A stretch of 64,000 bases of DNA from Eledone cirrhosa (lineage: Eukaryota). The stretch spans positions 44,454,001 to 44,518,000 of the forward strand of contig OZ024744.1 of assembly GCA_964016885.1 (NCBI GenBank). The letters run 5' to 3'. The notes under the pieces are model-generated. The model saw nothing but the letters and a program-made list of their open reading frames with translations, was not told where the DNA came from and ran no database searches. Below, piece by piece: positions 1 to 64,000 of this stretch; position 1 is the first letter of the stretch; each line of letters opens with the position of its first letter. Made by a program: the position numbers and the translations under genes.

Positions 1-80
1 TCGTAGCACCCGGCCGATTAACCCACTCGATATGCAAATTGGGCTACTCAACCGTTAATATGCATAAGGTAAATAAATAC

Positions 81-167
81 GTTCAACAATCTGGCAGGAA
101 GGTATACGTTGCTGACGATAGCTAATAAGCTTGAAACTAGTACATCGTTCCTTTGTCAGTGTTGAAC
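81..167 (+). ncRNA. Type I hammerhead ribozyme, first unit of the array
   Basis: ACGTTG-CTGACGA-T-AGCT-AATA-AGCT-T-GAAA-CTAG-TA^CATCGT. Stem I extends through AAGG/CCTT, CTGGCA/TGTCAG and GTTCAACA/TGTTGAAC. Predicted cleavage after 142. This copy has one U.U mismatch in stem I. Confidence 0.8.
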
Positions 168-1803
168 AAACGAGCAACGATGGTTGCTAGACACTACGGC
201 TTAATACGGGATGTTTGTTTACAAACGCACCGAGTATTATAATAAATGTTCGGTGAATCCATACGTGCATATATATATATATGTGTGCATGTATGTATAT
301 ATATATACATAGTACTGTACGTCTGTATACATATATGGATGTACGTGTACATACTTATATTTAAGTAACACTCGTACTAAGAGTGGAAAATGAAATTTCG
401 TTTTATTTTTTTTCCTTTTATCGTATTCGGTGCACCCAGCCGATTATCCCACTCGATATGCAAATTGGGCTACTCAGCCGTTAATATGCATAAGGTAAGT
501 ATATACGTTCAACAATCTAGCAGGAAGGTATACGTTGCTGACCATAGCTAATAAGCTTGTAACTAGTACAGCGTTCCTTTGTTAGTGTTGAACAAACGAG
601 CAACTATGGTTACTAGACACTACGGCTTAATACGGGATGTTTGTTTAGAAACAAACCGAGCATTATAATAAATCTTCGGTGAATCCATACGTGCATATAT
701 ATATATGTGTGCATGTATGTTTATATATGTACATACTACTGTACGTCTGTATACATATATGTAAGTACGTGTACATACTTATATTTAAAAACAGCCGTAC
801 TAAGAGTGGGAAATGAAATTTCGTTTCATTTTTTCCGTTTATCGTTTTCGGTGCACCTGGCCGATTAACCCACTAGATATGCTAATTGGGCTACACAGCC
901 GTTAATATGCATAAGGTAAGTATATACGTTCAACAATCTGGCAGGAAGGTATACGTTGCTGACGATAGCTAATAAGCTTGTAACTAGTACAGCGTTCCTT
1001 TGTCAGTGTTGAACAAACGAGCAACGATGGTTGCTAGACACTACGGCTTAATACGGGATGTTTGTTTACAAACACACCGAGCATTATAATAAATGTTCGG
1101 TGAATCCATACGTGCATATATATATATATGTGTGCATGTATGTTTATATATATACATACTACTGTACGTCTGTGTACATATATGTATGTACGTGTACATA
1201 CTTATATTTAAGTAATAGCCATACTAAGAGTGGGAAATGAAATTTCGTTTCATCTTTTCCATTTATCGTTTTCGTAGCACCCGGCCGATTAACCCACTCG
1301 ATATGCAAATTGGGCTACTCAACCGTTAATATGCATAAGGTAAATAAATACGTTCAACAATCTGGCAGGAAGGTATACGTTGCTGACGATAGCTAATAAG
1401 CTTGAAACTAGTACATCGTTCCTTTGTCAGTGTTGAACAAACGAGCAACGATGGTTGCTAGACACTACGGCTTAATACGGGATGTTTGTTTACAAACGCA
1501 CCGAGTATTATAATAAATGTTCGGTGAATCCATACGTGCATATATATATATATGTGTGCATGTATGTATATATATATACATAGTACTGTACGTCTGTATA
1601 CATATATGGATGTACGTGTACATACTTATATTTAAGTAATAGCCGTACTAAGAGTGGAAAATGAACTTTCGTTTTATTTTTTTTTTCGTTTATCGTATTC
1701 GGTGCACCCGGCCGATTATCCTACTCGATATGCAAATTGGGCTACTCAGCCGTTAATATGCATAAGGTAAGTATATACGTTCCACAATCTAGCAGGAAGG
1801 TAT

Positions 1804-1846
1804 ACGTTGCTGACGATAGCTAATAAGCTTGAAACTAGTACAGCGT
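1804..1846 (+). ncRNA. Type I hammerhead ribozyme core, fully paired representative copy
   Basis: ACGTTG CTGACGA TAGCTAATAAGCTT GAAA CTAG TA CAGCGT: 6-bp stem I (one G.U), 4-bp stem II, palindromic ACTAGT stem III, GUA cleavage triplet. Confidence 0.85.
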
Positions 1847-4800
1847 TCCTTTGTCAGTGTTGAACAAACGAGCAGCGATGGTTTCTAGACACTACGGTTT
1901 AATACGGGATGTTTGTTTACAAACACACCGAGAATTATAATAAATGTTCGGTGAATCCATACGTGCATATATATATGTGTGCATGTATGTATATATATAC
2001 ATACTACTGGAAGTCTGTATACATATATGTATGTACGTGTACATACTTATATTTAAAAACAGCCGTACTAAGAGTGGCAAATGAAATTTCGTTTCATCTT
2101 TTCCATTTATCGTTTTCGTAGCACCCGGCCGATTATCCCACTCGATATGCACATTGGGCTACTCAGCCGTTAATATGCATAAGGTAAGTATATATGTTCA
2201 ACAATCTAGCAGGAAGGTATACGTTGCTGACGATAGCTAATAAGCTTGAAACCAGTACAGCGTTCCTTTGTCAGTGTTGAACACACGAGCAACGATGGTT
2301 TCTAGACACTACGGCTTAATACGGGATGTTTGTTTACAAACATACCGAGAATTATAATAAATGTTCGGTGAATCCATACGTGCATATATATATGTGTGTA
2401 TGTATGTAGATATATACATACTACTGGAAGTCTGTATACATATATGTATGTACGTGTACATACTTATATTTAAAAACAGCCGTACTAAGAGTGGGAAATG
2501 AAATTTCGTTTCATTTTTCCGTTTATCGTTTTCGGCGCACCTGGCCGATTAACCCACTCGATATGCAAATTGGGCTACTCAGCCGCTAACATGCATAAGG
2601 TAAGTATATACGTTCAACAATCTGGCAGGAAGGTATACGTTGCTGACGATAGCTAATAAGCTTGAAACTAGTATAGCGTTCCTTTGTGAGTGTTGAACAA
2701 ACGAGCAACGATGGTTGCTAGACACTACGGCTGTATACGGGATGTTTTTTTACAATCACACCGAGCATTATAATAAATGTACGCTGAATCCATACGTGCA
2801 TATATATACATATATGTGTACATGTATATATATATATATACACATACTACTGTACGTCTGTATACATATATGTATGTACGTGTACATACTTACATTTAAA
2901 ACAGCCGTACTAAGAGTGGGAAATGAAATTTCGTTTCATTTTTCCGTTTATCGTTTTCGGTGCACCCGGCCGATTAACCCACTCGATATGCAAATTGGGC
3001 TACTCAGCCGTTAATATGCATAAGGTAAGTATATACGTTCAACAATCTAGCAGGAAGGTATACGTTGCTGACCATAGCTAATAAGCTTGAAACTAGTACA
3101 GCGTTCCTTTGTTAGTGTTGAACAAACGAGCAACTATGGTTACTAGACACTACGGCTTAACAGGGGATGTTTGTTTACAAACAAACCGAGCATTATAATA
3201 AATCTTCGGTGAATCCATACGTGCATATATAAACGTGTGCATGTATGTATATATATATACATAATACTGTACGTCTGTAGACATATATCTATATACGTGT
3301 ACATACTTATATTTAAGTAACAGCGGTACTAAATGTGGGAAATGAAATTTCGTTTCATCTTTTCCGTTTATCGTTTTCGGTGCACCCGGCCGATTAACCC
3401 ACTCGATATACAAATTGTGCTACTCAGCCGTAAATATGCATAAGGTAAGTATATACGTTCAACAATCTGGCAGGAAGGTATACGTTGCTGACGATAGCTA
3501 ATAAGCTTGAAATTAGTACAGCGTTCCTTTGTCAGTGTTGAACAAACGAGCAACGATGGTTGCTAGACACTACGGCTTAATACGGGATGTTTGTTTACAA
3601 ACACACCGAGCATTATAATAAATGTTCTGTGAATCCATACGTGCATATATATATATATGTGTGCATGTATGTTTATATATATACATACTACTGTACGTCT
3701 GTGTGCATATATGTATGTACGTGTACATACTTATATTTAAGTAATAGCCGTACTAAGAATGGGAAATGAAATTTCGTTTCATCTTTTCCATTTATCGTTT
3801 TCGTAGCACCCGGCCGATTAACCCACTCGATATGCAAATTGGGCTACTCAACCGTTAATATGCATAAGGTAAATAAATACGTTCAATAATCTGGCAGGAA
3901 GGTATACGTTGCTGACGATAGCTAATAAGCTTGAAACTAGTACAGCGTTCCTTTGTCAGTGTTGCACAAACGAGCAACGATGGTTGCTAGACACTACAGC
4001 TTAATACGGGATGTTTGTTTACAAACACACCGAGCATTATAATAAATGTTCGGTGAATCCATACGTGCATATATATATGTGTGCATGTATGTATATATAT
4101 ATAAATAGTACTGTACGTCTGTATACATATATGTATGTACGTGTACATACTTATATTTAAGTAACACTCGTACTAAGAGTGGAAAATGAAATTTCGTTTT
4201 ATTTTTTTTCCTTTTATCGTATTCGGTGCACCCGGCCGATTATCCCACTCGATATGCAAATTGGGCTACTCATCCGTTAATATGCATAAGGTAAGTATAT
4301 ACGTTCAACAATCTGGCAGGAAGGTATACGTTGCTGACGATAGCTAATAAGCTTGAAATTAGTACAGCGTTCCTTTGTCAGTGTTGAACAAACGATCAAC
4401 GATGGTTTTTGACAGTACGGCTTAATACGGGATGTTTGTTTACAAACACACCGAGCATTATAATAAATGTTCTGTGAATCCATACGTGCATATATATATG
4501 TGTGTGCATGTATGTTTATATATATACATACTACTGTACGTCTGTGTACATATATGTATGTACGTGTACATACTTATATTTAAGTAATAGCCGTACTAAG
4601 AGTGGGAAATGAAATTTCGTTTCATCTTTTCCATTTATCGTTTTCGTAGCACCCGGCCGATTAACCCACTCGATATGCAAATTGGGCTACTCAACCGTTA
4701 ATATGCATAAGGTAAATAAATACGTTCAACAATCTGGCAGGAAGGTATACGTTGCTGACGATAGCTAATAAGCTTGAAACTAGTACATCGTTCCTTTGTC

Positions 4801-6826
4801 AGTGTTGAACAAACGAGCAACGATGGTTGCTAGACACTACGGCTTAATACGGGATGTTTGTTTACAAACGCACCGAGTATTATAATAAATGTTCGGTGAA
4901 TCCATACGTGCATATATATATATATGTGTGCATGTATGTATATATATATACATAGTACTGTACGTCTGTATACATATATGGATGTACGTGTACATACTTA
5001 TATTTAAGTAATAGCCGTACTAAGAGGGGAAAATCAAATTTCGTTTCATCTTTTCCATTTATCGTTTTCGTAGCACCCGGCCGATTATCCCACTCGATAT
5101 GCAAATTGGGCTACTCAGCCGTTAATATGCATAAGGTAAGTATATATGTTCAACAATCTAGCAGGAAGGTATACGTTGCTGACGATAGCTAATAAGCTTG
5201 AAACCAGTACAGCGTTCCTTTGTCAGTGTTGAACACACGAGCAACGATGGTTTCTAGACACTACGGCTTAATACGGGATGTTTGTTTACAAACATACCGG
5301 GAATTATAATAAATGTTCGGTGAATCCATACGTGCATATATATATGTGTGCATGTATGTAGATATATACATACTACTGGAAGTCTGTATACATATATGTA
5401 TGTACGTGTACATACTTATATTTAAAAACAGCCGTACTAAGAGTGGGAAATGAAATTTCGTTTCATTTTTCCGTTTATCGTTTTCGGCGCACCTGGCCGA
5501 TTAACCCACTCGATATGCAAATTGGGCTACTCAGCCGCTAACATGCATAAGGTAAGTATATACGTTCAACAATCTGGCAGGAAGGTATACGTTGCTGACG
5601 ATAGCTAATAAGCTTGAAACTAGTATAGCGTTCCTTTGTGAGTGTTAAACAAACGAGCAACGATGGTTGCTAGACACTACGGCTGTATACGGGATGTTTT
5701 TTTACAATCACACCGAGCATTATAATAAATGTACGCTGAATCCATACGTGCATATATATACATATATGTGTGCATGTATATATATATATATACACATACT
5801 ACTGTACGTCTGTATACATATATGTTTGTACGTCTGTATACATATATGTATGTACGTGTACATACTTACATTTAAAACAGCCGTACTAAGAGTGGGAAAT
5901 GAAATTTCGTTTCATTTTTCCGTTTATCGTTTACGGTGCACCCGGCCGATTAACCCACTCGATATGCAAATTGGGCTACTCAGCCGTTAATATGCATATG
6001 GTTAGTATATACGTTCAACAATCTGGCAGTAAGGTATACGTTGCTGACGATAGATAATAAGCTTGAAACTAGTACAGCGTTCCTTTGTCAGTGTTGAACA
6101 AACGAGCAACGATTGTTGCTGGACACTACGGCTTAATACGGGATGTTTGTTTACAAACACACCGAGTATTATTATAAATGTTCTGTGAATCCATACGTGC
6201 CTGTATATATGTGTGCATGTATGTATATATATATATATACATACTACTGTACGTCTGTATACATATATGTATGTACGTGTACATACTTATATTTAAGTAA
6301 CAGCCGTACTAAGAGTCGGAAATGAAATTTCGTTTCATTTTTTCCGTTTATAGTTTTCGGTGCACCCAGTTGATTAACCCACTCGATATGCAAATTGGGC
6401 TACTCAGTCGTTAATACGCATAAGGTAAGTATATTAATGTTATTAAAGATATACTGTGAAAGGAAGTAGAAGAGTGGATGAGTTATGAATTTAGAGGAAT
6501 TATTTAGTGTTTAAGTTTGTTTTTATGTAATGTAATATGTGTGCGTAATTTTTGTAAATAGTTTGTTTATCAATGAGCGCAGAAAGCAAAGAAGACAATA
6601 ATGTTTAAGAAAGAAAAAATCTAACATGAAAATATATATGTTTACGAAATATTTTCTAATGGTAATAATATAATATAATAAAGAAGATTAGTTAGGGTTT
6701 GTTTTTATGTATTGTAATATGTAATATGTAAAAGTCAGACGAGCATGACAGGAAAAAAAATATAAGGAACTTAGGAGGAAAAATCTAACGTAAAAAAAAA
6801 TGTTTATGTTTACGAAGGATTATTCA

Positions 6827-7060
6827 GTGGATTGGCAGTATCGGTAGAGGGTCGGACGCCATGGTTTCCAGCATAGTTACGTCCCTTTACGATCTGAGTT
6901 CAAATCCCGCCGAGGTTGACTTTGCCTTTCATCCTTACGGGGTCGATAAAATAAAGTACCAGTAATGCACTGGGTAATTGCTGGCCTTGTGCCTAAAGTA
7001 GAAACAATTATTATGTACTGGGTAATTGCTGGCCTTGTGCCTGAAGTAGAAACAATTATT
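6827..7060 (+). mobile_element. tRNA-derived SINE with Nin/Deu-like core and duplicated 3' tail
   Basis: A-box-like TGGCAGTATCGG, B-box GAGTTCAAATCC, core GCCTTTCATCCTTACGGGGTCGATAAAATAAAGTACCAG. Tail ...GGCCTTGTGCCTAAAGTAGAAACAATTATT is repeated at 7013-7060. Other copies occur in the window. Confidence 0.85.
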
Positions 7061-7247
7061 AAATGTAATACTATAATGTATTTAAAAGGTAATAATAATT
7101 TTTATGGCCAATGATATGAAGAAAGATGGAAGAGTGGATATGTTGTGGTGAGTAATAATAAGAATTGAGAAGTAGTTAGGAAGAAAAAGTACAGATTAGA
7201 GGTTAGAAATTAAAATGGATGCAGTAAAAGGCAGTTAGATCATTATT

Positions 7248-7305
7248 CACCAGAGTCCTCGATACTTGGGGCAGTCAGGAGCTCAGCCGATGGGGTCCCG
7301 AATTC

Positions 7306-7310
<5 letters not shown>
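7248..7310. repeat. Fragment of the repeat family seen at 51310-51465, with an internal inversion
   Basis: CACCAGAGTCCTCGATACTTGGGGCAGT resembles CACCAAAGTACTCAATACTTGAGGTAGT (51310); GAGCTCAGCCGATGGGGTC resembles GAGCTCAGCTGTCGGGGTC (51433). Confidence 0.5.

Positions 7311-7366
<56 letters not shown>
7309..7366. repeat. (TA)n microsatellite
   Basis: Pure TA run. Confidence 0.95.
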
Positions 7367-7370
<4 letters not shown>

Positions 7371-7742
7371 TGATTAACGTATGCGTGCACTCTGAATAAT
7401 TGTTTCGTATTCCGAATACAAATGTAATTTTTTACGAATGACTTTTTACAGCAAGAGATAAAGGGAGAGAGAGACAGAGAGAGAACAAAAAGGAACGAGT
7501 ACTATTTACAGCAGAAACAGTTTGCATAATAAAGATATTGGCATGTTTGCGGGCGCATTGATAAACGAAACAAAACAAGGCTCTCTAATTACATTTGGTA
7601 TTCAAAAGAATAGCAGTATGAAGTGGGGGATTGTTGAATTGATCCAGACGAATTTAAAACGACAGTTAACCGAGAAGGGTTTCATACATATGATTCTTGA
7701 TGAAATGAACGGCTACGTTACTTCAACGAGCCACTCACTAAA

Positions 7743-7753
7743 CTCTCTCTCTC

Positions 7754-7825
<72 letters not shown>
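7743..7825. repeat. (CT)n microsatellite
   Basis: Near-pure CT run. Confidence 0.95.
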
Positions 7826-7830
<5 letters not shown>

Positions 7831-7989
7831 ATCCACACACTCCTCATGTCCCCTGTTTTACCAGTTAACCCCCAATTTCTACACCATTTTCCAGTGAGGA
7901 AGCTAAGTGGAAAGAGAAAGAACACACATACTATCACACACATTTCACATACATACAGCAGAGACACAGACACACATACATACCCATCA

Positions 7990-10880
7990 TACTACACCAC
8001 ACACACAAGCAACACTTCACACACACAACTCATACAACACAGCACGCATATAAAACATACATACACCACACACACAACCAACACACACCACACACCACAC
8101 ACACCACCACCACACACCAGAACCACACACCACACACCACACAACACCACACACCACCAACAAACACTCATCAACGCCACCACCAGCACAAAACACACAT
8201 CAACACCACCACCACCACCACACACCACACACCACACACCACCACACACCAGAAACACACACCACACACGACACAACACCACACACACTACACACCACCA
8301 CCAAACACACATCCACACACAATCACCACCACCACCACACACCACACACCACGCACCACCACGACACACCAGAAACACACACCACACACGACACAACACC
8401 ACACACACTACACACCACCACCAAACACACATCCACACACCACCACCACCACCACACACCACACACCACACACCACCACCACACACCAGAAACTCACACC
8501 ACACACGACACAACACCACACACACTACACACCACCACTAAACACACATCCACACACCACACACCACCACCACAGACCACACACCACCACACACCACCAC
8601 CACACACCACACACCACCACACACCACCACCACACACCACACACCACACACCACCACCACACACCAGAAACACACACCACACACGACACAACACCACACA
8701 CACTACACACCACCACCAAACACACATCCACACACCACACACCACCACCACAGACCACACACCACCACACACCACCACCACAGACCACACACCACCACAC
8801 ACCACCACCACACACCACACACCACACACCACCACCACACACCAGAAACACACACCACACACGACACAACACCACACACACTACACACCACCACCAAACA
8901 CACATCCACACACCACACACCACCACCACACACCACACACCACCACACACCACCACCACCACACAACACCACCACCACCACACAAACATCAACACCACCA
9001 CCACACACACACATCAACACCACCACCACACACAACACACCAACACACACCACCAACACACACCACCACCACCACACACCACCACTACACACCACACACC
9101 ACCACCACACATCACCACCACCACACACCACACACCACACACCACACACCACAACCACCACCACAATACACAAACACCACACAGAAACAGAACACACACC
9201 ACCACCACACGCCACCACCACTCACAACACACCAACACACACCACCACCAGACACCACCACCACCACACACCACCACTACACACCACACCTTACCACCAC
9301 ACACAACAGACCAACACACACCACCACCACACACCACCACCACACACCACCACCACACACACATCAACAGCTTCACCGCAAAACAGAAACACACCACACA
9401 CCACCACCACAACCACCACACACCACACACCAAACACCTCCACACACCACCACAACACACCACACACCAAACACCTCCACACAGCACACACCACCGCATA
9501 CCACCATCATCACACACCACCACACACCACCACACACCACCACACACCACCACACACCACCACACACCACCACACACCACCACACACAGTTCAACACCAC
9601 CACCACAATTCACAAACAACACACAGAAACACACCACACAAAAACACACCACACACCACCACCACACACCACAAACCACCACCATAACTACCACCAAACA
9701 CCACACACCAACATCACACACCACACACCACCACCACACACACCACCACCACACACCAACACCACACACCACCACACACACATCAACACACACCACTACC
9801 ACCAAACACCACACACCAACATCACACACCACACACCACCACCACACACACCACCACCACACACCAACACCACACACCACCACACACACATCAACACACA
9901 CCACCACCACCACACACACCACCATACACCACACACCACCACCATACACCACACACCACACACCACCACCACACACCACCACCATACACCACACACCACC
10001 ACCATACACCACACACCACACACCACCACCACACACCACACACCACCACACACAATTCAGAAACACCACACAGAAACACACCACACACCATACACATTAC
10101 CACAACACACCACACACCAAACACCAGCACACCACACACCACCACACACGATCACACACCACCACCACCACCACCACCACACACCACAAACCACCACCAC
10201 ACACCACCACCACACACCACAGACCACCACCACACACCAGACACCACCACCACACACCACCACACACCACCACCACAAACCACCACCACACACCACACAC
10301 CACCACCAAACACACCACACACCACCACCAAACACATCAACACCACCACCACAAAACAGAAACACACCACACACCAAACATAACCACACCACACACACAC
10401 CACCACACACACACACCACCACCACACAGAAACACACCATGCACCACCACACACACTACACACCACCACCACACACGACCCCCCACCAACAAACACACAT
10501 CACCGCCACAAAACACGCACACCACCAACATCAAACACACACACAAACCACTATACAGCACACACACACACCACCACCATCACACACACCACTACCACCA
10601 CCACTACACATACACTACCACCACCACCACCACCACCTCCACCACACACACACCACACACACACCACCACACACACCACACACCACCACCACACACCACC
10701 ACCACACGCACACCACCACACACACCACCACCACCAAACACACATCAACACCACCACCACCACAAAACACAAACACCACACCACCACACCACCACCACAC
10801 ACCACCACACACACACACCACCACCACCACCACACAAACACCACACAGAAACACACCACACACCACCACAATCACACACA
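7990..10880. repeat. CAC/CACA-rich low-complexity array with nested ~120-180-bp repeats
   Basis: Almost only C and A on the + strand. Block AGAAAC(A/T)CAC...CGACACAACACC...ACATCCACAC recurs near 8251, 8371, 8488, 8666 and 8844. Confidence 0.95.
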
Positions 10881-10927
10881 TACATAAAGGCCAAAGAAGA
10901 GGTTAGTAAGAAAGGGAGGTAACTCAC

Positions 10928-11062
10928 ATCCTAAATCTCCCCATCCAGCAGTGATACATGATTTATTATCAAATGTTTCCCCCTCCATTGCCAACGGAGC
11001 GTACTGTACACAATTGTCAGTTTTAATAGGGTTCCACAAGATCAAAACAGCGATGTCATTCT
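10928..11062 (-). CDS. S1 serine protease exon containing the catalytic Asp (NDIAVL...CITAGWG)
   Basis: Acceptor ttgtttcatttctctcc...ctcaatAG, then phase-1 AG plus 44 codons NDIAVLILWNPIKTDNCVQYAPLAMEGETFDNKSCITAGWGDLG, then T and donor GTGAGT. NDIA and GWG are canonical S1A motifs. Confidence 0.9.
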
Positions 11063-11164
11063 CTATTGAGTGGAGGTTAAACATGGAGAGAAATGAAACA
11101 ATTAAAACAATAAATATTAAATAAGAAAATGAATTTTGAACTTAATTTCAAATAGAAATAGTTT

Positions 11165-14100
11165 AATACTAGTGTTGGTAACTAACAGATGGTGTAATTT
11201 TATTATTCTAAGTAACAGATGATGTAATATTAATATTGGTAACTAACATATGGTGTCATACTAGTATTCTAGCTAGCAGATGGTGTAATACAAGTATTGG
11301 TAACTAACAAATGGTGTAATACTAGTGTTGGTAACTAACAGATGGTGTAATACTAGTATTGGTAACTAACATATGGTGTAATACTAGTATGCTAACTAAC
11401 CGATGGTGTAATACTAGTATTGTTAACTAACATATGGTGTAATATTAATATTGGTAACTAACAGATGGTGTAATGTTAGTATTGGTAATTAACAGATAGT
11501 GTAATACTAGTATTAGTAACTAACATATAGTGTAAAGCTAGTATTGGTAACTAACAGATGGTGTAATACTAGTATTGGTAAAATAATGGTGTAGTACTAG
11601 TATTGGTAGTTAACAAATTGTGTAGTACTAGTTTTGGTAACTAACAGATGGGTTAGTACTAGTTTTGGTAATTAACAGATGATGTAGTACTAGTTTTGGT
11701 AACTAACAGATTATGTAATACTAGTTTATGTAACTAACAGATGGTGCAGTTCTTCTATTCGTCGCTAATATATGTTGTAGTACTAGTATTGGTAACTAAC
11801 AGATGGAGTAATAGTAGTTTTGGTACTTAACAGATGATGTAGTACTAGTTTTGGTAACTAACAGATGATGTAGTACTAGTATTGGTAACTAACAGATGGT
11901 GTAATATTAGTACTGGTTACTAAGAGATAGTGCAATAACAGTTTTTTTAGTTTACAAATGGTGTAGTACTAGATTGGGTAGATAACAAATGGTTTAGTAC
12001 TATTATTGATAACTGCACATATGTTGTAGCACTAGTTTGGATCACTAACAGATGGTGTAGTATTAGTATTGATAACTAACATATACTGTACTACTAGTAT
12101 TGGTAAATAACAGATGGTATAATGGTAGTTTTTGGTAACTAACAGATGGTGTGATACTAGTATTGGTAGCTAACAGATAGTGAAATACTAGTATTGGTAA
12201 CTAAAATATGGTGTAATAGTAGTTTTCTAACTAACCGATGGTTTAATACTAATATTGGTAACTTACATATGGTGTAATACTAATATTGGTAACTAACAGA
12301 TAGTGTCATACTAGTATTGGTAACTAACATATAGTGTAAAGCTAGAATCGGGAACTACAGATGGTGTAATACTAGTATTGGAAACTAAAAGATGGTGTAA
12401 TACTAGTATTGGTAACTAACAGATAGTGTAGTACTAGTATTGGTAACTAATAGATGGTGTAATTCTAGTATTGGTAACAAAGGGATGGTGTTATACTAAT
12501 ATTGGTAATTAACAGATGATGTAATACTAGTATTGCAAACTAACAGATGGTGTAGTAATAGTATTGGTAACTAACAGATGGTGTAGTACTAGTACTGGTA
12601 GTTAGCAGATGCTGTAATACTAGGAGTGGTAACTAATAGATGCTGCAGAACTAGCTATGGTAAGTAACATAATGCGTAGTTATAGATTTGTTAGTTAACA
12701 GATGGTGTAGTACTAGTATTTGTAACTAACAGATAATGTAGTACTAGATTTGGTAGCAAACATATGGTCTGGTACTAATATTTGTAATTAACAGATGGTG
12801 TAATACTAGTATTGGGAACTAACATATGGTTTAGTACTAGTATTTGTAGTTAACATAAGGTGTATTATTAGTATTGGTAACTAACAGAAGGTGTGGTACT
12901 AGTATTGGTAACTAATAGATGGTCTAATACTAGTATTGTTAAGTAACATATAATGTAATGCTAGTATTGGTAAGTAATAGATGGTGTAGTACTAATATTG
13001 GTAAGTAACAGATGGTGTAAGAGTAGTACTGGTAACTAGCAGATGGTGTAATACTAGTATTGGTAACTAACAGATAGTGTAATACTAATATTGGTAATTA
13101 AATGAGGTGTAATGCTACTATTGGTAACTAACATATGGTGTAATACTAGTATTGGTAACTAACAAATTGTGTAGTACTAGTATTGGTAACTAACAGAAGG
13201 TGTAGTACTAATATGTATAACTAACATATAGTGTAATGCTAGTATTGGTAACTAACAGATGGTGTAATACTAGTATTCAAACTAACAGTTAGTGTAATAC
13301 TAATACTGGTGTGTAATAGATGGTGTAATACTAGTATTATTAACTAACAGATGGTGTAGTACTAGTATTGGAAACTAATAGATGGTGTAATACTAGTATT
13401 ATTAACTAACAGATGGTGTAGTACTAGTATTGGAGACTAATAGATGGTGTAATACTAGTATTGGTAACTAACATATAGTGTAATGCCACTATTGGTAATT
13501 AACAAATTGAGTAATACAAGTATTGGTAACTAACATATGGTGTAATACTAGTATTGGTAACTAACAGATGGTATAATGCGAGTATTGATATCTAACAGAT
13601 GGTGTAATACTAATATTGGTAACTAATAGATGGTGTAGTACTAGTATTGGTAACTAATAGTTGGTCAAAACTAGTATTGGTAACTAACAGATGGAGTAAT
13701 GCTAGTATTGGTAACTAACATATGGTCTAATACTAGTAATGTTAACTAACATATGGTGTAATACTAGTTTATGTAAATTAACAGATGGTATAGTACTAAC
13801 ATTGGTAGCTAATATATGATGTAGTACTAGTATTGGTAATTAACAGATGAGGTAATAGTAGTTTTGGTAGTTAACAGATGATGTAGTACTAGTTTTAGAA
13901 ACTAATAGATGATGTAGTACTAGGATTGGTAACTAATAGATGGTGCAGTAATAGTTTTGTTAGTTTACAAATGGTGTAGTACTGGATTGGGTAGATAACA
14001 AATGGTTTATTACTATTATTGATAACTGCACAGATGTTGAAGCACTAGTTTGTGTCACTAACAGATGGCGTAGTATTAGTATTGGTAACTAAACATATAC

Positions 14101-17100
14101 TGTAATACTATATTGGTAGCTAACATATGGTGTAATACTAGTAGTGTTAACTAACATATGGTGTAATACTATTATTGTTAACTAACATTTGGTGTAATAT
14201 TAGATTTGGTTACTAACAGATGGTGTGATACTAGTATTCGTAACTAACAGATGATGTAATACTAGTATTGGTAAACAAAAGATGGTGTAGTACTAATTTT
14301 TGTAACTAATAGATAGTGTAATACTGGTATTCTAACTAACAGATGGTCTAATACTAATATTAGGTAAATAACAGAGGGTTTAATGTTAGTATTGGTAACT
14401 AACAGATAGTGTCATATTAGTATTGCTAACTAACATATAGTGTAAAGCTAGTATTGGTAACTAACAGATTGTGTAATACTAGTATTGGTAAATAATAGAT
14501 GGTGTGATACTAGTATTGGTAACAAAACAATGCTTTAGTACTAATATTGGTAACTAACAGGTGGTGTAATACTAGTATTGTAAACTAACAGATGGTGTAG
14601 TACTATTATTGGTAACTAACAGATGGTGTAGTACTACTATTTGTAGTTAACAGTTACTAGGAGTGGTAACTAACAGATGGTGTAATACTAGTATTGGTAA
14701 CTAACATATGGTGTAATACAAATATGTGTAACTAACAGATGGTTTAATGTTAGTATTTGTAAATAACATATGGTGTAATACTAGTATTGGTAACTAACAG
14801 ATGGTTTAATGCTAGTATTGGTATTTAACAGATGGTGTAATACTAATATTGGTAACTAACAGATTGTGTAGTACTAGTTTTGGTAACTAACAAATGGTGT
14901 AATACTAGTATTCTAATTAACAGACGTAATAATAATATTGGTAACTAAAAGATCGTGGAATAATAGTATTGTTAAATAACAGATGGTGTAGTACTTGTAT
15001 TGGTAACTAACAAAATGGTGTAGTACTAGTATTGGTAACTAACAAATGGTGTATTACTAGTATTGGTAACTAGCAGATAGTGTAAAGCTAGTATTGGTAA
15101 CTAAAAGATGGTGTAATAATAGTATTGTTAACTAACAGATGTTGTAGTACTAGTATTGTTAAATTACACATAGTTTAGTAATATTATTGGTAACTAAAAG
15201 ATGGTATAATACTAGTATTGGTAACTAACAGATGCTGAAATACTAATATTGGTAACTAACAGATTATGTAATACTAGTATTCATAGCTAACATATGGAGT
15301 AATACAGGTATTGGTATCTAACATTTGCTGTAATACTAGCATTGGTAACTAACTGATATTGTAATACTAATATTGGTAACTAACAGATGGTGTAATACTA
15401 GTATTCTAACTAACAGGTGGTGTAATACTAGTGTAGTACTACTTTTGTTAACTAACAGATTGTGTAATATTAATGTTGGTAACTAACAACTCGTGTAGTA
15501 CTAGTATTATTAACTAACAAATGGTATAGTAAAAATATTGGTAACTAACAGATGTTGTATCACTAGCATTGTTATGAAACAGATGGTGTAATACTAGTAT
15601 TGGTAACTAACAGATGGTGTAATATTAGTATTAGTAACTAACAAATGGTGTAATAGCAATATTGGTAACTAAAAGATGATTTAATGCTTGTATTGGTAAC
15701 TACAAGATAGTGTAATACTAGTATTGGTAACTAACATAGTGTAGTACTAGTATTGGTAACTAACAGATAGTGTAAAGCTAGTATTGGTAACTAACAGATG
15801 ATGTATACTAATATTGGTAACTAACAGATGGTGTAATACTAATATTGGTAACTAAAAGATGGTGTAACGCTAGTATTGGTAACTGACAAATGGAGTAATA
15901 ATATTATTCTAATGAACAGACGCTATAATACTAGCATTGGTAACTAACAGATGGTGTAGTACAACTATTAGTAGGTAAAATGGTGTAGTACTAGTAATGG
16001 TAACTAACATAAGATGTAATACTAGTATTGGTAACTACCAGATGTTGTAATACTAATATTGGTAACTAAAAGATGGTGTAGAACTAGTCTTGGTAACTAA
16101 CAGATGATGTAATATTAGTTTATGTATCTAACAGATCGTGTAGTACTACTATTGGTAACTAGCAGATTCGTGTAGTACTAGTATTGGTAGTTAACAAATA
16201 GTGTAATACTAGTTTGGTAACTAACAGATGGTGTATTACTAGTGTTGGTAGTTAACAGATGATGTAGTACTAGTTTTGGTAACTAACAGATGTAGTACTA
16301 GTATTGATAACTAACAGAAGGTGTAATACTAGTGTTGGTAACTAACATATGTTGTAATGTTAGTATTGGTAACTAACATATGATGTAATAATAGTATACT
16401 AACTAACCGATGGTGTAATAGTAATATGGGTATCTAATAGATGGTGTAATACTAGTATCGGTAACTAACAGATGTTGTAATCTAGTATTGTTAACCAACA
16501 GATGGTGTAGTACTAGTATTTGTTAATAACAGATAATGTAATGCTAGTAATGGTAACTAACAGGTGGTGTAATATTAATATTTGTAAATAGCAGATGTTC
16601 TAATATTATTATTCTAAGTAACAGATGATGTAATGATTATATTGGTAACTAACAGATGGTGTAGAACTAGTATTCTAACTAACAGATGGTGTAATACTAG
16701 TATTATTAACTAACACATGCTGTAGTACTTGTATTGGAAACTAATAGATGGTGTAATACAAGTAATGGTATATAATAGATGGTGTAGTACTAATATTGGT
16801 ATTTAACAGATGGTGTAATGCTAGATTTGGTAACTAACAAATGCAGAAATACTAGTATTCTAATTAACAGACGGTGTAATACTAGTATTGGTAACTAACA
16901 AATGGTGTTGTAAGAGTATTGGTAACTAACACATGGTGTAATTCTAGCTAACAGACGGTGTAATACTAGTATCGGTAACTAACAAATGCTGTAATACTAG
17001 TATTGGTAACTAACAGATGGTGTAGTACTAGTATTGTTAACAAACAGATAGTGTAGTACTAATATTGGTAACTAAGAGATGGTGTATGCTATGTTGGTGA

Positions 17101-20100
17101 GTATCAAATGGAGTAATACTAGTATTCTAATAAACAGACGGTGTAATACTAGTTTTGGCAACTAACAGATGGTGTAATACTAATACTGGTAACTAACAGA
17201 TGTGTAATTCTACACTTGTTAAGTAATAGATGGTGTAATACTAATATTGGTATCTAACAGATGGAGTAATACTAGTATTGGTAATTACCTGATGCTCTAA
17301 TACTAATATTGCTAACTAATAGATGGTGTAATACTAGTATTGTTAACTTACAGATGGCGCAGTACTAGTATTGGTAACTACCAGATGGTGTAACACTAGT
17401 ATTGGTAACTAAGAAATGGTGTAATACTAATATTGGTAACTAACATATGGTGTAATACTAGTATTCTAACTAACAGGTGGTATAATACTAGTGTAGTACT
17501 AATTTTGTTGACTAATAGATGGTGTAGTACTAGTATTGGTAACTAACAAATGGTGTAGTACTCATATTGGTAACTAACAAATGGTGTAGTACTAGTATTG
17601 TTAACTAACAAATGGTGTAGTACTAATATTGGTAACTAACAGATGGTGTAATACAAGTAGTATTAACTAACAGATAGTGTAGTACTATTATTGGAAACTA
17701 ATAGATGGTGTAATACTAGTATTGGTAACTAAAATATGGTGTAATACTAATATGTGTAACTAACAGATGGTGTAATACTAGTATTGGTAACTAACAGATA
17801 GTGTAATGCTAGTAATGGTATCTAACAGATGGTGTAGTACTAATATTGGTATTTAACAGATGGTGTAATGCTATTATTGGTAACTAACAAATGGTATAAT
17901 GCTAGTTTTGGTAGCTGTCAAATGGAGTAAGACTAGTATTCTAATTAACAGACTGTGTAATAATACTATTGGTAACTAACAGATGGTGCAGTACTAGAGG
18001 TGGTAACTAACATATGGTGTAGTACTAGTATTCGTAAGTAACATATGGTGTAATACTACTATAGGTAGCTAAAAGTTGGTGTAGTACTAGTATTGTTAAC
18101 GAACAAATGGTGTAATACTAGTATTGGTAACTATCATATGGAATAATAATAATAGTGGTAACTAAAAGAATGCTGTAATACTAGTATTCTTATTAACAGA
18201 TGGTGTAATACTAGTATTGGTAACTAACAGATGGTGTAGTACTCGTATTGGTAATTAATATTTGGTGTAAAACTAGTATTGGCAACTACCATATGGAATA
18301 ATAATAATAGTGGTAACTAAAAGAATGCTGTAATACTAGTATTCTTATTAACAGATGGTGTAATACAAGTATTGGTAGCTAACATATGGTGTAATGCTAA
18401 TTTTGGTAAGTAACAAATGGAGTAATACTAGTATTCTAATTAACAGACGGTGTAATACTAATATTGGTAATTAACAGATGGTGTAGTACTAATATGGGTA
18501 ACTAACAAATGGTGTAGTACTAGTATTGTTAACTAACAAATGGTGTAGTACTAACATTGGTAACTAACAGATGGTGTAATAGCAGTATTGTAACTAACAG
18601 ATGGGGTAATACTAGTATTAGTAACTAACAGATGGTGTAATAGTAATATTGATAACTCAAAATGGTTGAATGTTTGTATTGGTAACTAACAAATGGTGTA
18701 ATACTAATATTCAAAATAACAGACTGTGTAATACTAGTATTGGTAACTAACAAATGGTGTAGTCCTAATATTGGTAACTAACAGATGGTGTAATTCTAGT
18801 ATTGGTAACTAACAAATGGTGTAATACTAATATTGTTTACTAACTAATGGTGTAGAACTAGTATTGGTAACTAACAGATAGTGTAATGCTAGTAATGGTA
18901 TATAATAGATGGTGTAGTACTACTATAGGTATTTAACAGATGGTGTAATGCTAGATTTGGTAACTAACAAATGGAGTAATACTAGTATTCTAATTAACAG
19001 ACGGTGTAATACTAGTATTTGTAACTAACAATTGGTGTAGAAAGAGTATTGGTAACTAACACATGGTGGAATTCTAGCTAACAGACGGTGTAATACTAGT
19101 ATCGGTAACTAACAAATGGTGTAATACTAGTATTGGTAACTAACAGATGGTGTAGTACTGATATCGGTAAATAACAGATGATGTAATGCTAGTTTTGGTA
19201 AGTAACAAATGGAGTAATACTAGTATTATAATAAACAGACGGTGTAATACTAGTATTGGTAACTAAGAGATGGTGTAATACTAATACTGGTAACTAACAG
19301 ATGTATAATTCTAATATTGGTAACTAACAAATGGTGTAATAATAATATTGGTAAGTAATAGGTCTTGTAATACTATTATTCTAAATAACAGTTGGTTTAA
19401 TACTAATATTGGTAACTAACAGATGATGTAATACTAGTATTGGTAACTAACAGATGGTGTAATACTAATATTGTTTACTAACAGATGGTGTATGAATAGT
19501 ATTGGTAACTAACAAAATGATGTAGTACAAGTATTGGTAAATAACACATAGTTTAGTAATAGTTTTGTTAAGTAATAGATGGTGTAATACTACTATTGGT
19601 AACTAACAGATGGAATAATACTAGTATTGGTAATTACCTGATGCTCTATTACTAATATTGGTAACGAATAGATGGTGTAATACTAGTATTGTTAACATAC
19701 AGATGGCACAGTACTAGTATTGGTAACTACCAGATGGTGTAATACTAGTATTGGTAACTAAAAAATGGTGTAATACTAATATTGGTAACTAACATATGCT
19801 GTAATACTAGTATTCGAACTAACAAATGGTGTAGTACTCATATTGGTAACTAATAAAATGGTGTAGTACTAGTATTGTTAACTAACAAATGGTGTTGTAC
19901 TAATATTGGTAACTAACAGATGGTGTAATACTAGTAGTATTAACTAACAGATGGTGTAGTACTAGTATTGGAAACTAATAGATGGTGTAATACAAGTATT
20001 GGTAACTCACATATAGTGTAATACTAGTATTGGTGACTAACAGATGGTGTAATGCTAGTAATGGTATCTAACAGATGGTGTAGTACTAAAATTGATATTT

Positions 20101-23100
20101 AACAGATGGTGTAATTCTAGTATTGGTAATTAACGAATGGTGTAATGCTAGTTTTGGTAACTAACAAATGGAGTAATACTAGTATTCTAATTAACAGACG
20201 GTATAATACTAGTATTGGTAACTTACAAATGGTGTAGTAATAGTATAGGTAACTAACAGGTGGTGTATTACTAGTATTGGTAACTAACAAATGGTGTAAT
20301 GCTATTATTGGTAACTAACAAATGGTGTAATGCTAGCATTGGTAGCTGTCAAATGGAGTAAGACTAGTATTCTAATTAACAGACTGTGTAATAATACTAT
20401 TGGTAACTAACAGATGGTGCAGTACTAGAGTTGGTAACTAATATATGGTGTAGTACTAGTATTCGTAAGTAACATATGCTGTAATACTACTATAGGTAGC
20501 TAAAAGATGGTGTAGTACTAGTATTGTTAACTAACAAATGGTGTAATACTTGTATTGGTAACTACCAGATGGAATAATAATAATAGTGGTAACTAAAAGA
20601 ATGGAGTAATACTAGTATTGGTTACTAACAGATGGTGTAATGCAAGTAATGGTAACTAACAGACGGTCTAATACTATATTTGGTAACTAACAGATGGTGT
20701 AGTACTAATATTGGTAATTACAGATGCTGTAATGCTAGTATTGGTAACTAAGAGATGGTGTAATGCTAGTTTTGGTAAGTAACAGATGGTGTAATACCAA
20801 TATTAGTAACTAACAGATTGTGTAATTCTAGTTTTGGTAACTAGCAAATGGTGTAATATTAATATTGGTAAGTAGCAGTTGGTTTAATTCTATTATTTTA
20901 AGTAACAGATAGTGTAATACTAATATTGGTAACTAACAAATAGTGTAATACTAGTATTGGTAACTAACAGCTGGTGTAGTACTAGTACTACTAACTAACA
21001 TATGGTGTAGTCCTAATATTGGTAACTAAGAGATGGTGTAATTCTCGTATTGGTAACTAACAAATGGTGTAATACTAATATTGTTTACTAACAGATGGTG
21101 TAGAACTAGTATTGGTAACTAACAGATAGTGTAAAACTAGTGTTGGTAACTAACAGATGGTGTAATACTATTACTGGTAACTAACAGATGGTGTAATACT
21201 AATATTGGTAACTAGAAGTTGGTGTAATGCTAGTATTGGTATATGACAAATGGAGTAATCCTAGTATTCTAATTAACAGAGGTGTTAATACTAGTGTTGG
21301 TAACTAACGGATGGTGCTGTACTTGTACTGGTAACTAACAGATGGTGTAATACTACTATTGGTAGATAAAAGATGGAGTAGTACTAGGATTGTTAACTAA
21401 TATATGGTGTAATACTAGTATTGGTAACTACCAGATGGAGTATTAGTAATATTGGTAACTAACAGAATGGTGTAATATTAGTATTCTTACTAACAGATGG
21501 TGTAATAGTAGTAATGTTAATTAACAGATGTTGTAGTACTAGTATTGGTAAATAACAGATGGTGTAATACTAGTATTGGTAACTAACAGATGGTGTAGTA
21601 TTAGTATTGGTAACTACCTGATGCTGTAATACAAATATTGGTAACTTATAGATGGTGGAATACTAGTATAGTTAACTGACAGATGGTGCAGTAATAGTAT
21701 TGTTAACTAACAGATGGTGTAACACTAGTAATGGTAACTGAGCAATGGTGTGGTACTAATATTGGTAACTAACAAATGGTGTAATACTAAGATTTGTAAT
21801 TAACAGATAGTGTAATACTAGTATTGGTAATTAACATATGGTGTAATACTAGTATTCTAAATAACAGACGGTGTAATACTAGTATTTGTAACTAACAGAT
21901 GGTGTAGTACTAGTATTGTTAACTAACAGATGGTATAATACTAATATTTGTAACTAACAGATGGCGTAATACTGGTATTGGTAACTAACAAATGGTGTAA
22001 TATTAATATTGGTAACTAACAGATGGTGTAATACTAGTATTCTAACTAACAGCTGGTGTAATAATAGTAATGGTAACTAAGAGACTAACAGATGGTGTAG
22101 TACTAGTATTGTTAACTAACAGATGGTATAATACTAATATTTGTAACTAACAGATGGCGTAATACTGGTATTGGTAACTAACAAATGGTGTAATATTAAT
22201 ATTGGTAACTAACAGATGGTGTAATACTAGTATTCTAACTAACAGCTGGTGTAATAATAGTAATGGTAACTAAGAGACTAACAGATGGTGTAGTACTAGT
22301 ATTGGTAACTAACAGATGGTGTAATACTAGTATTCTAACTAACAGATTGTGTACTTTTAATAGTGTTAACTAAGATGGTGTAATACTAGTATTCTAACTA
22401 ACAGGTAGTGTAAAACTAGTATTGGTAACTACAAATGGTGTAGTACTAATATTGGTAACTAACAAACGGTGTAGTACTAGTATTGTTAAATAACAAATGG
22501 TGTAGTACTAATATTTGTAACTAACAGATGGTGTGGTACTAGTATTTGAAACTAATAGATGGTGTAATACTAGTATTGGTAAATAACATATGGTGTAATA
22601 CTAATATGTGTAACTTACAGATGGTGTAATACTAGTATTGTTAACCAACAGATGGTGTAATGCTAGTAAAGGTATCTAACAGATGGTGTAGTACTAATAT
22701 TGGTATTTAACAGATGGTGTAATGATAGTATTGGTAAATAACAGATGGTGTAATGCTAGTTTGGGGAACTAACAAATAGAGTAATACTAGTATTCTAATT
22801 AACAGACGGTGTAATACTAATATTGGTAACTAACACATGGTGTAATTCTAGCTAACAGGCGGTGTAATACTAGTATTGGTAACTAACAAATGGTGTAATA
22901 TAAATATTGGTAATTAAAGATGGTGTAATGCTAGCATTGGTAGCTGACGAATAGAGTAATACTAGTATTCTAATTAACAGACTGTGTAATACTAGTATTG
23001 GTAACTAACAGATGGTGCAGTACTAGAGTTGGTAACTAACATATGGTGTAGTACAAGTATTCGTAAGTAATATATTGTGTAATATTACTATTGCTCGCTA

Positions 23101-26100
23101 AAAGATGGTCTAATACTAGATTTGGTAAATAACAGATGGTGTAGTACTAATATTGGTTACTAACAGATGGAGTAATAATAAAATTGGTAAATAACACATA
23201 GTTTAGTAATAGCATTGATAACTAACAGATGGTGTTATACTAGTATTGGTAACTAACAGATGATGTAATACTAATATTGGTAACTAGCAAATGTGGTAAT
23301 ACTATTATTGGTAGCTAACAGATGGTGTAATACTAATATTGGTAACTAACAATGGTGTAGTACTCGTATTGGTAACTAATATTTGGTGTAAAACTAGTAT
23401 TGGTTACTAACAGATGGTGTAATACTAGTATTGGTAACTAACAGATGGTCTAATACTAGATTTGGTAACTAACAGACGGTCTTGTACTAATATTGGTAAC
23501 TAACAGATGGTGTGATGCTAGAATTGGTAACTAACAGATGGTGTAATGCTAGTTTTGGTAAGTAACAAATGGAGTAATACTAGTATTCTAATTAACAGAT
23601 GGTGAAATACTAGTATTGGTAACTAACATATGGTTTAGTACTAATATTGGTAACTAACAAATGGTGTAGTACTAATATTGTTAACTAACAAATGGTGTAG
23701 TACTAGTACTGATAACTAACAGATGGTGTAGTCCGAATATTGGTAACTAACAGATGGTGTAATTCTAGTATTGGTAACTAAGAGATGGTGTAATGCTAGT
23801 TTTGGTAAGTAACAAATGGTGTAATACTAATATTGCTAAGAAACAGTTGGTGTAATTCTATTATTCTAAGTAACAGATGGTGTAATACTAATATTGGTAA
23901 CTAACAAATAGTGTAATACTAGTATTGGTAACTGACAGATGGTGTAGTACTAGTACTGATAAATAACAGATGGTGTAGTCCTAATATTGGTAACTAACAT
24001 ATGGTGTAATTCTAGTATTGGTAACTAACAAATGGTGTAATATTAATATTGTTTATTAAAAGATGGTGTAGAACTAGTATTGGTAACTAATAAAATGGTG
24101 TAGTACTAGTATTCGTAATTAACAGTGGTGTAATACTAGCACTGGTAATTAAGAGATAGTGTAAAGCTAGTATTGGTAACTAACAGATGGTGTAATACTA
24201 GTATTGGTAACTAACAGATGGTGTAATACTAATATTGGTAACTAAAATATGGTGTAATGCTAGTATTGGCAAATGACAAATGGAGTAATACTAGTATTCT
24301 AATTAACAGAGGTGTTAATACTAGTATTGGTAACTAACAGATGGTGCTGTACTAGTACTGGTAACTAACAGATGGTGTAATACTACTATTGGTAGCTAAA
24401 ATATGGTCTAGTACTAGTATTGTTAACTAAAATATGGTGTAATACTAGTATTGGTAACTAACATATGGTATAATACTAGTATTCTAAATAACAGATGGTG
24501 TAGTACTAGTATTGGTAACTAACAAATGATGTTGTATTAGTATTGCTAACTAAAAGCCGGTGTAGTACTAGTATTGGTAACTAAGTGATAATGTAATGCT
24601 AGTATTGGTAACTAACAGATGGTGTAATACTAGTATTGTTAACTAACAGATGGTATAATCCTAATGTTTGTAACTAACAGATGGCGTAATACTAGTATCG
24701 GTAACTAACAAATGGTGTTATATTAATATTGGTAACTAACAGATGGTGTAATGTTAGTATTGGTAACTAACAGATAGTGTAATAAAAGTATTGGTAACTA
24801 AAAGTATTGGTAACTAATACTAGTATTCGAACTAACAGCTGATGTAATAATAGTAATGGTAACTAACAGATGGTGTAGTACTATTATTGGTAACTAACAG
24901 ATGGCGCAATACTAGTATTGGTAATTAACATATAGTGTAATACTAATATTAGTAACTAACAGATGGTGTATTGTTAGTATTGGTAACTAACAGATATTGT
25001 AATAAAAGTATTGGTAACTAACATGTGCTGTAATACTAATATTGGTTACTAACAGATGGAGTAATACTAGTATTGGTAGTTAACAGATGGTGTAATACTA
25101 GAATTAGTAATTAACAGGTGGTGTAATACTCGTATTGGTAACTAACAGATGCTGTAATACTAATATTGGCAACTAACAGATGGTGTAATACTAGCATTGG
25201 TAATTAACACATGGTATATTATTAATATTGATAAGTAACAGATAGAATAATACTCTTATTATAAGTAACAGATGGTGTAATACTAATATTGGTAAGTATT
25301 AAATGGTGTAATACTCTTATTCTACGTAACAGATAGTGTAATACTAGTATTGGTAACTAACGAAAATGGTGTAGTACTAGTATTGGTAACTAACACATAG
25401 TGTTATCTAGTATTGGTAACTAACAGATGATGTAATACTAATATTGGTAGCTAAAAATATTGATATGCTAGTATTGGTAACTGACAAATGGTGTAATACT
25501 AGTATTGGTAACTACCAGATTGAGTAATACTAATATTGGTAACTAAAAATGGTTTAATGTTTGTATTGATATCTAACAGATGGTGTAATACTAGTATTCT
25601 AAATAACAGACGATGTAATAATAATATTGGTAACTAATAATTGGTGTAGTACTACTATTCGTAACTAATAGATGGTGTAGTACTAATATTGGTAACTAAC
25701 AGATGGAGTAATGCTAGTTTTGGTAAGTAACAAATTCAGTAATACTAGTATTCTAATTAACAGACAGTGTAATGCTAGTATTGGTAACTAACCGATGCTG
25801 TAATACTAATATTGGTAACTAACAGATTGTGTAATACTAGTATTGGTAACTAACAGATGGTGTAGAACTAGTAGTGGTAACTAACAAAATGGTGTAGTAC
25901 TAGTATTGGTAAATAACAAATGGTGTAGTACTAGTATTGGTAACTAACAGATTGTGTAAAGCTGGTATTGGTAACTAACAGTTGCTGTAATACTAATATT
26001 GGTAACTAACAGATGGTGTAATATTAATAGTGGTAACTAAAAGATGGTGTAATGCTAGTATTGGTAAATGACAATTGGAGTAATACTAGTATTTTAATAT

Positions 26101-29100
26101 ACAGAGGGGTTAATACTAGTATTGGTAACTAACAGATAGTGCTGTACTAGTATTGGTAACTAACAGATGGTGTAATACTACTATTGGTAGTTAAAAGATG
26201 GTGTAGTACTAGTATTGGTAACTAACATGTGTTGTAATAGTAGTATTGGTAATTAACAGAAGGAGTAATACTAATATTGGAAACTAACAGAATGGTGTAA
26301 TACTAGTATTTTTACTAACATATGTTGTAATACTATTATTGTTAACTAACAGATATTGTGGTACTTGTATTGTTAACTAATATATGGTGTAATATTAGAA
26401 TTGGTAACTAACAGATGGTGTAATACTAATATTGCTATCAAACAGATTCTGTAATAATAGTATTGATAACTAACATATGTTCTAATACTAATATTTGTAA
26501 GTAACAGATGGTGTAATACTTGCATTGGTAACCAACAAATGGTAAATTATTAATATTGGTAAGTAACAGATGGAATAATACTCTTATTCTAAGTACAAGG
26601 TGGTGTAATACTAATATTGGTAAGTAACAAATGGTGTAATACTCTTATTCTAAGTACAAGATGGCGCAATACTAGTATTGGTAACTAACAAAAATGGTGT
26701 AGTACTAGTATTGGTAACTAACAGATGGTGTAATACTAATATTGGTAACTTAAATATGGTGTTATGCTAGTATTGGTAACAGACAAATGGAGTAATACTG
26801 ATATTGGTAACAAACAGATGGCGTAATACTAGTATTGGTAACTACCTGATGCTGTAATACTAATATTGGTAACTTATAGATGGTGTAATACTAGTATTAG
26901 TAACTAATAGATGGTGTAATAGTAATATTGGTAACTAACGGATGGTGTAGTACTAGTATTGGTAACTAACATATAATGTAATGCTAATATTGGTAACTAA
27001 CATATGGTGTAATACTAGTAGTGTTAACTAACAGATGGTGTAATACTAATATTGGTAACTAATATATGGCGTATTACTAGTATTGGTAACTATCAAATGG
27101 TGTAATATTAATATTGGTAACTAACAGATGTTGTAATGGCAGAATTGATAACTAACAATTGGTGTAATACTAGTATTCTAACTAACAGATGGTGTAATAC
27201 ACTTATTGTTAACTAACAGATTGTATAGTACTTTGTAACTAAAATATGTTGTAACAAATGGTGTAATGTTAGTATTGGTAACTGACAGATAGTGTAATAC
27301 TAGTATTGGTAACTAACAGATGGTGTCACGCTTGAATTGTTATGTAACAGATGGGGTAGTATTAGTATTGGTAACTAACAAATTGTGTAGTACTATTATT
27401 GGTAACTAACAAATGGTGTAATACTAGTATTGCTAACTAACATATGGAATAATACTAGTACTGGTAGCTAACAGATTGTGTAATACTAGTATTAGTAGCT
27501 AACAGATGGTGTAATACTAGTATTGATAACTAACAGAAGCTGTAATACTAATATTGGCAACTAACAGATGGTGTAATACTAGCATTGGTAACTAACAAAT
27601 CGTATATTATTAATATTGGTAAGTAACAGATGCAATAATACTCTTATTCTAAGTAACAACTGGTGTAATACTAATATTGGTAAGTAACAAATGGTGTAAT
27701 ACTCTTATTCTAAGTACAAGATTGTGCAATACTAGTATTGGTAATTAACAAAAATGTTGTAGTACTAGTATTGGTAAGTAACAGATAGTGTAAAGCTAGT
27801 ATTGGTAACTAACAGATCGTATAATACTAATATTGGTGACTAAAAGATGGTGTTATGCTAGTATTGGTAACAGACAAATTGGTAATACTAATATTGGTAA
27901 CTAACAGATGGTGTAATACTAGTATTGGTAACTACTTGATGCTGTAATACTAATATTGGTAACTTATAGATGGTGTAATACTAGTATTTTTAACTGAATG
28001 ATGGTGCAGTACTAGTATTGTTAACTAACAGATGGTGTAATACTAGTATTTATAACTAACACGTAAAATAATGCTAGTATTGGTAACTAACAGATTGTGT
28101 GATTCTACTGATGGTAACTGATAAATGGAGTAATACTAATATTGGTAAATAACAGATGGTGTAGTTCTAGTATTGGTAACTAACATATGGTATAATACTA
28201 GTATTGGTAACTACCAGAGGGAGTAATACTAATATTGGTAACTAACAAAATGGTGTAATACTAGTATTCTTACTAATAGATGGTGTAATAGTAGTATTGT
28301 TAATTAACAGATGTTGTAGTATTGGTAAATAACACATAGTTTAGTAATAGTATTGATAACTATCAGATGGAGTAATTCTAGTATTGGTAACTAACAGATG
28401 GTGTAATACTGGTATTGGTATCTAACAGATGGTGTAATACTAGTATTGTAACTAACTGATGCTGTAATACTAATATTGGTATATAATAGATGGTGTAATA
28501 CTAGTATTGTTAACTGACAGATGGTGCAGTACTAGTATTGGTAAGTAACAGATGGTTTAATACTAGTATTGGTAACTAACAAATGGTGTAATAGTAATAT
28601 TGGTAACTAAAAAATGGTTTAATGCTTGTATTGGTAACTAACAGATGGCGTAATACTAGTATTGGTAACTAACAAATGGTGAAATATTAAAATTGGTAAT
28701 TAATATATGGTGTAATACTAATATTGGTAACTAATATATGGTGTAATGTTAGTATTGGTAACTAATAGATAGTGTGTAATACTAATATTGGTAATTAACA
28801 GAAGGTGTCATGCTAGAATTGGTATCTAACAGATGGTGTAGTACTAGTATTCGCAACTAACAAATTGTGTAGTACTATTGTTGGTAACTAACAAATGGTG
28901 TAATACTAGTATTGGTAACTAACATGTGCTGTAATACTAATATTGGTAACTAACAGATGGAGTAATACTAGTATTGGTATCTAACAGATGGTGTAGTACT
29001 AGTATTCGTAACTAACAAATTGTGTAGTACTATTGTTGGTAACTAACAAATGGTGTAATACTAGTATTAGTAACTAACAGATGGTGTAATACTAGTATTG

Positions 29101-32100
29101 TTAACTAACAGATGGTGTAATACTAGCATTGGTCATTAAAAATGGTATATTTTTAATATTGGTAAATAACATATGGAATAATACTCTCATTCTAAGTAAC
29201 AGATGGAGTAATACTAATATTGATAAGTAACAAATGGTGTAATACTCTTATTCTAAGAACTAGATGGTGCAATACTAGTATTGGTATCTAACAAAAATGG
29301 TGTAGTACTAGTATTGGTAACTAACAGATAGTGTAATACTAATATTGGTAACTAAAAGATGGTGTTATGCTAGTATTGGTAACTGACAAATGGAGTAATA
29401 CTAGTATTGGTAAATACCAGATGGAGTAATACTAATATTGGTAAATAACAGAATGGTGTAATACTAGTATTCTTACTAACAGATGGTGAAATACTAGTAT
29501 TGTTAACTAACAGATCTTGTAGTACTACTATTGGTAAATAACACATAGTTTAGTAATAGTATTGTTAACTAAAATATGGTGTAATACTAGTATGGGTAGA
29601 TAACAAATGGTGTAATACTAGTATTATTAACTGATAGATGGTGCATTACTAGTATTGGTAAGTAACCTATGGTGTAATACTAGTATTGGTAACTGTGAAA
29701 TGGTGTAGTAATAATATTTGTAACTAACAGATGGTGTAATACTAGTATTCCAACTAACAGGTGGTGTAATACTAGTGTAGTACTAATTTTGTTAACTAAC
29801 AGATGATGTAATACTAGTATTGGTAACTAACAAATGGTGTAGTACTAATATTGGTAACTAACATATGGTATAGTACTAGTATGGCAACTATCAGATGGTG
29901 TAATACTAGTTTTAGTACTTAACAAATGGTGTAATAGTAATATTAGTAACTAAAAGATGGTTTAATGCTTGTATTGTTACCTAACAGATAGCGTAATGCT
30001 AGTAGTGTTAATTAACAGATGGTGTAATACAAGTATTGGTTACTAACAGATGGTGTAATACTAATATTGGTAATTAACAGATGATGTAGTACGCGTATTC
30101 ATAACTAATAGTTGGTTTTAACTAGTATAGGTAACTAACAGGTGGTGTAATACTAGTATTGGTAACTAACAGATGGTGTAGTACTAATATTGGTAACTAA
30201 CAGATGGTGTAATGCTAGTATTGGTAACTAACAGATGGTGTAATGGTAGTTTTGGTGATAAAATGGAGTAATATTAGTATTCTAATTACCAGAGGGTGTA
30301 ATACTAGTATTGGTAACTAACATATTGTGTAATTCTAGTATTGGTAACTAACAAATGGTGTAGTCCCAATATTGGTAACTAACAGATGGTGTAATACTAG
30401 TATTGGTAACTAACAGATGGTGTAATACTAGTATTCTTACTAACAGGTGGTGTAATACTAGTGTAGTACTAATTTTGGTAACTAACAGATGGTGTAATAC
30501 CAATATTGGCACTAACAAATGGTGTAGTACTAGTATTGTTAACTAACAAATGGTGTAGTACTCATATTGGTAACTAAGAGATGGTGTAGTACTAGTATTG
30601 GTAACTATCAGATGGTGTATTACTAGTTTTAGTAATTAACAAATGGTGTAATAGTAATATTAGTAACTAAAAGATGGTTTAATGGTTGTATTGGTAACTA
30701 ACAGATAGCGTAATACTAGTATTGGTAATTAACAGATGGTGTATTACAAGTTTTGGTAACTAATAGTTGGTGTTAAACTAGTATTGGTAACTAACAGATC
30801 GTGTAATACTAGTATTGGTAACTAACAGATGGTCTAATATTAAATTTGGTAACTAACAGATGGTGTAGTACTAATATTGATGAATAACAGATTGCGTAAT
30901 GCTCCTTTTGGTAAGTATAAAATCGAGTAATACTTGTATTCTAATTAACAGACGGTGTAATACTAATATTGGTAACTAACAGAGGCTGTAATACTAATAT
31001 TGGTAACTAACAGATTGTGTAATTCTAATATTGGTAACTAACAAATTGTGTAATATTAATATTGGTAAGTAACAGTTTCTGTAATACTATTATTCTAAGT
31101 AACAGATGGTGTAATACTAATATTGGTAACTAACAAATGGTGTAATACTAGTATAGGTAACTAACAGATGTCGTAGTACTAGTATTGGTAACTAACAAAT
31201 GGTGTAGTACTAGTATTGGTAACTAACAGATAGTGTAAACCTAGTATTGGTAACGAACAGATGCTGTAATACTAATATTGGTAACTAACTGATGCTGTAA
31301 TACTAGATTTGGTAACTAAGAGATGGTGTAGTACTAATATTGGTAACTAACAGATGGTGTAATGCTAGTATCGGTAACTAACAGATGGTGTAATGCTAGT
31401 TTTGGTAAGTAACAAATAGAATAATACTAGTTTTCTAATTAACAGACGGTGTAATACTAGTATTGGGAACAAACAGATGGTGTTATACTAATATTGGTAA
31501 CTAACAGATTGCGTAATTGTAGTATTAGTAACTAACAAATGGTGTAATATTAATATTGCTAATTAATAGTTGGGGTAATACTATTATTCTAAGTAAGAGA
31601 TGGTGTAATACTAATATTGGTAACTAACAAATGGTGTAATACTAATATTGGTAACTAACAAATGGTGTAATACTAATATTGGTAACTAACAGATAGTGTA
31701 GTTCTAGTGATGGTAAGTAAGAGATGGTGTAGTCCTGATATTGGTAACTAACAGATGGTGTAATGCTAGTATAGGTAACTAACAGATGGTGTAATACTAG
31801 TATTGTTTACTAACAGATGGTGTAGAACTAGTACTGGTAATTAACAAAATGGTGTAGTACTAGTATTGGTAACTAACAAATGGTGTAGTAGTAGTATTGA
31901 TAACTAAAGATAGTGTAAAGCTACTACTGGTAACTAATAGATGGTGTAATATTAGTATTGGTAACTAACAGTTGGTTTAATACTAATATTTGTAACTAAA
32001 AGATGTTGTAATGCTAGTATAGGTAAATGACAATTGGAGTAATACTAGTATTCTAATTAACAGAGGGGTTAATAACAGTATTGGTAACTAACAGATGGTG

Positions 32101-34635
32101 CACTATTATTATTGGTAACTAACAGATGGAGTAGTGCTAGTATTGGTATCTAACAAAATGGTGTAATACTAGTATTCTTACTAACATATGGTGTAATAGT
32201 AGTATTGCTAGCTAAAGGATGGTGTAGTACTAGTATTGGTAACTAACTGACGCTGTAATACTAATATTGGTAAGTAATAGATGGTGTAATACTAGTATTG
32301 TTTACTGACAGATGGTGTAATACTGTTATTGGTAACTAACAGATGGTGTAATACTAGTAGTGGTAACTAACTGATGCTGTAATACTAATATTGGTAACTA
32401 ATAGATGGCGTAATACTAGTATTGTTAACTGACAGATGGGGCAGTACTAGTATTGGTAAGTAACAGATGGTGTAATACTAGTATTGGAAACTAACAAATG
32501 GTGTAATACTAATATTAGTAACTAACAGAAGGTGAAATACTAGTATTCTAACTAACAGATGGTGTAATACTAGTATTGGTAACAAACAGATGGTTTAATA
32601 CTGGTATTAGTAACTAACAAATTGTGTAATAGTAATATGGTAAGTAACAGATGGTGTAATACTAGTATTATAAATAACAGATGGTGTAATACATCTATTG
32701 GAAACTAACAAATGGTGAAGTACTAGTATTAGTAACTAACAGATGGTGTACTATTAGTATTAGTAACTAACAGATAATGAAATGCTAGTATTGGTTACTA
32801 ACAGATTGTGTAATATTAGTATTGGTAACTAACAGATGATGTAATGCCAGTATTTTTAACTAACAGATGGTGTAATACTAGTATTCTAACTAACAGATGG
32901 TGTAATACTAGTATTCTAAATAAAAGATGGTGTAATACTAATATTGGTAACTATCAGATGGTGTAATACTATCATTGTTAACTAACAGAGTGTAGTACCT
33001 GTATTGGTAACTAATAGATGGTGTAATACTAGTTTTGGTAACTAACAGGTGCTGTAATTCTAATATTAGTAACTAACAGATTGTGTAATACTTGTATTGG
33101 TAGCTAACAGATGATGTAATACTAGTATTAGTAACTAACAGATGCTGTAATACTAGTACTGGTAACTAACATATGGTGTTGTACTAGTATTGGTAACTAA
33201 CGGATGGTGGAATATTAGTATTGGTAACTAACAGATGGTGTAATGCCAGTATTGTTAACTAACAGATGGTGTAATACTAGTATTCTAACTAACAGATGGT
33301 GTAATACTAATATTGGTAACTAACAGATGGTGTACTGTTAGTATTGGTAACTGACAGATAGTGTAATACTAGTATTGGTAACTAACAGATGGTCTCATGC
33401 TAGTATTGGTATCTAACAGATGGTGTAGTAATAGTATTGGTAACTAACAAATGCTGTAATACTTGTATTGGTAATTAACAGGTACTGTAATACTAATATT
33501 GTTAACTAACAGATGGAGTCATACTAGCATTGGTAACTGAGAAATGGTATATTATTAATATTGGTAAGTAACAGATGGTGTAATACTCTTATTCTAAGTA
33601 ACAGATGGTGTAATGCTAGTATTGGTAACTAACAAATGGTGTAATGCTAGTTTTGGTAAGTAACAAATGGAGTAATACTAGTATTCTAATTAACATACTG
33701 TGTAATACTAGTATTGGTAACTAACAGATGGTGTTATACTAATATTGGTAACTACGAGATTGTGTAATTCTAGTATTGGTAACTAACAAATCGTGTAATA
33801 TTAATATTGGTAATTAACAGTTGGTTTAATACTATTATTCTAAGTAACAGCTGGTGTAATACTAATATTGGTAACTAACAAATTGTATATTACTCGTATT
33901 GGTAATAACAGATGGTGTAGTACTAGTATTGTTTACTAACAGATGGTGTAGAACTAGTATTGGTAACTAACAATATGGTGTAGTACTAGTATTGGTAACT
34001 AACATATTGTGTAATACTAGTTTTAGTAACTAGTAACTAAAAGATGGTTTAATAGTAACTAAAAATGTTTTAATGTTTGTATTGGTAACTAACAGATGGT
34101 GTAATGCTAGTATTCTAAGTAACAGACGGTGTAATACTAGTATTAGTAACTAACAACAGGTGTAGTACTAGTATTGGTAACTAACAGATGGTGTAGTACT
34201 AATATTGGTAGCTAAAATATGGTGTAGTACTAGTATTGGTAACTAACATATGGTGTAATACTAGTATTGGTAACTAACAGAGTGTGTAATACTAGTATTG
34301 GTATCTAACAGATTGTGTAATAGTAATATTGGTAACTAACAGATGGTGTAATACAAGTATTCTAACTAACAGATGGTGTAGTAATAGTGTTGGTAGCTAA
34401 CATATGGTGTAATACCAGTATTGTTAACTAACATATGGTGTTATACCAGTATTGTTAACTAACAGATGGTGTAATACTAGTATTGGTAGCTATCAGATGG
34501 TGCAATACTAATATTGGTAACTAACAGATGGTGTAGTCATAGTGTTGGTAGCTAACATATAGTGTAATACCAGTATTGTTAACTAACATATGGTGTAATA
34601 CCAGTATTGTTAACTAACAGATGGTGTAATACTAG
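11165..34635. repeat. 31-bp satellite, roughly 750 diverged copies, consensus TGTAATACTAGTATTGGTAACTAACAGATGG
   Basis: Continuous period-31 array with 30/32-bp variants. Each unit contains the 12-bp palindrome AATACTAGTATT. There are no unique spacers. Confidence 0.97.
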
Positions 34636-34771
34636 GGCAAGTGTATATGATACATAAACAGTCAGTCAGGGGCGAATAACCGATGGTCTATTCCTTCTAT
34701 TTAAACAGTAACAGAACCATAATAATAATAAGAAGAAGAAGAAGAGCTGCGCTACTGAATTAAATACTTAC

Positions 34772-34899
34772 TAATTAGATAATCAGACCAAATGAAATTA
34801 GCGTGTTTTATAAATGTCTTCACAGTTCTTGTCTGTTTGCCATATTCGTATTTTTTGTTACTTCCAATGTTGACAATGATTTTGTCAATGTTTCCCTCT
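34772..34899 (-). CDS. S1 serine protease internal exon (not in the ORF track)
   Basis: Acceptor ctattttgcAG, 1 nt plus 42 codons EGNIDKIIVNIGSNKKYEYGKQTRTVKTFIKHANFIWSDYLI plus A, then donor GTAAGT. Phases match both neighbouring exons (TT+A=Leu; A+AG=Lys before NDIA). Confidence 0.88.
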
Positions 34900-35096
34900 C
34901 TGCAAAATAGTGGTAGTAGTAGTAGTATTAACAGTGATGGTTGTAGTGCTAGCAGAAGTAGTAGTATCTAGAGTAAGAGGGGAGAGAAGTTAGGAAGATG
35001 AGGTGGGTAGGAGGACTGGTAATGCAATTAAGACCGCCAACAATTGTTCTAAACAAAACACTCAAAGCTAAGGATATATCAAGAAGAAGAATCATA

Positions 35097-35252
35097 ATAT
35101 AATTGTCTCTACTTTTGGCACAAGGCGAGCAATTATCCCAGTACATTACTGGTACTTTATTTTATCGACCCTGTAAGTATTAAAGGCAAAGTTAACCTCG
35201 GCGGGATTTGAACTCAGAACGTAAAGGATCATAACTCTATGCTGCAAAGCAT
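35097..35252 (-). mobile_element. SINE copy, 5' truncated
   Basis: Reverse complement of the 6827 family, including B-box (GGATTTGAACTC on +), core and tail. Confidence 0.8.
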
Positions 35253-35264
35253 ATGTCTAAGAAT

Positions 35265-35456
35265 ATAATTGTTTCTACGTTAGGCACAAGGCCAGCAAAT
35301 ACCCAGTGCATTACTGGTACTTTATTTTATCGACCCCGTAAGGATGAAAGGCAAAGTTAACCTTGGCGGGATTTGAACTCAGAAAGGCAAGGGCCGTAAC
35401 TCTATACATCAAAGCATGGCGTCCGACCCTCTACCATTACTGCCAATCCACCGCCC
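35265..35456 (-). mobile_element. Full-length SINE with 14-bp target-site duplication
   Basis: Same family; TCTAAGAATATAAT flanks it at 35256-35269 and 35457-35470. Confidence 0.88.
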
Positions 35457-35594
35457 TCTAAGAATATAATACGAGTGTGTTTAGTCCATTCGTGATGGAC
35501 GGTACGCTTTAGTTACATACACACACATCTACACATAAATACATAAACAGACAACAGAAGTGTAAATACACACACAAACACACACATCTATGTA

Positions 35595-38500
35595 ATGATT
35601 GAGGAAGGAAGGGGATAGTGAAAGGTTATAGCGACGTGCGTTAATTTTTGTCACCCACCAAGAAGCGAAGTCTCAATCTTTGGTTACCCTAAAGAGTGAG
35701 GAGATAGTCTTGGTGCCCTCCTACCGCGGGCAGAAAATTGTGAGGGTCAAAGTGACCCAGGTCTCGCCTGACGTTCCCATACCTTGGTTGGCCGCGTCTG
35801 TTCTTGCTGGAATCAAGGACAGGACGACCACGCTGCAAGTACAGAGAATAGGGAGAAAGAACTGGTCAGGTATAGGGATGCAAATGCTAATACAAACCGA
35901 CGAGGAGTGTATCGAGGCTATCCTGGATATCATAGACCTCGAGAAAGGACTCCAACTTCCTATAAGCATGGAAGGAAGGCGCCCAAATTGCTATCTCCGT
36001 GGGTCACCTCGGGGTATTTTGCCCGCAAAAGAAAACGAAGAAGAAGGCCCCGCTCCTTCCGACGCCTGGTCCACTGCGACCAAGAGCAGGATAGGTAACA
36101 AAGGCAGCAGACTCTTCCACGGTGAGTAGGAGCGCAACGTCCGTGGCACCTATACCAAGGCCACGGACAACTAAAACATCAGCAGCAGTGGCGGCAACAC
36201 CAGTAACTACATTTGAAGTAGCTGCACCAGCAACAAAATCGCCAGAGAGGGCTATACTACCATCACCAACAGCCGTGGAGCACATACCCATCCCAGACGC
36301 CACGGAATCCGACTTGGAGTGTCAGACGGGAGTGAAGTGGCAAAAGATGCGCCACAAAAACAAAAAAGAAAGAACCACTTAGCTTCGCCCTCCAAAAGCG
36401 AGGGCAAACAAAGAGGGGTAAAGGCTGCAAAGCGACTCGAAGCAACGCCACCACCAGCATCACAACAAACACCAACATCGCAAACATAACAAAGCACACA
36501 TACCCAACAGCAGCAACAAGAAAACAGCAACCAATCCCCCTAAAAAAAACATTACACAGCCATAAACATGGCAAATAACGAACTCTTAGAACATATAAAG
36601 CAGCCCACAGACGTTACAGACAAAAAATACTACACCCCACCAACACCAAGAACATTACCAAACATTATAAACATAATTGAAATTAAAATACATTATCAAG
36701 ATTTAGAAGAAAAATTCCCCAACGCAGTTGGAGACTTCAGAGGTTCGGTTACTAAGAGGATATACACCGACATTATCTTGGAGACACCCATGACTAACCA
36801 AAGAGACGGAAAGGTTTGGGTCTTGCCATACAATCCATCTTCCTGGACCCAGAAGGTAAGTCGGTGGTGCTGGACGTGACTGGCAGCGAAGACAATGCTT
36901 TCAGGCTAGTAGCCGTCTACTCCCCAGCAGGGATAGGACGGCCAGATTTCTTCAGACGTCTAGAGAACTTTCTGGGTGACTGGAACGGTATCTTAGATAC
37001 ACGCTGGGATTGTGTGGGGCTAGTAAATAAAGGAGGAGGATGCAAAATCCTCACCAACCTGCTCAGACGTTTTCAACTGTCTGACAGGTATCGACTGGAT
37101 TATCCGAATATGCCAATGTGGACATGGGCAAACCGCATCGGGTCATCCAGATCGTATCTAGATAGGGTATTGTGTAGGGAAACAGGCTAGTATAAGTTGT
37201 CCACAATTTAAAGTAGTCGGCTACTCGGACCCCAGATTTGTGATCTGTGAAGTCGATTTAGATAGACTTCATAGGCAAGGACCTGGTTACTGGAGGCTGA
37301 ACGCGTCTTTTCCGGCGCGCAAAGTCTAGAGCCCGGATTAGCGTATTAGTGAAGCGGGCTTTGATGGGAGCGGTCGTCAACAACAGGTGGTGGTTTGCCC
37401 TGAAAAGGGCAATTAAAGTAGAGTCGATTAGGTTTAACAAAGGAGTAGCGATAGAGGAAAATAGAGTAGTGGGAGAGGTAGTCAGAAAGCTAGAAGAGGC
37501 GTTTAGACAAGCATCGCAACCGACGTGCTTGCGGCGAGATTGGCACTCGACCAATTCTTCAACGAAAAACACGAAGGCTGTGTTGTCAGAGCTATCGATA
37601 ACTTCAGGCCCATAACTCTGCTAAACGCAGAGTTCAAGATTTTGGCCAGGGTGTTAGCAACGAGGTTGGCCCTTGTCGTCGAGGATCTGGCGGGAGAGGC
37701 GCAGACATGCGCCATTCCAGACAGATCCATACACGGCATCCTCCATCTCATGCGATACATCGTAGAGAGGGTGGTTAAGGAACCTGGCACGGGTGGGGCC
37801 CTGATCAACTTGGATCCAAAGCATTCGATAGGGTCGACCATCGGTACCTGGCGGCGGTCCTCGAGGAAGCCGGTTTCGGGCCCGTTTTCAGGGGTTGGAT
37901 CGCTGCGATGTACAGCGACATCTTCTCGGTTGTGAGGGTGAACGGTCACCTGTCGCAGCCGCTCAGGATCATGCGCTCGCTCCGCCAGAATTGTCCCCTC
38001 TCGTCCCTCTTGTACGTATTGGCTCTCGAGCCGTTACTGCACAAATGATGAGGGGCGTCCCACGCGAACTAGAATGCGGGAAATCCGTATCGGCTTACGC
38101 CGACGACGTCACCGTGATGGTGTCGAGCACCAGACACGTCCACATGCTAGCACCGCTCTCAAGTAATACGAAGCGGTGATGGGTGCAAAGATAAACCAGG
38201 AAAAGTCGGTGGGCTTGCAGCTCGGCACCTGGAGAGGCAAGTCCATGCCGTCCGACAGCGTCGTGGGGCGTTGGACGGACGGACCGATTAAATTGTTCGG
38301 GGTCTGGTTCGGACCGGACCTCCAGATGGAGAAAAACTGGAGTGTGGTGACGAGCGGGTTCGCCTCCTTCACCCAGAAATGGACCGAGAGGAAGCTGTCC
38401 CTGAAAGGCCGGGCGGAGGTGGCGAATGCGTACATCAAATCCGTCACCCGCTACCGCCTCATCGTCCCTTGCCCCGGCCCAACTCTCACCAAAATGGAGC

Positions 38501-39742
38501 GCCTCCTCTTCCGCTTTTTGTGGAAGGGACACGCTCCCATGCTCAGACGATCCATCTTCTGTCAACACACGTTGCGTGGAGGACTGGGCATGCCATGGCT
38601 GATGATGCAACATGCGTTGAGGCTGCGACATCTCTGGTGCTTCCTTGACGGTAAACAGGTGTGGTCGCCGTTCGCCAGGCACGTTTTCCCACAGCTCGTC
38701 TCCTTGACGGAACTGCAGTCCTGGGTCAGGAAAAGACCGAGAGATAGCGCTTGGAAACTGGAATGTCTCCAGGCGCTCACCGACCTCTGCCAGCTAGGCA
38801 CCAGTATCGGTTGAACATCAACCTCGGCGTTCTATAGAGGATAGTGTAGGGAAGAGCGACGACGTTCTCGGAGAGATCCTGAGCGTCGAAGAAGATCAGC
38901 TGTTTGCTCTCTTCCGGAGAACTTTCAGCCCAAGGCCTATGGATAACTTCCAAAAATCCCTGGCCTGGCAGTGCTACCGGGAAGCGTTGCCGGTCGAGAT
39001 AAGCTCTCCAGGCACGGAAGTGCCGTCAGCCGAGCCTGTCCGAGATGCGCGCAGAGCAACGAAACCGTCGTGCACACACTCGTTCAGTGCCCGAGCATTG
39101 CTGACTTGTGGAGCTATGTCGAACAGTTGCTGTCGCGTGTAGGACTGATCCGGTTATCGACTGAGTCCATTGTGCAGAGGTCTCGCCGTCTTCCTTCGAG
39201 GAGGAAGGGCAGACGGTTTTCATCTGCCTGGTGGCCATGGCGAAAGAGATTGAGTGGTGGACAAGGTTGAAAGGGTTAAAGACAGACACTTTCCTCTTCG
39301 GCGAATCCCTAATTAACTTTTTCAAGTTTCATTTGAAGAGGAAAATAAGGGTGGAGAGGCAAGTGCTGCCTTCTAGCAAGTTTGTTGAAAGTGGGTGAAT
39401 GTAGCGAGAAGGGTCCGAGTGAATATACGCCTGTAGTTTGAGAAATGGAAAAATTGAGAGAGGGCGCTTGCCCTGGTGGTCAGGGTGGCCGTGCTCTTTT
39501 GTGTGGTTTTCGAAACGAGTAACCCTCTGATGTTTCCCCGCTATTGGGGAATTTTTCATTGTTTCAATTTTCATTTGTATTGTTTATAGAGAGATATATA
39601 TATGTTTCTATGTTTCTTTTTCTTTTCTTATATAAATAATAAAAATATTTACACGCACAAAACCCACATCGTACCGTCCTGTACCGACCTGTGCCGTCTG
39701 TAATGTTTTTCTTGATGTCAGCCCTTGTGGCCAATAAAGAAA

Positions 39743-39813
<71 letters not shown>
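35595..39813 (+). mobile_element. Degenerate, 5'-truncated L1/Tx1-type LINE (copy 1) with (ATT)n tail
   Basis: ORF1 remnant homologous to 40557 ORF. ORF2 fragments include endonuclease (GDWNG, SYLDR), RT (NFRPITLLN, AYADD) and C-terminal CPRC...HTLVQCP. Many stops, frameshifts and internal deletions. AATAAA followed by (ATT)n at 39745-39813. Confidence 0.92.
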
Positions 39814-40021
39814 GGCGACCTACGTAGTAAATCGTATCATCGTGAGCTCCGCAAAGGTTTGTTATTTCCGTTTGTTAAAAATTGTCATTTATGGAAAATA
39901 TTATTGTTAACTGTTTATAAGCGCACATACATTGTTTTCCGAAAAGGACACCCAAAATGATTGGGGCCTTGTGCCCAAAATTTAAACTTTTATTATTATC
40001 AAAAAAATTTCTTTGAAAAAA

Positions 40022-41999
40022 ATGGCTAATTCACCTCTGCACGAAGCAGCTGAAAGCCTTCCTCACAAATTAACACCTCACACCGACACCACCATTCTAA
40101 ATGTTACTACGTTTGCCAACACAAAAAAAAATATAAGCACTAGCAATATTTTAAATTTGTCTCAGGCAGACATTCATTTCCCGCCATTACCAATGACTGC
40201 AGGTGTTAAAGCCTCCACCACCACCACCACCGCGACAACCACCACCACCACCACCACCGCGACAACAGAAACAAAAGAAGAAAAAAATAAATTAACTCGT
40301 GATGTCGAAATGAAATCAAGCAAAATGGACTCTTCCCCACCAAAGACGACTGACGTCACCACCACCACAACTGAAACTAAAATTAATATTAACGATAGCA
40401 ACAACAACAACAATGATATTATAAAACCCCCCTCAGTTTCGCCAGAGTAGCAAAACAGTTCGAAGCATTTACGGTAACTCAGGAGGATTTAGAAAATGCC
40501 AAACAAATGGTAAAGAAAGATGGGTACAGGGTCAGCCTCACCCCCCACCTAATAAAATGGAGCATCGGCGCCTATGCAGCGTGTCGTATAGAACAATAAA
40601 TGTAAAATCGCGCCGAGTGGAACGGGCATCCGAGTCCCAAATCCAAAAAGCTTTGGGACATGTGTGGGCAAGAAAAACCCACATCAGACGTGGGCAAAAG
40701 TATGGAACCGTGAACGTGTTCTTTGAAACACCAGAGGAGGCTAGAGAACACTCCATGGCCCCATTAAGAAGTGACGACTTCACACTCGTCCCAAGCTATT
40801 GTGGCCAGAGACTCGTAAAGATCAGGGTGACCCACGTTCCACCGGCCATCGAAATTCCCTGGCTAATAGCGGCTGTCCTCGCCGGCATCGAAGCCAACAC
40901 GAAAATAATAGCAATAGCAAAAGAAAAGCAGGAGAACTGGTCCGGATCTGGGATGGAGCTCCTGATCCAAGCGGACCAAAAAAGCATTGAGGAGATCCCA
41001 GAGGTAATAGACCTCACTGACGGCAGCCACCTCACGGTAATTGTCGAGGGCAGAAGACCTAGGTGTGTCGTTTGTGGTGAAGGAACCCACCTAAGGGCTT
41101 TCTGCCCTCAGGCTAAAAGGTTGAGGCCACCTCTCCTACCCACCCCAGTGACACAACCATCAACACCACCAGTAGCAGAGATGACAGCAACAACTGTAGC
41201 AGCAACAACAGAAGCAACTATAACAGCAACAACCCCAGCAACAGTAGCAAAACCAACACCACCACCACCACCAGCAAAACCAACACCACCACTACCCAAC
41301 GCTTCAGAACTAGCACCAGCGCCTACACCATCCACCACGCCACAACCAAAACTAACGGCTGTGGAGGATTTTCCACTCCCCGGCCTATCACAACTGGAGA
41401 CAGATTGTGACGACGAGGAGTGGGAAACGATATCCGGAAAAAAAAAAAGAAACCAAAAAAGAAAAAATTCTCTTCCTTCCCCCTCCAAAAACAAAATACA
41501 GAGGGAAACAAATAAATTAAGAAACAAAACAGATAGGACAGATATGCCACCATCCACACCAGCATCACCAACCCCATCAACCCAAACACCAACACCATCA
41601 CCATCATTAACCCCAACACCACCATCACCTACACCACAAAAGTCACCAAAATGCGAAACAGAAACAAACCCACAACAAACGCAAACAAAACAAAACAACC
41701 AAAACGATACACACTACACAGCATTAAATTTGAACAACAAGCAATTATTACACTACATCCAACACAACACCAGCATCACAGTAAAAGACTACACAACAAT
41801 CCCAAAATTCACACCACCTCCACACATACAAATCACTCGCATCACACAGAAAACGTACATGACACTAAAACAAAAATTCCCAAAGACATCGGAGACTTCC
41901 GACAAGCACTCTCCAGGAGGATTTATAAGGACATCCTTCCTGAGGAGGCCACTAGCAGTGAAAAGGATGGAAAAACCGTCCTTCCCCTACGAGAAGTAA
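40022..41999 (+). pseudogene. LINE ORF1 (gag-like, CCHC zinc knuckle), split by stop/frameshift near 40450
   Basis: MANSP... ORF ends at 40450. ORF 40557-41999 contains CVVCGEGTHLRAFC (CX2CX4HX4C) and Thr/Pro-rich linkers. Confidence 0.8.
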
Positions 42000-42038
42000 G
42001 GTAAGTGGTCTTTCCCATCTTTTCCACTCCTTTTCAAC

Positions 42039-55640: not shown

Positions 55641-58600
55641 TAATTTTAACATTACATTTATAAACTATGTTGTTAACAAGACAATTTCCTTTTAATGGGC
55701 AGTTTGCTTTGTTTCTACAGTTACAACCTTTCGTTAATTCAGTATTTGAGGAGATATTATGGTTAGTTTGATGTATTGGTGGTATACTTATGGTATTCTT
55801 ACATTTATATGCATTATAGGCACTTATATTTTGTTTTATGTTATTTGTTGTTGAGTATGAGAATTTAACTGTAGGCCTATTTAAGATTTGATGGTATTTG
55901 TGGTTTGGCGGGAAGTTTTTCTCTAGGATATAAAAAAATTTTTTAGCAATATTATCCTTAATTTGTAAATTAAATGGAGCATTATACCAAGTAACTCGTC
56001 TATTACGGTTTCTATGTTGTTTATTATTTTTATAGGTTGTATCGTGATGTTTACTAGGAGGATTAATGTTAATGATCTAACCACGCACATTTTTAGTTAG
56101 ATTTATAGATTTAGGTGTTTTATCTTGTTTATTAGGAGTTTTATTATTAACATTTATTAGAGTTGTATGATGAGTAGTTTTTTGAGAGTTACTATACTTT
56201 ATATTAGAAGAGTTGTTGGTATTTTGGGGTATAGTGTGGGTGGCATTTAGGTGTGTACTTTTCATTTGGTGTTTGTTGGTAATATTAGGTTGTATGTTTA
56301 TAGTATTTTTAGTAGAAGGTATATATTCTAATCTATTTTTGTGGCCACTTCTATCTAGAGCTTCGTTATAGAAGGTCGCATTTTTATCAAATACATCTTG
56401 GTTAGAAGAAAGGTTAGAAATTCTAAGTGATATATTATATGCAAGGTTTTTAAGGATAGATTTAGGGTGATTAGATTGTGAGTGTATGTAGTGTAAGTTT
56501 TGGTTGGGTTTATGGTAAGGTTGGTAGATACCCGTAGCTAAGTCTAAAGTTATATCTAGGAAATTTACTACTTTACTTGTTTTTTCAAAAGTAATATGAA
56601 GACTATAATAGTCTTTAAGGAAAGTTCTAATATGCTTTTTGTTTTTTTCTATTTCTGAAAGGCTAAGGTTGTTGGAAAGAAGAAGACAGTCATCACGATA
56701 TAAACCACCTTTAAGGTGGGGAAAGGAGGCATTTATGTTGAAAAGGAGAAAGAGGCCCACAAGATCAGTAATTTGGGCGGAATCGCTTGAACCCATAGTA
56801 ATATCAAATAGATTACTATATGTGTTTCTGGTCCAGTATTCATTCTGAAATTCAATAAGTGTTAGTCTAGCATGTGTAATAATATTAATGTCATCCAAAG
56901 TTAAGTTAGATCTATTTTTAGCAAATATCAATGCTTTGTTCAGGAGTATAGGTGATATAGAAGAATAGTAATTATCTATATCAAATTGTAGAAATGAAGC
57001 AGAAGATTCTATTTGCTCATATATAGGAGCTACTTCTAACAATTTTAAGGTAAGGTTTAATACCCACAAACATAGTTTTTAAAATGCGGCACTGGCTAAT
57101 ACAACATCTCTAGCAGAAAAAATCAATAGTTATAAAAATAAGAATATAGAATATGATATGACCTGGAGTGTGCTCAAAAGAGCCACCCCTTATCAAAATA
57201 ATAGAAATGAATGTAGATTATGTTCCCAAGAACTATTTGAAATAATGAAATCTAAGGATATCCTATTAAATAAACGACAGGAATTAATTATATCGTGTAA
57301 TCATAAACTAAGAAAAACATTTAAATATTATAAACCTAATTAGAAATTAATATATAATTTAATTTAAATGTTAGTTAACCTATAAATTTAATTTAATTAA
57401 AATTCTACTACAGATGAGATTATAAAATATTGTGTAATCATAAATTGTGAAAAACTTTTAAATATTACTAATATATACTTCGTAAATTAATTTATAGATT
57501 AATTTTAATTTATTTAACCTTTTATTAAAATTCCTTTACAGATAAAATATAACAAAATATCGTGTATTCAATGACAGAGAAATAATTTTTAATATTATAG
57601 ACCTAATTAATGTACATTTTAGAAATATATTTATAATTTGGTTTTAAATTAATTTAATTCGCTTAAAATTAATATCCTAATACAGATGGATTGCAGAGTG
57701 TCTTGTAATCATAGACTGAGATAGGTTTTGGATGTATACCTAGTTAATATATTCTTTGAAATTTTTGAAAAAATATGTATATGTATGTATATATATGTAT
57801 ATATATATATATATATATATGTATATGTGTATATATATATATATGTGTATGTATTAATTTTAATTTCTGTTTACCTATAATTATATTCTACTATAGATAA
57901 AATACAATATCTGTTTTAATTATTATAAACCAAATTAACATATACTATAGAAATTAATATATAATTTTTAATTTAGTTAACCCATAATTTATATTCTACT
58001 ACCGATGTAATACTTTATTTGTTTTTTTTCCCTATTACTAAATTCATTCCCTAATATTGATACCATAACGTTAATAATTTTAATTTAGTTATACTATAAT
58101 TAATACTCTACTACTATTTAACTTCAAAATTCCGCTTCAAATATATTATAAACCTAAGTAGTATACACCTTAGAAATCAATATATTAACTATCTTTAATT
58201 TAGTTAACCTATAATTAATAGTCTACTTATATTAAAATGCATAATTTTGCCTTCTTTCTTACATTTCCTAATACTGAAACTACTATGTAAACACATATTA
58301 TGATCTAAATGCAGATTAATATTCTATGTTTCTTGAAACCTATATTTACTATAATCCCCCCCCTCACCCCCCTCACCCCTATTATTATTTGTATTTGTAA
58401 GCGTGGATGTATGTATGTATATGTAGGTAGGTATGTATGTTTGGGTGTTTGTATGTGAGTATAAAAATACATATGTGCGCATGTAAATAAGGGTGTATGA
58501 TTGTATGTATATATATATATATATATGTGTATATATATATGTGTATATGTATATATATATATATGTATCTATGTATTTATGTGGGTATATGTGTGTATGT

Positions 58601-58754
58601 ATATGTATGCACATGTATACGTCTATGTGTATATGTGTGTATGTGTATATATGTACGTATGTGCGCATGTATATGTGAGTGTGTGTATATATATATATAT
58701 ATATAAATATATATATTTGTAGTTGATGTGTGTATGTGTATATATATATGTATG

Positions 58755-58789
<35 letters not shown>

Positions 58790-58832
58790 GTATATGTATG
58801 TGTGTGCATATTTGTCTGACTGTGTGTATTAA

Positions 58833-58863
<31 letters not shown>

Positions 58864-58931
58864 TATTTTTTTATTTCTTTATTTTTTTATATATATGTAT
58901 ATATATATATCATCAGGAAATATATATATAT

Positions 58932-59864
58932 GGAATAAATGCTCTGAAATAGCGATATATATGTGAATATAGACATAGAATATTCGAAAATATTCTGTAT
59001 GTTTATAATAAACATTTTGAAGACCTAATCGCTATGGATATGTAGTCCTGATGATTTCTAACGAGAATGAAACGCGTAGATTACTTCCCTTGCTTTTATC
59101 GAGAATCTAATTGTAATACGTGACGTATTCTATTCTATAGCGATTAGGTCTTCAAAATGTTTATTATAAACATACAGAATATTTTCGAATATTCTATGTC
59201 TATATTCACATATATATCGCTATTTCAGAGCATTTATTCCAATTTCTAATTTCTGCCGGACCGGCAACCGCTCTTTCAAACCAGTTCCTGTACACAGCTA
59301 AGTATTCTATAAGTCTCTAGCTGTGTCATTCTCGATAAAAGCACTGGATATGTAGTCCTGATGATTTCTAACGAGAATGAAACGCGTAGATTACTTCCCT
59401 TGCTTTTATCGAGAATCTAATTGTAATACGTGACGTATTCTATTCTATAGCGATTAGGTCTTCAAAATGTTTATTATAAACATACAGAATATTTTCGAAT
59501 ATTCTATGTCTATATTCACATATATATCGCTATTTCAGAGCATTTATTCCAATTTCTAATTTCTGCCGGACCGGCAACCGCTCTTTCAAACCAGTTCCTG
59601 TACACAGCTAAGTATTCTATAAGTCTCTAGCTGTGTCATTCTCGATAAAAGCACTGGATATGTAGTCCTGATGATTTCTAACGAGAATGAAACGCGTAGA
59701 TTACTTCCCTTGCTTTTATCGAGAATCTAATTGTAATACGTGACGTATTCTATTCTATAGCGATTAGGTCTTCAAAATGTTTATTATAAACATACAGAAT
59801 ATTTTCGAATATTCTATGTCTATATTCACATATATATCGCTATTTCAGAGCATTTATTCCAATT
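58932..59864 (+). mobile_element. Non-coding 310-bp tandem element (~2.7 units) with one hammerhead per unit and an inverted 5' segment; retrozyme or Penelope pseudo-LTR type
   Basis: Exact 310-bp period (cores at 59048, 59358, 59668). 58932-59035 is the reverse complement of 59137-59240. Inserted in a (TA)n tract and absent from the left arm near 53740. Confidence 0.9.
59328..59416 (+). ncRNA. Type I hammerhead ribozyme (also cores at 59048 and 59668)
   Basis: ATTCTCGATAAAAGCA-CT-GGA-TAT-GTAGTC-CTGATGA-T-TTCT-AACG-AGAA-T-GAAA-CGCG-TA^GATTAC-T-TCC-CT-TGCTTTTATCGAGAAT: 16-bp outer stem, 6-bp stem I, palindromic ACGCGT stem III. Confidence 0.9.
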
Positions 59865-60322
59865 TATATATATATATATATATGTATATATGTGTGTGTA
59901 TATATATGTATGTGTGTATGTATGTGTATGTATGTGTGTGTGTGTGTGTACGTGTGTTTATATTTATATGTGTATATGTATCTCTATTTATATATGTATA
60001 TATGTGTATGTATATCCCTTTATTTATGTATGTCTGAGTTGTGTGAGCGTGTGTATATGTATGTGTATGTATGTGTGTGTGTGTGTGTACGTGTGTATAT
60101 ATTTATATGTGTATATGTATCTCTATTTATATATGTATATATGTGTATGTATATCCCTTTATTTATGTATGTCTGAGTTGTGTGAGCGTGTGGTGGTGTT
60201 TGTATGTATATACGCATACATGGATGTGTATGTATGTGTATATATGCGTATATGTATGTGTGTATGTATGTGAGTATATATGTATGTCTATGTATGAGTA
60301 TGTATGTGTGTGTATGTATATA

Positions 60323-60365
<43 letters not shown>

Positions 60366-60424
60366 TATATGTGTGTGTGTATGTATATATATCTTTGTAT
60401 ATGTGTATGTGTATATGTGTGTAT

Positions 60425-60486
<62 letters not shown>

Positions 60487-60572
60487 ATATGTGTATATAT
60501 ATATATACATATATGTGTGGGTATGTATGTGTATGTGTGTATATACATGAGTGTGTTTATATATGTGTGTAG

Positions 60573-60640
<68 letters not shown>

Positions 60641-60927
60641 TGTGAATGTGTATATATATATATGTATGTGTGTATGTTTATATATATATATGTGTGTATA
60701 TGTGTATATGTCTATGTATTTATATGTGTATATGTATGTGTCTCTATATGTATGCGTGTGTGTATGTGTATGTGTATTTATATGGTGTGTGTATGTATAT
60801 GTATGTGTATGTATGTGTTTACGTATATGTGTATGTATATGTATGTATATATATGTATATATATATATATATATATATGTATATGTATGTATATCGATGT
60901 ATATTTTATATTTTACTTGTTTATATC

Positions 60928-61003
<76 letters not shown>

Positions 61004-61813
61004 CTTAATATATTTCTTTTTTCTTTTTCTTTTTATTTCTAAATTTATAGATACATTTATAAATAGGCAGTTTGCTGACACCGCTAAATACTGACCTTTT
61101 CTCCCCCCCCCCCCCCCCCCCCCACCAACTTTCTGTATCTGGATCTAAATATGTGTGGCAGTGTTTATGTGCGCGCATTAATGTCCATATGCTTATGATA
61201 ATAGTATATACACATATATGTGTGTGTATGTATGTTCGTGGTTGTGTGTATGTTTATGCGTATACGCGCGTGTGTGTGTGAATGTACGTATATGTGTGAG
61301 TATATGAATGTGTGTATATATTTATTTTTTTATTTTTATATTTATTTGTTTATATGCTTATACGTATTTTATCTGTAGATTATAAACATACAGAGACATT
61401 AGCCTTGAATTTTTGTATTTACATACATCTTTTCGGCATGCGTATGCATGTGAACATATATTTTTATGCATATCTGTGAACGAAGTTACTTACATATATA
61501 CACACACCTAACTGTATAAACTTTTTGTGTTTTCATTGGTCAATTTGAACTCTGTTCCCAAACAGATCTGTAATTTTGAATTGTTGTTATTATCAATAAA
61601 TATATTTCATTATTTCTGAAGACGGCATATATATGTGTTGGTATGTATATTTAATTTTGATAGTTTGTATAATTTTGTATAACTTTGTACATAGATCTGT
61701 TGAATATGCATGCCAATTCTAACACATATATATCCTAGAAACGATCGTTAAATAATGAACTTTTTTTGTTTAATATAAGGAACTGTTTCATTGTTTTATT
61801 CATTATTTTTTTA

Positions 61814-61854
<41 letters not shown>

Positions 61855-61859
<5 letters not shown>

Positions 61860-61920
61860 CTTATATTTAAGTATCAGCCGTACTAAGTGAGAAATGAAAT
61901 TTCGTTTCATTCTTTTCCAT
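61855..61920 (+). repeat. Short fragment of the 423-bp family
   Basis: ACATACTTATATTTAAGTATCAGCCGTACTAAGTGAGAAATGAAATTTCGTTTCAT matches the array unit. Confidence 0.8.
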
Positions 61921-61985
61921 ATATTTCTACTGTTCTGTTATTAATTCTGGCAATATTATTACAAATATATGACCCTCCCCAAGTG

Positions 61986-62113
<128 letters not shown>

Positions 62114-62422
62114 AATCTACCAAAATATACGGTAGTGTCCAATCAGTATGAAGAACGCAATGTAATCCAAATATCATGAAAAGAGAAGATGCATTCAAAA
62201 ATTTTCGATGAAAATCACAGGAAAACAGAGTCAAGATAAATTAATCAAAACAATGAATAATTACAAAGAACAAGTTCCTTATATTAAAAAATTCATCATT
62301 TTACAATCGTTTCTAGGATATATATGTTTTTATCGGTATATATATCATATAGATCTATGTAAAAATATTACAAACTATCAGAGGAAATATACATACCTTC
62401 ACATATATATGCTGTCTTCAGA

Positions 62423-62478
62423 AATAATTGTTTCTACTTTAGGAACAAGGCCAGAAATTACCCAGTGCATTACTGGTA
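62423..62478 (-). mobile_element. SINE 3'-tail fragment
   Basis: Reverse complement of the SINE tail with AATAAT duplication; absent from the homologous site at 51941-51950. Confidence 0.75.
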
Positions 62479-62745
62479 AATAATGAGATTTGTTTATTGA
62501 AAAAAAAACAACAAGAGTTAATATAATAGGTCTGTTTTGGGAACAGGTTTTGAATTGACCAATAGAAAATTAGTTAGAGGTCAAGTTGATAGAATAGTAG
62601 TAGTAGTAGTAGAAATTTAATTCAAGGGTAGAGGAATGCAGACTTATGTTTTGAATGGAAAGAATACTTTGAATGAAAAGAATACTTTGGGGATGAAAAG
62701 AGGTCAAGCCGATGAAGGGTACACGAAAATTTGATGTTATTAAAG

Positions 62746-62931
62746 AATAATTGTTTCTACTTTAGGCACAAGGCCAGCAAATACCCAGTACATTACTGGT
62801 ACTTTATTTTATTGACCCCGTAAGGATGAAAGGCAAAGTTAACCTCGGCGGGATTTGAACTCAGACTGTAAAGGGACGTAACTATGCTAGAAAGCATGGC
62901 GTCCAACCCTGTACCGATACTGCCAATTCAC
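62746..62931 (-). mobile_element. Full-length SINE flanked by ~155-bp direct repeats
   Basis: Same family as 6827. Flanks 62591-62751 and 62932-63086 are near-identical. Confidence 0.88.
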
Positions 62932-63607
62932 AGAATAGTAGTAGTAGACATTTAATTTAAGGGTAGAGGAATGCAGACTTATGTTTTGAATGGAAAGAAT
63001 ACTTTGAATGAAAAGAATACTTTGGGGATGAAAAGAGGTCAAGCCGGTGAAGGATACACGAAAATTTGATGTTATTAAAGAATAATGTTAAAAACGAAGG
63101 AGAGTAAAATTTTAGGGAAAAGGTATTAGTGAGAAATACTAATCTTATTTAAAACACAAGGAATTTAGATCTGTAACAAGAAATTAAATTAATTGATAGG
63201 TATACTTATAGGGATAAATTTATATTAATTCATATGGATGTGATAAATAAGAATTAGATGTTATTAAAGAATGTTGTTAAAAACGAAGGAAAATAACATT
63301 TTAGGATAAGTGTAGTAGTGAGAAATACCAATCATATATAGACTACAAGGAATCTAGATTCATAACAGGAAATTAAATTAATTTATATGTATACTTTTAG
63401 GTATTAATTTTAGGAAAAGAGAGCTGTAAGAGGAAATGAAATTATGAAGTTCTCTGTAGTAAAGTACTAATTATAGGTTAACTAAATAAAAAAAAACTAA
63501 TTATAATAACATGTAAAATATAATTGTAAGGTGTATATTAATTAGATTTATAATATTTGAAAGTTCTTCTAATTCTATGATTGCAAGATATAATTAATTC
63601 TTGTCGC

Positions 63608-64000
63608 AAAGCCTTGATATTTGCCAAAAATAGATCAAACTTAACTATGGATGACATTAATATTATTATCACGCACGCTAGACAAACACTACTGGAATTT
63701 CAGAAGGAATACTGGACCAGAAATACACATAGTAATCTATTCCACATTACTATGGGTTCTAGTGATTCTGCCCAAATTACCGATCTTGTGGGCCTCTTTC
63801 TTCTATTTACCATAAATTATTCTTTTCCCCACCTTAAAGGTAGTTGCTATCGTGATGACTGTCTTCTTCTTTCCACTAATCTTAGCCTATCAGAAATTGA
63901 AAAAAGTAAAAAACTTATTAGAACTTTCCTCAAAGACTATTATAATCTCACTATTACATTTGAGAACACCAGTAAAATAGTTAATTTCCTAGATATAACT
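63608..64000 (+). mobile_element. Second Penelope-like RT (5' truncated, open to window end)
   Basis: KALIFAKNRSNLTMDDINIIITHARQTLLEFQKEYWTRN...MGSSDSAQITDLVGLF...CYRDDCLLL...VNFLDIT, closely similar to the 56077-57002 RT. Confidence 0.92.

Follow-up and report, generated by a model that had tools for sequence, protein, structure and literature searches.

How a short non-coding repeat with predicted hammerhead ribozymes came to occupy only one arm of a large palindrome is the question raised by the stretch of Eledone cirrhosa DNA analysed here, which is 64,000 nucleotides long and is referred to as the window. The repeat unit is 310 bp long, has a GC content of 34.5%, and is present in 2.68 tandem copies with no mismatch in a forward arm (59035-59865, plus strand) that runs from unit position 267 to unit position 167, position 1 being the first base 3' of the predicted cleavage site. 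The 3' end of this arm abuts (TA)n. The inverted arm, an exact 105-bp match (58931-59035, minus strand; unit positions 59 to 163), overlaps the forward arm by 1 nt, and its outward 3' end enters (TA)n. The initial annotation had recognized this inverted segment, but with a length of 104 bp. It had also denied the element any coding capacity, in agreement with the longest stop-free stretch of 59 codons among the six frames of the looped unit. An ORF with RT plus GIY-YIG, by which an autonomous Penelope-like element (PLE) would be known, was absent from the unit in a six-frame reading. The circular fold of the unit was better than the mean of 100 shuffles (z -3.9). All hairpins listed previously were found, with the qualification that the TGTTTATTATAAACA repeat is part of a longer predicted hairpin (unit 59-147). 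A 16-bp internal inverted repeat (59091-59343, plus strand; 59091-59106 with 59328-59343) would extend helix I in the monomer and contains four sites at which other copies have fixed A>G changes.

Assigned by motifs rather than by a tree, the host palindrome (51602-61824) is a 5'-truncated, two-armed PLE of the Hydra clade. Its arms were mapped at 51734-55640 and 57003-61824, with the left arm extending another 132 nt, to 51602. On the minus strand, it retains the 3' part of an RT (56077-57078) and a linker with a GIY-YIG remnant (55300-56076), with one stop between the two (55300-57078 as a whole), and it has a predicted minimal hammerhead of its own with a very long helix II, which was read by eye (61606-61759, plus strand). 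Pfam named no part of the host ORF. At least 150 genomic copies match the host RT piece at 99-100% (150 of 31,287 candidates scored). All 10 host-family loci picked for long frames hold frames of 827-830 aa, which carry RWR (RWK-like), DKT, a CxCX5C linker, CxxC, and CxH; the host also has a C-terminal EN, a hammerhead, and a (TA)n target. Such a set is given as the marks of the Hydra clade in the relevant section of PMC8557442; thus, the match of the full-length host copy places the host in this clade. Neptune, considered before the motif comparison with that section, was replaced by Hydra. Read from the sequence, the hammerhead element is inserted into a TA tract of the host's 3' region. It occupies the right arm only, and the left arm keeps an empty (TA)n site, as had been proposed, but at about 53705-53730 instead of near 53740 and with a few different microsatellite bases. 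The 310-bp unit was not found in any of the 10 host-family loci. The two ends of the host lie 132 nt apart, compared with the usual 30-40, and its 3' region of about 3.6 kb is rich in microsatellites. A second, more diverged host-like PLE 3' end with an RT piece is present at 62109-64000.

Other repeats in the window include an array of about 15 units of 424 bp at 6-6434 (plus strand), 12 of which have a type I hammerhead-like core; the array probably represents a retrozyme family of greater age. At 46844-47827 (minus strand) lie two units of 472 bp, whose hammerhead core is akin to this array. The window also contains a 23-kb satellite with a 31-bp unit (11164-34635), and two tRNA-like matches (48035-48106 and 49726-49797) within a 1.7-kb duplicated repeat with inverted segments.

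In the 310-bp element, type I hammerheads are predicted on the plus strand at 59036-59088, 59346-59398, and 59656-59708 from sequence, pairings, and covariation in related families, with cuts expected after 59078, 59388, and 59698. The three identical hammerheads at 310-bp spacing claimed by the initial annotation were thereby recovered: the CTGATGA cores lie at 59048, 59358, and 59668, and the GUA triplets end at the cleavage positions that it had named. As read from the core and the pairings, the order of motifs in each unit is helix I with an extension, CUGAUGA, helix II, GAAA, a minimal helix III, and the GUA triplet. Helix II has a U-U mismatch at its base, and helix III carries a palindromic CGCG, which in the modelled structure would pair in a dimer. 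The predicted catalytic fold is weak (-1.4 kcal/mol), and the isolated motif was no better than shuffles (local z -0.11). An Rfam search returned no hammerhead match for the ribozyme, either at the gathering score or at E<=5; MIR4228 and other sub-threshold matches were dismissed as hairpin or TA artefacts. When the unit was aligned with 10 sequences from older related families, 91.6% of cells were paired and 12 of 24 pairs had two-sided changes, and the covariation score of these 11 rows was reached by none of 500 shuffles; these values are to be read with the rows being kin, the structure partly derived by RNAalifold from the same rows, and the unit being out of register in helices I and III. 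None of 37 fixed variants fell in 11 core positions, compared with about 1.3 expected, which is not significant evidence of selection on the catalytic core. In one sister family (L196, L199, L182, L211), UUGAUAA replaces CUGAUGA in many copies, with a compensatory change of the core from C3-G8 to U3-A8. According to the part of a preprint on Xenopus retrozymes considered here (10.64898/2026.07.22.740005), only one of nine predicted ones cleaved in vitro.

The window copy belongs to a large family. The 43-nt ribozyme pattern had 4,033 exact matches in the 3.0-Gb genome and the control pattern had none; together with the empty site in the other host arm, these matches indicate dispersed, mobile copies. 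The number of insertions with exact ends is about 1,200, as estimated from 634 A ends and 575 B ends (defined below) counted on the forward strand only, since reverse counts were inflated through double listing. We mapped 112 insertions, namely that in the window, those in 109 stretches, and those in five extensions, nearly all on contig C1 and among the matches listed. Ten of the stretches were chosen by the ribozyme, 64 by the A end, 34 by the B end (in most cases where no exact match to A was present), and a single one served as the control. In the first 61 insertions, 120 of 122 outer ends adjoined (TA)n, and no LTR was present. PLE fragments within the loci stood apart from the arrays, and the copies were not attached to a coding element, the alternative that the initial annotation had raised against its own reading. 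Contigs of four sequencing runs of unrecorded kind contain the unit, and two of them join back by 310, a pattern that tandem DNA and a circle would produce alike.

The insertions turned out to have a common geometry. A total of 96 out of 112 are two-armed with their 3' ends outward, and both ends could be seen in 93 of these; only one arm was found in the other 16, among which one is cut by masked sequence and some have second arms under the length cut-off. In 91 of the 93 two-ended insertions, one end lies at unit positions 155-172 (A, mode 165) and the other at 117-140 (B, modes 130 and 139), independent of whether the locus had been picked by the ribozyme (9/9), by the A end (59/59), or by the B end (23/23). 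Only the control locus and the window copy deviate, the latter as the sole A+A case with both ends at about 165. In the window, the end point of both arms is site A (unit 163-167; 59861-59865, plus strand), the main putative RT start site; site B (unit 130-139; 59828-59837, plus strand), the second putative start site of the family, has no end there. A 13-nt motif between the two (59838-59850, plus strand) is common to older sister families and is a candidate RT-recognition signal. A genome-wide count of forward-strand patterns revealed no ends at the cleavage site and one locus with ends at another AT-rich position. Thus, the suggestion that copies might start at permuted positions did not hold for the outer ends, which are fixed at two sites, while the inner ends are scattered.

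The scatter of the inner ends is slightly uneven (KS p 0.037), and 3 of 122 fall within 5 nt of the cleavage site, as against 3.9 expected. Where the inner joints lack inserted bases, microhomology of at least 2 nt was found in 30 of 43 (18% expected); inserted bases are present in 21 of 64 joints, and two joints used the 16-nt internal inverted repeat. Neither arm is the longer throughout (A in 37 of 60 insertions; rho 0.26, p 0.044). One joint (L052:2199-2470) contains 272 nt of GC-rich foreign sequence with no Rfam match, perhaps captured through template switching.

If each array was copied from a single circular monomer, its units should share the variants of that monomer. Among 97 insertions of at least three units, we distinguished 39 haplotypes, of which 28 were seen once, and 18 of the 97 had a private variant in every unit. 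Private variants that could be tested were present in both arms in 9 of 9 cases in the first set, and the haplotypes of the two arms agreed in 57 of 59 insertions, compared with a mean of 0.19 for shuffled pairs. Variants confined to single units numbered 136 in 1,070 units (0.13 per unit). A monomer bottleneck would lead about one insertion in eight to fix a variant of its source unit, and the 18 of 97 seen are near this value. None of the 75 testable single-unit variants was mirrored in the opposite arm (287 comparable units), and 667 crossings of the cleavage site revealed no unit-specific indel and seven substitutions within 5 nt. Rolling reverse transcription of a 310-nt circle, which had been proposed from the 2.7-mer in the window, is therefore supported by the family, through its fixed variants, its scar-free crossings of the cleavage site, and the A>G changes described below, but not by the 2.7-mer alone.

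Not all arrays fit a single monomer. In six insertions (the second insertion of L051, L060, L069, L070, L094, and L159), variants that are not fixed are common to both arms, in mirror register in three of them (L069, L094, and L159). These could not have come from one monomer circle; gene conversion or the copying of a linear template explains them better. Repeated variant blocks occur in the longest arrays (L050, L051, and L075), which indicates that part of their length arose from later DNA duplication. The clearest case of expansion at the DNA level after insertion is L075 with L143, with a 45-unit arm and repeated variant blocks. Haplotype switches within arrays were seen in the A arm only of L060, and after two units in both arms of L094.

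The identity of the units in the window had been taken as a sign of recent activity. The family is indeed young, with 0.04% single-unit variants, but at this level a 936-nt copy has a chance of about 68% of carrying no changes, so that the window copy is not demonstrably younger than the average. Its haplotype is the commonest one (24 of 97 insertions).

The fixed and the single-unit variants differed in their spectra. Sense-strand A>G accounted for 18 of 32 fixed substitution events, compared with 7 of 114 single-unit changes (Fisher p 2e-9), with 13 lineage-defining variants, one of them A>G, set aside by our choice. When all distinct fixed substitutions were counted, A>G made up 11 of 34 (p 2e-4). 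The change recurred on four backgrounds each at unit positions 20 and 276. Of the 10 A>G sites, nine lie in paired regions of the predicted fold and all lack a 5' G, consistent with the preferences of ADAR. Selection for pairing was rejected as the source of the excess, since the contrast persisted among structure-compatible changes (A>G in 18 of 27 fixed vs. 7 of 58 single-unit), and since C>T, which is likewise tolerated as a wobble, occurred once among the fixed and 19 times among the single-unit changes. A bias of an RT or polymerase could still underlie the A>G excess. The strand specificity of this excess points to an imprint of an RNA template, as far as genomic variants can tell, and one edited circle would give the observed pattern of an edit in every unit of both arms. 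In a passage of PMC7229834, editing is named as a possible cause of the heterogeneity of mussel circles.

Which enzyme could produce such ends? In the passages of PMC8557442 considered here, PLEs carry a 5' copy in inverted orientation, and one of their ends has a tail of 30-40 bp. According to the portion of PMC11167929 at hand, purified Poseidon PAc cuts and extends both strands, and its RT starts at two internal RNA sites that bound the tail; in vitro, unprocessed RNA served as its template and its own ribozyme was dispensable. By this analogy, the spacing of A and B matches the tail signature of PLEs and agrees with their RT start sites. Internal initiation needs no RNA 3' end, and a circle could therefore act as a template.

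The genome contains three young PLE families with long open frames: that of the host (827-830 aa), a 758-aa family, and an 821-aa family. The 758-aa family is of the Hydra type, and 26 of 28 bases of its hammerhead core and helix II match the unit, a score above all 300 of 300 shuffles. Around the start sites, no homology with the three families was found, the hammerhead core and helix II being common to one of them. The 13-nt motif was absent from 10 host loci, eight loci of the 758-aa family, and 12 of the 821-aa family (the pLTR being present in only four), and local alignment of unit positions 55-200 to the pLTRs of the three families gave no score above shuffles. Homology to the older sister families extends along the unit; these families have preserved the 13-nt motif located between B and A, and their copies frequently terminate at the A-equivalent site (4,799 matches). 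None of 30 of their loci had a PLE ORF attached within 1.5 kb.

Beside the window copy lies a 10-nt piece of a hammerhead core with a short AT spacer (58910-58930, minus strand), which is missing from the empty site. The piece itself, ATCATCAGGA at 58910-58919, had been described as complementary to the ribozyme core. It is, but its match to the hammerhead of a different PLE family is longer (11 nt) than that to the unit (10 nt), and it may thus derive from another element rather than from the 310-bp unit, judging from these short matches. Flanked by TA on both sides it is unique in the genome; the junction of the piece with TA occurs at 35 genomic places, and all 12 of those examined continue as hammerhead sequence of the 758-aa family or of relatives of that family. 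One of the 12, L038, lies directly beyond an A end of the 310-bp family. The piece may be flanking sequence acquired by read-through from an L038-like locus; it may instead stem from an abortive start on one or the other RNA, or be a stub of separate origin. L038 was rejected as the template of the entire window copy, since the forward arm (831 nt) is longer than the A arm of L038 (736 nt). The flank beside the L038 array recurs 3.3 kb further on in the same orientation, at L243 and L244 (G000:C1:48537869 and 48541165).

Taken together, these results make it likely that the element is an animal non-LTR retrozyme, whose RNA, an edited monomer circle of 310 nt, serves a PLE enzyme as the template for reverse transcription from two internal sites. 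From the geometry, the end positions, and the variant patterns observed in the insertions, we infer every RNA step of this cycle, as well as the identity of the helper. An array would be transcribed, and its hammerheads, probably as dimers, would cut out monomers, which a host ligase would close into circles. The structured RNA would sometimes undergo A-to-I editing. An RT/GIY-YIG protein of a PLE, probably of the Hydra clade, would cut (TA)n on both strands, and synthesis would be primed from both 3' ends, one starting at about unit position 165 and the other at about 130-139. Both polymerases would then travel round that one circle, with the number of turns varying, and the two cDNAs would be joined at a scattered point via microhomology. 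We regard it as an evenly balanced matter whether the insertions also record the reaction of PLEs themselves, that is, a dimeric PLE enzyme that uses two fixed sites of one covalently closed, ADAR-edited ribozyme RNA to extend a (TA)n break at both of its ends.

An unlikely alternative for the family as a whole is that PLE twin priming took place on a linear multimer that was transcribed from an array already present and was left uncleaved, with the hammerhead being incidental and the arrays growing at the DNA level. The variants shared by both arms, mirrored or offset, in six insertions, the block duplications within long arrays, the weak ribozyme fold, and the activity of PAc on unprocessed RNA (as given in the cited portion of PMC11167929) are all compatible with such a template, and the 10-nt piece in the window, which resembles the flank of L038, could be read-through sequence. 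Nevertheless, nearly all variants are either fixed or confined to one unit, and a linear multimer would need a homogeneous master for each of the 39 haplotypes in 97 insertions, 28 of them seen once. Moreover, RNA edits on it would strike single units, yet the A>G excess is among the fixed variants, and it predicts mirrored single-unit variants, whereas 75 such variants over 287 comparable units were unmirrored. This route probably applies to a minority of insertions, about 5-10%. A cleaved linear monomer, on which a telomerase-related RT jumps repeatedly from the 5' end to the 3' end, would give an identical all-or-none variant pattern and would also fix RNA edits. However, jumps elsewhere leave inserted bases (the 21 of 64 inner joints mentioned above), while the 667 crossings of the cleavage site bear no unit-specific indel, and inner ends show no excess at that site (3 of 122 within 5 nt, 3.9 expected), which makes this template improbable.

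More improbable still is an origin at the DNA level, either by rolling-circle amplification of small, circular extrachromosomal DNA or by fold-back of the first cDNA, from which the second arm would be synthesised. The homogeneous arrays and the three mirror-register cases could be obtained in this way, but the strand-specific A>G changes indicate an RNA template, and the fixed A and B ends agree with PLE RT start sites. Fold-back from A, in addition, requires one arm to be consistently longer, and A is longer in just 37 of 60 insertions; the arm lengths thus rule it out as a general mechanism. That palindromes and tandem arrays are difficult to assemble could suggest an assembly artefact, or the arrays could reflect ordinary satellite expansion. 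Both are scarcely credible, since the copies are dispersed, differ in their flanks, and have two precise ends and haplotypes specific to each locus, and since the other host arm has an empty site.

We assign the 310-bp repeat, as a new family, to the non-LTR retrozymes, a class already known. As in the metazoan members of this class described by Cervera and de la Pena in 2020 (PMC7229834) and in a review (PMC7761336), both in the sections considered here, the repeats are non-coding, in tandem, within the range of 150-450 bp, and have a GC content below 50%, and as in PMC7229834, each unit has one type I hammerhead. The U-U mismatch at the base of helix II is also found in the axolotl HHR_Amex2, in the description available. 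Copying of a circle into tandem cDNA by an RT was proposed in the corresponding section of PMC7229834, as it is here. In the published accounts considered, circles and cleavage of metazoan retrozymes were demonstrated and mobilisation was proposed; in the 310-bp family the reverse holds, since its mobilisation is observed while its cleavage and circles are predicted. Unlike this family, the retrozymes in the sections of PMC7229834 and PMC7761336 considered are not described as having two-armed inverted insertions, ends fixed at A and B, or an imprint of A>G changes. According to a passage of the review, retrozyme repeats show no motif indicating a helper.

Li, Clavereau and Pollet (2026; 10.64898/2026.07.22.740005), in the portion of their preprint considered, likewise treat retrozymes as non-autonomous PLE derivatives that co-occur with PLEs. 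Their case is based on pLTR homology and co-distribution, and their scenario is one of local tandem amplification; for the 310-bp family, the link is the insertion geometry, with no pLTR homology beyond the hammerhead in the three PLE families tested. This geometry resembles that of EN+ PLEs of the Hydra clade, which, in the section of PMC8557442 considered, have an inverted 5'-truncated arm, a 30-40-bp tail, (TA)n targets, and a hammerhead near the 3' end. The two internal RT start sites of Poseidon PAc and the extension of both strands (PMC11167929, in the portion considered) have a parallel in our family that we deduced from the ends. In contrast to PLEs, the 310-bp family has no ORF, can have as many as about 20 units in an arm that bears no mark of subsequent duplication, and pairs its A and B ends one per arm almost invariably. 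Literature searches, whose coverage was of journals outside subscription, yielded no published report of the two-armed architecture or of edited retrozyme insertions, and the insertion architecture and the variant pattern are proposed or left open, rather than demonstrated, in the sections of PMC7229834, PMC7761336, PMC8557442, and PMC11167929 considered.

How the circles of animal retrozymes return to DNA, and how the inverted arms and tails of PLEs originate, are open questions according to the same sections of these four papers. Both questions could be addressed in vitro with this family, since it provides about 1,200 young events and a fixed substrate of 310 nt on which two start sites have been mapped, along with candidate enzymes whose frames are open. 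For the development of genome-writing tools, an RT able to copy a small RNA circle into the two ends of a break would be of interest as well. If the insertions do record the PLE reaction on such an edited circle, internal initiation by PLEs would be what lets RNA circles retrotranspose, the inverted arm and the tail of PLEs would be explained as a single event, and RNA editing would be a main source of heritable variants in a mobile RNA.
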